A stretch of DNA of 63,044 nucleotides, filler included, from Hyphochytrium catenoides (lineage: Eukaryota > Protista > Hyphochytriomycota): the NCBI GenBank assembly GCA_900088475.1. It is 10 parts of 10 records of this genome, joined end to end, with 100 filler letters (N's around TTAATTAATTAA, not from the genome) between each part and the next. Parts side by side here need not be neighbours in the genome. Positions count along the whole stretch, not along the records: positions 43,039 to 54,904 come from FLMG01003863.1; 9 more parts are not named here. The stretch is one strand, 5' to 3'. How positions within the stretch are numbered: position 1 is the stretch's first letter; each line of letters begins with the position of its first letter. The notes below the pieces were generated by a model, which was not told the DNA's origin, made no database searches, and saw only the letters and a program-made list of their open reading frames with translations. This document shows positions 1-63,044 of this stretch, piece after piece. A program made the translations under genes and the position numbers.

Positions 1-291
1 CGCTCTCTCTCTCTCTCTCACTTCCTGTCTCTGTCTTTCTCTTCCAGTGGTCTTTGTTCCAAACATACAGCGATATACACATCCATTTTGCTTTTTTCTT
101 TCTCTCTCTCTCTTTCTTTAGTTTCCTCTCTCTTTCTTCCTCTTTCTTTCCGAGTTTCATGTTGTGCCTCCCTCCTTCTCCTCTATACATGGGCCAAGCT
201 AATATTTCGGCAGTCATTTGACCAGACCTTCCGTCTCTCTCTCTCTCTCTTTCTTTCTCTCTCTTTCTCTCCCTTTCTCTTCTCTCTATAG

Positions 292-813
292 GAAACAGAG
301 ACAGCTCCCTCTCCTGCTGGGGGAGAAACGCCCAACGGTCTCTCTCTGCTGAAGGAATTGGTCGACAGGAACGGGCTCCTGGGTGTCCAGCAGGTTGGGA
401 GCTTCTGGAAACTCATCCGCAGGGCGAGCAAGGTAAGAGAGAGAGAGAGAGAGAGAGAGAGAAAATGGGGAGAGAAAGAAAGACAGAGAGAGAGAGAGAG
501 GTCTGTTGCTATGGAAAAAGCAGGGAGGGAAGAGAGGAAGAAGAGAGAAGACTCTGTTGCTATTCATCCTCGGGGTCTATATTTCCTCTGTCTCTCTCCC
601 CATCTCTCTGTGTCTCTCTCTTTCTCTCTTCTTTTCTAATCTTTAGCGCTCTCATCGGTTGAAAGTGCCTTTCCTTTCATTCCTTAAGATGGAAATGTGC
701 ATTCGACTAAATATTCTTCCCTCCTTTTCTCTCTCTCTTCTGTCTCTCTTCTTCCTTAATTTTCTCCCGCCATTGAGCAAAAAGATACTTTCTGAGACTG
801 ACTACTAAACACA

Positions 814-856
<43 letters not shown>

Positions 857-893
857 CTGTCTCTCTCCCTCTCTCTCTCTCTCTCTCCCTCTC

Positions 894-929
<36 letters not shown>

Positions 930-1280
930 CTAGCCTCAGCACCGCGCTCTCTTCCTCATCATCCTCGAGCGTTCCGCCGCCCGTCCCGCGGTTCTTTCTC
1001 AGTTTCTCTCTCTTGGCGGTCTCTCTCTCCTTCGTTCCTGGTTGAGAGAAGCTGCGGGAGAGGGAGAGGAAGAACTCATAGAGTTAGTGCTGGACATTCT
1101 TAAGATGTTTCCTGTCACCATCGAGACAGTGCGCGCCGCGGACATAGTAAAACCCTTAAAAAAGTTGAAAAAGAGTCAGCATGGAAAGCTGTCTCTCCTT
1201 GCCGGACAGGTGCTAAGTGCCTGGCAGAAGAGCTTGGAAGCGAAAGAGAAAGAGGAGACAGCCGGTGGAGGAGAGAAAGA

Positions 1281-1312
<32 letters not shown>

Positions 1313-1839
1313 AGCAGCAACCAGGGTCGTCTCTCTCTTCTTCTTCTTCTTCCTCGTTAGGAGGACAAGGAAAGGGAGAAGGAAAAGGTCTGAAGAGAGG
1401 AGCAGAAGAGGTGAAGACATCTGAGGGAGCCGCACCAGCAGAGGCAAAGAGAAAGAAAGTCTCTCCCCCGTCTGCTCTCTCTCTTTCCTCCGAAGGCGTC
1501 TCTCCTGCTCCTTCCTCTTCTTCCGCAGCCTCTCTCGCCAAGGCTGCGGCGTCTCTCTCTCCTTCTTCTCTCTCTTCGGGCACGGGCACGGACGTCCTGA
1601 GTGCGATTCTTGGGACAAAGGAAGGGCCAGCAGCCAAGCGAAAGGCCGTCGTTATACCTGCTGATGAGAGTACGAAGCCTGTTCTTTCTCTCTCTCACTC
1701 TCCCTCTCTCTCGCTTCCTTCCTTCCTTACATTTTCTGGCGCTGCCCTAGAGCTCTCTTTCGGACTCTTTCTCTCTCTGCTTTGTGAAAATCTCATTCCA
1801 CGCCACAATGGAATTCGATTATCTCTCTCTCCCTTCTTT

Positions 1840-1882
<43 letters not shown>

Positions 1883-2062
1883 CTCTCTCTGGCTCTCTCT
1901 CTGGCTCTCTCAGTAAACTTCTCTCTATATCATCACTCTCTTTCTCCCGCTTTTCCCTTTCGCTTACTCATTAACTCTCTCTTCTTTTTATTTCAACCTC
2001 TCTACCCTTTTCTCTCTCTCTCTCTCACTTTCTCCCCCTCTCTCTCTCTCTCTCACTTTCTT

Positions 2063-2105
<43 letters not shown>

Positions 2106-2364
2106 GCTCCAGCGCCTGAGCTGCCAAAGATAGAAAGCTTCGATTCAGAGAAAGAGAAAGTGATTGACTCTTCTTCCTCTTCCTCTCGCCGTCTCCGGTG
2201 GGCGGACCATGAAGGCAAGCCTCTGACTCACATCAAACTCTTCAAGACAGAGAAGGAAGAGGGAGGAGGAGGAGAGAGAGGAGGACAGCCCGCCAGGAGC
2301 TTTAAAGATGCGCAGAAGAGTGAGCATCTGATAGAGAGAGAGAGCATGCAAAAGGTAAGACAGG

Positions 2365-2409
<45 letters not shown>

Positions 2410-3788
2410 CGGAATGTCCCCCAACGTCTCTCTTTACTTTGTGTCTCTCTTCTTCTTCTTCTTCTGGGACAGGGTTCATGCTCTTTTATATGAGTTGTCT
2501 TACCTCTTTTGTCTCTCTCTCTCTCTCCCCCTTGTACTTTCTCTTCTCTCTTTCTCTGTATCTTTCTCCCTGCTTAGCGGCCCGTGTACTCCATCCCACG
2601 CACTCACTCAATCTCTTTCTCTCTCTCTCTCTCACCTCTCTCTCTCTCACCTCTCTCTCTCGACTCTCTCCGTTGTCGACCCGCATTCTTCTCCACCGCT
2701 CTTCTCTCTGTCCCCCCTTTTCACAATAATCCGACCTCTCTCTGTGTCTCTCTCTCCCTCTCTCATTCTGTCTCTCTCTCCCTGTCTTTCTTTCTTTCTT
2801 TTGCTCTATCTCTCTTTCCTTTCTCTTTTTCTCTCTCTCTGTATCTATCTATCNNNNNNNNNNNNNNNNNNNNNNAACGCCGGAGACAGAGGCGCAAGAA
2901 GGAAGAACGAGACGACTTATGCAAGCCATTTATTATAGGAGAGAGGACATTCCTCTCTCTCCTCAAGACATCTCTCTCTCTCTCTCCCCCTCCACCGCCT
3001 CCTACAGCTCAACGCCTATCATTATACCTCTGGCACACAGCCAACCTCCAGCAACCACCTCTTCTTCCTCCTCTTCTTTCTCTCTCTCTCCTTCTCTCTC
3101 TTCCGAAACATCTTCTTCTCTCTCTCTCTCTCCCTCTCCCGCCGCGGCTCATACATTAACTATGGACAACCTCCCCGAGGCGATAAAGAAACTCAGCCCT
3201 GAACTCTTAGAAGTTCTCCTAAGAAACGAAGAGTTAGCGGTGGAAGTTTTAGAAAACGCGGCGAGAGGTCTTCCCCTGGATATGCAGAAATTGTATGGGG
3301 AAGCAGAGAGACAGGGGATTAGGATAGAGAGAGAGACATCTTCTCTCTCTCTCTCTTCTTCTCCTGCTTCGCATATGTCTCTCCCTCCTGCTCCTCCTTC
3401 TTCTTCAGGAGGACCCGGAAGGCAACAGAGAGGAGAGAGTTGGGCTGCGCCACCGTATCGCCATCCTGCTCCCTCTTCTTCTTCGGTCTCTCTCTCTCAG
3501 CATCACTTCTCTTCTTCTCTCCCTCCCCATCCTGGAAGACATCCTCCTCCTCCTCGGTACGCTCCTCCTCCTCCCCATTTTTCAGAAGGAGAGAGAGAGA
3601 GGGGAGGAAACTATCCGAGAGAGAGAGAAAGAGAGAGAGGAAGACTTCCTCCTCCTTGTCGTCATTTCTCTCGCGGATTGTGCCGCCTGGGGAAGGATTG
3701 CAAGTTCTATCATGATCCTAATTATGCTGATCTACAGAGAGGAGGAGGAGGAGGGAAGCCGCCGCCCAACTTTAACCCTCGCCGTTGA
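292..3788 (+). CDS. PPP1R10: PP1 nuclear targeting subunit (PNUTS/PPP1R10)-like protein; 5' end not seen; exons 292-432, 934-1669, 2107-2354, ~2876-3788 (acceptor lost in N gap)
   Basis: GT-AG introns keep the reading phase. Translation gives a TFIIS-N-like domain (FLSLGGLSLLRSWLREA...LKMFPVTIETVRAADIVKPLKKLKK...VLSAWQK), an RVxF-type motif (RRLRWADHEGKPLTHIKLF), MQAIYYRREDIPLSPQD, and a C-terminal CCCH finger (CRHFSRGLCRLGKDCKFYH), the PNUTS domain order. Confidence 0.85.
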
Positions 3789-4728
3789 GAAGAGAGAGAG
3801 AAAAAGAGAGAGAGAGAGAGAGAGAGAGAATATGTGCGTGAGGGGGAGAGAGAGATATTGTTCTCAGTGTTTCACTGTATGAGGAGAGGAAGGGGAGGCA
3901 AGCCGCCCCCAACTTTAACTCTCGCCGTTGAGAAGAGAGAGAGAGAAAGAGAGAGAGAGAGATCGTTGTCAGTTTTTTTCAAGTGTGTTGTTAAGTCCTA
4001 TCTTCCTTAAGATTGAACAAGATGGTGGTCTTAGGCCCTTGCGTCTTTCTCTTCCCTTACAAATTTGAATCGTCTCTCTCTCTCTCTCTCTCTCTCTCTA
4101 GACGGCCGGGGAGAAAAGGGGAGACAGGAGAGCAAACCTTCTGGGGCCCAGGCAGAGGGAAGTCACAGAGAGAGAGAATGGGAGAGAGACAAGGAGAGAG
4201 ACAGACCAAAAAGAGGGAGAGATAGAAAGCAAAGAAGAGAACTTTTAGAGAGAGAGAGTGATTGGGAAGACTTACTGAAAAAAAAAAAGGATTTAGGGAG
4301 TAAGAGAGAAAGAGTGCGAGGGGTAGAGAGATAGAGAAAAAGAGAGAGAAGAGAGAAACAGAAAATAGGGGCTAGTTGGTTTCTGATTGGGCTAACCTCT
4401 CTCCACCCCCAAGGGAGGAGAGAGAAATAATCATTAGCACTTTTATAAATAACGGAGAGAGAGAGAGAGACAAGGAAGAAGAGAAATCATTGGAACCGAA
4501 ACGAAGAGGGTGGGAGGCAACAGAGAAAGAGAGAGGAGGGAGAGAGCAAAGAGAAGAAGGGCACTTAAAACAGGATCTAGAAAGAGTGTGAGAAAGAAAG
4601 AAAGAGAGGAGTGGCGCGAAAAGAGAGATAATAGACAGTAAGAGAGAGAGAGAGAGAGAGAGAGAAAAGCGGAGAAGAGAGAGAGAGAGAGAGATGCCAA
4701 CGCTACAAACAAAAAACACGTAAGATTT

Positions 4729-5099
4729 CTAGCGCCAAAGAGGGCGACCTTGCTCTTTCTCTCTCTCTTTCGTGTTTGCTTTCTTTAGAGAGGAGCGCAG
4801 CGAAGAGCTCTCATTGCTTTCAGAAGAGAGAGGAGCCGGCACTCGACTGCTTCCTCTCTTTTCCAGGGTAGGACGAGAGAGAGAGAGAGAACGGCCCGCG
4901 CTGCGGAGAGAGCCAGGTGCTTGGAGTCTAGAGACAAAGCGTGAAGAAGAGAGAGAAGAAGAGACACTTGTCTCGGAAAGTGCATTTCCTTGCTCTGTTT
5001 TCTCTCCTGTCGTTGTTCGGGGAGAAAGGGGTCTCGTTCCATCTTTCCCGTTACTGGTAGGCAATAAAGAGAGAGAGACACCACAGAGAGAGAGAGAGT

Positions 5100-5154
<55 letters not shown>

Positions 5155-6001
5155 AGAGAGTTACCGGTGGAGACCACGAGCCGGAGGAGAGTGAGCAGAC
5201 AAAGACCAAAAAGCGAGACAGAGAGAAGGAGAACGATAAGGTTACCAAAAGGGAGAGACATTATGAGAGAGAGAGAGAGAGAGACAGAGACCAAATAGCG
5301 AGCCAAAACTCTAGAAGAGAGAGAGAAAAAGAGAGCGGTAGAAGAGAAAGACGAGAAAAACTTCTATCAAAAGAGTTCAATAAAGGGGAAGGAAGACAAA
5401 GATAGACCGAGCGAGCGAGAGATATAGAGAGAGAAGTATAGAGAGAATTATGGAGAGAGAAAGAGACACTTGTAAGAAAATCTCCCTCTTTCTCTCATCG
5501 AATTCGGAGTTGTCTCTTCTCTTTTCTCACTCTCACCTTGTTTCTTCCCCTCCTGCGACCAGCGGAAGAGAGAGATCATCTAGTTCTCTCTCTCCTAGGG
5601 AAGAGAGTTCGCCTCTTGTGCTCTGAGAGCTTGATTGCGTGGCTGTCTCTGTCTTTGATCTCGCACTTCCTGGCCTGCCTTGGGAAGAAGAAGAGGAAGA
5701 GAGAGACATCCTCTTTCTCTTCTCTTGCGCTNNNNNNNNNNNNNNNNNNNNNNNNNNNNNNNNNNNNNNNNNNNNNNNNNNNNNNNNNNNNNNNNNNNNN
5801 NNNNNNNNNNNNNNNNNNNNNNNNNNNNNNNNNNNNNNNNNNNNNNNNNNNNNNNNNNNNNNNNNNNNGAGAGGATGGGGAGAACAAAGACACAGACGGA
5901 AGAATCAATGAGAGAGTAAAGGAGAAAGACACAAAGGACGCAATGTAACGAGAAGAGACATGAAAGTGAGAATGGGGGAGAAAGAAAGAAAGAGATGGAA
6001 A

Positions 6002-6039
<38 letters not shown>

Positions 6040-7243
6040 AACCAAGGAGAGTGCGCAAGATTAAACAGAAGCGTTTCTCTCTTTTTTTGCTGCGTTTACC
6101 TCCATCTTCATCTTCCTCAGCTGTCTCTCTTTGGCTTCTCTCTCTTCATTGTCTCTCTGTCTCTGCTCTTGTTCCTCTTTCAGCCGCACCAATAGCTCCC
6201 CATTTGTCCTCTTAAGAGCCTCATTTTGTGCGGAAAGATTGCGCTTTAACTCGTCTAAGGATTTCGTGCGCACATCAAGGACGGTCGACATCTTTGCAAT
6301 CCCACGCGTTTGCTCTTGTTTCTGCAAAACAGAGAGAGAGACATCGTGGGAGAGAGAGAAAGTGAGAAAGAGAGAGAGAGAGGAGAGTGAGCAGCAGGAG
6401 AGACACATTGTATTACCAAGAGCAAGAGGGCAAAGCGAGAGTCTTATGTTCGGGATGAAAGAGAGAACGAAAGAATAGCCGAAGAAGGGTCAGTGGAGAG
6501 AGAAAGAGCGAGAGAAAGATAACTCTATCACACTAAAATGGTAGTAAAAAGATTGGATAGTCAACAGCCCTGTGTCTCTCTTTACTTTCTCTCTTTCTCT
6601 CCCCTACCTGCTGACTGAGAGCCTCCTCAAGCTTGTTTTTCTTGGCGTTAAGAGTCTGAAGCTCAGCCTTTAGCTGCTGGTTCTCTCCCTCCAATTTTTT
6701 CAGGTCAATCCTAGGCGTTCGTTGGGCAGCAGAGAGAGAGACACGGCGAACTCTTGAAGCGAACTGGAGAGAGAAGAGAGTTTCATCTCCTCCTCTCTGC
6801 GTGGGGCAGACCGTAAGGATCATTAAAGTCTTCGAAGGACCGCCTAACGCATCCTGTGTGCGAGAGACAAAAAAAGAGAGAGGGAGAGAGAGACAGGGAG
6901 AGAAAGAGAAGAGAGAACAGAAGGTAGAAAGACGAGAGAGAAAAGGATGAGTGGCTCGCTGGGATGTAGGAAAAACATGCAGTTGCTGTGCGATGCCTTC
7001 CTTGCATTCCGCATGATTCTCTGCTTCTCTTCCTCTATCTCATCTCTTTACCTGACAGTTTCTCACACTCTCTCGCTTATCCTTCCTTTCTCTCCCGAGT
7101 TTTCTTTCTTTCTCTCCTCCCTCCAGCCATCTCCCTTTTATCGCCCTTTCCTTCTTGCCTGTCTCCCACGAGTCCCTTTATCACCTTTCTTCTGTGCTCC
7201 CCCCGTTCTCTCTCTCCTTCGACCAGAGTCTCTCCCTCTCTCT

Positions 7244-7289
<46 letters not shown>

Positions 7290-10200
7290 TTCTCTCTCTC
7301 TCTCTCTCTTCGTTCTCTCTCTCTTTCTCTCTCTTCTCTTACCTTGAGGAGGTAGGTCAGCTTTGAATTTCTATAAGGAACATGCGTTCTCTTTTTATCA
7401 AGCGCCTCAATCACATCTCCTAGGGCAGCTAGAGACTTGTTGATGAACTGCGCCTCTTTCAACTGTTCCCCACTGACGCCACTCTTTCCTACTCTCTCGC
7501 TTCCTGCCAGATCCACGAGAAAGAGTCTCCCCTGGGTGGGGAGAGCCTCTCCCCCTGGGTCTGTCCCCTGGACTTCTACAATGAGAACAGAGTGAGAGCG
7601 AGAAGAGTGCTCGTGGATGTTGGTGGCGGCGACGCTTCTGTTTTTCATTCCTCTCTCGAAGAGAGAGAGAAGACTCTCGGAAGAAGAGACTCTCTCTTTC
7701 GTGAGGTCAGGGATATAGACAGAGTCAGCAGAAGACGGATCTTGCCTTACTTCTAGCTTGGGCTGTTGCTCTCCTTTGAAAGAGAGAAGGTCACGAATCT
7801 CTTCATTGTAGATCTCAAAGAGAGAGATAGAGATAGAAAACTCGAGGGGCACTTCTCCTTCAAAGACACGAGAGGATGAAGAAGAAGAGAGAGCGCGCTT
7901 CTCTCTCCCCTCTGCAGAAGAGGGTCTCTCTCCCTCCAAACCGCTCTTTCCTCTTTCTCCATTTTCTTGTCTTCTCTCTGTCCCATCAAGGAGAGAAACA
8001 TCACCACCATTTACAGGAGAAGAGGAAGAAGAGGAGAGAGAAGAGAGAATGGTCCCTCTTGCTGCTGCTAACTCGAAGATTCTCTCAATCAAGAGAGAGT
8101 TTAACCCTGGATTCTCTCTCGGTCCCTGCATGGTGTATGTCTTTCCTGAGCCGGTCTGTCCATAGGCCAACACACAGGCATTAAACCCTCTCACGACAGA
8201 GACAGCGAGAGGTTCCACCTGGTGAAAGACATCCACTTGCGAGTCAGAAGGAGAGAAAACATGGTCAAAGGGGAAAGAGCGCCATCCTCTTCCTCTTCTG
8301 TCATAAAAGCCCAACTCTAAGTCTCCCAGCACTTGGACGACTGTCTCTTCTTCTGTCTCTTCCGGTCGGCGCGGCCGCACTCTGCACATGACCTGGATTG
8401 TCCCTTTTAGCTCTTGAAGACGAGAGAGAAGCTCCGCGTTTCTCTTTCTCTGTTCTTTCAGTAGCTTTGTGACAGTCTCCAAGTGGGGTTGTTGTTCCTT
8501 GTTTTCTTTCTCTCTCTCTCTCTCTCTTTCTCCCGCTCCTCCTCCTCCTCCTCCTCCGCTCCCACCTTCTGACAGTGCAGAAGAGAGAGAGAGAGACGAG
8601 CCAGAGCGCATCACATCGGGTCCAATAGTGCCATTTCCCATAGCCGGTAACGGCTTCACCGGCATCCGCATCTGGGCTTTTAAGGCTCGGACTTCAGCCT
8701 CCAGCTTCTGATTTGCCGTTTGCAGCTCTTCAAGGTCGTCCCGGAAGAGGGAAGAGGAGGCGGACGGTCTCTCTCCATTTTCTCCCTGTCCTCTCTCTCT
8801 CTCTTCGTCTTCTCCATCTTGTTGAAGGTCGTCACGGGCTTCGTCTCTCTCTCTTCTCTCTCTTTCTCTTTCGCGCAGGGCCGTAAGTTCTCCTTCCATC
8901 TTCTGCAAGCTCTGCCTGAGATGGTGCAGCTCTTGACTCTTTCCTGTCACCTCGGCCCGCAGGACGGCCAATTCTTCTTCTCTCTCGTTCAGTTCTTCCT
9001 GCTTTGCCCCTAGAAGTGTCTGCCACTCTTCTCTCTGCAAAAACGCACTCTCTTCCATCTGAGAGATTCTCTCTTCTAACTGAGAGAGCATCTTTCGTTG
9101 CTCTTCAAGAGAGAGAGAAAGATGCGCATTCTCTTCTTCGTGTTCTCTCACCTGCTGTTCAAACTGCTCTCTCTCTGTCTTTTCTAGGGCGCGGGAAGAG
9201 AGAGAGGGCGTGGGAGAGCCGGGAGGAACAGGACGGGACATGAGCTCATCGGTAAGCTCTAACATTTCTTGAGAGAGTTGGTCGTTCTTTTCTTGCTCTT
9301 CCTTTAGCTTTTCGGTCAATGTCTCCATCTCTTCCTCTAACTCTTGAATGTAAGCTTCCATCTCTGCTTTCTCTTCCTCATGTTCTCTCTCTCTCTCTTC
9401 CGATGAAGAAGCAGCAGCGGCCCTCTCGGACCGTACAGAGGCTTCAACACTGAAGCTGTTTCTACGGATATCTAGAGAAGAGAGAGAGAGAGACGGAAAA
9501 GAGAGAGAGAGTGAGAAATAGGAAAGAGAAGAGAGAGATAGAGAGTAGCAATAGAAGGAAGAGAATAAGGGAAAGCAGGAAGTCACCAATTTAAGATTTT
9601 AGGTCAGGACTCTTGGACATCGACGGAGGTCAGCAACGGGAACAGAATTCTTCAAAAAACCCAAAGAGAGAGAAGAGACACACGGAGGGAGAGCGAGACG
9701 AGAGAGAGAACGAGAGAGAGAGAGAGAAAGAGACAGAGAGAGAAAGAAAGAGACAGAGAGAGAGAGAGAGAGAGAAAGGGAGAGAGAGAGAGGGGCAAGA
9801 CCTCGAGAAGGAGAGAAACGGAGGAATTGCTAGGAAAGAGGAAAATGTGCCAGGAAAGAGTTCAAAGAGGTGTGGAAAAATGGGCTAGCGACGTATCACG
9901 GACAGAAAGAGAGAAAAAAGAGCGAAAATAGAGAGACCGAGAGGGAGAGAGAGAGAAGAGAGAGAAAGAGAACAGAGGCCTCTAACCATGAGAACTTTTC
10001 TTCAGAACTTGGATCTCAGACGCCAGCTCTTGGATCTCTGCTCTGCTTCTCTCTGAGGCGATCTGATGCTCTTCCCTAAGTTCCTCATACTCTTGCTGCA
10101 AGAACACTTTCTCTTCCGTTATTTTCTCCAGTCGATACCGCAGGTCATCCGCACTAGCCTAGAAGGGAGAGGAAGGGAATAGAAGAGGGTCAGAAAGAGA

Positions 10201-10334
10201 GAGGAGAGAAGGAAGAAAGAGAGAGGATGAAAATGAGCGCTTTAGAGAGAGAGAGAGAGAGAAAGGGAAGGAGAGAGGGAAACAAAACAGAAATAGACGG
10301 GACCAAAGACAGGACAGGGGAAAAGAGACGGACG

Positions 10335-10426
<92 letters not shown>

Positions 10427-10939
10427 AGTAGGCACGAAGATTGCTATAGAAAAGGACCAAGCGAAGAGGGAGAGAGAGAGGGAGAGTGTACACCCTCTCC
10501 CCAAATAGCAATACTACAAGCACAACTTCCTTCTCTCGTTACCATACAGCCCCTCTTTATGTTCTATTCTGTCTCGCAACGTTACCTTTGTGATCCTCTC
10601 CTGGCTTTGCAGCTCATCATTTTCCTGCTCGAGAACTCTTTTCTCTTCTTCCAAACGCGCCTTTGTCTCTCTCAGCCCTTGTATCTCTCCCTGCAGTCCT
10701 ACCAGCTCTCGCCCTATTAAGCCCGCTCTTTCTCGCGCTTCCTCTAACTCGAACTGCAGCTGCAGTTTCTCTCTTTGAAGCTCAGAAATCTTTCCTTCCG
10801 CCCTTCCAAGCTCTTCCTCCAGCTCCTCCTCCAGCTCGCGGGAGGAAGAAGTATAGTCATCAAAGTTTGATTGTAAGAGAGAGAGTTCTTGTTGGCGTCT
10901 CTCCGCGAGAGCTTTATAGTGGCTGAGGAAGGGAAGAGA

Positions 10940-10994
<55 letters not shown>

Positions 10995-11117
10995 TGAGGG
11001 TTAGGAGAAGAAGAGAGTGAAAAGAGACGAAAAAGCAGGAAGGAGAGAGAGCGATGGACGTTTATTGGACGGCGGAGGATATAGAGATGGTGTATAAAGG
11101 GAGGGAGAGAGACAGAC

Positions 11118-11153
<36 letters not shown>

Positions 11154-11382
11154 GGAGAGAAAAAAAGAAAGAGAGAGAAAAAGAAGAACGAGAGCGAGGA
11201 GCGGTAGAGCACCGAGACTAAGTAAAGACGGCGAGAAGACAGGGTCATGGCGATGAGGGCCGAATCAAAGGAGAGAAAGAAGCAGGAGAGAGAAGAACTA
11301 CTATGACAACTAAGCATTGAACCTACCTGAGTTCCTTCTCTATAGAGTCAAACTGCCGCTGCTGCTCATCTAAGCTGCCCAT
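4729..11382 (-). CDS. Kinesin-14 (KIFC3-like) motor with N-terminal NudE/NDEL1-like coiled coil; exons 11382-11327, 10922-10586, 10158-9987, 9471-7343, 6853-6608, 6321-6100, then uncertain 3' exons (~5731-5537 and ~5060-4729)
   Basis: Kinesin-14 neck LQELKGTIQVMCRVRP, P-loop AYGQTGSGKTYTM, switch I SSRSH, switch II LVDLAGSER, HVPYRNSKLTYLLKDALGG and ETLFSLQFASRV. The first six exons join in phase across GT-AG introns. The 3' exons are tentative because of an N gap. Confidence 0.88.
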
Positions 11383-11925
11383 CTTTCCTTCTGTGCTCTC
11401 TTTCTCTCTCTAGAAGACAGAGCGAGAGAGAGAGAGAGAGAGAGAAAGAGAGCGAGAGCGAGAGGGAGAGAGACTTTTGCAGACTGACGCTTATGGCGCT
11501 CGTCCAGGCTGAGAAATTAACATATTTATCGGCCGTCCGTCGTCATCTGTTCACTCTGCAAGCACGGGATGTCAGGTTCTCTTCTGCACCTTTGAGACGT
11601 CAAGGAGTATGACCGGCAGGAGGCGTATATTCTGGCCATGAAAGGTTTAGTTAGCCTTTCTCGGGCATCATTGCCGCGGTAGACGGCTTTCGAGAGCGCT
11701 CCGTTGGTGCCCAAGTGTACAGGGTCACTCGTCCTTATATAATTCCAGAGATCCTCTTCTCTTCTTCAGCTCCTTCACTTATAGTGCAGCCTGCGAGCAG
11801 GGCAGAAGTTTGCGCGTCTGCAGATTGATGAGTCTCCAGTCTCAAGAAAAGCTCAAATTTTATTGGCCTTTTTGCCCAATTTCTCAGTCTCATTTTCCAT
11901 CATCACTCGGCGCCAATCTCAAGGG

Positions 11926-12025
11926 NNNNNNNNNNNNNNNNNNNNNNNNNNNNNNNNNNNNNNNNNNNNTTAATTAATTAANNNNNNNNNNNNNNNNNNN
12001 NNNNNNNNNNNNNNNNNNNNNNNNN
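11926..12025. other. Artificial contig-join linker N44-TTAATTAATTAA-N44; same 12-mer also at about 29687, 35516, 36681, 40001, 42983, 54949, 56119 and 61770
   Basis: An identical 12-mer with stops in all six frames, flanked by N runs, occurs nine times. Confidence 0.95.
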
Positions 12026-12083
12026 AGATGGAGTCTGGAACTGTGAGCCTTTTAGAGCTCTTGTCAGCTTCTGCTCTCAACAA

Positions 12084-12260
12084 ATATCAGTGTGTCATCA
12101 ACGCGTCTCCGAATCCTGGTCCGGATCTTGATCTGGATCTTGAACAAATTTGATCTTGATGTCAGCTGGATCTTGTCCGGAACGAACTGGTTGTTAAGGT
12201 AGGTAGGTCCATAACCCGATGAATATATGGTATTCTTCGGAGACAAACATATTATGAGTT
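12084..12260 (-). pseudogene. Decayed copia reverse transcriptase fragment
   Basis: VDDTLIF matches the FVDDDTLIFA motif of the RT fragment near 40140; both share the DNA aatatcagtgtgtcatca. Confidence 0.5.
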
Positions 12261-12515
12261 CCTGCTCGGCTTATAAGCCTGAAAGGGTAGTAGTCTCTCG
12301 ATTGTGGGATGTTATCAATAGCTTTAGGCTGCGCCTCGGGCTCGCCCGACGTTATTAGTGCGTACTCCAGCCGTCGGCTGCATTATTAGTGGAAGATGTT
12401 TAGATCACTGATTTATTAGTTGTATTAGTTGTACAGGTACAAGTAACACCAGGAGCTCTTCATTCCTTCTACATGTAGATCTATCTAGTTCTATCAGTAT
12501 TACTTAGGTAGGCAC

Positions 12516-12886
12516 TGTTAGATTTTATCATTGGATGGTGAGCACTTTGAATTAATATGGGGGGGGTGTCTGGATATACCGGAGAAAAGTTTTGTACGCT
12601 CCGGGATGTGAACCCAGGACCTCTGCCTTTGATGCCGACACCCTAACCAGTATGCACCATACACCAAACNNNNNNNNNNNNNNNNNNNNNNNNNNNNNNN
12701 NNNNNNNNNNNNNNNNNNNNNNNNNNNNNNNNNNNNNNNNNNNNNNNNNNNNNCTAAATAACCAGTATGCACCATACACCAAACGTACTCTTGACTAATC
12801 TCCGTTTTCCTTTATATACCAGGGATTTTCCCCTCTGCGTCGTCCGCTGTACACTTTTTGGTTTCAGCGTCCATCACAGTTCAACA
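12516..12886 (-). mobile_element. LTR-A: solo LTR (or collapsed TRIM) carrying a tRNA-like sequence
   Basis: Termini TGTTAG...TTCAACA with a 5-bp TSD GGCAC at 12511-12515 and 12887-12891. Homologous to copies at 17484, 56292, 57144 and 57326. Internal N gap. Strand given is that of the tRNA-like module. Confidence 0.85.
12593..12788 (-). ncRNA. tRNA-like Pol III module inside LTR-A, split by an N gap
   Basis: Acceptor stem GTACGTT/AGCGTAC+A, T arm CTGGG-TTCACAT-CCCGG, anticodon-like arm TCGGC-ATCAAAG-GCAGA, then TTTT. Confidence 0.65.
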
Positions 12887-13283
12887 GGCACACTCTCTAA
12901 GGAATCTTTCTACTCATTCACCGACGCATCCTACAGCAGAGTAGTGAGTGAGTGAGTGAGTGAGTGAGTGAGGGAATGGCGAAACTTTCTCAACCATCGA
13001 CTGCCACAGGAGTCGCGTGACATGTCACCTCCACCCCTACAGCTAAAATTACAGGATAGAAGGTGATGCGTCTCAGGTAAAATGAGGTTACAACACAAGT
13101 TCGAGTGGACGCACGCGATGTGTCTCGTTTTGTGGTGATACGTCTCGCGTTACAAATTCGAGTTATGTTGATAAAAGCCCTTTCGCTTCCGCTCTGACCC
13201 CTTTTAGATCTCCAAAGTGCAGGCTTATAAGTGGAGCACTCTCATCTAATGACATTGTCCAATCATCCCACACAAATCCAACA

Positions 13284-13297
13284 GGTTATGGGCCCAC
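13284..13297 (+). promoter_or_regulatory. Primer binding site for a 5' half fragment of initiator tRNA-Met
   Basis: GGTTATGGGCCCAC directly follows the LTR end and is complementary to the tRNAiMet anticodon arm (GTGGGCCCATAACC), the PBS type used by Drosophila copia. Confidence 0.85.
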
Positions 13298-13699
13298 GCA
13301 TACCCCAGGACTCGAAAACTTGTTCTGAGGCCTCTGAGCCAACCACTGGACCATTGCGATCCCGACCCAGACCAAGATCAAGTCGGCCCACGGGAGCAGC
13401 CAACGCTCCACTGGGCAATAACGGCTACCCGGTCTCGCCGGCCACTAAAACAACTAGCCAGTACCGGCTATCGGTAAGGTCATCTAGCCGCTAGCGGCAA
13501 TCCTGTCCCTTTGAAACTTTCGGGATTATTTAAGCGAAAACTTCGGAGAAACAATTGAACCATTGAAAAGTTTCACCCAAAATTTCGGTATAAATTTCAA
13601 CTCTTCCACCGAAAATTTCAACCATACGAGCACTTTCCAAAGGGAAAGTTTCAGACACTATTTCGGGCCAAAATCACCTCTTTTCGGAGCTTTCAAAGA

Positions 13700-14800
13700 G
13701 TGACAGGGGGTAAACCGGCATCGCTGAGTTCATTGGTGCCATTATTTTCTTCTGAAACCGCTTCGTTTTGGAGATATCGTCCAATTTATCAAGGCAAGAA
13801 GAACATCAAATCCTATGGACACAAAGTCTACTATTGTCCATTTCTCTTTCCAATCTCATCATCAAGACCTATTTCAAGCCCCCAAAATCATCAACATAAT
13901 GAGCTCCTTCCTGGTTACGATATCAAAGCTACAGGGGATGGAGGACTCCCTGTTTGGCGATTGAAGATGGAGGCTTATCTCGATGAACTGAACCTCCTTC
14001 ATCATGTTGACGGGAGCCAAGGATCCCCTGATATCTCCTCAAAGAACAAGTCCATGTCTACGTCTAGGGCTACGATGCAGTCTTCTTGGCTAAAAAATGA
14101 CAAAAGGGCGTTCAACAAGATTGTTTTGGCAGTGGCTGACAACATTATTCCACTTCTACCTCGTAGAGGAACTGCGAGAGAAGCTTGGCTCAAATTGGAA
14201 GAACCTTTTGAGAGCAGAAGCGCAAACAACATTGTGACTACTCTTACCTCCTTCTTATCGGCAAAGGCAGATGAAGAACAAGACATTAGCATATTCCTGT
14301 GCGAGCAGAGAAGAAAGCTTGATTTACTTCGAGAAATGATGGAGAAGAAAGATTTCTACGACAACCTCTACAAAGCTGCAGTACTTATGGCCCTTCCACC
14401 CTCATATGAAGGTATTGCTCAAGCCATCCAAGTGCGTGGAACGGGGGGACTATGTGCAAGTGCCATAGATGAAATTCTTATCGGAGAAGAACAACACCGA
14501 AGACGTGCTATGCGCACTACCAGCAAGAGTTATGATGAAGAAGAAGGTTTTGCAGCATACACTCTACATCAACAAACGATAAAGGAACCTCATCATCACC
14601 ATCATCACGAGACCAAGAACAAGGCTCATCCAGGATCATCATCATCATCAAACATTAAAGTTCGGGACCAATGGCCGGAGTGCCCATTTTGCGGAAGTCG
14701 CAGTCATCCTTCGGAGAAATGCTGGGAACTCGAGCAGAACGCTCATCACAGACCGTCTTTCTGGAAATCACGCTCTAAGCAGAATCTGTCAAAGCTTTGA
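13700..14800 (+). CDS. gag: Copia-type Gag (UBN2/Retrotran_gag_2-like domain plus zinc knuckle); true start uncertain
   Basis: WRLKMEAYLDELNLLHHVDG, TAREAWLKLEE, LMALPPSYE, and the CX2CX4HX4C knuckle CPFCGSRSHPSEKC. Confidence 0.85.
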   Translation: MTGGKPASLSSLVPLFSSETASFWRYRPIYQGKKNIKSYGHKVYYCPFLFPISSSRPISSPQNHQHNELLPGYDIKATGDGGLPVWRLKMEAYLDELNLLHHVDGSQGSPDISSKNKSMSTSRATMQSSWLKNDKRAFNKIVLAVADNIIPLLPRRGTAREAWLKLEEPFESRSANNIVTTLTSFLSAKADEEQDISIFLCEQRRKLDLLREMMEKKDFYDNLYKAAVLMALPPSYEGIAQAIQVRGTGGLCASAIDEILIGEEQHRRRAMRTTSKSYDEEEGFAAYTLHQQTIKEPHHHHHHETKNKAHPGSSSSSNIKVRDQWPECPFCGSRSHPSEKCWELEQNAHHRPSFWKSRSKQNLSKL

Positions 14801-15638
14801 AGAAAATTATTGTTGATTTATCTTCATCAAAGAAGAAGACTTCTTATCGTGAAGCAGTCAAGGCAATACTGAGAAGAACTGAAGAACACAACCAGCTCAT
14901 CACTAAGGAAACATCTCAACAACCAACTAAACTATCTCTTTCCGAAGAGGAAGCACGGACAGGAGTCAACCATCATCAAGGTCCCAAGGATCCAAATGAA
15001 GGACAATTAAGCATTACGCAGGCCTCGTCGAATCAAGGAAAGCTTGACGCTAAAAACAATATTCTCCACTCTTTTTACCTAGCGCTGAAGCAATCAGACA
15101 ATGTGGAATTTTCTGGAGATCTCGACGCGTTTATCATCAAAGAGGCTAAGGAAACAACATCTCGCCAACCTCGCTGTTCATCGTACATCGAGAAATGTGT
15201 GCAATGGAAACCCACGAACCAAGTATTCTCTTTCTAGCGGGTCTCCAGCATGCGGGAAGGTGTTGAATGTTCAGCTTCGACCCTTCACAATTGGAAGTTC
15301 GAGCTGCGGGGAGGTGTTGGAGTCTGAGGGCACAGCTATGTGGCCCACAAGCTGGCAAGCTTAACTACCAAAGTTTCAGCTCTAAACTCCCAGTAGAAGC
15401 CGAGATATGAAGTAAAGGAAATGTCCCTGTTTATATCTATGGCTTATGGTCAGTACCCCAGGATACCTCCAGGACTGACTATTCTAGACAGGGATATCTC
15501 TATAACTCCATATCTTAGACTATATTAGGAATAGTTGGCATAGTGAGAATAGCTCTAGTTTATGGGACCCCAGTTGGGCTTATAAGTGGAGCACTCTCAT
15601 CTAATGACATTGTCCAATCATCCCACACAAATCCAACA

Positions 15639-15790
15639 GTTCCTGTGTTCTTCCGGGAATTCTTCTCACATCCCTCTTTCCCATAACACAGGTGTACCCG
15701 TAACGTCTATGTCCCTGAGAGCTAGGTGTGTATAGAGAGTGACTACTGTACTACTGACAACGAACATTGTAGCACTCAACACTCCCCCTC
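15639..15790 (-). mobile_element. LTR-B fragment (5' part of a 3' LTR) with adjacent polypurine tract
   Basis: On the minus strand GAGGGGGAG directly precedes TGTTGAGTGCTACAATG. Homologous to copies at 16217, 17604 and 56175-56291. Confidence 0.75.
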
Positions 15791-16064
15791 ATGCCTAGCT
15801 TCTCTGGATCATCAGTGGTGAGCGTCGAATTAACTCACCTAATTGTCGCTCTCACAAGCCTAGTGCTGTAGTCTGAGGGCACAGCTACGTGGACTACAAA
15901 GCTGGCAAGCTTAAGGGCGAAGAGCTAACTCCTGGGGAAAATCATTTCTAGGGAAAAGTTGCGAATCTGGCCCTTTAGGAATATTATCTATGGAGTTGTC
16001 GGAGAGCCAGGCCTCCCAAAAACGAACGGGTAGGCTCTCGACCTACCCATCCTTTTGAGTTTTT

Positions 16065-16365
16065 TGGTGAGTGCTACAATGTTCGTTGTCGTTAGTACAG
16101 TAGTCACGCTCTCTATACACACCTGTTGAGTCGGCCTACCCATCCTTTTGAGTTTTTTGTTGAGTGCTACAATGTTCGTTGTCAGTAGTACAGTAGTCAC
16201 TCTCTCTATACACACCTGTTGAGTGCTACAATGTTCATTGTCAGTAGTACAGTAGTCACTCTCTATATATACACCTAGCTCTCAGGGACATAGACGTTAC
16301 GGGTACACCTGTGTTATGGGAAAGAGGGATGTGAGAAGAATTTCCAGAACAACACAGGAAAAGCA
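16065..16365 (+). repeat. Three head-to-tail copies of the first ~59 bp of LTR-B (16065, 16158, 16217), then more LTR-B
   Basis: TG(T/G)TGAGTGCTACAATG...CTCTATACACACC is repeated; cctacccatccttttgagtttttt occurs twice between or before the units. Confidence 0.8.
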
Positions 16366-16399
16366 GAGGAGAGAGAGATCACGTCTGGAAACTGAAGAA

Positions 16400-16670
16400 G
16401 TCGATATATGGTCTCCGCCAGAACCCCAAGATGTGGAATGACACGCTGCACCATTATCTGATTGAGCAAGGGTTCCAGCGCAGCGTTTGTGGCTTTGGGG
16501 TTTACGTCAAGCGCCACTCTTCGAGACCTGAGGTTTTTCCCATTGGCGACCTTCTCTTGCAGGACACAGTGCTTGACATCTAGAGTCTTTGACTTTGGTC
16601 GTGAAGAGAGGAGCAGAGGACAATTGCGCTGGTCTATACTCCCTCTAAAGCTATGGTGGTAGCCGATTGC
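16400..16670 (-). pseudogene. Decayed copia RNase H fragment
   Basis: Shares cttctcttgcaggacacagtgcttgacatc with the RNase H fragment near 56575-56605; multiple frame disruptions. Confidence 0.55.
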
Positions 16671-17116
16671 CTCACCAAGCCTTTACCTGCTCCTCTCTTT
16701 CGGACACTGCGTCCTCACCTTGGAGTGCTCCCTCCTAGTGTTAGGACTCTTGCCACTACCCACCTAGCTTCGTCTGAGCATACTATACTGAGGAACCAAA
16801 TCCACTCCAACTCCTCCCTGTTGTAGCTGTATTTATATAGCAGTTTTTAGACCTACCGGCTATTGTTATAAAACCAATATACCCGGTTACTATTCCAAAT
16901 AAAAAACAAATATACTCGGCTATTATTCATCAAATCTCAATTTGCTGCGAATAATAGTCTCTATGAGATGCTCTAATCTAAGAATAACGGAGTACTATGA
17001 TCTAATCCTGCTTGAGCAAGTAAAAGTACGGTGTACTCGTACAAATAATCCTGCCGGTCAAGGCTGGATTACCCCTATCTAAAAGGGCGAGCCCTCAGGC
17101 TTGCCTGCTGTATTAA

Positions 17117-18212
17117 TATCTATGGCTTATGGTCAGTACCCCGGAATACCTTCAAGACTGACTGTTCTAGACAGGGATTTCTCTATGACTGAATATATTG
17201 GGGTTTATTAGGAATAGTTGGCATAGTCAAAGTAGCTCTACTTTAGGGGACCCCAGTTGGGCTTGTAAGTAGAGAGCTCTCATCTAATGACGTTGTCCAA
17301 TGATCCCATACAAATTTAACAATGATAAAATCTAACATAACTACTACCACAACCTGGAAAGCTTACCTACCCAAGTTCCAGCTCCAAGAGTAGAAGCCGA
17401 GATAACAAAAAGCAAGCGGAATGTCCCCGCTTATATCTATGGCTTATGGTCAGTATCCCGGAGTACTGTCAGGAATGACTGTTTGTTAAAATGTGACCGA
17501 TGCTAGAACCAAAAAGCGTACAGCGGACGACGCAGAAATGGACTGTTATAATTTCACGTTTGGTGTATGGTACATATTGGGTAAAGTGTCTGCATCAAAT
17601 ACATGCTGAGTGCTACAATGCTCGTTGTCAGTAGGACAGTACGCATTCTCTATACACACCTAGCTCTCAGGGACATAGACGTTACGGGTACACCACTTAT
17701 GGGAAAGAGGTGTGTGAGGAGAAGAATTCCATGAACTCTTCATTGTAAACGCCAGAGCAGAGAGACAAAGATGATGAGGGAAGCCGGGACGAGGCAAAAA
17801 TCTTCAGAGGAGACGAGACCAACCTCATCCATCATCCATTCATTGTTATAAATCAACTATCTAGTCCCTTTGTTGTTTCATCCAGATTGTACTCATACGT
17901 AAGCTTTCAGGCATTGCCATCCAGCTCTGTAAACTCATCAATACTACAGAGGTCCTGGGTAAAAGCCCCGAGTAAAAAACCTTTCTCCGATAATATAGAC
18001 ACCCCCAATATTACTCCGAAGTGCTAAGCAGCAAATGATGAAATCTAACTCTGTTTCTGGACACGAAAGTCTCTATGACTGATTATCTTAGGGTTTATTA
18101 AAAATAGTTGGCTTAGCCAGAATAGCTCTAGATTGTGGAAACCCCAATTGGGCTTATAAGTAGGGCACTCTCTTCTAGTGACATTGTCCAATCATCCCAT
18201 ACACATCCAACC
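17117..18212 (+). mobile_element. LTR cluster: partial LTR-C (17117-17321), then LTR-C containing LTR-A (17484-18050), which contains LTR-B (17604-17940)
   Basis: LTR-A is flanked by TSD CTGTT (17479-17483 and 18051-18055). LTR-B (TGCTGAG...CTCATCA) is flanked by ATACA/ATACT within the anticodon-like loop. LTR-C sequence resumes after 18055. Confidence 0.8.
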
Positions 18213-20143
18213 ACAAATCCAACCAATTGAGGTTCTAATGACGACAACACGTCCTCCAGCAGGGGTTAGCGAGGATTGAAGGCTGTCATTCGCATGCAGG
18301 ATACACGTGCTAATTGGGTCTCTTCTTATGTCCAAGTGTTATTCAGTGGAGATTGATGGGAAAGAACGACCAGCATGTAGCACAATAAAGTACTGTATAT
18401 CATCTTCTTCCGTTTACAAGTACATTCGCCGGGGAGGGAGGAAGGTCACAATATACCACGTCCACCTTCGCCAGGTATGGCTTTGTCTGACCGTTCTTCC
18501 TTGTATTGTCACACTCCACTCTCGTAAATCATCGAGGCACGCAAGGGAGAGGTAGTGACAGCCTTACTCTTCACCTTTGCAGCAAAGGTACAACAGGGGC
18601 CTCCCCTACGACATATTACATGGTATTCCGGATAAAGCACAGAAAAAGCCGCCTTAGTTAGATTGAAGTCTTTCGACTCTACCAGGCCAATTACTCCTCT
18701 CCCACCAGCCTTAGTCGGAGGAATGTCCAGCAGCTTTTGGCCATCATCGGAGATAATAGCTCGCGTGCCATAGTAAAAGGCAACGACGTGGTAGACGTGA
18801 TAAAAAAAATAGGTGGCAAAGTCCTCAATAATAAACACTTGGATGGCCCAGTGGAGGGAGGGACCGGTTTTCGGCTTCCGCTATGAGGTCTGTCTACGTC
18901 GTCGTCCAGGTTATACGTAGTCCGTGACCGGCATTACCTTCCGATGGCCACAACACTGAACTGCGATTAGAGTGGTGCAAGGGTATCGGTCAATCACGAG
19001 TGCTGTAGCTTCGGTCACTTCTATATGTCCACTTCCTCAACAACGGACGAACCACCTGATCCGCTGGATGAGGGTCGGCCGCTGTATGGGACGCGGTCTC
19101 TTCTCTTGGAGGTTATTCTCAGGACTGGTAGTAGTCCTTACTCGAAAGAGTTAACGAATGGCTCTAACGACGGATGCTCTAATTCTTGTCCCTTCTGGTC
19201 TCTTCCTCTTGCATGTTCTTAGAATAGCGTGCTGACCCAACCTCTCTTGCATGTTACTACTCTATCTTTGCATTCTCTGTAGTCTACTCTCTCGTGAGGG
19301 AGACTCTTTCCTCACCTCTGTATGGCAGGAAGTATAAAACTTCTTTCTGAAGTAGAGGACACGTTGTTACTTGCGCGTGCTCCCGCAAAAATGTCTTTCT
19401 GCGTGGTCCTTGTCTGAACTGAGGCCTGGCCAGCCAAGGTACAGACAGAGCACTTCTCATCACTCTCTCTCAAGATCCGTCCTTGGTTTCTTATATCACA
19501 GTCACACGGTATGAGTAGGAGTAGTAGCATCCCATTAATCTATGTCCGAGTAGCCAGGAAACGAGCTGTGAAGCTACGGTCGAAGATTGTCCTCATCAAG
19601 TGCTGTGTCCCCATGCATCTAATGGTCGGTCTCCTTCTATAATTTAATGATGGGGCGAGAACAACTTGCTAAGAACACACACAAAGACACATATAACACC
19701 GCCCTCCCTCGCTCACTGCTGGAGAAAGTAACCCGCCGTGGCTTCGCTTCCTGGCAGATGAGAAGGCATCTTTCTATTAGAGATCTTTCTACAGACAGAT
19801 ATTGGTCGTTTAGTACTTCACCCACCCCTCCCTGAACCTGGCTGAAGAGACTCTCTGCTGTTGTAAGACTTACTTCAACAGTTACATGCTTGCACATAGC
19901 TAACCACACCCAACACAAGGGCAAAACCCTGAACTCCCACACTTACTGAAAATGAAATAACATCGACGCCCAAGTTCGCAATCAACAGCTGCTAGCCCCA
20001 CAGTCAATGGGCCGGATGTTCCTGGGCAAGGAGTACTATATTAGTAGGTGAGATACCTCTTCGTTCTGACGAGGGAATCTCGAGAGACGAAAGGTGTTGC
20101 CCTGAAAGGGAAGGATGTTGATATTGAAGTCGTTAGAACCGTC

Positions 20144-21633
20144 CTAGGACTCGCAAATGGGTGAGAAGCCACGCAAGCCCTCAACAGACATTTGATAGGC
20201 GCCCGTGGCTCCCATCACAAAACAGCTAATGCCTATCACGAACGCGATCAAGAGCACTATGATAGCCGTCTTCCGAAGGCGACGGACAATATATCTAACG
20301 GCAACCTGTCCTACAATCGAGCCCAAGAACCCAAGGGCACCATAAAATAAGCCATAATGGTACGGAAGTGCACCCAATATAATGAACTGCATAGTTGTAG
20401 CAGAAGACGTGAAGAGGACCATGAAGGAGGACGTGGCTGCAGCCACTTCTGGAAGAACGCCCATGTCCAACAAAAGCGGACCCTTGATCATCCCGCCGCC
20501 TATACCCAGCATACCAGCTGCCACTCCAGCTATGAAGCAACACATTGGGTACTTTAGCGTGGCGTCCGCATTCCACGAAACGTCCCCGCGCACATACTGC
20601 CATCCCTTTATCCGAAGTGCACGATGTCTCTCAATTATATTTCTTCCTACCCACAGAGTGAATAGGAAAAGGATGAAGACAGTGAGGATGACTGTGGACC
20701 AATAGCCGACTGTCCCACACTTCAGGCCAATCGGACTTGGCATTCCATGGCCTCCTTTTAGTACTGCGTGGCTAATAAGGGTCACCCAATCAGCACCAAC
20801 AGAACTAGCTCCTTGTAGGGAATGATTCCCACCGCCTCGGTGTCTATGACATCCTTCCGGAAGGACTGGTACCCTCCTCCGGAGCCGAAATATCTCTGAG
20901 TAGTGGGCAATAGATTGGTGCTTTCCTTCAGTGCAGACGGTTCATGGCAATTTCTCCCCCGCCCATTCCGAGCTGCCAGGGCGGCTGCCCCTTCTCTACA
21001 TTGACCGCGTCTGCGAGTGAAAGATTTCCATTGTCTTATGACTCTGTACTGGATAGTCAGATCAGGACCTCTTTGGGATCTCCCAAGGATTGACCAGAAG
21101 CGGGCAATCTCTGCAATAACAGCCTTCTGTTGAACAGCTTCCTGAGCCCATATTCGCATCCCGGTCCGAGCAGTCCGTAGAGTTGTGACCGCCAGGAGCA
21201 TCACCAATAAAGCTATGAGAAGCCAGTTTGGGAAGACCTTATTTAGATAAACTCCTCCAATAGTGCCAGCTAGCGTCATGGGTTCCAGCAACACCGCCAT
21301 TTCATAGTCTATCAATGGACGAGTCCGATCCATCGGATGCTTGCTTCTATAGCCCAAAAGGAATGACGCTATCGCACTCCCAAAGATCGTAGCCTTACTC
21401 AAAGGTACCGCTTCCTGCGTCCTCCGCCCTAGCAAAAGTACAAAGGCAGGGATCAGGAGACCGCCACCACCCATACCTCCAGAGGAAGAGAGGACGACGG
21501 AGAGGAAGACTGCAGCAATGCCGATCAGGCTTCCTCCAAAGTTGGGCATAGACTCATGTGCTGCTGAAGAAGCTGGGTCTCCGGTCATCATGGTACTGTT
21601 TGAGAGCATTACTGCTAACCCCAAGACTTCCAT
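20144..21633 (-). CDS. Sulfite exporter TauE/SafE (TSUP) family membrane protein; intronless, with one frameshift near 20786
   Basis: SSSGGMGGGGLLIP, AVPLSKATIFG, HP..RPLIDYE, AGVAAGMLGIGGGMIKGPLLLDMGVLPEVAAATSSFMVLFTSS. The two ORFs join if one T is restored (ATT TGG GTG). Confidence 0.85.
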
Positions 21634-24600
21634 TACTTCTTTCTCTCGTGAGTGGCCTCAATCGCCCTAACGGTGACAGCTTTCGTCAATTATTGGTCAA
21701 TAATTTATGCCTAGGAGCTCTTTCTGGTCGCCCCGCGAGAAAGGAGAGCTCCGCTTCACTTGTTACCCACCACTAGTAGGCTACACGTCCAAGTGTGATG
21801 ATCGAGTCGAGTGGGTGCCGTCGTCGGGAAAACAAAATAACGTCAAGGGAATTGAGAGACTAGAGACAACAACATGGAGGTGAACTTTGTCCTTCTTGAC
21901 TCTCCGATTCTCTCCATAATGATGAGAACGCTCTTCTGCATTGTACCAGGTCCTCCTATCTTTGTACTCCCCTCTGTGGCGAACTCCTCTATCTTTGTTT
22001 TTCAGCTCCCAGCCACAGGGTTTCTCTCTTCTTTCTGCTCGTCCATTCCATTGGAGGACGGAGGGATGACTCTTCTTGTTCCGTGCGTGGTGGTGGACTC
22101 ACCCACTGACCCAGCTTCCCACCATCATCATCTTCAGAAGCCTTTCTTTGGCTTCTTCTCAGCATCGTGGTGCTTCCACCTCCGCAGGTCATCATCAGTC
22201 TACAGCGGGCAGCACAGAACGATAAGAAGGAAGGTCATCGCTTTCAATCATCCGCAGCATGATTCTCCTGCCTGCCTCCTCCCGCCTGCCTGCCTCCTCC
22301 CTCTATGTACGCTCCCGCCCACCAACTTGTATTGTACATGACAGAAGAAGGCGAAACATTGTCAAATGTTTCATTTCTCCGTGTTGCTTTCACTTAGATA
22401 CTTCTTGAAACATTGCATCATCCAATCTTTCAGTGGAGGTTTATATCAGAATCAGCCTCTCACCTTCCACTGGCGAACACATCAGATGCCCCACAAAGAA
22501 GGGAAGGGAAGGGAAGCAGGGGAAGCGGAGTAGTAGTTGTTCTCTTAGTGGTGCTGTTTACCCTGCTTACATACTATCTAACATAGTGTTGGACAAACAG
22601 CAGCTTCGGTCTTTCTGCGTCAAGAGCTTTTTGTTAGATTCTATCCATAGGAACAGCGAATAGAGAAGTTCATCAGTCATTAGGGATGGCGGTAGGGTAG
22701 GACAGTGGGGGAGGAGCATCAGCCAGCCCAAGCAAGACAGTCTGGGAAGTGGAAGGCTTGGGCTTCCACCGCGAAGTAAAGGCTAGAGTTCTACCACCAC
22801 CACCAAGCTGTTCAAATACTTCTTCTTCCTACCTCTCTATCTGCCTGTCAACCATCATCCCCAAGTCACCTGCAGCGATGGCCAATCGCCCTTCAGCACT
22901 TGGAAGACGAAGTCTCTTGGCCAGTGAAGGCGGACTTGCTGGCTCCAGATTCCACCAATAGCGTTCCTGCATGGGACTGACTGTGCATATTCTCAACTTT
23001 ATCAGTTCTACAAGCGAAAATCCTCCTCCTCCTCCCTGGATTCCCTGGAGATTGAGAAGAAAGAAAGTGTTACAAATAATATTCTTATTGATGAGTCAAC
23101 AACGAGAAGGGGAAGCGCCGATCTTCTCTAGAGAACTGAAAGATGGATGATGATAGGACAAAAAAAACTCGTTTCCCTACCTTCAGCGAACTACTGGGAA
23201 GTCAGTGAGCATGATCACAGACCACCATTCTTCATCAAAGAAGAGGCAGGTAGTAGCGCTCATCTGCAGCAAGAGCCCAAGCAATAAAATGTAAGGAAGA
23301 ATCGGCTTCCACCTTTCCGGGACGTAACTGTTGTTACTGTCGGTCGCCCTTCTTCGTATGATTGTTAAACAAAGAGAACTAGCGCAGAGATCCACAGAAA
23401 CAACGTCTCTGCGCTGGGTAGATCGATCAGATATATACGGGTAGCACAATCAATTAGATCCTCCTGCTGAAGTGCGCAGACCGCCTGACGGTGTGCATGG
23501 TAAATGCTTGTTGTTGCTGCCCAGGCATGTTTAAACTAGGCGGGCGGTGTTGATGGTGGGTACATATCCTCTTCAGTTCATCAGTGCCATACAGATCATC
23601 CAGAAGCATTTTGATGAGGAAAATATTAGCTGCTGCTGGAGCATCATCATCGATCGGGCCCTCCTCCCTCACTACTACCACCAAGTAGAGGCGGACTAGT
23701 AATAATGGGTCTTCTCTGTGGCTTGCTCAACTCATAATCACCATCGATGATCTTCACACATGCTCTCAATAGATATCTTCCAGTCGCGGTCGTCTACTAC
23801 TTGGGGGCACCAGAAGAGTCAGATGGCTTTAAGCTTGTGGTAAGTTGTTGAATGGTGACGTCGTCTGGGTTGACCATGATGGGAGCTTCGAGTGAAATGT
23901 TGACATCGTTGACTCACTCGGTCTTGTTGTAGACGGCCTAACCGTGCCCATTTCTGTTTTTCTTGATGACGTTCGCTGTTGTTTGCCACCAAGTGCCTTC
24001 CATTGTCTCTGATTGAGTATGCGCTTCAGATAGAGCCTTTATTAGATAGATACGATGATCCTCCTCCATACTACTCTTCACAGTTCTTCCGTGACGAAAG
24101 GAGGGCTGTGGATGAGCACCACCAGGAGTACTTTGATGAAGGCAGAAAGAGTTGACACCTCATCGTCATGGGACCTGTGTTCTAGTAGCTGTGGAAGGAA
24201 GATATAATGCTAGACTTTTTTGCTTCGGTTTTCTTATTTGAGGACTGGAACGACTTACTACCAGATCTCCGCACCTAGCAGCAGTACTCTAATGATTTTT
24301 TAAGAAAGATCCTTGCAAGTGCCTCTGCGATTCGATTGCGGATAAGAAAGAAGAAGGAGGAGGATGATGTTCTTCACTAGGACCTCTTGTTGAAGACAAG
24401 CCATCATCATTATCGTCATCGCTGCCCAACAACATCGTCAGCATCAATAATGCGACGACAAGCAAGAAGACAAGTTTACTAGTTCCCGCACCCAGCAAAA
24501 ACAAAGAAAATGAACGTGCAATCGCCTTTGCCAGTCAATTGGAAATAAATAAGGAGGAGGAGGATGTTCTTCATCACTAGCGAACACCTCCTCTATTATT

Positions 24601-25210
24601 TTTTGATGACTCTTCATCTTTCATCATCATTCGTTCTATTCAACCATCGCTGCTCGCCAGCACCATCGTCAACAATGCGGCGGGAAGGAAGAAGAAGAAG
24701 AAGACACGTTGGTTGGTGCTTACTACTTTATTACCTTCTTCCTACTCGATGGCGAAGGAGGGTCGTAAGGCCTTAGTATTATTCTGCTGGTGATGTCAGA
24801 GCAGAAAGTACGTGTTACTTTGCCCAAAGACTTGTACTCTTCCCCTTCCCTTCTTCATTATTATTGCTTGAAGAGTAAAAGTCAGCTGATGAGTGGGTAC
24901 TTCGACGGTATAAACCATGTTGAAAACTGCAGACTTATTATAAGTAAGGCCATGGCCTGACATACATACGTCGTATGTTGTGCTAGATACTTGCATGTGA
25001 CGGGCCTACTTGTACTTGTACTTACAATAATGCTGGGGCACTGCTGCCCTGCCTTTCTGCGGCTGCTGCTTTGCTGAGACGAAGGACGAAGAAGGAGGAG
25101 AACAACGCGCCAAGATCGGTCTCCGGTCGGAAGATCGGCGGCAACAACGGCCGCAGAGAGAGAGTTGCCCTACAGGTGTTACATCCATCGACCCTACCCC
25201 GACGGCCATC

Positions 25211-26781
25211 ATGGAGCTCGGGGCCTGCCTGGAGGCCCTGCGGCAGAGGCAGCTCTCTCGGGATCCTGCTAGTAAGTAGCTTCCTCCTCTCGCCCTCCTC
25301 TCCTTCCTCTCCTCTCTTCGACCGTAAGTCTGCTCTACCACCGCTTTTTCCGCTCTTCCGCCGCTTTTTCTGCTCTTCCGCGGTTTGCAGCCTTCTTCCT
25401 CTGACCATGAGTTTCCGACTGACACCACGCTAAAGCGATCGAGGGCCAGCAATGCGCGGCTCAAGAAGAGGCCGCTGAAGTCGCAGGCAATGGTCTTTCC
25501 AGGTGAGGGATTTGGCGCCCGCAATCACTCAGCTCGCTGAGCATGGTGAAGCACGGCAACAACGGAAGTTCATTCTCTTAACTCTTTTCGCATCCGATTC
25601 ACACCTCCTGCGCCATGCTGTCCTTTACTAAACATTTTCCTCTAGCATTAGCCTCTTACAGCCGGAGAAGAGTGTCCACGACCAGCAGCAGCAGCAGCAA
25701 GAGCCCATGCAGCATCAAGACCTGAAGATGGCAGTGCGGCAATTTATTGCTCTGCAGGGGCGGAGAGCCGAGATATACAACGATTTTGAGAGGTACGGGC
25801 CGTTTGCCTCCTTGGACCTTTCTTTCTATTTCTTCTTTCTCTTCTGGTCTCCTGCTGTCTCTCCTGCCTCCGTAACCTCTCTACACTGCAGGAGCTTTCA
25901 CACTCGTCCGCTGTCTCTTGATCTTACTGAAACTGTTCCCTGCAGAAGGTTCCAAGCGCTTGCGAGCACGGCGGAGATGGATGCCCGATATCCGCCATTA
26001 TGTAAGCAACGAAGCAACAGACTGGAGGGCGGGAGTATGGCCAGCAACTCTGGAGCAAATGCTCATTTACCATTATGTTCACTTTCTAATGTCTCTTTCT
26101 CTTCTGGGATTTTGCTCGCTCCCTTCTCCCTCTTCTTGGAAGGCCAGGAAGTCACCCTCAAGTTCCAGACTGTCAGTGAGGGGATAAGAGGGTTGGAGGT
26201 GAGGGGTCTTCACCTTGCCTTTGTCTTCTCCTCTCTGGACTGCTGTCGCTTTCCTCTCAAAGAGCTGTCATTTCTGGCACTGAGTTCTTTAGCTTACCTC
26301 TGCTCCATGTTATTCCTAGCTTTAATTCACTTACGAAATCTAGACGACGATGGCTCCTGGTCGTTTGCTGAACTCTTTTGATGCCGCTCTAACTCTATAA
26401 TAACTCTGTGACACAGACTTCTCTTAGACAGCGGGAAGGGGCGGAAGCCGTCGTGAGTCTAATTCGCCAAATCCAAGAGCTAGAGGCTGATCACCTTCAG
26501 AAGGTAGCCCAGGCATTCCACCGCTGCAAAGTCATCACTCTCTTCCCTCATTTTGTCCATCCGCCTCCGTTGAGCATGACCTAAGTGAAATGTTGCAGAC
26601 AGCCGCAGCCCATGTGGACAGATATCGTCTGATGCTAGCCTCGGAGAAGGGAGAAGGTGAACTAGAGACGGGACAACTGGGGCAAAGCGTGAGGAAGCTG
26701 CGAGCGGACCGCGGGACGGTTACCGCACGAATCAACGAGCTTCTGGAGGAGCTGCGCGTCGAGTTCTACGACGATTATTAG
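25211..26781 (+). CDS. REX1B: REX1-B (required for excision 1-B) domain protein; exons 25211-25271, 25436-25502, 25652-25792, 25946-26001, 26143-26198, 26417-26503, 26599-26781
   Basis: Spliced translation VRQFIALQGRRAEIYNDFERRF...YPPLCQEVTLKFQTVSEGIRGLE...LIRQIQELEADHLQKTA...INELLEELRVE matches the REX1-B pattern. The first two exons are tentative. Confidence 0.75.
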
Positions 26782-27222
26782 ACGGCGAGGAGTAGGAGGA
26801 GAAACACACGAGAAGCCAAGGGCTTAAAATACTGACGGACAAGAAGGGAAAGGAGAGATAGTCGTTCAAAAGGGACAAGGAGAGGTCTGTTCTTGAGTTG
26901 TTATAGTTTATTAGCCTCACAGCCCTACGAGAGGGAAGACATGTTCAGAGGCGGCTCAGCGGAATCTCTAGACTAGGAAAGGAATTACATCGGGCGCTCT
27001 AACACCGCTTAGAGGAAAGAACGAGCGAGACAATGGGGCGGCGGTAGACAAGAGAGCGAGAACAGTGATGTGGAACTCTCACAGGGACAGACTTTGAATT
27101 TTCTATGATAGCCGCAGATGGGCACTCCGCCCCTTTCTACTTCTGTCTTCAGGTTCGTTGCTGCCAGACTATTAACACAAAAGGCAATTCAAGATATATC
27201 TTAACTACTTTGAGAAGCCTAA

Positions 27223-27632
27223 CAGGCTGAGGTTTTTGGCCTACCTACTTAGACAGAAAAAGAGGTGGCGAGAGAGGATCAAGAGGAAGAGGAACAGGGA
27301 CTGCATGTTATCCTGGAGATGCAGGAGAGGTTGCTTGGAGGAAGAAGAAACAAAGAGGAGAAAACGGAGATCTCTGTGCGCCTGTGAAAACAGTGGACCA
27401 AGACAAGAAACCTCATAAAAAGGGGAAGGCTATCAGGCTGCTGAACTTGTTGGTCTACCTACTTAGACAAAAAGGAAGTGGTGCGAGAGGAGCAAGAGGA
27501 ACAGGGACTGCATGTTATCTGGAGATGCAGGAGATTGCTTGGAGGAAGAAGAAAGAGGAGAAGACGGAGATCTCTGTGCGCCCGTGGAAACAGTGAACCA
27601 AGACAGTAACCCTCATAATAAGGGGAAAGAGC
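27223..27632. repeat. Diverged tandem duplication, about 205 bp x2
   Basis: ctacctacttagaca...gaggaacagggactgcatgttatc...ggagatctctgtgcgcc...cctcataa occurs twice in tandem. Confidence 0.85.
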
Positions 27633-28397
27633 CAACGGAGGATTGACTGCAGGCGATATGCAGAAGAGCAAGAACCCCCCACTGCTGCAGGTGACATAGA
27701 AGGCATACGAGCAGAACAGCTAGAATGAAAGGGTATACTGGAGCGTTTTGCCAAGAAGGGCTCACATGCTGACACTGTGCCAGAACGGTGTGGCCGTTAC
27801 TTAGGATGCGCAGCTTGTCTTCTATCTTGCCATCAACTAACCATCAGCCCTCCTCTCCTCCAACTGTCCTACCAGGACTCTCTCTGGCTTTCAAGGTGAA
27901 GCACCTGAATAAATGAATGGTTGCGAGAAAGGAGAAGGAAGGAAGGGACGCAAAAGTCATCACTACGGCTCTTCGAAAACCAGGATGCAGCTTCTTGGTG
28001 GCGGTCTGAGGAGCTAACTTTGGAAGAACCACTGGACGTCGGCTAAGTCTGAACAACAGAAGGAAACTCATTAGCGCCAGATGCAGCAAGGGCCAAAGGA
28101 AGGACGAAAGCAGCAGGTCCATTAAGAAAGAGAGAAGCTGTAAGACCGGAAGGATAGCCTGGAGAGTTGGTGAGGTGATAGGCGTAGAAACTATGTCAAT
28201 GTAAGCAACGTCAGGGCGAGGTCCTGCATCACGCATCAATCACACGGATTGGTGGCCGCCAGGCGAAGCTACAGACCGCTCCTCTGTCCATCTTCCTACC
28301 GTTGGACTTCCCACCCCGTTAGTGTGGGACTGACGACTGCACAAGGGATCGGACAGGCCATCACACCGCTAGAGAGCGAGAGGGGAAAGGGAGCGTG

Positions 28398-28446
<49 letters not shown>

Positions 28447-31120
28447 GAGGAAGAAAGAGCAAGGTAGAGTCAATAAAGAGAGTGATGGTCCTGCCCAGTT
28501 CTCAGGTCAATACTCTGGACCGAAACTATGGCACATTACCGACCTTACCACCAAGCACTATACGCACGCACCTCGCACAAAAGATAGTAGCTGAGCTCTT
28601 GCCGACTTTAGTGACGGCTTTTGGTATCCAGGTTGTACCCAAGCCAAATTACGAAGGAAGTTCGTGTTTTTTCTTCTTGTCTAGAGTTCCTGGACCGAGG
28701 CATGCACGCTGCACAAGGAAACATACACTTCTGATAGGCCAAGTTGGCTGAGAGAAATAATAAGAAGGGGGAAAGAGGAAACATGCAACGGAGATACAGA
28801 AGCAACCAAGACCTTAGACGGGAGCACGTGGAACAACTTCAGCCAGGCACACTTTCGTAAAGTTAGTGTGTCCCTTGAAGGCAGAGCTCAAAACTCAGAT
28901 CGCTTGGTCGATCTTTCTTTCTCTGTCGATCATGGGACTGGAAGGGTCCATCATCATGGGTCTCCCTCCTTCCTGATGTGATGCCCTGCCCATCTCCTTC
29001 TCTATGCTTTTTCCTATAACTTCTATAAGCTTCCCTCTACTCTTCTTAGCCGACAGCGAGTGACTTTTTGGAACCGCCGCTTGGCTGTTGTCTGTTATAG
29101 AGAGCGAAGTAGACTATACCTGGTCCCTGAAAATATTCATAAAGGCAGGGGGAGGACAAGAGCCAAGGGATCCTAGACGCCAGCACATCCGCTACTAGAC
29201 CGATAATGAGAAGATAAAGCTTCTTCTAGGTATAGCGCTAGTAGTAAGAGACAGAGCGGGAAGAGATAAGGACCCCAAGGGGCAGAGCCAGCTGGGGTTG
29301 GACGATAGCGCGAGGAATTATTAGTTAGGCGGAGAGAAAAAGGGTGAGCAGAGAACTGGACAAAAGCGTGGCTTTCCAACAGCGAATCAGGTGACATCTC
29401 ATGGCGATAGCGCAAGACAGAGAGGAAGGATATGGAATAGTGAATGGGAGAGATACCAGTAAAGAAATGAGCTTTACTATACAAGTTTGGAGACAGAGCG
29501 TACTCTGATAAAGACAGAGTTAGCCTAGACATGTTCTGGGAGGGGAAGAGATCAAAGAAAGAAGGCGGAGGAACCAAAACCTTTCTAGGATGGGTGGGCG
29601 GCGAGTGAATGTCGACAGTCTTTGAAAATGACCGGCCATCCCNNNNNNNNNNNNNNNNNNNNNNNNNNNNNNNNNNNNNNNNNNNNTTAATTAATTAANN
29701 NNNNNNNNNNNNNNNNNNNNNNNNNNNNNNNNNNNNNNNNNNTCGGAAGCACCTCCGGTTGATTCAGTTTCCATCAGCCACACCGACAGAAGCAATAATA
29801 GCTTTCCCTAGCGATGCGATGAACCAGATTGGACCCGTGGTCCAAATTGTCCACCACGTGGAACATAAATATGAGGGTTCAAGAGACCTAGGAGTAGGAA
29901 GAAGTAGGAAGCTTCTGCGAAGTGCGGGCAGTGGACAAAGTCACAAGGAGAAGGCAGGAAGGAGGGTTGGTTAGTTGTGGGCAGAGGAGGGAGCGCTTAT
30001 GATGAGGGCGGCATGGTTTTCCCACTTTCTGACGGGGGGGGTGAGTGGGTTTTTCGTCCAGCCTGAGGCGCAAGTGAATTGTTTGTTAAGAGTTGTTTGT
30101 GTTGTAAGTAAGTAAGTCACTGTGTTTGGAAGTCAGGATTACTTGGAAAGAACCGTAAGTTGGGACCGCCGTGTAGGGGGGGTTGAAATCCCCGCAAGGG
30201 ATGGGGAGGGGGAGAGTTTTGGGGGGGGGCGTGTGGTGAACTACGTTCCCCTACCCAGCCAACAACCCCTTCACCCATCCATCCCAAGTCTCTGGGAGCC
30301 TCAGGACCATTCAGGCTCTCCAATACCAAGTACAAGTACTGTATCGTATAAGCTTGTTAATATCACTTAGTAATTTCCCCGTCACCAGACAAGTCTCAGA
30401 CATCTGACCCATATAATACTACATAGAGAACAAAGTCAACAAATGAAAATGGGATGGGGTGCAAGAAAATGGAAGGACAAGACATACAGTTCAGTTCGAA
30501 CCATAAATAAAATCTGGAAAACATGGGCTTCTAAAAAGAATAGGTGTGATTTAGTTATCTATAAGAAGTACCTGACTGGTTATCTGTCAGTGATGACTAA
30601 GCGCCATTTATCCTTTCCAACTCACTCGCGGACCACTATTACTATTATGCGGTAAGAGTCCTAGATCTGAGTATCCGACGGTCTACAGTATTGGTGAACG
30701 CTGTTGTAATTGACCTTCCCAAACGGTATTATTACTGCCTTCAGAATATCCCGTGATGGAAACCTCGCCTTTTGCACCAAAAGAAACACATAAAATCGTG
30801 CTCAGAATCCCGAATGCCTTTTGAGAGAAGCTTCAGAAATAGCGTCAGAAAGCTTCAAATAGAAGCTGCAGAAATATCAAGATAAGCGTCAGCACGCCTT
30901 TACGGAAAGGCTCAGAAGAGGTCTAGATAAGTTATAGCTCCAGAAGATCTCATCCATTAAACCGTGAAAGGTCCTTAATCCAGAGGACGTTCAAGTGAGC
31001 TTTTCTCTGAGGTCAGCAGCGGGTAGCACTCGGCTGGGTTTACGACCTGCAGAGTGGATAAAGCAGTACACCCTACTTGTCTGCTGACTTGTTCTCAAGC
31101 GTTGGTGATGATATTAGACA

Positions 31121-33242
31121 ATGGCCGACACCTTTGAGCCATCCGATGATAATGAGAGGAGACGCAGGCTTACTATCCTTGCTGACGGACCCATTCCAGA
31201 TGTCCAAGAAAACTCTGAAGAAACCCCTGGTTTACGGCGACGCCTTTCTTGGGTAGGAGGACACCAACCTGGAAGGATCCCCGAGAACGATGGTCTCGAT
31301 GGCGATACATTTCAGGTATGATTGTTAGCATAAAGTATGTCTACCTACAACCATTTGAGGGGTCTCCCTCACGGGTGCTTTGGTGGTTTGGCTCGCTCTA
31401 CTGATGCTTTCCTATTTCTGGTTCGGTTGCACATCTCTTATGTACCTCCTCTCGGTCTTGACCTCTTCCTTAGCTGCAGCTGGCTCCATGTCCATCAGCC
31501 TCCCGGTACTTCACGTACATACATGCCATCTTTGCGCTAACCTGCATATGCTTTCTTTCTTGGCAGACCCAGTCCATGAAAATGCGGGTTGGAGCTGTTA
31601 GTAGGCCTGGTAATGATCCAATGAAGAGGAGAAAGGAAAATCAGGACTGCTACTGCGTGCACGATCGCTTCAATAATGTGAGAGCGTTGTAGCCTCTTCT
31701 TTCTAAGCGGTCTCAGTAGCCGGCAGGCTGGAAGCTTCCTCTTTCTTGTCTTGCATCTAGATCGGTCTCAGCGGTACCTACTCTAATTTTCCTGATTGCA
31801 ATATAGAGGGACGACCAGATATTCCTCTCTGTTTTCGACGGCCATGGCCCGAACGGCGGTTATGCCAGTCACTTCGTGAGGGATCATTTGCCTGAAGAGT
31901 ATTTGGCAATAGGTGAAGACATGCAGGCCAACCCGGCTGAGGTCATGAGAATCGCTTCACTGAAGGTAGGGGGGTTTTCCTCGCTTGTCGCTCGTTTCAT
32001 GAAGCAGCTAGTTTCATTCCTGACTTGCAGCTTGCTATTTGTCCTAAGTGTAGCCCTATTCATATCGAAGACTTTGCTTTCCTACAGGATGCTAACACGT
32101 TTCATCCAACAACTTTATCTCTCTTCGTTCTCTCCTCTTTAACTGTCTCTCGCCCTTCTCTCTCGCTCTTCTCGTTCAACATAAATACAGACTGCTCTTC
32201 GACTGACAGAGAGTGACATCAACGTTCACGTTAGTGGAACGACAGGCATCACCTGTTTGATCCAAGGAAACAAAGTCTGGGTAGCCAACGTGGGAGACAG
32301 TCGAGCTGTGCTAGGGAGAAGAGATCCCCAGACAGGAAAACTAGTAGCTGTCGAGCTGTCAAGTGACCATAAGCCGGGTAATTGACTTACACACCCTTCT
32401 CTGTCTAGCTGCTCTTTCTCGCCTATTCCGTATCACTCTTTCTAACTGTTATCTAGCTTTCTTGTGCTCGTCTTCCACCTCTTCCTTCTGTTATCTTGTC
32501 CGTCTGTTCCAATATGTCCTCATTTTTCAGCTTGTCACTTGTTATTTATAATTCCCCTCTTGTCCTCATTTTTTAGCTTATCACTTGTTATTCATCATTC
32601 CTCTCTCCCTCTTCCACCCTCAGACCGGCCGGATGAGCAAGCTCGTATAGAGAACTCCGGAGGAAGAGTCTTCGAATGGGGAGTGCCGCGCGTGTGGTTA
32701 AGAGACGTTGGGATGCCCGGCCTAGCCATGTCTAGATCCTTTGGGGATCTAGCAGCGGAGACAGTAGGAGTATACGCAGAGGTAGGTAGAGCACTTCCGA
32801 TCTGCAGAAGACCAGGGAAAATCTGAGAGGGACGGTTTTGAGACGTCAAAGTAGAAAGTGGCCTTGGGCATGGGGAAGAAGGCGAGAGTGTAGTGGATTA
32901 GGGGAGAGAGGAAAGGCGGTTAAAGCTAACGACTACATCTCTCACTTTGTGTCTCCCTTATTTTTCTTCCAGCCTGAGATCCGTTCCGAAGTGCTCACGG
33001 ACCAAGATCTCTGTCTCGTCCTCGCTAGCGATGGGATCTGGGAATTCATGTCCTCTCAGGATGTCATCGACTATCTCTCTCCCCTTCTTCAAGGAGACCC
33101 TCAAGAGGCCTGCAGGAAGCTTGTACTTGAAGCGATAGATAGATGGAGGAAGGAGGAAGAGGTCATTGACGATACGACGGCTATCGTGGTATTTTTTGAC
33201 AGATCAGGAAAAGGAGACAAGGCAACTGAAGGCTCCTCTTGA
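31121..33242 (+). CDS. PP2C/PPM family protein phosphatase; exons 31121-31315, 31567-31677, 31807-31965, 32191-32377, 32624-32781, 32973-33242
   Basis: [54 protein letters not shown] and DDTT motifs in phase across GT-AG introns. Confidence 0.93.
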
Positions 33243-33736
33243 GTTTGAGCAACTCTTTATCCTTCTGTTCCTGTCGCAGACAGATGTACATACTCTAGCA
33301 GCTCTTTATGGCCGCTCTCCCGCATCTCTCTCTCTCTCTCTCTCTCGTTTTGGTTTTTTCTCTATTAGCTTTCGCCTTACTCCTCTGCTTTCTTTCCAAC
33401 GTTTTTCTTTCTCATGGCCCACAATCTTGTGACCATTGATGATTAGTAGTACCTTTAGTGCATTTGTGCACTGCCTCTCTAATACCAATCAGCACTAGCT
33501 GCTTTTTCCTTTTCGCCTTTCCACTGTCTCTTTCTCTCAAACCTCATTTGTCTCATTGTCGCGTCATCTCGTGACCTCTTCTCTCGCTGTATCTCGCTCT
33601 TGGTGTCTCTCTCCTTCCTTGGGCTTTGGACGGCTTCGCCCACGACAATAGGGGCGTCTCCCTGTAGTGCCACCGACCAAAGTGCTAGCTCTGCCTTGCT
33701 CTCTTCTTCCTCTTCCCAGATGCCTCTTTCTTTCTC

Positions 33737-35190
33737 TCACCACCGCTCGGTCCAAGGACGAACTTGACGAGACACAAGAACGAGGGAAGGACAGATTTAA
33801 GGTAGGCAGCAGTCAGTGCAGAGAGTCAGCTGTCACTGACTTGAAGAGAGAAGAAAAGAGGATCAGGAAAAGATGAAAAATGAAGAAGTGAAGACAGAGA
33901 AAGCGACCTCGAGAAGACGTGGAGAGAGAGAGAGAGAAACAAAGATAGGGTCAGTTCAGATTTCAGGAAAAGGAAGAGGTTTCAGCAGTAAGAAACAGCG
34001 GGGTATTGGCAGCAAGAGCCAAAAGAGAAAGAGACGAAAGGCCTACCATCCACTTCCCACGTCCATGCCGAGCGATGTTGACTATGAAGCTGAAAGTAGA
34101 GTTCTGCCACGTGCTCTGGGAGGATCAGCCCATCCTGCAGAGGGATAGAGAAAAAGAGGAGAGAGAGACAGAGAGAGAGAGAGAGAGCTCTATGAGGCTG
34201 TTTAATGCTACGGCAGAGATCACAGAGAGAGCTAATAAAGACAGTGACCAAGGAGAAAGAGGAACATAGTGAGTATGAATGCCGGCAAAGGGTTTAGGGA
34301 AGAGAGAAAGAGAGAGAGCGAGAGGAATAGGAAGCTGTACAAGAAGAGCAGGTGCTGGAAAGGGGCCAAGCAGCAATTAAGGGAGATGGCGTACAGAAGG
34401 ACCCAAAGCCAAGATAAATTAATCTTCTTCGGACTGCTCACAAATAAACGAGAGAGAGAGAAGGAGAGAGAGAGAGGAGATGCCCACTCGAAGAAGAGAG
34501 AGAGAACCTTCTCTAACATCTCTTCTGCTCCCTGAAGGTTCTCATGTATCCAGGGTGTGTCCACTGCCCCGTCCAGAACAATATGAGAGACATGAATCCC
34601 TTGCGGACCCAGCTCACGAGCCATTGACTGAGAGAGAGAGCGAAGCGCGTGCTTCGCCCCAGAAAAGGCTGAGAAACCAGCGGATCCCCGGACAGCTAAC
34701 AGTTATAAATATACGGGAGAGAGAGAGAGAAACGTGAGAAGACGATGGAAGAAGCAGCAGGACGCAATGGAACGACAGGGTAGAGCATTGTCGACCAGCG
34801 AACTTTTGCATGAAGAGGAGGCGCTTACACTGAGAGAGAGAGAGACAAAAAGAGACAGAGCTGGAAAAGAGAGAGACAGAGAAGAGAACAGAGAGAGAGG
34901 GAGGAAAAAAAAAGAGAGAGAGCACCTCGTCGAAAGGCACAACGCTTAAGACACCCATCTAGGCCGACTTAAGTGAGACTACGACGGATACGTGGGAGAG
35001 AGAGCGGCCCAGAGAGAGACAGAGAGAGAGAGCAAAAGAAGGATAGAGACGGGGAGAGAGAAAGGTAGCTGAGTCACGTCATACAGGCGGTTGCTCCGGT
35101 GAAGAGAATTGTGCCCTTCTTTCTCTCCAGCATTCTCTTGGCGACCTCTCTTCCCATCAAAAATCCTGAAAAGCAGGCCATTTCCCACAC
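33737..35190 (-). CDS. Short-chain dehydrogenase/reductase, 5'-partial; exons 35190-35085, 34695-34508, 34134-34047, 33762-33737
   Basis: VWEMACFSGFLMGREVAKRM..GTILFTGATASVRGSAGFSAFSGAKHALRSLSQSMARELGPQGIHVSHIVLDGAVDT...QHRSAWTWEVDVRPWTERW*. Confidence 0.88.
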
Positions 35191-35955
35191 CTGAAAAAGA
35201 CGGTTCGTCTGAGTGTCTCTTCTCTTTCTCTCTCGGTTATCCCATCTACTCATGCGCGGGGCCTTATGCTCTCTCTCTCGTCATGAAGTTGTTCACTTAC
35301 TTCTTTTACCCCACAGCTTTCTTGCTTGTGCTTTCTTACCTTTCCTCCCTCATCTTTCTCCATATATCTCTCCTCTCGCTCTGGTCTCCTCATCTTCTCT
35401 TTCTCTTCCCCAACCACTCCCCCCTTCTTTCTCTCTCCTTTTCTCTCTGTCTTCCTCTCTTTCTCTCTCTCNNNNNNNNNNNNNNNNNNNNNNNNNNNNN
35501 NNNNNNNNNNNNNNNTTAATTAATTAANNNNNNNNNNNNNNNNNNNNNNNNNNNNNNNNNNNNNNNNNNNNGAGAGAGAGAGAGAGAAGATGACGGAGGG
35601 AGCAGAGAGAGAGAAGGGAGCAGCGGGCAGAGCCCACGAGCCACCACACACGAGTCAATCGACCTCTATCTTGGGAGCCAGAGTCCGAGTGTTAGAGGAG
35701 GCTCCTCTTATGAAGTTGTTTCCTCTAACAAACGCTGAGGAATGAGAAGAATAAAAGAAAGAGAGAGAAAGGACAGTACAAAGGAAAGTCTAGCAGAGCA
35801 GATCTTTGAGAAAAAAAAGGAGGGAGATGGAGGTGGCCAGTCGGAGGAGGAGAGTAGCAAACGAGACGCACCGCAACAATAAATAATGATCGGTAACAGA
35901 CCTTTCTTGCCTAGTAATGAAGAGCAAAGAGGAAGGTGACGAGAGAAAGGCAGAA

Positions 35956-35992
<37 letters not shown>

Positions 35993-36601
35993 TAGTGTGA
36001 TGTATATATATATATATAGAGAGAGAGAGGTGAAGGAAGGAACAGATAATAGATGGTATTGAGCTGCAAGTAGAGAAGATGGGGTCAACAAAGAGCCAAA
36101 GGATAATTCTATCTCATCCTCTATCTCCCTCTCTCTCTCTTTCCACGGTCTTTCTCTCTCGTCGTCCCTCATCGTCGGCGGGGTCATCAGGCCCTCGGGG
36201 GGATGAGTTTCCTTCCTCAGACGCCCCGGGGACCCTTTATTCTTTGATACGAAGAGCCTGCCTGCTGCTTGTCTCTCTCTCTCTTATCTTTCGCCTCTCT
36301 CACCTCTCTCGCCTCATAGCAACACTGTCTTGTCTGAGGGGTTTCCTTCCTCCCTTTTTATTATGATCCACTAAAACCGCAGGGTGAGCAGCGACCACGC
36401 TGGCACCGCTTGCCAATATAGACTTGTAGTCCTAACGAAGCTGGTGATGACAGAAGAGGAGATGGACCGAGGAAGAAGAAGCAAGATGATGGGAGAAGAC
36501 CATGTCGTGCACGGCAGAAGAGAAAAGGGCAAGAGAGAGAGAGAGAGAAGAACAGGAAGAATGTGAGAGAGAGAGGGGGAGTGAGAGAAAGAGAGAGAGA
36601 A

Positions 36602-36636
<35 letters not shown>

Positions 36637-36996
36637 NNNNNNNNNNNNNNNNNNNNNNNNNNNNNNNNNNNNNNNNNNNNTTAATTAATTAANNNNNNNN
36701 NNNNNNNNNNNNNNNNNNNNNNNNNNNNNNNNNNNNTTTTCTCTCTCTCTTCTCTTCTTTTCGGCCATACTTGTATTCCCTGTTTCGCTTTCAACTCTGT
36801 CTTTGTCCTCACTTCATCGTACGAATCTTTTCTCTCTCTCTTCGCTCTTCCTCATTCTCTTATTTTCTTTCAGCTCCTCTCTCCCTCTCTTGTGCAGTTC
36901 TACGTTTCTTTCTCTCTCTCTCTCTATCCCATGCAAAAGGCTTTATCTGACTTTGACTTCGATGACAAGATGACGAATCTGTCTCTCTCTGTTCTC

Positions 36997-37045
<49 letters not shown>

Positions 37046-37829
37046 TTCGTCCTCTCTCTCTCCTTCATGCCCGCTATTCTACCTACAACAGCCGTAGAGA
37101 ATCTCTACAAGACCAGCAGCGCACTCCACAAACAGACCAGCCAAGACTCACTTTCTATCGGAAAGATCTCCGCCATCGCTGCTGCAGAGCTCTGCATATC
37201 CGATAAATCTCCATAATAGACCGTCCGCACGCAGACTCAAGCGCCAGAGTCTGCAGATTCTGGGCCGTCCTTGGAAGACAGCCGACAATGAAATAACCTT
37301 TAAACTAACAAATTGGCCTCTGCCTGCCGCCAACTCCATTCTCTAGACGCCGATTTCTGCTAGTTTATGCCTTCTTTCATCGCCATCTCAGTCTCCAGCG
37401 GCTGCTGCTGCTGCTAATGTGTTGTCTCTGTGCAGCAAAAAGCTTCATTTTAAAGGACGAAGGACTGTTATTAAGAGCTAAATAACGGAGGTCGCGGAGG
37501 GAGCGGTGCGCGATGAAATGCCAGACTGACGCTCTGTATCAGCGCTGAAGCCCACAATCCATAGGTTATAAGGATGCCAAGGGTCAANNGGGGGGGGGAG
37601 GAGACGCACAGAGAGAGAGAAAGAGAGAGAGAGTGAAAAAGAGAGAGAAACGACGTACATAACTACCTTTTCTCACGATTCTCTGTAATAACTAAAGGGC
37701 AATGGCTAACCTTCAGCACGCCCTGTAAACCCAGAAAAGAAGAGAGAGAGAGACTCATATGACTTTTCCTTCCTTCCTTTGCGTTGAAGGGCAGCTGGCT
37801 TTCTCTGTCTCTGGCTTTGTCTCTCTCTT

Positions 37830-39888
37830 TCATTCTCTCTCCTGTTTGGCGTGAAAATCGAGATGTTCTCTCCAATAATCCGCTAGGATCTGATAGCCAC
37901 ACGCTCCACAGCTTCTCACAGGGACTCTCTCCCGATACTCCTTCCAAGAAGAGGCGTCTCTTCCCTCAGGAACCAGGTGCATTCTTCTTCTTTTCTCCTT
38001 CCTCTTCTCTCTCTTCTTTCTCTCGCTGCTAGGCTCTCTCTTCTCTCGTACAGGAGAGACAGGGAGAGGAGAGTGTGCCGTTCGGTTAAAGAAAGAGTCT
38101 ATCCCTCTTTCTTCTCCGTTCTCTTCTCTCGTGATCCCAGAAAGAGACACTTCTCTCTTTCTCTCTCTCTCTTCCTCGTCACAACTGACAAAATTGCTGG
38201 CGGTAACCCCGAGAAGTGACGCGTGGAAAATAGAGGGAAGCAAGGAACGAAGAGCCGCAGTGCAGACTTCCATCAGAGGAGAGAGATGAACTCTCTCTCT
38301 CTCTCTCTCTACTTTCTCGTCTTCTTCCTCTCCGTCTCTTCCTCCTTCCCATTCGCTGGCTTTCAGAGGAAAGGGAAACTGTTTGGAGACGTTCTTCCTT
38401 CTGATTCCTATAGCTTTGGAGGTAAAGCGGCAGAAGACTCGGAGAGAGAGAGGGAAAATATTGAACTCTTCTCGGGTCAGCGTGAGACGGGGGAGAAGGT
38501 CTCGGAGAAGCTCTTCTAGTCTCAAGAACTACGAAGAGACAAAGAGACAAAGAATGACAGAGAAAAGAGAGAGAGAGAGTTAGAATGGGAAGGAGAGAAA
38601 TTTGACAAAACGAGGGGAGAGAGAGAGAGAGAGAGAGAGACAAGATGAGAGATAGGGAGAGGCAGAAAGAAGACAGTGCGAGATATAGACCGTAAGAGAG
38701 AAGAACGGAGAGTGAGAGAGGCAGAAGAAGAGGAGGAAAGCGAAGCGAACAGAAGGAGCAGAAAGAGAGAGAGACAGAGGCGAGGAGAGAGAGCGACCGA
38801 AAAANNNNNNNNNNNNNNNNNNNNNNNNNNNNNNNNNNNNNNNNNNNNNNNNNNNNNNNNNNNNNNNNNNNNNNNNNNNNNNNNAGTATAAGATAGGGTG
38901 GCTAAGGAAGGGTCGGGGTAATGCAGAAAGAGGAGAAATGAGTAGAAGAGAATCCGAGAGAAACTATTCGGGAACGGCAGGCGAGAGATAAGAAAGAGAA
39001 ATAGATCTCAAATGAGAGAGACAAGAAGAGAAAGTAGTGGGAAAAGAAAGGGGTGATGCAGTGGCTAATGGGCTGTAGACGCAGAGGCAAAGAGAGAGTA
39101 CCGGCAGATGCGCAAAAACGAGGGAAAGTTCAAGAAAGTAAAAGAGAGAGAGAGAGATGCTAAGGGCGAAGAAGATGGAGTCAAAACCAAATATAAACCA
39201 GAGCATCAGCAGCAAAGGCGATTGTGACATGCTATGAGAGAAGAAAGAGAGAAAGACACAGAGACACATAGAAAGACAGAAAGACAGAGGGCGAGACGGG
39301 AAGAGAGAGGAGAGAAGGATGGCGCGGGAACATAGAGATAGAGTGAGCAAAAGAAACAGACAAAGAGACATAGACCGACAGAAAACAGAGAGAAAGAGAG
39401 AGAGCCAGAGGAAGACAGAGACAGAGAGAGAGGGAGAGAATTCTCGCCGTACCAGGTTGCTAAAGCTTGTTGATCCTTGGAAAGCGTCTTGCTCGGTGAT
39501 ACTCTTCGGCGCCCCGAACTGGACGACAGGAGAGTCGTCTCTTCCTCTGCAGCTCTCATAGACGAAGGTCCCTCGTCTCTCTCCCAAAACTTCCTGCAGA
39601 AAAGGAAGAGGGAGAGACCTTGCCTCTGCGACAGTATGAATGTTCTTCTCCTGCAGGAGCCTGCACATCATACGTCCACAGCCAGGTATCTCGGAGAGAG
39701 AGAGAGGCGAAAGAAAGAGAGAGAAGAACTCTGGGAGCATGAGCGTCTGTTGGTCTGGCTTTCGAAGCTTTGTTCCCATCTTCGCTGCGATCTTTGAGCT
39801 TCCAATGCCCGCGGAAGAAGTGAAAGAAAATTTCTCTTTCAGAGTTGAACGGAGCTCTTGGGCTAGAACAGAGCCGATACCCAGTACC
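37830..39888 (-). CDS. POLI: Y-family translesion DNA polymerase, Pol iota-like, 5'-partial; exons 39888-39453 and 38528-37830
   Basis: IGSVLAQELR...TSSAGIGSSKIAAKM...KPDQQTLMLP, the HhH motif EIPGCG, GRDDSPVVQFGAPKSITEQDAF, a little-finger LLGVTASNF and a C-terminal zinc finger. Y-family is secure; the iota subfamily call is by eye. Confidence 0.75.
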
Positions 39889-40057
39889 CTGAAGGGCAAG
39901 CCAGCGGTGAACCGATATGTGTTAAGAGAGAGAGGCAAAAGGGAGAGAGGAGAGAGNNNNNNNNNNNNNNNNNNNNNNNNNNNNNNNNNNNNNNNNNNNN
40001 TTAATTAATTAANNNNNNNNNNNNNNNNNNNNNNNNNNNNNNNNNNNNNNNNNNNNA

Positions 40058-40800
40058 TTTCAATTCTCCAAGGCCCGTGACATCGAAGCGATTCGCGAGC
40101 AGTTGCTTGACTTGAATGACTTTGGTGGTGTCTGGAGCAAATATCAGTGTGTCATCATCAACGAAGGCGGAGATGATTGTTGGTATGGAACCATCCCTGG
40201 AATTGCGAATATTGACGCATGGCTCCCTCGCAGAGACTGGGTTCAAAATAAACCATGATCACGCAGATATCCGTAGAGGACTTTATTCCATTGCCAGGGA
40301 CTTTGTTTGAGACCATAGATACTCCGCTTTAGCTTGCAGACCATGTTCTTCTTCGCTCCAGGTTGCTCGAAGCCAGGAGGCTGACGCATATATATCGTCT
40401 CTTCCACATCGCTATGGAGAAATGCTGTTTTGATTTCAACGTGATGGATCTCGAGATCATTTGTGGCTGCCATTGAGAGAAGGCATCGCACTGACTCCTA
40501 ACTGGCGACAGATGGAAACTTCATTGTAATCAACTCCAAACTTCTGGTTGTATCCCTGGGCTACTAGACGAGCTTTATAGAGGTCGAGACTGCCATCGGT
40601 GTTATACTTGTTGGTGCGGAACACCCATTTACTCCTGATCACAATGGCGTCCGGTGGCCGTTCAACAAGCTCCCCGACATCATGTTGTTCCATCGACGAG
40701 GCCAACTCGCTAATTATAGCAGCGCTCCTCCATTCTTCGACGTCAGGGCGACTTAGGGCCTCTTTGATGGTTCGCGGGTCAGATGTTGTCTCCTCAGTGT
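40058..40800 (-). pseudogene. Ty1/copia reverse transcriptase (RVT_2) fragment with frameshifts
   Basis: PRTIKEAL, IRSKWVF, YKARLVAQGYNQKFGVDY, IKTAFLHSDVEETIYMRQPPGF, KLKRSIYGLKQSP, FVDD. Confidence 0.92.
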
Positions 40801-41687
40801 TGTTAATCGCACGGGGGATGGGGCGGCTTCTAGCAGTGGGATACGAGAAGGTTGAATGGCAATAGGTGGAGAATGAGAGCGTTCTCCTCCGGGGGTTGAC
40901 ACTTGGCGGTCTAATATACTTTAATAAATTGAATTTGTTGAGAGCTGAAGCTGACAAAGCTCTAAAAATGCTCTCAGTTCCAGACTCTACCTCATACCAG
41001 GGAAAAGACACAAAGAAAGTATTTCAGGGCGCGTAGAAACTAGGCTTTTATCACAAGGTAATTGGGAAGTGAGGAGATAGTAACTGGGTCTTGTAGGTGG
41101 GTCATGTAGGTTATACAAGACACAGTCACTGATCAAAACAAACTAGACAACATGATAATTAGAAAACAAGGTCCCATACGCTCTTCATACTCTTTCTGTC
41201 TATATCAGTAGACCAGATAACATAAATAATAGTGTCTTCAAATCCCATACATTTTTGCGAGCCCGAAGGGCGAGCCTCAATTCAACCCACTCAGCCCAAA
41301 TGGACTTTTCGTGTTGTCTCTGTGTCTGTATGTATTATTGGATGTAGGGTCCGGTAGTATGGACGGCACGGCAGTCCTTATACTGTCCAAATCTCAGCTT
41401 CTAACTCTTTCTAGTTGCTGAGATATCGCCATTACAAGATAGCATAGGTAGCTGCTAGTAATATCTATTGCAATTAGACCACTATCTAAATGGGTGGCTG
41501 TGAGGCATCCGAGTCCTCGGATGCGGATAAGGCCGCATCTTCTGGCCCGGCCGCCACTTCATTCTAATCTCACTTTCCATTTCCAAGTACCACACAACGC
41601 AAGCAAGGCCAACCTGCCAACCTGCCAACCTTCTGGGACTTGCGAATTGAATCGAATCGAACTCGAGCTGGAAAGTCAACCCACCAT

Positions 41688-42938
41688 ATGAACGACTTGG
41701 CAAAAAAAAATTGGACAAATAATATCAACGACTTGGCCAAATCTGCGCAAAGTAGTCAACGACTTGGCAAGATCGATCCAAGACAACAACGATTTGACCA
41801 AAAATGTCCATAATATCAACGACTTGACCAAAAGCTATCCAAAAGGTGTCCAAGCTACCATGGACCAGACAAACGGGAATTCGTCAAGTTCAATAACCAA
41901 GCTCAAGGGCAAGGACAACTACCCAGCTTGGAGCACCAAGATGGAAGCGCTCGTAGACAAACTTGATCTCTTCGATTATATTGAAGGAACTGGGTTCCAA
42001 GGATCTAAAGGATGCAACGCTGGAGAAATGGCTGAAGGCCCGATCGCAGAGCCAAGACTGAGATCATTCTCGCTCTATCAGTGGACATCGTCCACATTGT
42101 TCCGCGCAAAGCCATTGCAAGAGAGGCGTGGATTCTGCTCCAAGAGGAGTACGAGAGCCGCAACTCAAATAACACGGTGAACTCGCTGGTTTCTTTTCTG
42201 TCGTCAAATATTATCGAGGGAGATAACATGCGAAGGCATCTATCTCAACAGCATCACGCGCCATCGTACCGTGATTGAGGACATGATGCAGCAGACGTTT
42301 TTATCGAGAAGCCGCACATCGCAGCGATCCTGAAGAGCCTCCCAACATCCTTCGAGTCCACAGTCAAGGCGATCCACGTTCGCGGCACGGGAAAGATGAA
42401 AACTGAGTGTACCAACGACATCCTCATCCAAGAAATGCGGCGTAGGGAAGCCATGGGCGAAGCGAAACGTGGTGCGCCCTCAGCGGCATACACCGTACAG
42501 AAGCACGACAAGGCACCACCACGCACATCGTGCCAACATTGCAGACGCAGCAAGACTCATAGGTCAGAAGACTGCTGGGAGCTGGAGGCGGATGCACATC
42601 GCCGTCCAAGCAAATGGAGATCCGTCAAGGAGGGACGAGACGCAAAGAAGTTTACCTCCTCTATCATTGTCCTTGTGCACACTCTTGATGCTGATGACAG
42701 GGCTAAACTAATTAGTACACTCCAGGATTCCAACCATGGAACTGTCTCACCGTCCACTACTATTCTCAACTGCTCACGAACGCAACAATGGATTATCGAT
42801 AGTGGCACGTCTGATCACGTCGCTGGTGAAAAGAGGTGGTTCCGCGAGTATCAAGATATCGCACCAGTCACGCTCTATACTGCGGACAACGGCCTTTGTG
42901 TGCAGTCGGTAAAGGCAGGATCGATCTCCGGCTACAAA
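41688..42938 (+). pseudogene. Ty1/copia gag-protease fragment with frameshifts, cut by a contig join
   Basis: ITKLKGKDNYPAWSTKMEA, AREAWILLQEEYESR, knuckle CQHCRRSKTHRSEDC, and the copia protease motif WIIDSGTSDH. Confidence 0.9.
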
Positions 42939-43038
42939 NNNNNNNNNNNNNNNNNNNNNNNNNNNNNNNNNNNNNNNNNNNNTTAATTAATTAANNNNNN
43001 NNNNNNNNNNNNNNNNNNNNNNNNNNNNNNNNNNNNNN

Positions 43039-43555
43039 GACTCGCTCGCTCTGCTCCAACCTGTCCCCAAGGACTCGCTCGCTCTGCTCCAACCTGTCCA
43101 ACTTCCCCCAAGGTCTCGCTCGCTCTGCTCCAACCTGTCCAACTTGTCCCCAAGGACTCGCTCGTTCTCCTCCAACCTCCTCTCCACGGTCTCCATTATT
43201 GTTACCAGTTGGCGGGCAAGATACTCGACGGACACCTGATCGACAACTTCCAGAGCGCGAGAACGCTGCTGTCCTTCGTCACTACTCTCCCTTCTTGCTT
43301 GGGAAGACCCGGCAGCTTCTTGCTGTTGTCGTTTGAGGAGTCCAACGATATGCCTAGCCAATGGCTTTGACACCTTAGCTCTTCAATGAGGTCGGTGAAG
43401 CACTCTTCCATTGTGATGTGACCCGCAACAACAATTTCAAGGAACCCCCAAGAAAATCCCTTAGAGGTCAACTTCTGAAGTAAAGCCTGTCGATCCCCTT
43501 CATTGTCCGGCAAGACGACGAGTGCGAGCGTTTCCAGCGACGAGATGTTGACCAT
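43039..43555 (-). CDS. Hypothetical protein: possible SAM-like helical domain followed by tandem LGDKLDRLEQSER-type repeats; one frameshift near 43375; 3'-truncated
   Basis: The two ORFs join by adding one A (DLIEELKVSKPLARHIVGLLK). DNA repeats of ctcgctcgctctgctccaacctgtcc at 43041-43140. The domain call is a weak inference. Confidence 0.4.
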
Positions 43556-43557
43556 CG

Positions 43558-43588
<31 letters not shown>

Positions 43589-44484
43589 ATTGCTGCTACT
43601 GCTGCTAGTCCTTCACTTTGACTTAACGGATGGCGGCAAGGGCGGCAAAGTTGAAACGGCGGCAAAGTTGAAACCGAGAGCAATGATATCTTGGTCTTGT
43701 TATGTGTGCCGAGGGCCAAGGAAGGGGCTGGGGAATGATGAGAAAGGTCTTCTCTTTCAACGAAGAAGCTCTCGAATGGAGGTGAAGTAAAGGCCTTTAA
43801 ACAGTGTAATCCCCCCATCTCTTCTCCTTCTTTCTTCATATTTATCCCGAATCTATAAAACAAATCTGCACGTATAGTTTCCACAATCGATGGTTTCTGA
43901 TCATTCTTTCACTCCGTAATCAATGTACCACGCCCGATCGCCGAAAGCTACACTTATATAAATTGCTTTCAAACACCCATGTTTGCTCTGATGTTGTATC
44001 AGGAATAACCTCTGATTATCGACGATAGGGGTGAATGACATCTAGAATACCTGGAAGGAAAGATTTTAGAACATTGTAGCATATTTGACTCCGAAAGTTG
44101 CTTCCACAGACGACTTTATCACTGTTGAGGAGGATCAAACCAATCATGAAATGTTTCCGTTTTAGGGATTGTTTCGGAGTTCTGCTCGTCGTGATGCGGC
44201 CGTGAGGCTGATCTGCAGTTCGCATCACGAAGTGAAGCTTCTGCTGATGAATTTTCCAGATCTCCGTTACTGAGTTCTAGCCTCCACGTTTCCGATGTCC
44301 AGCCAAGAGGAGGAGACTGACATAGGCATGAATTTGGAAGCTCTTACTGGCAAGTGACAATCCAGCGCTATCCGCAGTAGGATGCTATCGATTGGTTCAA
44401 TGGATGGCATGACGATTGACAGAAAGCTGATACAAAGTTAGGGTGTCTTCTACGCGTGACCTCTCACCACAGAGGGCTACAACG

Positions 44485-47400
44485 ATGAGGCAGTTTGGCA
44501 GGCGTTCTGGAGGCCCTTCTGATAAGCGCCGCGTAGCTGTAATAGGGACCACACTGAGTGGCGTTGTGGCAGCCTATTTGTTGAGCTTCAAGCACGAAGT
44601 CACGCTGTTTCACACAGAAGATACCTTGGACGAGCTCACGCTCGCCACTTTTCTCAATAGTCCCATCCTGTCGAAGCTAGATACGAAGCTTCTGGAACTG
44701 ATACTCTTTTCTTATGGACCTGCTGCTTTTGCCAATGGAGGGAATGAACATGGACGCGGGTTGGCTTTCACCTTCAGCCATGCTACACAGCAGTCATTGC
44801 GCTTTCTCTCTTCAATATACTATCACAGAACGGCCCGCCAGAGCGAAGCCTTGGGCGGGCAGGAGTTGGGGCCGTCGTCCACTCTTCGTAGCGGAAAGCA
44901 GAAGGAATCCTTTGGAGTGTCTATCGCTTTCATGAAGACTCTCCTTCTTGCGATTAAAGACCTCGCGGGGCTGTCAGCACTATATCAATGGTTTAAGCTT
45001 TGCTGGTGGCTGCTTCTTGGAGACTGCCTGGTGTTCCGCATATTGAGCAGGTCTCGTGCTGATGAGACCTTAGCTTCATTTTTATCCCACAAAAGGCTTT
45101 CGGCCACTTTCACCACCGCCGTCTTTCTCCCTTTACTGGCCGCTCTAACTGGCTGCATAGCCGCTGATGGAGGACACACAGAAGACGAGGAGGTGGTATC
45201 GAAGGTGAAGGATACAGCAAACGAGGAAGTCTCTGTTGCTCATAGAGCATACTCTGCGCTGCTGAGTACACCGATGACGGATATAAGACGGCTGTTTCGA
45301 TCCTGGCTCTCCTCTGAGCTCTCTGTAGTTAGCGTCCCCATAGGCACGGAGATTCTAGAGGGCTGGTGCTCCGTGGTGCATCGAAATGTTAGAGGAATTG
45401 CAATCCAGTCAGTTCGGCCAGGTACTTCTTCTTCACTTGAAAAGGAAACAGGAGAGAAGCGAAAACCAGAGGTGACGTACAAAGCTAGTCAACAGACAAG
45501 TGATCGAGTCATTGGAACTCCAGATATCCTCCTACCTCTGCCCCTAGTTGAGGAGCATAAGGAGGGAGAGAAGGGAGAAGAAGAAAGGGTGATTACTGAA
45601 GCTTTCGATGAGATTGTCGTAGCCCTTCCCGCCCAACAGGCACAACAGCTCTGCCAGAACCTACCGGAGGAGCTAGAGGGAGCTCTAGAGGCTGTCAAGT
45701 ATGCGAAGTCGGACGCGACGCATCACTGTACGAGCCACATTCTCCCTCCGATGAGGGGGAAAAGCGTCGCCAGAAAGGCAGACAGACGAGTCCACTGCCA
45801 TACTGAAGGTGAAGGGGGACACCTGAGCATTACGCTCTCTCTAGGAGAGATGGCACGGCTAGTTAGTGAAGGACAGACAGAAAGAGAGAGGGTTCCTCCT
45901 TCCTCGCCTCTACCTGTCATGACCACTGTTTCTTCTACTTCAGCTCTGGCAGGCACTTTAGCGGTAGAAGAGGATTTAGTGTACTGTCATCTAACGTCTC
46001 AGAGACCGGTGCTGACAGATGCTTATAAGAAGGAAGTGCTTCCTATTATCAAGAAGGCGCAGGGCCAGGGCTCCCTCTGGTTCTGCAATGAGTTTTCCGC
46101 TCTTGATTCTCTCTCCACGAGAGAATGCGCCGTAGTATCGGCATTAGAGATAGCGAAGGGACTTTCAGTAACCTGTCCGTGGAAGGTACGCTAAATCCTC
46201 TAGCAAGAAGTTGTAGGGGAAGATGGAGGAAGTCCATTGTATGCCTATACGGTGTCTATTTTCACAGCTTGCTTGTCCTTACACCCGTTTCTTTTATTCA
46301 CCCTTCCCACTTCAAGCTCTGTGCTTTGTGGCACCTCTCTCGCATCTTTCTACCCTTACGCTTGTATGCTGTCCAAGCTTGCCCTAATCGTCTCTCTCCG
46401 CAGAAGAATCGTGGATCGGGTTCTGAGAGTCAAAACCTGCAAGCAATGTACGATGTAGACGCGTCCGATCGTGTCCTCTTACAGGCTCAACCTGGAAAAG
46501 AACCTGTCTCCTTCTGGATGTGTTGGGGTCTTTGGAGCTCTTACACCGATACCGTTCGTCCTCTGTCAAGCTCTCGCGCCGCCTCCCGTCTAGGTCGTCG
46601 GTCTCCGTCTCCGAGGCCCTCAGGGTCAGCCTCATCTCTCACTTCCCCTCTTCTTACTCCTTCCTCTCCTGCCACGTCGTCCTCTACGCCCAATCGGCGA
46701 TTAAGAGAAGAAGCGCATAGGGAAAGGACATTCCCTGAAGCTTGTGCCTCGCTTGCTCTTTTCATCGGTACCCGCGCACGTCTTTCTCCGGACGATGTTC
46801 TCCTCGACGTTGGTTTTGGAGCAGGAGACCAGCTCCTGATTTGGCTGCAAGCCTTTGGGGTGAGGTACATAACGGGAATAGAGCCTGTAGGCGCGCAGCT
46901 CGAATGCGCACGTCGGAGGATCCGTCAATTCTTAAGTGCCGACGAGACGGGGGAGGAACGGCAACATAGAACAACACTGTTGAGTCCAGACGAGAAACTA
47001 AAGGTGAGAAGGAGGATTGACGGTCGCAGCGTACATCTCCTTCAAGGATTCGCTCCGGAACTACCTTTTGCAGAGGAATCTTTCACCAAGATAGTCGCTG
47101 TTGATGCCGCCTACCACTTTGCCTCTCGGGAGGAGTTCATTCGACGTTCAGTGTCTCTCTTACGGGTTGGGGGCATTCTGACCTTTGCGGACATTGTCAT
47201 TGACTATCAGAAGCTAGGATATGCAGGTATGTGAGACCTTATGGTCAAATCAAAATATTTCAGTTTAGCCACGGCTATCCCGTCTATTTAGCAGCCGTTT
47301 AGGCGTATGCTGACTCTTCTTCTGCAAATGACAGACCGGCTTTTGATGTCGGTGTTTGGCTCTATGGCTCAGATCCCGTCAGTGAACATGATCAGTGCCA

Positions 47401-48092
47401 CCTCCATTCAGAAGCAGATGGTTGAGCATGGCTTTGTAGAGGTAATTTCTTTTTTTATCCTCCTCTTTAGTCCCCAGTCTACGGATCTGTTCCTGCCTGT
47501 TATCTCTGGATTGAAGCCTCCCGTATTCTTTTTTCACGACGTCTATCAGGTGTCTCTTCACTAGCACTCGCGCTTCTACCCTGTCTTCTGGCCTGATCTT
47601 TCTCAAACCTGATGGTCTTATGACATTCTCTTACGTTGTAGGTGGAAGCGATAGACTTAACTAAGGATACAATCCAGGGCTTCGTGAGCTTTGTGTTCCG
47701 TCGGTCCGCTCTCTTTAGGTTGGGCATATACTTTCTACATCAATGCTTACAGGGCTTCTTGCGTCTCTCCCCTTAGCAATGATAATAAGCCTTTTTGGTT
47801 CCCTCGCCTTGGCTCTATCCCTCTTTTGCCATTGTTCTTGGCATCATTTCGTCGTCTTTCCTATCTTGCGCTTCTCTTGACAAATCGCTCTGCTACCCAT
47901 GAATTTGCGTCCTTCAGCGCTCTTTCCGACCTCTAACCGAAACGCTCGCGTGCGTGACTTTCATCGTCCAGGGACTGCGACCTTTCAACGCGGACAAGAT
48001 GGGGCAAGTTCCAGTTGTTGGCCAGGACACTCCGTTGGCTTATTGAAAGAGGAATCATCAAGTTTGTCCTCTTTTCGGGCAGGAAGGAGTAG
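44485..48092 (+). CDS. Fusion of a degenerate NAD/FAD-binding amine-oxidase-like domain and a class I SAM methyltransferase; exons 44485-46185, 46404-47226, 47335-47441, 47642-47718, 47972-48092
   Basis: RRVAVIGTTLSGVVAAYLLSFKHEVTLF, FDEIVVALPAQQA and QGQGSLWFC...LSVTCPW, then a phase-0 intron, then WMCWGLW, ACASLA, LLDVGFGAGDQ and AVDAAYHF. Confidence 0.75.
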
Positions 48093-49241
48093 AGTAGATA
48101 AGAGCGAAAGGAACGCCAGTGACGGGCGTCCAGTCCGCCACTACTTCTAGTTGCTACTTTGACAGCTCTCGTTGCTCTCGCCCTTGCGCAGAAAGGAGAT
48201 GGAATGAAGGTAGAATTGACTGGACTCAGTCTGACTTCATCCTACATCACCGTGTTGCTCGGCCAAGAAACAAAGTGGCCTACACTACGGCACTGCAGGA
48301 TGAGGAAACAAGTCAGCAGACCCCAACCACGGACGCTCTCGTACGAAGGCTAAGATAGCCAGCCACTTACATGATTAGCCTAGAGGGCTAACATTAAGGT
48401 TTAGGGAACTCTTGGTCTTACACAGCCAGCGCCCTAGGGGCGCCTATATACATACATACCAGGCCCCGCTGCTGAAGAAGGGGAGAAGATAGCGGGACGT
48501 AAAGGTACTATGCAAGGGGTGTTGTTTAGTGCTGAACCTACATTATAGCGGGACAGGTCTCGCCTCTGTAAGATGTTTATATAGAATCTATTTTGCCTTC
48601 AGGCAGCAAGGCAGGTTGTACACTCATACATAGCAAGGTGACAGATCGGCTCGGCTTCTGTCTCGAACGACCTCCATATACTTTGACAGAGCACTGAGCG
48701 GCTGCTGCGAAATTAGTTCTTGATAAAGGACTTGGAGGTAATCGAGGGGCAGGACAGAGGCTGACACAGGAACAGACGAAACCGGTTTACCCGCAGGAAA
48801 GAGAGATATGAAGAAAGCGAACTTCAGCGGAGGAGCGGTTCGACACGCTGGCCTAAAGCTGAAACAGAGACAAGGAGACAAACTGCGTTGTGTTTGCGAT
48901 ATCGAAGGATTGGGCTGTGTTATTTATTCTAAACTTACTATACAACTTCACAGCCAGACCAGACAGGTCAGTCTTCTAAAAAAAACATAGGACAGCACGA
49001 AGTGGCTGCCCCAACTGTGGCTCCTCCTTGATAGGACCCGGTGGATGACAAGAGGCAAGACGAGAAAGAGAGACATGACAAAGGAACAGGTAAGTAATAG
49101 ATAAGAAGAGACATGAGGAGAGATGGAGAAAAGAGGGCCCAGCGCTAGAGAGGGCGAGGGCACGAGACGGAAAAGGTTGCTGCCCGTAAGAAGAAGGAGA
49201 CGAGCAATGATGTTCTATGGTACAAAAAGAGAGAGAATCTC

Positions 49242-52200
49242 TCAGTCTAAGCTTGCCCTCTCGCTCCGTCCTTCTGGACGAGAGCTCCATAGGAGTGTGA
49301 GCGATGAGAGCTCTGCCTCTGAAGGCAATGCCGAAGCTTGGTGGGCCGGCCCGCTAGATGTGAAGCCATCGCCCTCATCATCAACATCAGAGGCAGCTTC
49401 TAGATCCTGCATGTATTGCCTGAAGTCCTCTGTAGAGCTGCGGCCCGAAAACTGCTCTGAGGGAGAAGGACCCGGGGTGCAGATCTGGTCGGAACACGCA
49501 GGAGTCTGAAGAGACTTCTTTCCTTCTGTCACCGTCTCCAGATCCTGATTGACCAGCGCGAACAGCCGACGAGCAAAGGGGAAATTGAGGAAGGTGAGGA
49601 GTTGTGAGAGGACGAACAACAGTTTTAGCGGGCCACTCACCCTCTCAAAGGCTTCTTTTTCTTGCCTATCCAGGCGCAATGCTCGAATGATGAAGAAGAG
49701 CACGGTGATCACGATAGCAATGAAGACGTAGATCGGGAGAAGATTTAGGGAGTCTGGACGCCTGACTTGAGCACTAGCAGGCTTCTGTGTGTCTGTCATT
49801 TACAGACAAAACAGGTTATTAGCAATAAGAGAGGGGAAGAGAGAGAGAGAGAGAGAGAGTATGACAGCGAAAGAAAGCTAGTCACGGAGAACTAAAGGAG
49901 AGAGCAGAGAGAAAGAGAAAGACAGCTAGAGAACGAAAGAAGAAAGAAAGAGAGAAAGGTTAAACACACAGACTGACATAGCACAGTAAAGAGATGAGAA
50001 GTCCAGGATGGACCCTTTCGATGGTCGTACGGACCAATCTCAAGCAGAGAACAGAGGGACGAGCCACAAGAGAGAAGGAAAGGTAGGACAAGCAGTCTGA
50101 GACGCCAGGAAGGACAAAAGTGGCGAGCAACTCACTCTCAAATGACTTCGGATCAGTGCACAAGTAAGCATTCCTCGTGCCATTGCCGTGAGAGGTCCCG
50201 CACTTGAAGAGCCTCTTTCCGCCTCCCGAACCTATCGCCTTCTCTCTCTCCAGACAGGTGGACTCACAGCAGTCTCCCCCATCGTATCCACAAGCCGCAT
50301 TGTTGTTCACCTCATCGCACCAACCGTCTCCCCTCCAGCTTTCCATAGCGCATTGCTCCTTAGGGAAAGGACAGTTGGGCTTGTGTCTGCAAAAGAGAAA
50401 GTTGAAATAATCTGCCTTCTCTTCCTCGCTCTTTTTCTCGAGATCGCTGCCATCCAGAAACTCAGGCCCCGTGCTGATGATAGAGTCAAGAGGAAAGAGC
50501 CCAGAAACGAGAAGAAGATGCATCAGATGGACAGAGAGCCAACCCTGCATGTGTCCCTGTTGGTCCACCGCGAAGGTCACTTCATTCTTCTTCAGCCGCC
50601 TCAGAATGTCATCATCGACATCAAAGGTAGCCATCCTTCGACCATTTGTCAGGTCTTTGAACACCTTATCGTCCGCGGATAGCGTCCCAAACAGTGCAGA
50701 GGTCGCTGACAGTATACCTGTGACTGTAAGATTCTCCGCCCCCAGCTTGTTCATCCGCTGGTTTAGCCCTGCAACAGGATCTGGACTAGACCCGTTAACG
50801 AATACTTCGGACCAGTAGGCCGTCTTCTTCTTCGCGATAAGGCCATCCTGATAGCCCTGACAGCGCTGGTCCAGTGCGGTGTTCCCGAGCTCGTGGATAA
50901 GGCAGAGCGTGCTGGTGGTCTCAGGATGCTGCGTAAGAAATACCTCTCCTGATCTCTTGCCTGCTTGGTACTCGTTTTGCCCTACGTGCACAACGAGCCT
51001 ATCCACCTGGAGCTTGCCTATAGCTTCGTACCCTGAGTTGATCGAGACCATTGGGATAGAGCTCTTATCTGCCAACTTGATGGCGTCCTTGAGCCCATCC
51101 ACGCTAGGGATCGACAGGATAATGCCTGAAGTTCCTCGACTCTCGGCAACCGCTCTTTCTACCTTTTCTGCCATGTCTTTAACGTCAAAGACGTTGCTTG
51201 TTATCAAATAATTCAGTTTACCCTGTCCTGGACAGTTGAAGCTCCCTCCTCCGTCTACCCGAGGCGCCGTGCAGTTGAGACCGAGGCCCAGATCGTGCGC
51301 TGCAAGCTCCACTCCGGCACTTACAATCTTCCAAAAGTCGTTAGTAGGATACCCGTGAGTCACCATCGTAATATCCAGGTCTTGAGGCCGACTCAGAGCC
51401 CAACCGCCACCTCTTTTAGAGAGAGAAGACCTGGGTCCTGAGCGGATAACGCGCATACTGGGTCTGAAGCCGCGAGTCAGGCGATAGACAGAGAGAGCGA
51501 CGGATAAATAGCCCTGAAGATAAGGCTGGGTATCGATTGTCTCAAAGAGCTTTTGCGGAGAGGTGCGGGCTTTGTGGGCGGCAATGCTTCCAAGAGACGT
51601 GAGGAAAATTGGAGATTCCGTGCTTGGGCCCTCCTCTCCTGGTGTTTTTAAGTCTCTCGCAGAGAGAGCATTTTCGACCAGATGCTGGGACTTCTCTCCT
51701 ACAGAGAAGATGTGCACTATTCTTTTGTCCTTCCTCATCATCTCTGTCATATTAGCCAAGGCCAGTGCGGCCTGGTCCCCGGTGAAGACTCTACTGTCAC
51801 ACAACATAGCTTGCTTGTCACACGCCGCCTTTAGTCCCCGTCCATACCCGCGACACATAAGACTCTCGGACAAATCCAGCGCACTATCCCGTACGCAGAT
51901 GCCAGTCAAAAGGGACGAAGTAGACACCTTCATACCCGCACTGAACCCGGCCGAATAGCCTACCTCTGTGTCATTGACGCCGATGTGCAGCCGCTTAGAT
52001 GTCGTCCAGTCCCCATAGCTTCCCACCGTGACAATAGTCCAGTTAGCTGATAACGCGTCGAGCTTGCCCAAAATACTAGGAGAGCCTTCTGTCGCTAGAA
52101 TAGGGACGATAAGAATGTTTCGCGCGGCGTCTATCTCCCTTGAAAGACGAGCCAGAGTGTTCTGAACAATCATCTCCTGGGCCTCTCGTGATGACGAGAG

Positions 52201-52518
52201 ATTTGAAGAGCTCTCTACTATGGAAAGGTTGCCTCCAAAGGGTTCCCATAGCTTTGCCTCTACTTTCATCACTTTGGCTGCCTCCAGTACTCCTCTGGAC
52301 ACTTCGTACCAGTGAGAGCTGACATTAGAAGAGAGGTAGACCGGTGAGAGAAAGTGGACGGAGAGGCCTGAACGAGAGAGACACGCCTTCCCGCATTCTA
52401 TGTCAGAACCATTCGACTCGCCGATTGTAGAGAGCGCCAGGAGGAGATAGCAGAGAGAGAGGACGAGAGCCGTTTTGTGGCCTCTCTCTCTCTCTTGCTC
52501 CCTCCTCCAGGGCTTCAT
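49242..52518 (-). CDS. Single-pass membrane protein: signal peptide, two type I periplasmic sugar-binding-like domains, LNR/Notch-like Cys module, TM helix, acidic Ser-rich tail; exons 52518-50136, 49792-49641, 49544-49242
   Basis: ITMVTHGYPTNDFWKIVSAG, IPMVSINSG, VHVGQNEYQAG, ELGNTALDQRCQG, FAVDQQGHMQGW; WRGDGWCDEVNNNAACGYDGGDCC; TM LLPIYVFIAIVITVLFFII followed by RALR. Introns are phase-consistent. Confidence 0.8.
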
Positions 52519-53684
52519 GGTCCCCCGTAGGGCAAGGACAGCTTTCAGACTAAGCTGTGGTGACACCGCCACGGAGCCATGAAGAGAGAGAGAGAGAGAC
52601 AGAGGGAGAATCGATAGATAGAGAGAGAGAGAGAAAGACAACGAGAGAGGTGGCGCGACGGAAGGGTTTGTGGGGAAAGACTGCTCCTAACAGCCCGACG
52701 TCTCCCTTTTCTCTTCAGAGCTCACAAATATTATCTTTGCTCTACCGGCCTCTCCAGCAAGGAGAACGAGAAAGAAAGTAGCGGTAAAACTCTTCCGCCC
52801 TCATCTGAGCTTGGGCATACAGAGATCGCTAGAGAGAACTGAAGGAGAAGACAGTTGGAGATAGCGGCGAGGAAGGAGATTTCCTCTTTCCTCTCATTCC
52901 ATCGTGATTTCCCCCTTTGCTTGCTCAAAGAAATGGCTCGGATGACGGCAAGCCCTGCTATCTAGGGTTCACCTTCCAACGGTCTGTGATGCGCGGAAGG
53001 GGAAAAGAGCGAAAGAGAGAAAGAGAGAGAGGAAAATCAGAGGAAGGACAAAGAGAGGGAAACGGGAGCGTTCACAGAGGTTGGCAAGAGAGAGTTAAAG
53101 AGATAAGGAAGTCAGTCAATTGTAGAGACTCTGCCTGCTGCATGTGGGGCTGGTGCCGTCACTAGCTGATGAGAGACGCTATGATGAGATGACCAGGAAA
53201 GAAAAAGAAGCTCTCTACTTTTTTGCTTTTTGGAGACGGGCGCCGGTCCTCGCTCTACCCTCTTTCTCCTCTCACACGCTTTCCTCTCTCTTCTCTCTCT
53301 TTGTCTCTCTCTTGCTTGTGCTCGATATTCCCTCTCTCCTTGTCTCTCTTTCTCTCTCTCTCTCTCTTTTGCTCTTTTTCTCTTTTGAAGGAGTTGAGGG
53401 GGAAAGTTCGACGAGGTCCTGCCAACACCATTCCTCAAGAAAGAAAACAAAGGTCAATAGAGTTCGTAGAGAAGGGATAAGAAACAGAGATGAGAGAGAC
53501 AGTGGTGAGAGAAAGAGTGGGTGGAAGAGAGAGACAGAGAGAGAGAGAGAGAAAACAGGAGCTACCAAGATAAGAGAGAGCAAGAGGGGGTAAAGAAGAG
53601 ATAATGTAGGGCATGTACAGGTAACTTTTGATACAGGAAGAGGGAGAAGAGTGTAAAGCCAGAGAGGGAGAGAGAAAGAGAGAA

Positions 53685-53728
<44 letters not shown>

Positions 53729-55004
53729 CGGGGGTCTGAAGGTGAGTCTAAGAGGGCGGAGACAGGGCGGCAGCAGGGCTGAAGGCCAAACCTTGGCGAG
53801 ACAGAGCAATAGTGTAGATACACCAAAGGAAACTTTGCAACTTCATAAACGAAACTAACAGTCCAATATTTTCGCTGTATATAACACAGGAATATGCATT
53901 TTTTAAGCTCGTTCATCATATATTTCCGTAAAGCTTTCACGTGTGGGTGATGGAGCAATTGAGGCGGGCGTATCTTCTCTGAGAAAAGCAGGACAGCTGC
54001 TACGCAGGACAGGGCGAGTATCTCAGGGCTAGATGCAATAATCTTTGAACCACAGTTTTATTCCTCCTTACACCTCGTTATATAAGATTCTTTGTACGGC
54101 CCTTTTAGATGTCATGAAAAAGAGGTATACGTAAGGCCTAAGGGTCGGCTAAGCTTTGGAATTAGCTGGACAATGGTAGGCACTATAGGAACCTTCGAGT
54201 CTTGCTAAAAAGCGGACTATTATTAGATTGCTACGAATGGGGACCTTTGAAGTGGAATCAGAAAGGCGGTTTATGATTGAGTAGTACTAATTTGTTGGGG
54301 GTCGCGCTTCAGACATGCGGTCCTGTTTGTCTCTAAATATAAAGGGCAGACGAGGATGGAAGACCAAAAATCCAGAAAGAGAGCGAGTGTGGAAGAGAGA
54401 GGAAACGCCGTGAAGAACTAGAGAAAAAAGAAAGAGAAAGAGCGAGGGAAAGAGAAAGAGAGAGGGAGAAAGGGAGTGCAGAGAGAGAGGAAGAGCGTAA
54501 AGAGATAGCTTTGTAGGAAAGAGAGAGAGAGAGAGAGAGAGCACCATAGGACTGCAAGCAGTGCTTTCCTACCTTCCTCTTTGTGTAGCTCTGGGTAACT
54601 TGAAGCTTGCGTTTCCGTCCACTAGCCCTCTCGTCACTTCCCGTCACCATTCCTTTCTTCTTTCTTCCTTCTTCCTTTCTTCTACTCTCTCCCCTCCGTT
54701 TTATCACCTTTTGCCCTCCTCAAAAAAAGGACGATCGTTTTTTGTCGCCTTCTGTCTATTTGCTGGGCGGTCTGTTTTTTGCTTTCTTTCTCCTCTCTCT
54801 CTTTCTTCTCTGCACAAGTTATTGAACATGTACTTTTATCTTATTTCGCTGAGCGTAAGCGAAGCGTCTAGTGGATAGAGCATGAGCCCTCCCAATAAAT
54901 CATCNNNNNNNNNNNNNNNNNNNNNNNNNNNNNNNNNNNNNNNNNNNNTTAATTAATTAANNNNNNNNNNNNNNNNNNNNNNNNNNNNNNNNNNNNNNNN
55001 NNNN

Positions 55005-55700
55005 GGCGGGAGGGGGAGAAGGGTAGAGACAGCGGTAGCAGGCGCTTCCTCTAAAGTTGAAGACAGAAATCTGTCCCTCCAGTCCTACGGCACTTCCAGA
55101 GACAAGTGGCTTCTTATAGAGGACGCAGGCATCATTTATCAGATATCGTGTCTAACAGGCGGAAGATTGATGGTGAAAGGTGTAAGGCAAGGCAGGCTTG
55201 TCAGTCAATCGGGACACGGAGAGCAAAGCTTGGGCCCACATGTAGATAGAGACCCAACCGGTCGCCGTGGCAACTTTAACAAGACAATGAGAATGTAAAA
55301 GAAACAAAAGAGGGATCTCGACAGCTAGCGCACTCATAGAGAGGCTCAGCGGGTATAGACCCATCCCACCGGTCAGGCCTTTCTCTCCTGACTGTTTGCC
55401 TTCCCTTGCTGGCTAAGGCTGTCTTCACCCACAAAAGCTTTGTCTCCTCTTCGACCTCATGCAGCATTCACCGAACAAACTGGCTCATCCTCACTCTTTC
55501 ATTCCGTCCGCCTAAAGCAGTACCTGTGGATTATCGGTGGCGTCTACGACAATGTCATAGTCCCTGACAATGGATTCGGCAGTCTCAGCGCTAAACCTAA
55601 CATTATGCGTCACGCATTGAGCTAAAGGATTCAAGCCTCGGATGGAAGTCGTGGCAGAGTCGACTTTGAGAACTCCTTGTCGATCGTTTGTGTGGATGAT
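55005..55700 (-). CDS. MOCS3: MOCS3/UBA4 (MoeB/ThiF adenylyltransferase), two internal exons 55700-55524 and 55151-55005; absent from the supplied ORF track
   Basis: Manual translation: [22 protein letters not shown]...[12 protein letters not shown] / [48 protein letters not shown]. Confidence 0.9.
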
Positions 55701-56174
55701 CTATAAGAGAAGTGGGTTTATGACGAGAGCGACAGGGAGAGAAGAGCGCGGGAGAGTGAGTGTGTGAGAGCGAGAGGGAAGAGAGCGGAAGTAGTAAGTG
55801 CAACCAGCGAACCACCGTGCGAGAGAGAAGGTATACTCGTCCATATCTATGATTGTGTCAGGAGGGGACAGCTTAGACAAGGGAACGGAGGAGGAGCACT
55901 AAGTAAAAGAAGTGATGGAAAGAGAGGAAGCGGAGAGCTTAAGATGGGGCATGAGAGAAACATATAGTGCGAAGAAGGAGTGAGATAGAGAGAGGACTAA
56001 GACGAAAGAAGAGCACCACACAGAACGAGCAAGGTCAGGAGAAAGGACTACGTTCTTAGGAAAAGAAAGGGAGANNNNNNNNNNNNNNNNNNNNNNNNNN
56101 NNNNNNNNNNNNNNNNNNTTAATTAATTAANNNNNNNNNNNNNNNNNNNNNNNNNNNNNNNNNNNNNNNNNNNN

Positions 56175-56488
56175 ACATCCCTCTTTCCCATAACACAGGT
56201 GTACCCGTAACGTCTACGTCCCTGCTGAGAGCTAGGTGTGTATAGAGAGTGACTACTGTACTACTGACAACGAACATAGTAGCACTCAACAAAGAACCCC
56301 TGGTATATAAACAAAAACGGAGTTAGTCAAGTGTACGTTTGGTGTATGGTGCATACTGGTTAGGGTGCCGGCATCAAAGACAGAGGTCCTGGGTTCGAAT
56401 CCCGGAGTGTACAAAACTTTTCTCCGGTATATCCAGACACCGCCCAATATTTGTTTAAGTGCTCACCATCCAATGATAAAATCTAACA
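56175..56488. mobile_element. LTR-B end (minus, 56175-56291) abutting the interior of LTR-A (plus, 56292-56488)
   Basis: GCACTCAACA terminus joined to aagaacccctggTATATAAA; LTR-A ends AAATCTAACA at 56488. Confidence 0.8.
56333..56413 (+). ncRNA. tRNA-like Pol III module inside LTR-A
   Basis: TATATAAA 29 nt upstream, acceptor stem GTACGTT/AGTGTAC+A, A-box-like TGGTGTATGG, B box GGTTCGAATCCC in a 5-bp T arm, TTTT at 56418-56421. Confidence 0.7.
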
Positions 56489-56489
56489 A

Positions 56490-57143
56490 AACGTACTCGT
56501 AAAGGGCTTCGTGAGATAATTGGCGACCATGGCTGCAGGGGGACTATAAACTAGCTTACTTCTCCCATGGGCTACCTTCTCTTGCAGGACACAGTGCTTG
56601 ACATCCAGTGTATTTGACGTTGGTCCGAGGAGAGAAGCAGACAGCGATGGCATCTTGTTGTCCTGGCCAATAGGGATGGGAAGCTGGTGCGAGAAGCCCA
56701 GCTCGCTCAGGAAGACACTAAAATGCTCCCAACCTCACTCGCGGACCATAGAGAAACGCAATGCGCTTCGGTGGTTGAGGAAGCCCGAAGAGACTGCTTC
56801 TTTGACTTCCGCGCAAAGGCCCCGCCGTTCAGACTCAAGAAATAGCCTGTGATGGACTTGCGGTCTGCCGGGTCACTAGCAAACAGCATCAGCCTGGACA
56901 GAGAGTTGGAATAGGAGCATTCCCTCCTCTTGAGTTGCCTTCAGGTAGGTGAAGATACGTTTGACAGCCTCCCAGTGGACGTGGCCGAAGGCAGTTATAT
57001 GTTGACTCACATCACAGCTTGCACTGCATAAGCAATGTCAGGCCGCGTACAGATCATGACATACAGCAAGGAACCCACTGCTTGACGATAGGGGGTGCGA
57101 GCCAACCCGTCAGCTTCATCATCAGAAAGAGGAATGGTTGGTA
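56490..57143 (-). pseudogene. Copia RT C-terminus / RNase H fragment
   Basis: PYRQAVGSLLYVMICTRPDIAYAV, FASDPADRKSITGY, KSKKQ..ASSTTEA, MVANYLTKP. Confidence 0.9.
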
Positions 57144-57455
57144 TGTTGAACTGTGATCGACGCTGGAACCAGAAAGTGTACAGCGGACGACGCACAGGGG
57201 AAAACCCCTGGTATATAAACAAAGCGGAGATTAGTTAAAGAGTACGTTTGGTGTATTATGGTGCATACTGGTTAGGGTGTCGGCATCAAAACAAAGGTCC
57301 TGGGTTCGAATCCCGGGGCGTACAATGGTGAACTGTGATTGACGCTGGAACCAGAAAGTGTACAGTGGAAGACGCAGAGGGGAAAAACCCCTGGTATATA
57401 AACAAACCGGAGATTAGTTAAAGAGTACGTTTGGTGTATGGTGCATACTGGTTAG
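57144..57455 (+). mobile_element. Two tandem partial LTR-A copies (57144-57325 and 57326-57455); tRNA-like module at 57242-57324
   Basis: TGTTGAACTGTGAT start; first copy ends GGTTCGAATCCCGGGGCGTACAA; second starts TGGTGAACTGTGAT and is cut at TGGTTAG by an LTR-B-like end TGATGAG at 57456. Confidence 0.8.
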
Positions 57456-57589
57456 TGATGAGGTTACCAGAGGTAGATGTTGATGAGTCTGAAGCTCTGT
57501 CTAGATGAAACGATAACAAAGGGACTTGATGATGATTATCTGTGAATTGACTCAATCAATGTCACTCTTGGTGCTCTGCTGATCTTACT

Positions 57590-59580
57590 GATTATGTGGG
57601 ATGATTGGACAATGTCATTAGATGAGAGTGCTCTACTTATAAGCCCAACTGGGTCCCATAATCTAGAGTTATTCTGACTATGCCAACTATTCCGAATAAA
57701 CCCTAAGATATTCAGTCATAGAGAAACCCCTGTCTCGAACAGTCACTCTTGAAGGTATTCCGGGGTACTGACCATAAGCCATAGATATAAACAGGGACAT
57801 TTCGTTCGCTTCATATCTCGGCTTCTAATGGGAGTTTAGAGCTGAAACTTGGGTAGTTAAGCTTGCCAGCTCGTAGTCCACATAGCTGTGTCTTCAGACT
57901 CCAACACCTTCCCGCAGCTCGAACTCCCTATTATGAAGGGTCGAAGCTGAACATTCAGCACCCCGCATGCTGTAGACCCGCTAGAAAGAATTACTTGGTT
58001 CTTGGGTTTCCATTGCACACATTTCTCGACGTACGATGAACAGCGAGGTTGGCGAGATGTTGTTTCCTTAGCCTTTTTGATAAACGCGTCGAGATCTCCA
58101 GAAAATTCCACATTGTCTGATTGCTTCAGCGCTAGGTAGAAAGTGTGGAGAATATTGTAATCAGCGTCAAGCTTTTCTTGATTCGAAAGCCTGCGTAATG
58201 ATCAATTGCCCTTCATTTGGATCCTTGGTTGGGACCTTGTTGTTGGTTGATTCCTGTCCGTGCTTCCTCTTCGGAAAGAGATAAGCTAGTTTGTTGTTGA
58301 GATGTTTCCTTAGATGAGCTGGTTGTGTTCTTCAGTTCTTCTCAGTATTGCCTTGACTGCTTCACGATAAGAAGTCTTCTTCTTCGATGAAGATAAATCA
58401 ATAATTTTCTTCATAGCTTTTGACAGATTCCTTTTAGAGCGTGATTTTTAGAAAGACGGTCTGTGATGAGCGTTCTGCTCGAGTTCCCAGCATTTCTCCG
58501 AAGGATGGCTGCGACTTCCGCAAACTCCGGCCATTGGTCGCGAACTCTAATGTTTGCATGATGACGATGAACCTGGATGAGCCTTGTTCTTGGTCTCGCG
58601 ATGACGGTGATGATGAGGTTCCTTTTGCGTATGTTGATGTAGAGTGTATGCTGCAAAGCCTTCTTCTTCTTCATCATCACTCTTGTTGGTAGTGCGCATA
58701 GCACGTCTTCGGTGTTGTTCGCCGATAAGAATATCATCTATGGCACTTGCACATAGTTCCCCCGTTCCAAGCACTTGGATGGCTTGAGCAATACCTTCAT
58801 ATGAAGGTGGAAGGGCCATAAGTACTGCGGATTTGTAGAGGTTGTCGTAGAAATCTTTCTTCTCCATCATTTCTCGAAGTAAATCAGGCTTTCTTCTCTG
58901 CTTGCACAGAAAGAGACTAATATCTTGTTCTTCGTCTACCTTTGCCGATAAGGAGGTAAGAGTAGTCATAATGTTGTTTGCGCTTCTGCTCTCAACAAAA
59001 GATTCTTCCAATTTGAGCCAAGCTTCTCTCGCAGTTCTTCTACGAGGTAGAAGTGGAATAATGTTGTCAGCCACTGCGAAAACAATCTTGTTGAACGCCC
59101 TTTGTCATTCCTTAGCCAAGAAGACTGCGTCGTCGCCCTGGACGTAGACATGGGCTTGTTGTTTGAGGAGATATCAGGAGATTGTTGGCTCCCGTCAACA
59201 TGATGAAGAAGGTTCAGTTCATCAAGATAAGCCTCCATCTTCAATCGCCAAACGGGTAGTCCTCCATCCCTTGTAGCTCTGATATCATAACCACGAAAGA
59301 GCTCAAAATGTTGATGTCTGGCGGCTTGAAATAGATCTTGATAATGAGAATGGAAGAGAAATGGACAATATTAGAATTTGTGTCCGTAGGATTGGTGTTC
59401 TTCTCGCCTTGATAAATGGGACGATATCTCCAAAACGAAGCGGTTTCAGAAGAAAATAATGGCACAATGAACTCAGCGATGTCAATTTACCCCTCTCACT
59501 CTTTGCAAGCTCCGAAAAGAGTTGATTTTGGGCCGAAATCGTGCTTGAAATTTTCCCTTTATAAAAAAGTGGCTCGTATA
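57590..59580 (-). mobile_element. Second, decayed copy of the gag-only copia element; 3' LTR-C at ~57590-57906
   Basis: Colinear with about 13620-15630, including gag (frameshifted), the post-gag segment, both purine tracts and the LTR. Confidence 0.9.
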
Positions 59581-59762
59581 TGTTACAGTGGAACATAGTG
59601 GGCACCACAGAGTCAACTTGTGTATTCCGGTGCTAATTAGTCTTGACATTATCTAGGGCTTAGGATCCCTATAGTTATGCCTAACTACAGTACCAGAGGC
59701 AGAGGTCACGTATGATAATGTTCCAGGTACCTCTGAACTCTGTAACATGCCCTCCCCCTTAA
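59581..59762 (-). mobile_element. LTR-F: 167-bp LTR (59581-59747) with adjacent polypurine tract
   Basis: 8-bp inverted termini TGTTACAG...CTGTAACA; minus-strand AAGGGGGAGGGCA lies immediately 5' of it; interrupts the gag-only element leader. Confidence 0.6.
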
Positions 59763-59929
59763 GCTCTAGAAGAGCTTCACTAAGACAGGACCAACTGAAA
59801 ATTCCTTAGCGCAGGGTCTCAACTCATGGAAAAAACTCATCCACCAGAGGGAAAACCCAATGAGCTTCACTGACCAAGTCAACGCTTCGGTGGAGCAAAG
59901 AACTAGGAGAACAGACAAGTAACAGAACC

Positions 59930-60236
59930 TGTTTGATTATATGGGATGGATGTCATTAGATGAGAGTGCTCTACTTATAAGCCCAACTGGGGTCCCATAA
60001 TCTAGAGCTATTCTGACTATGCCAACTATTCCGAATAAACCCTAAGATATTCAGTCATAGAGAAAACCCTGTCTAGAACAGTCATTCTTGAAGGTATTTC
60101 GGGGTACTGACCATAAGCCATAGATATAAACAGGGGCATTTCGTTTGCTTCATATNNNNNNNNNNNNNNNNNNNNNNNNNNNNNNNNNNNNNNNNNNNNN
60201 NNNNNNNNNNNNNNNNNNNNNCCTCAGACTCCAACA
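59930..60236 (-). mobile_element. Solo LTR-C
   Basis: Homologous to 15315-15638; TSD GAACC at 59925-59929 and 60237-60241. Confidence 0.85.
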
Positions 60237-61680
60237 GAACCACGCTGACGAAAGATGAAGGAAACGCTAGTCCAAGCTTGCTCCAGAAATCTTGTGTCTT
60301 GCCTCCAGCGGTTAGCTCGTTCACTTGCCACATTTATCTTGTGACAATGACTTTCCTGCGGATCACGTTACCCCTGTAGTAGAAGTTCATACCTTAAGGT
60401 AGTGGTGGACCACGGAACCTGCGTCTTAAGAACCAGCAGATCCCTTGCCACGAGGAGCAATCTCCTCGAAAAGAATGTCCAGAGCCATAAGAATGCATCT
60501 GTTTAGGAGGAAGAGAAGAAGAAAGTACAAGAAAAGTCAGGTATAACAATTTAGAGCTGAGGAATAAATAGTCTTCAGTTGTGGTGCTTTGGCTTGATGG
60601 AGGTGTCTCTGTCAGGACAACTACTGGCTCATGCTCTCGTTACGTCAGGGAAAGCAGGCCTTGATGGTTTTGTCGTCAAGAAGCTTTTTTCTCTGGTGTT
60701 GCTGCTCTGCTTTTGTTGTCGTTGCTTGCAATATCACTCGGAGCAATACTCCTTTGATCTGGCATAGAGCTCTAATTTATCGTGGTCGCAGGTTACGATG
60801 CGGGTCGTGGCTCATGAGCATCCATAAATGTGCGCATTCGCAAAGGCATGATCCTCTTGACAGACGGATGCGTGTCTAACACGTGAACTGCCAAGACTAT
60901 CGGCATCGGCACATTCGTCAGGCTTGGCAGCTCTTGTCTGATGCTTGTTGGTTCAACACTTTGTTTCGCCATATGTCTTTCCTCCACATCAACCGGATAG
61001 TATGTAGTCTGAACTTGACTTCAATCAGAAGTGGCTTGGCTTCTGCCGTGGTGTCATATCAACGGTAAGGGGAGGGGGTATAGTGACTGATGTCTTCGCG
61101 ATGTCTTCCTATTGGGTATGACCATGTTGGTCCTTTTGAGACTCAGTGAGAAGTCGCTGCTTCGTTCTTTTGCTTGGCATTGATGCTGCCATTGCTTGCC
61201 ACTGATGCTGCCATGATGGCATAGGTAACGTCTGTGTGTTGCGTCTCCGCAGACTTCTTACTTCTGTTAAAGGCATTCTACTCGTCGCCATGCATCATAT
61301 TCGTCGTCATCGCACTTGGCACTGTACGAGTTGTGGAGGCACCGTCCTGCAGTCTCTGTGTCCCAGTCTGGGAGCTCAGTTGGTACGGCGGGACTTCTTA
61401 CCAGGGTACTCCCTCTGTCCTGGTCTGCGCAGTCCTTTCAATAGAACATTTGGCGCTTTTCCATACATCTGAGGGTGAGCTTGTCAGTGTCACCAATCTA
61501 ACGTTTCTGCTTCGTCATAGCTCGACGGATGGGCTATCGGTTTCACCCAATAGCAGTCTCACAGCTGCCGCGCTTTACGTCGCTATAGAGGGGTAACGCC
61601 CAGTTGCGATAGCGATTATTGGTTTACTCGGTGGGATGAGCCATAACAGGCTAGCTCGCGGTAGATCATCAAGTCATCTC

Positions 61681-61725
61681 TGTTGGATTATATGGGATGA
61701 TTGGACAATGTCATTAGATGAGAGT
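61681..61725 (-). mobile_element. LTR-C terminal fragment at a contig end
   Basis: tgttggattatatgggatgattggacaatgtcattagatgagagt matches the LTR-C 3' end. Confidence 0.8.
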
Positions 61726-62877
61726 NNNNNNNNNNNNNNNNNNNNNNNNNNNNNNNNNNNNNNNNNNNNTTAATTAATTAANNNNNNNNNNNNNNNNNNN
61801 NNNNNNNNNNNNNNNNNNNNNNNNNTTCAAGAGGAGCCGGCCACTCAGGCAATTATGGGGTGGATGGGCCGCCCACATTCCATCCAAAGCGCAATGTCAT
61901 TCATTTATCAGACGGTGACGCGACCATTATTATTAGAAGAGGCAATGGTAATTCTTCAGTGACCTTTGAATGGGCATCGGCAGATGTTACAGGTGACTAT
62001 CACCTGCACCATGGGCTTGAGACTCCCCCTCAAAGGAGTGCCAGACAAGACAGAAGGCAGTTTGTCCCCTAGCCATGAACTAGGAGGCCTCCCCCAGTAA
62101 CCTTTAGGCTGCCCTTTTTGGAAGTTAGGGTTAGGATTGGGGTGGTCACATGCGTGGGCCAATGAGGTGAAAGCCTGTATTAGGCCTTGGTGCGGCATAG
62201 GATTAGGTTGGCAGTAGGACCTGAGTGTGGACTCATCACAAGGACCAGAGGGTCCTAGCTGGGCTGACCAGTAGAAAATATGGCTTAAAGCAGTGACGTA
62301 TTAAAGCCAATGCCCTTCAAGGGCTGCAAGCACTGTACGTAAGCGGAATAGGAACAGAACAAGAAACTAGTGTGGGGTACGTAAGCTACTTGCAGTACTA
62401 CAGGGGCGCCACGTTGTACAGACCAGGGAGACATAGACAGAGTCTACCAAGATAAGCCAGCTGGAGAGGCAGATGGCTGCGCTCATTATTATTACTTGCT
62501 TGCCACGAGACAGAGTGACTGAAGATCAACACAGAGGTCTAAGGGATTTAGCGTTGAGTCCAATAATTTCAAATAAAGCTGTTGAGCCATTTGTTGTGAT
62601 GTATGTTAAGCACGGTTTAGGAGGTGCCCCCAATTCGGCGGATCTTTAGGTTATTAAACTGGTAGCTTTTACACCTTTATGATCTTAGCGGCTTAGGATC
62701 AGGTATAGAAGAGGCGATGGGGTAGAGGACAGTGCCTGAGCGGTTCTAGAACCGGGAAGAGACAGAGTGGGAAAGAGATGTCAGAATAGGGAAGAAAGAG
62801 ACAAGTAAACCAGCGAAAAAGAACACTCAGATGCCAAGAAGATAACGGAGTAAGAGACAAGACAAGAGAGATGCACC

Positions 62878-62912
<35 letters not shown>

Positions 62913-63044
62913 AGAGAGAAAACGAAAGATGAGCATACAGCCAGGCTTTCATGTCACCACACCTCTCGACTTACATTTCCATCATTCTTGGTGCTTTTCT
63001 GACTGGCTTCTACCTATCGCTGTTTTCTCTCTCTCTCTCTCTCG

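What the first reader, a model, noticed from the sequence alone, without database searches (positions are those of the whole stretch)
6100..11382. NudE/NDEL1-like dynein-regulator domain fused to a kinesin-14 motor
Seen: exons 1-3 translate to MGSLDEQQRQFDSIEKELSHYKALAERRQQEL...FDDYTSSSRELEEELEEELGRAE...KRVLEQENDELQSQERITKASADDLRYRLEKITEEKVFLQQE. They splice in phase (2, 0, 1) into the kinesin exon with no stop and no contig join. Known: this parallels the NudE/NDEL1 N-terminal coiled coil (FSS..EE..YWK, F...SRELEAELE, RELEQ.NDDLE...R....SLED...RL....E...FLE.E), which binds the dynein intermediate chain and LIS1; in animals and fungi NudE has no motor domain. Inference: one polypeptide that couples LIS1/dynein to a minus-end-directed kinesin, or repurposes the NudE interface. 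Novelty is unverified.
Basis: partly seen in the sequence, partly recalled or inferred. Interest (0 to 1): 0.8.

Follow-up and report, generated by a model that had tools for sequence, protein, structure and literature searches.

The report
Kinesin-14 motor with NudE-type head
One six-exon gene encodes a kinesin-14 motor whose far end is a true relative of NudE, the adaptor that brings LIS1 to dynein; the same undescribed design is conserved in oomycetes and brown-alga relatives and would link the cell's two minus-end motor systems.

Summary
On the minus strand, six GT-AG exons (11382 to 6061, 3201 nt, 1066 codons, entry phases 2, 0, 1, 0, 0) join an N-terminal coiled coil to a kinesin-14 neck and motor with no stop and no N run.

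The N-terminus is homologous to NudE, not just coiled-coil-like:
- Exon 2 alone ranks the NDEL1 coiled coil (PDB 2V71) first of 177,635 PDB sequences.
- A profile of this and related N-termini hits 2V71 at E 5.6e-19.
- Against canonical NUDE_C-bearing NudE proteins, hhalign gives 99.9% probability (E 3.8e-31).
- The residues shown experimentally to bind dynein (E48/E52) and LIS1 (E119/R130) are kept here and in 38 of 38 fused relatives.

The fusion is not an artefact:
- Full-length proteins from Phytophthora, Pythium, Plasmopara, Aphanomyces, Chrysoparadoxa and Tribonema are colinear with it.
- Their motors and this one form a 100/99-supported clade.
- A relative's genomic contig keeps the same three intron positions and phases.

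No RNA evidence could be obtained, and binding to LIS1 or dynein is inferred. Databases hold these proteins as "KIFC3-like" kinesins. I found no paper describing the architecture. I call it a new variant of a known kind, interest about 0.65.

The parts
11327..11382 (-). Exon 1: start codon at 11382 and 18 codons plus 2 nt. It begins MGSL[D/E]EQ, as in relative P0001. It contains the F-x-S-I-E-x-E-L stretch that precedes the NudE-like coiled coil.
   Evidence: ATG, donor GTAGGT. (P0001 starts MGSLEEQ). (the homologous exon in L003 has the same donor position, CTCAG|GT).
10586..10922 (-). Exon 2: core of the NudE-type coiled coil, 112 in-frame codons, equivalent to NDEL1 residues about 19-132.
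   Evidence: 2V71 top PDB hit, in register. (54 hits in 1.84 billion proteins, almost all at N-termini). (hits are NUDE_C proteins or kinesin fusions). (hhalign 99.86%).
10808..10843 (-). Acidic motif S-R-E-L-E-E-E-L-E-E-E-L, matching NDEL1 S44-L55. It includes the equivalents of E48 and E52, the dynein intermediate-chain binding residues.
   Evidence: alignment. (S, E48 and E50 equivalents invariant in 38 of 38 fusions; E52 equivalent 37 E and 1 D). PMC3101096: E48A/E52A abolishes dynein binding.
10595..10630 (-). L-E-Q-E-N-D-E-L...E-R segment, matching NDEL1 E119-R130, the LIS1-binding residues.
   Evidence: E and R identical in the alignment. (both invariant in 38 of 38 fusions and 13 of 13 canonical NudE). 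PMC3101096: E119A/R130A cannot pull down LIS1.
9987..10158 (-). Exon 3: distal part of the NudE-type coiled coil, equivalent to NDEL1 about 133-188. It ends in phase 1.
   Evidence: tblastn: P0040 125-178, P0007 119-171 and P0132 123-182 align at 45-49% identity, E down to 4e-10. (that region of the relatives aligns to 2V71 up to residue about 184). (54% identical in L003).
8453..9471 (-). First part of exon 4: about 340 codons of low-complexity, coiled-coil stalk joining the NudE head to the neck.
   Evidence: no Pfam domain before residue 340 of exon 4. (the start of this stalk is 54% identical in L003, downstream of a conserved phase-1 intron).
8060..8452 (-). Kinesin-14 neck and the start of the motor (ELKGTIQVMCRVRP), matching Pfam Microtub_bd PF16796.
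   Evidence: E 3.1e-27, residues 340-470 of exon 4. (neck motif compared across relatives: GT here, GN in most).
7343..8383 (-). Kinesin motor domain, profile positions 1-289 of 327, with GQTGSGKT, SSRSH and DLAGSE. It contains a Ser/Gly/Glu-rich insert of about 66 codons at roughly 8054-7856.
   Evidence: PF00225, E 9.3e-84. (motifs read in the translation). (insert not aligned by P0002 or P0131; no in-frame intron).
6608..6853 (-). Exon 5: end of the motor (DALGGPSKTLMI...), followed by a coiled coil.
   Evidence: Kinesin profile 300-327 at residues 1-28. (P0001, P0002, P0127 and P0131 align here). (splice sites).
6061..6321 (-). Exon 6: C-terminal coiled-coil tail of 86 codons plus the TAA stop.
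   Evidence: acceptor TTTTGCAG, phase 0, stop at 6063-6061. This is the weakest exon: no homologue aligns to it.

Best explanation
This is one real gene for a dimeric kinesin-14 of about 1066 residues. Its N-terminal 'tail' is the NudE/NDEL1 coiled coil, followed by a stalk of about 340 residues, a kinesin-14 neck, a catalytically intact motor and a short C-terminal coiled coil.

Shown here:
- The gene structure.
- Homology of the head to NudE.
- Membership of a conserved clade of NudE-headed kinesin-14s found in oomycetes and ochrophyte algae.
- Retention of the residues that bind dynein and LIS1 in NDEL1.

Inferred:
- The protein therefore tethers LIS1-dynein to a microtubule-bound kinesin-14, most plausibly at minus ends or spindle poles, where both NudE-LIS1-dynein and kinesin-14 are known to focus microtubules.
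- The parallel NudE dimer would double as the distal dimerisation element of the kinesin.

My confidence that the fusion and the homology are real is about 0.95. My confidence that the head still binds LIS1 and/or dynein is about 0.6.
For: Gene model:
- Five GT-AG introns, phases 2, 0, 1, 0, 0, no stops, no N runs.
- The same three intron positions and phases occur in a relative's genomic contig, with introns of only about 65-100 nt and exons 54-66% identical.

Homology to NudE:
- Exon 2 against PDB: 2V71 is first, E 1.1e-3, in register.
- Plasmopara relative residues 1-200 against 2V71: E 7.8e-10 over residues 13-181.
- Family profile A1 against 2V71: E 5.6e-19; the best non-NudE chain is at 3.3e-5.
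- A1 against 12 canonical NudE N-termini (11 with a Pfam NUDE_C match, plus Cavenderia P0129): hhalign probability 99.86%, E 3.8e-31, 172 columns.
- The exon 2 search of 1.84 billion proteins gave 54 hits. Among the 28 I scanned with Pfam, 11 carry NUDE_C and 4 carry a kinesin motor.

Functional residues:
- The E48, E119 and R130 equivalents are invariant in 38 of 38 fusions and 13 of 13 canonical NudE. The E52 equivalent is 37 E and 1 D.
- Their roles are documented in PMC3101096 and PMC3013018.

Architecture conserved:
- tblastn shows colinearity of P0040, P0132, P0127, P0131 and P0007 with exons 2 to 5.
- 33 of the 35 long oomycete proteins with this head carry Kinesin plus Microtub_bd.
- Single-ORF contigs L001 and L002 carry head and motor together.
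- The motor tree puts the window inside a 100/99 clade of exactly the fused kinesins plus P0002.

Partners are available: cytoplasmic dynein 1 is retained outside Archaeplastida and Entamoeba, including in a diatom (PMC2239267).
Against: - No transcript evidence for this locus.
- No binding data exist anywhere for this family.
- The NUDE_C region, which carries the second dynein-binding site and the regulatory phosphosites of NudE, is absent.
- Most of the 38 fused sequences are closely related oomycetes, so 38 of 38 overstates the number of independent observations.
- The fusions lack 4 residues present in canonical NudE between the two binding sites. This could change the relative geometry of the sites.
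- The neck Asn of the kinesin-14 'GN' motif is Thr here and Gly in the sister sequence P0001, so direction of movement is uncertain.
- One clade member (P0002) has no recognisable NudE head, so the head is dispensable in at least one lineage.
- The source organism, and whether it has LIS1 or dynein, are unknown.
Confidence: 0.6

Rival explanations
1. The head descends from NudE but has been repurposed. It serves only as the distal dimerisation or stalk segment, or it binds a different partner such as another cargo adaptor, an axonemal dynein or microtubules. In that case the kinesin acts independently of LIS1 and cytoplasmic dynein.
For: NUDE_C is lost. The fusions differ from canonical NudE by a 4-residue indel. 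N122, invariant in canonical NudE, is Gln in most oomycete fusions. P0002 in the same motor clade lacks a recognisable head. The NudE-domain tree separates most fusions from the NUDE_C proteins, though with only 86% SH-aLRT support.
Against: The invariant positions of the fused family are exactly the surface residues that mutagenesis ties to dynein (E48/E52) and LIS1 (E119/R130), not merely heptad core positions. They are kept across the split between oomycetes and ochrophytes.
Confidence: 0.3
2. Gene-model artefact: a small NudE-like gene (exons 1-3) and a separate kinesin-14 gene (exon 4 onward) lie head to tail and only appear to splice in frame.
For: There is no RNA evidence at this locus. 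Intron 3 is the longest at 515 nt. Some public models of relatives are split or truncated, for example P0124, P0136 and P0168.
Against: Full-length relatives are colinear across the junction. Contigs L001 and L002 carry head and motor in one uninterrupted ORF. L003 keeps the phase-1 intron at the same codon, with only about 65-100 nt between the exon 3 and exon 4 homologues. 33 of the 35 long oomycete proteins with this head also carry the motor domains. There is no stop, and no start context is needed at exon 4.
Confidence: 0.03
3. The NudE resemblance is chance similarity between Glu/Leu-rich coiled coils.
For: Exon 2 alone also gives weak Pfam hits to many coiled-coil families, E 1e-4 to 1, all below their cut-offs. 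Exon 3 alone finds nothing specific in PDB.
Against: The profile E-value against NDEL1 is 5.6e-19, against 3e-5 for the best unrelated coiled coil. hhalign gives E 3.8e-31 over 172 columns with a single indel. The exon 2 hits in 1.84 billion proteins are positioned at N-termini, and many carry NUDE_C immediately downstream.
Confidence: 0.01

Closest known systems
NDEL1 / NDE1 / fungal NudE (N-terminal coiled coil, PDB 2V71)
   Same: About 175 residues of coiled coil are homologous. The acidic dynein intermediate-chain motif S-x-E-L-E-x-E-L-E is kept, as is the LIS1 motif L-E-Q-x-N-D-x-L...R with the E48, E52, E119 and R130 equivalents.
   Different: There is no NUDE_C region. It has 4 fewer residues between the two binding sites. 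It continues directly into a kinesin stalk and motor instead of ending in a disordered regulatory tail. Length is 1066 residues against about 250-370 for the canonical NudE proteins seen here.
Kinesin-14 motors of the KIFC2/KIFC3 and plant KIN-14 type
   Same: It has the Pfam Kinesin and Microtub_bd neck, with the stalk N-terminal to the motor, and intact P-loop, switch I and switch II. The best named hits are KIFC3 and KIN-14 proteins at 33-50% identity.
   Different: The tail is a NudE module rather than a microtubule-, actin- (CH) or cargo-binding tail. There is a coiled-coil extension of about 140 residues after the motor. The motor carries an insert of about 66 residues. The neck GN motif reads GT. 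In the tree it forms its own 100/99 clade, separate from the KIFC2/3, KIFC1/Kar3 and plant KIN-14 groups.
Stramenopile 'kinesin-like protein KIFC3-like' proteins
   Same: Examples are Plasmopara halstedii P0040, Pythium oligandrum TMW56683.1 and Chrysoparadoxa australica CAM9662521.1. The Phytophthora ramorum model XP_067743833.1 is named 'nudE-like protein 1'. They share the head-stalk-neck-motor-tail order, are colinear with the window's exons, share the motor clade and keep the same invariant head residues. This is the family the window's gene belongs to.
   Different: Identity is only 39-45% in the motor and 31-44% in the head. The closest relatives are the unnamed P0001 (sister in the motor tree) and the L003/P0121 fragment (66% in exon 2). 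Public records name these proteins by the motor alone, or in one mis-modelled case by the head alone. I found no paper on the architecture.
Non-covalent kinesin-NudE/LIS1-dynein coupling in animals and fungi
   Same: From my own knowledge, not checked here: kinesin-1 transports dynein with NDEL1 and LIS1, and yeast uses a Kip2-Bik1-Pac1 pathway. The functional idea is the same, a kinesin physically linked to the LIS1/NudE/dynein module.
   Different: There the link is non-covalent, the kinesin is plus-end-directed and the role is delivery of dynein to plus ends. Here the link is covalent and the motor is of the minus-end-directed class.

Membership tests
NudE / NDE1 / NDEL1 | N-terminal coiled coil homologous to NDEL1 residues about 8-192 | tested here: met
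   (exon 2 against 2V71, E 1.1e-3, top hit). (family profile, E 5.6e-19). (hhalign against canonical NudE, 99.86%, E 3.8e-31).
NudE / NDE1 / NDEL1 | Dynein intermediate-chain binding glutamates (E48/E52 of NDEL1) | tested here: met
   Present in exon 2 as E31 and E35. E48 equivalent is in 38 of 38 fusions; E52 equivalent is 37 E and 1 D. Role from PMC3101096. This is sequence conservation only.
NudE / NDE1 / NDEL1 | LIS1-binding residues E119 and R130 | tested here: met
   Present in exon 2 as E98 and R109. Invariant in 38 of 38 fusions and 13 of 13 canonical NudE. Role from PMC3101096.
NudE / NDE1 / NDEL1 | NUDE_C region (Pfam PF04880) after the coiled coil | tested here: not met
   No PF04880 hit at E up to 1 for exon 3 or exon 4. 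None in the fused relatives P0127, P0131 and P0132 at E up to 1e-3.
NudE / NDE1 / NDEL1 | Physical binding of LIS1 and dynein | not testable with these tools
   Needs pull-down or multimer structure prediction.
Kinesin-14 | Kinesin motor domain with P-loop, switch I and switch II | tested here: met
   PF00225, E 9.3e-84. GQTGSGKT, SSRSH and DLAGSE read in the translation.
Kinesin-14 | Class-specific neck immediately N-terminal to the motor (Pfam Microtub_bd PF16796) | tested here: met
   PF16796, E 3.1e-27. The motif is ELKGTIQVMCRVRP, but the conserved Asn of the GN pair is Thr.
Kinesin-14 | Groups with kinesin-14 motors in similarity searches and trees | tested here: met
   All 120 listed hits carry PF00225 plus PF16796 and are named KIFC1/2/3, KIN-14 or Kar3. 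Tree. No non-kinesin-14 outgroup was included, so subfamily rank is not settled.
Kinesin-14 | Minus-end-directed motility | not testable with these tools
   Needs a gliding or single-molecule assay. The neck GN to GT change makes this worth testing.
NudE-headed kinesin-14 clade (stramenopiles) | Colinear order: NudE head, stalk, kinesin-14 neck and motor, C-terminal coiled coil | tested here: met
   tblastn of P0040, P0132, P0127, P0131 and P0007 against the window.
NudE-headed kinesin-14 clade (stramenopiles) | Motor falls inside the clade of fused kinesins | tested here: met
   Careful IQ-TREE, 42 rows: a clade of 8 (6 fusions, the window and P0002) supported 100/99, with the window sister to P0001 at 96/91. 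The quick tree of 122 rows gives 97.
NudE-headed kinesin-14 clade (stramenopiles) | Head groups with the heads of the other fusions | tested here: inconclusive
   In the 172-column head tree, the window plus P0121 pair falls in the poorly resolved half that holds canonical NudE (split support only 86 SH-aLRT).

The most novel reading that the evidence does not exclude
In stramenopiles and this organism, the NudE-headed kinesin-14 is the main or only NudE homologue. LIS1-dynein regulation would then be hard-wired to a kinesin, giving a hybrid machine in which a kinesin-14 recruits, positions or restrains cytoplasmic dynein at microtubule minus ends. All named stramenopile hits to the head were fusions or fragments of them. 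A search from the one candidate stand-alone oomycete protein (P0136) found no stand-alone orthologues. That absence is only weakly tested.
Probability: 0.3. Interest if true: 0.85.

Novelty: new variant of a known kind. Interest (0 to 1): 0.65.

Why it matters
NudE and LIS1 are the core regulators of cytoplasmic dynein. Kinesin-14 is the other minus-end-directed motor, and it takes over dynein's roles where dynein is absent.

A conserved protein that covalently joins the LIS1- and dynein-binding scaffold to a kinesin-14 predicts direct mechanical or regulatory cross-talk between the two motor systems. That is normally studied only as a balance of forces.

The family occurs in Phytophthora, Pythium and downy mildews, and in brown, yellow-green and related algae. 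It can therefore be tested in tractable organisms. It offers a natural experiment on what the NudE coiled coil can do without its C-terminal half. It also shows that public annotation ("KIFC3-like") hides a domain for which Pfam has no model.

Tried and rejected
- **RNA evidence.** Exon 4 was used only as window:8051-9469 and window:7343-8014, with X for the 12 left-out codons in the local trees. The window was still read locally as a whole by get_sequence, Tandem Repeats Finder and a coordinate-checking script.
- **Joined protein.** Exons were searched one by one by reference.
- **Pfam on exons 2 and 3.** Only sub-threshold generic coiled-coil families came up. Pfam has no model of the NudE N-terminus.
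- **Exon 3 alone against PDB.** Nothing specific.
- **P0001 residues 1-200 alone against PDB.** No NudE hit, although it matches exon 2 and the family profile.
- **A hidden intron in the motor insert.** The only GT...AG pair (8014-7912) is 103 nt and would break the frame, so I rejected it.
- **Head tree.** Too poorly resolved to decide between single and multiple fusion events.
- **Stand-alone oomycete NudE.** P0136 has no stand-alone orthologues. The word-based search is not proof of absence.
- **Literature.** Five full-text searches and a check of a kinesin survey found no description of a NudE-kinesin fusion.
- **Structure prediction.** Not run. A monomeric long helix would add nothing, and multimer prediction is not on offer.

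Full report
**1. Observation**

The gene lies on the minus strand. Reading the sequence and checking by script gives six exons:

| Exon | Coordinates | Length (nt) |
|---|---|---|
| 1 | 11382-11327 | 56 |
| 2 | 10922-10586 | 337 |
| 3 | 10158-9987 | 172 |
| 4 | 9471-7343 | 2129 |
| 5 | 6853-6608 | 246 |
| 6 | 6321-6061 | 261 |

- The ATG is at 11382 and the TAA stop is at 6063-6061.
- The donors are GTAGGT, GTAACG, GTTAGA, GTAAGA and GTAGGG. Every acceptor is a pyrimidine tract ending in AG.
- Entry phases are 2, 0, 1, 0, 0.
- The sum is 3201 nt, or 1066 codons plus the stop.
- No exon has an internal stop.
- The N runs (2854-2875, 5732-5868) lie outside the gene.

**2. The motor**

- Exon 4 matches Pfam Kinesin (E 9.3e-84, profile positions 1-289 of 327).
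- It also matches Microtub_bd (PF16796, E 3.1e-27), which models the kinesin-14 neck and motor start.
- The last 28 Kinesin profile positions open exon 5.
- The translation shows the neck ELKGTIQVMCRVRP, the P-loop GQTGSGKT, switch I SSRSH and switch II DLAGSE.
- All 120 listed homologues carry both Pfam families. Where named, they are KIFC1/2/3, KIN-14 or Kar3/KlpA proteins.
- A Ser/Gly/Glu-rich stretch of about 66 codons (about 8054-7856) interrupts the motor. It is not aligned by some homologues. The only GT...AG pair there is 103 nt and out of frame, so I read it as a loop insertion.

**3. The head is NudE, not a generic coiled coil**

Pfam has no model for the NudE N-terminus, so exons 2 and 3 gave only sub-threshold coiled-coil noise there.

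| Comparison | Result |
|---|---|
| Exon 2 (112 aa) against 177,635 PDB sequences | NDEL1 coiled coil 2V71 first, E 1.1e-3, residues 2-111 on chain 15-128; next hit E 0.056 |
| Exon 2 against 1.84 billion cluster representatives | 54 proteins at E up to 1e-3, nearly all matched at residues about 5-125 of the target |
| Alignment A1 (exon 2 plus ten related N-termini), profile against PDB | 2V71 at E 5.6e-19; two further NDEL1/NDE1 fragments next; best unrelated chain 3.3e-5 |
| A1 against A2 (12 canonical NudE N-termini: 11 with a Pfam NUDE_C match, plus Cavenderia P0129) | hhalign probability 99.86%, E 3.8e-31, 172 columns |

I scanned 28 of the 54 exon 2 hits with Pfam:
- Eleven carry NUDE_C directly downstream, so they are true NudE. 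They include proteins named "Lis-interacting protein" from dictyostelids and "nudE-like 1-B" from an insect.
- Four carry a kinesin motor.

Exon 3 aligns at 45-49% identity to the next 55-60 residues of the relatives. That region of the relatives aligns to 2V71 up to residue about 184.

**4. Functional residues**

Zylkiewicz et al. 2011 (PMC3101096) report two results on NDEL1 8-192:
- E48A/E52A abolishes dynein binding.
- E119A/R130A abolishes LIS1 binding and aster focusing.

[quoted passage not shown] They also show that both sites are needed for spindle-pole organisation.

In the alignments, exon 2 residues map to NDEL1 as follows:

| Exon 2 residue | NDEL1 residue | Role in NDEL1 |
|---|---|---|
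| E31 | E48 | dynein binding |
| E35 | E52 | dynein binding |
| E98 | E119 | LIS1 binding |
| R109 | R130 | LIS1 binding |

- The invariant columns of A1 are S27, E31, E33, L34, L38, E98 and R109.
- Over 38 kinesin-fused sequences, the E48, E119 and R130 equivalents are 38 of 38. The E52 equivalent is 37 E and 1 D. The same residues are invariant in 13 canonical NudE.
- Most of the 38 are closely related oomycetes, so the independent support comes from the deep split between oomycetes, ochrophytes and this window.
- The fusions lack four residues that canonical NudE has between the two sites.
- They also lack NUDE_C.

**5. The fusion is real and conserved**

- **Colinear relatives.** Full-length proteins from Plasmopara halstedii (P0040), Pythium oligandrum (P0132), Aphanomyces invadans (P0007), Chrysoparadoxa australica (P0131) and two unnamed JGI proteins (P0001, P0127) align colinearly to exons 2, 3, 4 and 5.
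- **Fragments with the head.** Tribonema minus (P0134) shows the head with the start of the motor, and the brown-alga fragments (P0123, P0143) the head alone.
- **Taxonomy.** Taxonomy look-ups place Chrysoparadoxa, Tribonema and Hapterophycus in Ochrophyta.
- **Oomycete survey.** Scoring only residues 1-190 of P0040 against proteins of 655-2086 aa found 35 proteins. They come from Phytophthora, Peronospora, Hyaloperonospora, Peronosclerospora, Plasmopara and Pythium. All but two carry Kinesin plus Microtub_bd.
- **The exceptions.** One is the P. ramorum model named "Nuclear distribution protein nudE-like protein 1". It is 75% identical to P0040 but skips P0040 residues 616-934, which is the motor. 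Another P. ramorum model has the motor.
- **Single-ORF contigs.** L001 (3809 nt, ORF 124-3651) and L002 (4161 nt, ORF 106-4059) each carry head and motor in one uninterrupted ORF with short flanks. They look like transcripts.
- **A relative's gene structure.** L003 is a 1639-nt genomic contig of a closer relative. Exon identities are 66%, 54% and 54%. It has the same donor and acceptor positions and phases for introns 1-3. Its introns are only about 65-100 nt, against 404-515 nt here. This is the best available support for the 9987|9471 junction.
- **Motor tree.** In a careful IQ-TREE of 42 motors, the window, the six fused kinesins and P0002 form a clade with 100/99 support. The window is sister to P0001 (96/91). 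A quick tree of 122 motors agrees, with 97.
- **P0002.** It has no recognisable NudE head (hhalign probability 28%).
- **Head tree.** It is too short to resolve. The window plus P0121 pair sits in the half that holds canonical NudE.

**6. What I could not do**

- No RNA evidence was obtained.
- From then on, those places went to no database search.
- The source organism is unknown. The best database identities are 45% for the motor and 66% for a fragment of the head.

**7. Mechanism**

Established knowledge:
- The NudE N-terminal coiled coil is a parallel dimer that scaffolds LIS1 onto dynein through the intermediate chain.
- Kinesin-14s are parallel dimers with an N-terminal tail, a stalk and a C-terminal-side motor.
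- Cytoplasmic dynein 1 is retained in stramenopiles. The diatom Thalassiosira pseudonana has DYNC1H1, and losses are confined to Archaeplastida and Entamoeba (PMC2239267).

Inference:
- The NudE head sits at the tip of the kinesin stalk and recruits LIS1 and/or dynein.
- The protein therefore links dynein-LIS1 to microtubules through a kinesin-14 motor.
- The most likely sites are spindle poles or other minus-end structures, where both modules are known to act.

The main rival is that the head is kept only as a stalk or has a new partner. The neck change from GN to GT here (GG in P0001, GN in the other relatives where I found the motif and in KIFC1, KIFC3, Kar3 and KIN-14) means direction should be measured.

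**8. Novelty**

- The proteins are in public databases, named by their motor.
- Five full-text searches and one kinesin survey gave no description of a NudE-kinesin architecture.
- The gene in the window is thus one more member of an undescribed but conserved kinesin-14 clade.
- I rate it a new variant of a known kind, with interest about 0.65.

Noticed in passing
window 1042-3788 (+): The upstream neighbour on the other strand has a TFIIS N-terminal (Med26, PF08711, E 5.5e-5) domain in ORF 1042-1974. It has a CCCH zinc finger (PF00642, E 1.6e-5) in ORF 2919-3788. These are probably exons of one gene, and from memory this resembles a PNUTS/PPP1R10-like architecture. An N run (2854-2875) lies between them.
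   Followed up: partly
window 1-11925, e.g. 817-929, 1822-2102, 7229-7339, 9665-9792, 10336-10426: (TC)n/(GA)n microsatellites fill every intron and intergenic stretch (29 TRF rows). Within the kinesin gene's introns the pyrimidine-rich strand is the coding strand. These repeats probably account for the 5% word matches in unrelated sequencing runs.
   Followed up: no
window about 7856-8054 (-): A Ser/Gly/Glu-rich insert of about 66 codons sits inside the motor domain, after the region following the P-loop. It is not aligned by P0002 or P0131, and it is not an in-frame intron.
   Followed up: partly
window about 8410-8370 (-), neck motif: The kinesin-14 neck 'GN' pair reads GT here and GG in the sister sequence P0001. 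It reads GN in the other clade members where the motif was found, and in KIFC1, KIFC3, Kar3 and KIN-14. From memory, this Asn matters for directionality in Drosophila Ncd.
   Followed up: partly
P0168 (Phytophthora ramorum XP_067743833.1) compared with P0040 and P0196: The RefSeq model named 'Nuclear distribution protein nudE-like protein 1' is the fusion orthologue with the whole motor (P0040 residues 616-934) spliced out of the model. Another P. ramorum model of 1169 aa keeps the motor. This is either an annotation artefact or a motor-less isoform.
   Followed up: partly
P0002 / P0184 (JGI, 1227 aa): This kinesin is nested inside the NudE-headed clade by its motor, but its N-terminus is not recognisably NudE-like. 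There is only a faint LEQ-x-N-x-x-LE-like trace at residues 8-70 (hhalign probability 28%). It may be a secondary loss or a truncated model.
   Followed up: partly
alignment of the fusions with NDEL1 and canonical NudE: All fused heads are 4 residues shorter than canonical NudE at one spot between the dynein-binding and LIS1-binding segments (gaps). That would shift the coiled-coil register and the relative orientation of the two sites.
   Followed up: no
L001 positions 1-123: The 5' flank of the P0001 contig (GC 66.5%) contains TTAGGG-like repeats (GGTTAGGGTTAGCGTTAGC) just before the start codon.
   Followed up: no

What the first reader, a model, noticed from the sequence alone, without database searches (positions are those of the whole stretch)
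49242..52518. Eukaryotic receptor-like protein built from tandem bacterial sugar-binding domains plus an LNR module
Seen: signal peptide, a divergent binding domain (~52360-51435), a well-conserved one (~51380-50465), an LNR/Notch-like Cys repeat (~50355-50260), one TM helix and a ~110-aa acidic Ser-rich tail with no enzyme domain. Nearly the whole ectodomain is one 2.4-kb exon, while the TM and tail are on small spliced exons. Known: type I periplasmic binding proteins (Peripla_BP_4/RbsB-like) serve bacterial ABC importers; LNR is a eukaryotic Ca-binding module guarding the Notch cleavage site. Inference: a horizontally acquired domain domesticated as a surface sugar/polyol sensor or scavenger, perhaps regulated by proteolysis.
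Basis: partly seen in the sequence, partly recalled or inferred. Interest (0 to 1): 0.72.

Follow-up and report, generated by a model that had tools for sequence, protein, structure and literature searches.

The report
Output-less tandem sugar-binding-domain surface receptor
This is a real, selectively constrained gene of an unidentified eukaryotic microbe. It encodes a surface protein with two bacterial-type sugar-binding domains and a small cysteine-rich stalk. That sensor head is shared with a widespread but unstudied family of protist receptors, but this copy carries no signalling domain.

Summary
On the minus strand, a 2,383-nt exon (52518-50136) encodes a signal peptide, a divergent and a well-kept Peripla_BP_4 domain, and an LNR-type cysteine module. 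Two small downstream exons supply one TM helix and a 115-aa acidic, Ser-rich tail. Splicing could not be tested because no RNA run exists. It is supported by phase-matched canonical splice sites, by homologues that carry a TM at the same place, and by polymorphisms. Strain and haplotype differences give pN/pS of about 0.11, so the gene is functional.

The architecture is not unique. An exhaustive search found many protist proteins at 30% identity or less with the same tandem pair. Sources include diatoms, a labyrinthulomycete, Picozoa and a green alga. In them the pair is fused to class C 7TM domains, to hybrid histidine kinases or to a single TM. The LNR-plus-Cys stalk recurs before 7TM and kinase outputs, so it reads as a rigid stalk, not a Notch-like protease switch.

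Domain 2 keeps the conserved pocket residues and is closest to inositol/rhizopine-type binding proteins. Domain 1 has lost them but stays under selection. The best reading is an output-less polyol or sugar sensor, co-receptor or clearance receptor. Recent gene transfer is not supported. It is a new variant of a known kind, of moderate interest.

The parts
50136..52518 (-). Exon 1 (2,383 nt, ends in phase 1). It encodes the signal peptide, PBP domain 1, PBP domain 2 and the LNR+Cys stalk (aa 1-794 plus 1 nt).
   Evidence: ORF and sequence. Pfam. In this frame 25 of the 34 listed coding differences between strains or haplotypes are synonymous, giving pN/pS 0.11.
52411..52518 (-). Signal peptide region (aa 1-36): charged N-terminus, hydrophobic core at aa ~17-32, then small residues.
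   Evidence: Hydropathy peak at windows 15-17. Helix 13-32 in the model. No signal-peptide predictor was available.
51403..52371 (-). Domain 1 (aa ~50-372): a divergent type I periplasmic-binding fold whose conserved pocket residues are lost.
   Evidence: Peripla_BP_4 E 4.9e-5, below cut-off. AF2 pLDDT 82.8 and Z 20-22 to sugar SBPs. It keeps 28 of 69 family-conserved residues. pN/pS 0.11.
50419..51396 (-). Domain 2 (aa ~375-700): a well-kept Peripla_BP_4 / CUT2 sugar- or polyol-binding domain.
   Evidence: Pfam 86.8 bits. The NCBIfam rhizopine SBP model gives 176 bits, below its cut-off of 420. 4ru1 matches at Z 30.6, rmsd 2.1 A over 284 aa. It keeps 50 of 69 conserved residues, including H388, F395, W396, N494, R552, D633 and Q658.
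50137..50391 (-). Stalk (aa 710-794): a 4-Cys LNR (aa 714-750) followed by the motifs CC.STC and CGT..N.[YF].C.DP. It has 8 conserved Cys.
   Evidence: Pfam Notch/LNR 23.5 bits against cut-off 21.2. Pappalysin LNR hits. It is 35-46% identical to the stalks of P0060, P0004, P0026, P0011 and P0033, with 14 invariant columns.
49793..50135 (-). Intron 1 (343 nt): GTGAGT donor, long CT tract, AG acceptor.
   Evidence: Sequence and phase match. Not tested with RNA.
49641..49792 (-). Exon 2 (152 nt): juxtamembrane linker, TM helix (aa 812-830, 49742-49686) and a basic stop-transfer stretch.
   Evidence: Kyte-Doolittle peak 3.0. Homologues have a TM 10-35 aa after the DP..E end of the stalk.
49545..49640 (-). 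Intron 2 (96 nt, in frame, no stop codon): GTGAGT donor, CAG acceptor.
   Evidence: Sequence. It holds three SNPs and a 1-nt insertion (at 49548) between strains. The insertion would shift the frame if this stretch were coding.
49242..49544 (-). Exon 3: an acidic, Ser-rich cytoplasmic tail (aa 846-945) and the TGA stop at 49244-49242.
   Evidence: Translation and composition. No Pfam domain. No kinase or 7TM remnant anywhere in 43039-54904.

Best explanation
The locus is a functional eukaryotic gene for a type I single-pass plasma-membrane or secretory-pathway protein of about 945 aa.

Its ectodomain is the sensor cassette of a protist receptor family. The cassette has two CUT2-type (Peripla_BP_4) Venus-flytrap domains in tandem, then an LNR-plus-cysteine stalk. 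In relatives this cassette is joined to a class C 7TM domain or to a hybrid histidine kinase. Here it is joined only to a TM helix and a 115-aa acidic, Ser-rich tail.

Inferred mechanism:
- Domain 2 keeps the family's conserved cleft residues. It closes on a small neutral polyol or monosaccharide; inositol or an inosamine-like ligand is the best lead.
- Domain 1 has lost those residues but is still under purifying selection. It would act as a non-binding partner lobe, much as GB2 partners GB1 in the GABA-B receptor.
- The disulfide- and Ca-stabilised stalk holds the pair at a fixed distance from the membrane.
- With no output domain, the protein would act in trans. It could be a co-receptor or modulator that presents the liganded sensor to a signalling partner. 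This would be like bacterial LuxP/LuxQ or XylFII/LytS, or like the natriuretic peptide clearance receptor NPR-C relative to NPR-A.

Shown: the gene, its domains, their folds, selective constraint and family membership. Inferred: the splicing, the topology, the ligand class and the mode of signalling.
For: - Domains and folds.
- Purifying selection in the modelled frame: 25 synonymous against 9 nonsynonymous differences, pN/pS 0.11, binomial p 1e-9. Domain 1 alone gives 20 against 7.
- Family: 1,582 hits. Tandem-PBP proteins with 7tm_3, HisKA/HATPase/REC or a single TM come from Mucochytrium, Picozoa, Ostreobium, Rhizosolenia, Seminavis and metagenomes.
- Stalk homology, and a TM directly after the stalk in relatives.
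- Trees constrained to put the window's D1 with LNR-group D1 and its D2 with LNR-group D2 are not rejected. p-AU is 0.69 and 0.74, and their likelihood is higher than that of the short free search.
- Pocket residues are kept in D2 and lost in D1.
- No output domain in the 6 kb downstream.
- Precedents for output-less or in-trans PBP sensors: PMC8050422 for bacteria and PMC12965686 for Entamoeba EhVFT. NPR-C and GABA-B are from general knowledge.
Against: - No RNA evidence exists for either intron, for expression or for the 3' end.
- The ligand class rests on similarity below family cut-offs (rhizopine model 176 against 420 bits). It also rests on my mapping of conserved columns to RbsB-type contact positions, which is recalled from memory.
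- No partner protein is known. Paralogues with outputs in this genome could not be looked for, because only this piece is available.
- The tail has no recognisable motif. It does not share the motif conserved in the diatom-type single-TM forms.
- The placement of the window's domains in the free trees is unresolved, and domain 1 is a long branch.
Confidence: 0.55

Rival explanations
1. It is a clearance, scavenger or decoy receptor. The tethered binding domains capture an extracellular polyol or sugar for endocytic uptake, or they buffer the ligand away from signalling paralogues, with no signalling of their own (NPR-C-like).
For: There is no output domain. The binding cleft of domain 2 is intact. 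Single-TM, short-tail tandem-PBP proteins recur in protists: 14 of the 150 best representatives, including Seminavis P0038.
Against: No endocytic motif could be recognised in the tail (by eye). Eukaryotes are not known to use binding-protein-dependent importers (PMC5168858 states that SBP-coupled ABC uptake seems exclusively prokaryotic). Nothing separates this reading from the co-receptor reading.
Confidence: 0.2
2. The TM ORF is not part of the gene. Exon 1 is read through to the stop at 49960, giving a secreted or GPI-anchored tandem-PBP protein with a hydrophobic C-terminus. The ORF 49799-49242 would then be a separate small membrane-protein gene or no gene at all.
For: The ORF continues for 58 codons past the donor and ends in a hydrophobic stretch. 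The TM ORF has its own ATG at 49799. A GPI-anchored VFT protein exists in Entamoeba (PMC12965686). No RNA data are available.
Against: The donor is a canonical GTGAGT placed exactly at the conserved end of the stalk. A CT tract, an AG and the correct phase lead into a strong TM helix followed by basic residues. All LNR-group relatives carry a TM at that position. The hydrophobicity of the read-through is what a CT-rich intron translates to.
Confidence: 0.12
3. It is a Notch-like receptor activated by proteolysis. The LNR masks a juxtamembrane cleavage site until ligand binding exposes it, and the tail is then released.
For: An LNR lies next to the membrane. The receptor is single-pass, with a tail that could in principle be released.
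Against: There is only one LNR, and it is a 4-Cys variant. There is no HD/NOD/NODP domain. The same stalk precedes 7TM and histidine-kinase outputs, which need no cleavage. LNRs also occur in pappalysins, where they do not gate a receptor.
Confidence: 0.06
4. It results from a recent horizontal transfer of a bacterial tandem binding-protein gene into this genome, later fitted with an LNR and a TM.
For: A bacterial 660-aa tandem SBP (P0002) aligns over both domains at 28% identity over 649 aa. It sits in an ABC operon. It is the single most identical sequence to domain 2, at 34-37%.
Against: Bacterial tandems are within-protein duplications: their D1 and D2 are sisters, with support 99-100. Eukaryotic D1s and D2s form separate clades. 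The window's domains are not inside the bacterial clade in the IQ-TREE run. The stalk is shared with eukaryotic receptors. GC content does not differ from the flanks, and the gene has introns.
Confidence: 0.04
5. It is a decaying relic of a receptor kinase or GPCR gene that lost its output domain.
For: All LNR-bearing relatives found have an output domain. Domain 1 is degenerate.
Against: pN/pS is 0.11 over the whole gene, including domain 1. The ORF is intact, and the only listed well-supported coding indel is in frame, GGA at 52240.
Confidence: 0.03

Closest known systems
Protist tandem-Peripla_BP_4 receptors. Examples: Mucochytrium quahogii P0004 (2xPBP-LNR-ANF_receptor-7tm_3), metagenomic P0026 (PBP-LNR-7tm_3), P0011, P0033 and P0060 (2xPBP-LNR-TM-hybrid histidine kinase), Seminavis robusta P0045 (2xPBP-7TM) and P0038 (2xPBP-1TM). 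All are uncharacterised.
   Same: The same tandem D1-D2 pair, with the less conserved domain first. The LNR group has the same LNR+Cys stalk at 35-46% identity and a TM at the same distance. All match the same rhizopine/inositol-type SBP subfamily below cut-off.
   Different: Overall identity is 30% or less. The window protein combines the LNR stalk with a single TM and no output domain, a combination not seen among the 150 best representatives. Its domain 1 has lost residues that other D1s keep at 84-96%.
Bacterial CUT2 ABC-transporter binding proteins of the inositol/rhizopine type (PDB 4ru1, 3rot; NCBIfam NF052284; tandem form P0002).
   Same: The fold matches (Z 30.6, rmsd 2.1 A to 4ru1). 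Conserved motifs are shared: HG..D.FW, SINSG, the C...RC.G pair, FD and DQQ.Y.QG.
   Different: The window protein has no ABC permease or ATPase partner and is membrane-tethered by a TM helix. It scores below the equivalog cut-off (176 against 420 bits). It also has a eukaryotic gene structure.
Class C GPCRs (mGluR, CaSR, GABA-B), and the diatom class C-like GPCRs whose N-termini resemble ABC sugar-binding proteins (PMC3727952).
   Same: A type I PBP Venus-flytrap sensor, then a cysteine-rich stalk, then the membrane. In GABA-B only one flytrap of the pair binds ligand (general knowledge). Relatives of the window protein carry 7tm_3.
   Different: There is no 7TM domain here. The flytraps are Peripla_BP_4, not ANF_receptor. 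The pair is within one chain rather than between two chains. The stalk is LNR-type, not NCD3G.
Natriuretic peptide clearance receptor NPR-C, compared with NPR-A/B (general knowledge).
   Same: A member of a PBP-ectodomain receptor family that keeps the ectodomain, one TM and a short tail but lacks the family's catalytic output.
   Different: It is an unrelated PBP subfamily (ANF_receptor) with a peptide ligand, found in animals. This is an analogy only.
Entamoeba histolytica EhVFT (PMC12965686).
   Same: A protist membrane-tethered, PBP-derived Venus-flytrap protein with no 7TM or enzyme domain. It is proposed to signal through partners, and its knock-down reduces motility and phagocytosis.
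   Different: EhVFT has a single flytrap of the amino-acid-binding type, a GPI anchor, and no LNR. No ligand has been found for it either.
Notch negative regulatory region and pappalysin LNR modules.
   Same: The LNR consensus G.CD...N...C.[WY]DGGDC with Ca-ligand Asp/Asn positions.
   Different: There is one repeat, not three. It has four rather than six cysteines in the repeat. It is fused to an extra Cys motif. There is no heterodimerisation domain and no protease domain.

Membership tests
Pfam Peripla_BP_4 (PF13407), type I periplasmic binding fold | Profile match above the gathering score | tested here: met
   The whole protein scores 86.8 bits against a cut-off of 35.1, carried by domain 2. 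Domain 1 alone scores only 23.4 bits, E 4.9e-5, below the cut-off.
Pfam Peripla_BP_4 (PF13407), type I periplasmic binding fold | Two alpha/beta lobes joined by a hinge, superposable on solved sugar-binding proteins | tested here: met
   Domain 2 matches 4ru1 at Z 30.6, rmsd 2.1 A over 284 of 286 residues. Domain 1 matches 4kq9, 7x0g and 4ru1 at Z 21-22 over ~270 residues. These are predicted models, not solved structures.
Bacterial ABC-importer substrate-binding protein (functional class) | Encoded with, and docking on, an ABC permease and ATPase | tested here: not met
   There are no ABC genes in 43039-54904. The protein is TM-anchored in a eukaryotic gene. The bacterial relative P0002 does sit next to a BPD_transp_2 permease.
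NCBIfam NF052284 rhizopine catabolism SBP (equivalog) | Score at or above the curated cut-off of 420 bits | tested here: not met
   The score is 176.2 bits. The single-domain bacterial and the eukaryotic relatives tested also fall below the cut-off, at 107-315 bits. Only the tandem P0002 exceeds it, with 734 bits summed over two domains. The resemblance is at subfamily level only.
Class C GPCR | 7tm_3 seven-helix domain | tested here: not met
   Pfam shows no 7tm_3. There is one TM helix. tblastn with the 7TM part of P0004 finds nothing in the piece.
Class C GPCR | Venus-flytrap ectodomain followed by a cysteine-rich stalk | tested here: inconclusive
   The same order of parts is present. However, the flytrap family (Peripla_BP_4) and the stalk family (LNR-type) differ from ANF_receptor and NCD3G.
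Notch-type negative regulatory region | Three tandem LNRs packed on a heterodimerisation (NOD/NODP) domain that hides a cleavage site | tested here: not met
   One LNR match (23.5 bits), and no NOD/NODP match.
LNR module (PF00066) | Profile match above the gathering score, with the Cys and Asp/Asn pattern | tested here: met
   23.5 bits against 21.2, at aa 714-750. Pappalysin LNR hits at E 8e-7 to 2e-5. The C, D and N columns are invariant in alignment A2. Only four Cys lie within the repeat proper.
Protist tandem-PBP receptor family (unnamed; LNR-stalk subgroup) | Tandem D1-D2 pair that groups D1 with D1 and D2 with D2 | tested here: inconclusive
   The free trees leave the window's domains unresolved. 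The constrained trees are not rejected and score better than the short free search (p-AU 0.74 and 0.69).
Protist tandem-PBP receptor family (unnamed; LNR-stalk subgroup) | LNR + CC.STC + CGT..N.[YF].C.DP stalk directly before the membrane | tested here: met
   35-46% identity and 14 invariant columns. The TM follows only in the spliced model.
Protist tandem-PBP receptor family (unnamed; LNR-stalk subgroup) | Cytoplasmic or membrane output domain (7tm_3 or HisKA/HATPase/REC) | tested here: not met
   None is found in the protein or within the piece. P0060's apparent short tail is an artefact: the next ORF begins in the H-box of HisKA.

The most novel reading that the evidence does not exclude
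The tandem pair is an intramolecular Venus-flytrap 'heterodimer': a ligand-binding D2 and a degenerate regulatory D1, like GABA-B in a single chain. The D1-D2-LNR-stalk cassette would be a portable eukaryotic sensor head that evolution has plugged onto three different outputs: class C 7TM, hybrid histidine kinase, or none. The output-less form in this window would then work in trans, handing its liganded state to a kinase or GPCR paralogue. That would be a eukaryotic counterpart of bacterial binding-protein-dependent sensor kinases such as LuxP/LuxQ.
Probability: 0.2. Interest if true: 0.7.

Novelty: new variant of a known kind. Interest (0 to 1): 0.5.

Why it matters
Receptors built on bacterial binding-protein folds are central to animal signalling: glutamate, GABA-B, calcium, taste and natriuretic peptide receptors. 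How that fold was recruited is still argued from a few lineages.

This locus leads to a large, unstudied protist family. In it a different binding-protein subfamily, the CUT2 sugar/polyol type, was duplicated in tandem, given an LNR-type stalk, and combined with 7TM, histidine-kinase or no output. That is a natural experiment in receptor modularity.

It also offers a tractable target. The ectodomain is encoded by one intron-free exon, so it can be expressed and screened for ligands directly. An identified ligand would give a first handle on what free-living protists sense with these receptors.

The window's gene itself is one more, rather divergent member of the family, so its value is as an entry point rather than a surprise.

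Tried and rejected
- Word-index protein searches. The whole protein gave only one LNR hit, from Ectocarpus. The domain 2 region gave only the bacterial tandem P0002. The neighbouring 583-aa ORF gave nothing. The organism therefore could not be named and has no close sequenced relative in these collections.
- A scan of JGI metagenome contigs for close relatives found none.
- Sequencing runs: only DNA runs of a coded 'organism A', and no RNA, so splicing and expression could not be tested. Read laying showed no joints.
- The ESM Atlas by features gave only generic bacterial binding-protein clusters at 0.86.
- tblastn with the kinase and 7TM parts of relatives against the piece gave nothing convincing; the best hit had E 0.02. 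I therefore dropped the idea of a hidden output exon nearby.
- The FastTree placement of domain 2 next to two bacterial singles did not survive IQ-TREE, so I do not use it.
- I looked for tail motifs shared with the single-TM homologues. Four diatom-type proteins share a motif, but the window does not have it.
- tRNA and Rfam scans of the piece were empty.
- The joined three-exon protein was built only inside sandbox scripts, for translation, hydropathy and coordinates. All database and fold searches used exon 1 or its parts by reference. No signal-peptide or topology predictor was available.
Full report
**What is there**

The piece 43039-54904 has about 50% GC, many (AG)n/(CT)n microsatellites and low coding density. 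On the minus strand an ORF runs from 52641 to 49960, and its first ATG is at 52518.

From that ATG the product has these parts:
- A charged N-terminus and a hydrophobic core at aa 15-35.
- A first domain that matches Pfam Peripla_BP_4 only weakly (E 4.9e-5, covering profile positions 12-251 of 258).
- A second domain that matches Peripla_BP_4 strongly (86.8 bits against a cut-off of 35.1).
- One LNR (23.5 against 21.2 bits, aa 714-750). It also hits the LNRs of pappalysins in the PDB.

AlphaFold models built on alignments of relatives are confident for both binding domains. The whole exon 1 has pLDDT 78.6 and pTM 0.82, and domain 1 alone has pLDDT 82.8. Domain 2 superposes on the Acidothermus CUT2 binding protein 4ru1 at Z 30.6, rmsd 2.1 A over 284 of 286 residues. 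Domain 1 superposes on sugar-binding proteins at Z 20-22 over about 270 residues.

**Gene model**

- Exon 1 ends at 50136 in phase 1, before a GTGAGT donor.
- After a 343-nt intron with a long CT tract and an AG at 49794-49793, exon 2 (49792-49641) continues in the right phase.
- Exon 2 encodes a 16-aa linker and a very hydrophobic helix (aa 812-830, Kyte-Doolittle peak 3.0), followed by Arg/Lys-rich sequence.
- A second GTGAGT...CAG interval of 96 nt (49640-49545) separates exon 2 from the tail exon (49544-49242, TGA stop).
- The joined model is 945 aa with a 115-aa acidic, Ser-rich tail that holds no domain.

No RNA run of the organism exists in the run index, so splicing is inferred. Three observations support it:
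1. In every relative with the same stalk, a TM helix follows 10-35 residues after the conserved 'C.DP..E' end of the stalk. The window's donor sits immediately after 'DPKSFE'.
2. DNA contigs from other runs of the same organism differ from the window at many places. In the proposed 96-nt intron there are three substitutions and a 1-nt insertion at 49548. The insertion would break the frame if the interval were coding.
3. The read-through alternative adds only a Leu/Ser/Cys-rich peptide, which is what a CT tract encodes.

I put the spliced model at about 0.8.

**Is it a working gene?**

Thirty-four of the best-supported differences between strains or haplotypes fall in the modelled coding sequence. 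Of these, 25 are synonymous and 9 are not, while only 24% of sites are synonymous. That gives pN/pS of about 0.11 (binomial p 1e-9).
- Domain 1 alone shows 20 synonymous against 7 nonsynonymous (p 9e-8).
- Domain 2 shows 5 against 0.
- The only listed well-supported indel in coding sequence is an in-frame GGA at 52240.

One caveat applies: 25 further, less well supported differences were not listed by the tool. Two haplotypes occur within single runs, so the organism is probably diploid and heterozygous. A 298-nt contig with one difference occurs in a soil metagenome.

**Relatives**

Word-index searches found almost nothing. The exhaustive profile search found 1,582 proteins at E<=1e-3, none more than about 30% identical over the ectodomain.

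Among the 150 best representatives:
- 66 are single-domain proteins of bacterial size.
- 21 are tandem proteins without a later TM. Several sit in bacterial-type contexts. P0002, for example, lies in an operon with a xylose-isomerase-like TIM-barrel protein, a Zn-dehydrogenase and a CUT2 permease.
- 17 are tandem proteins followed by five or more TM helices. Pfam confirms 7tm_3 in the three of these that were scanned.
- 14 are tandem proteins with one TM and a short tail.
- A small group carries the LNR as well: P0004 (2xPBP-LNR-ANF_receptor-7tm_3, Mucochytrium quahogii), P0026 (PBP-LNR-7tm_3), and P0011, P0033 and P0060 (2xPBP-LNR-TM-HisKA/HATPase/REC).

P0060 looked like an exact architectural twin of the window protein. 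However, the next ORF on its contig starts inside the H-box of a HisKA domain, so it is the front half of a receptor kinase.

Named sources of tandem-PBP proteins are a labyrinthulomycete, Picozoa, the green alga Ostreobium and the diatoms Rhizosolenia and Seminavis. The Seminavis entries carry only automatic names: 'ABC transporter substrate-binding protein' and 'acid type B receptor subunit 1'.

**The stalk**

Alignment of aa 700-794 with the corresponding parts of the LNR group gives 35-46% identity and 14 invariant columns. The pattern is a 4-Cys LNR, then CC.STC, a variable loop, and CGT..N.[YF].C.DP.

Because this module stands before 7TM domains and before kinases, I read it as a rigid disulfide- and Ca-stabilised spacer. 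It would be comparable in position to the cysteine-rich domain of class C GPCRs. I do not read it as a Notch-style protease gate. There is a single repeat and no NOD/NODP domain.

**Origin**

In trees of all domains:
- Bacterial tandem proteins are within-protein duplications. Their D1 and D2 are sisters at 99-100% support.
- The diatom-type D1s and D2s form two separate clades (99-100%).
- The D1s and D2s of the LNR group also form their own clades.
- The window's domain 2 is unresolved on the backbone in the IQ-TREE run, outside the bacterial-type clade. Its domain 1 is a long branch.
- Constraining each window domain to the matching LNR-group clade gave trees that are not rejected, and their likelihood was better than that of the short free search (p-AU 0.74 and 0.69). 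This shows compatibility, not proof.

Together with the shared stalk, the simplest history is vertical descent within an old eukaryotic receptor family whose binding domains derive ultimately from bacterial CUT2 proteins. A recent transfer into this genome is not supported.

**Ligand and mechanism**

Both the bacterial and the eukaryotic members match NCBIfam's rhizopine (inosamine) binding-protein model better than any other model. The window protein and all the single-domain and eukaryotic members tested fall below its cut-off. The nearest solved structures are 4ru1 and 3rot. From memory, 4ru1 was solved with myo-inositol bound; the tool's title is cut off.

Of 69 alignment columns that are at least 70% conserved in the single-domain proteins, domain 2 keeps 50. 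These include H388, F395, W396, N494, R552, D633, Q654 and Q658. By position in the motifs they correspond to the sugar-contacting residues of ribose-binding protein. That mapping is from memory and was not checked against coordinates.

Domain 1 keeps 28 of the 69 and has replaced most of the candidate contact residues: L62, H69, G166, M221, L309-G310, E326 and T330. The D1 domains of other family members keep them at 84-96%. Yet domain 1 is as constrained as the rest of the protein.

I therefore propose a binding D2 paired with a non-binding structural or regulatory D1. With no output domain in the protein or in the 6 kb downstream, the protein could act in one of two ways. It could act in trans as a co-receptor, as bacterial LuxP, XylFII, ChvE and TorT do for their kinases (PMC8050422). 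Or it could act as a clearance or decoy receptor, as NPR-C does in animals. A membrane-tethered, output-less flytrap protein that affects motility and phagocytosis was recently described in Entamoeba (PMC12965686).

**Literature**

A 2013 survey noted three Phaeodactylum class C-like GPCRs whose N-termini resemble ABC sugar-binding proteins (PMC3727952). Gut fungi have class C GPCRs with type II binding-protein domains (PMC5168858). Three full-text searches found no paper on the tandem Peripla_BP_4 pair, the LNR stalk or the single-pass forms.

**Verdict**

The gene is a divergent, output-less member of a widespread but uncharacterised protist receptor family, so it is a new variant of a known kind. 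Interest is moderate (0.5), mainly as an entry point to that family.

**Limits**

- The organism is unidentified.
- There are no RNA data.
- The ligand and the mode of action are inferred.
- The joined three-exon protein was never sent to a database or fold tool.

Noticed in passing
window 44443-47234 (+): Two overlapping ORFs lie in different frames. The first is 583 aa, with a dinucleotide-binding-like N-terminus but no Pfam hit and no homologue by word search. The second is 369 aa, and its C-terminal half is a class I SAM methyltransferase of the cyclopropane/mycolic-acid-synthase type (Methyltransf_11 E 3.6e-10; Atlas 0.97). They are probably one spliced gene, convergent with the receptor gene.
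   Followed up: partly
window 52583-52649, 53661-53726, 54429-54541 and other places in 52560-54900: Long (AG)n/(CT)n microsatellites and related purine/pyrimidine repeats fill the 2.4 kb upstream of the gene. No convincing ORF lies there.
   Followed up: partly
window 52579-52544 (-): A short upstream ORF of 11 codons, out of frame, lies in the presumed 5' leader, 61 nt before the main ATG.
   Followed up: no
window 49061-49241: Two contig versions are present in the same sequencing runs. One is identical to the window. The other has 14 differences and one indel in 181 nt of the 3' flank. The organism therefore looks diploid and heterozygous, or the sample is mixed.
   Followed up: partly
window 50222-50519: A 2025 soil metagenome run holds a 298-nt contig with a single difference, covering the end of domain 2 and the LNR. 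The organism or a very close strain may live in soil.
   Followed up: no
L002 221-6178: P0060 (2xPBP-LNR-TM) is followed after 50 nt by an ORF that begins in the H-box of HisKA and continues with HATPase and REC domains. It is one receptor hybrid histidine kinase split by a frameshift or an intron. The contig has 67% GC.
   Followed up: partly
L001 538-5677: The bacterial tandem binding protein P0002 (hydrothermal-vent metagenome) sits between a xylose-isomerase-like TIM-barrel gene, a Zn-dependent dehydrogenase and a CUT2 permease. The layout suggests polyol or inositol catabolism. Its two domains are near-copies of each other.
   Followed up: partly
tails of P0087, P0098, P0103, P0138: Four single-TM tandem-PBP proteins share a cytoplasmic motif directly after the TM, roughly YR.YKL...LE..G..VP.LS.G...SS.Y.P. 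The window protein lacks it. The motif may be a docking site for a partner.
   Followed up: no
P0003 (Myxococcales MAG), P0036, P0042 and others: Proteins with 7-21 tandem copies of the same LNR-like repeat scored among the top hits. One is attributed to a myxobacterial genome bin, so this LNR variant is not confined to eukaryotes in the databases.
   Followed up: no
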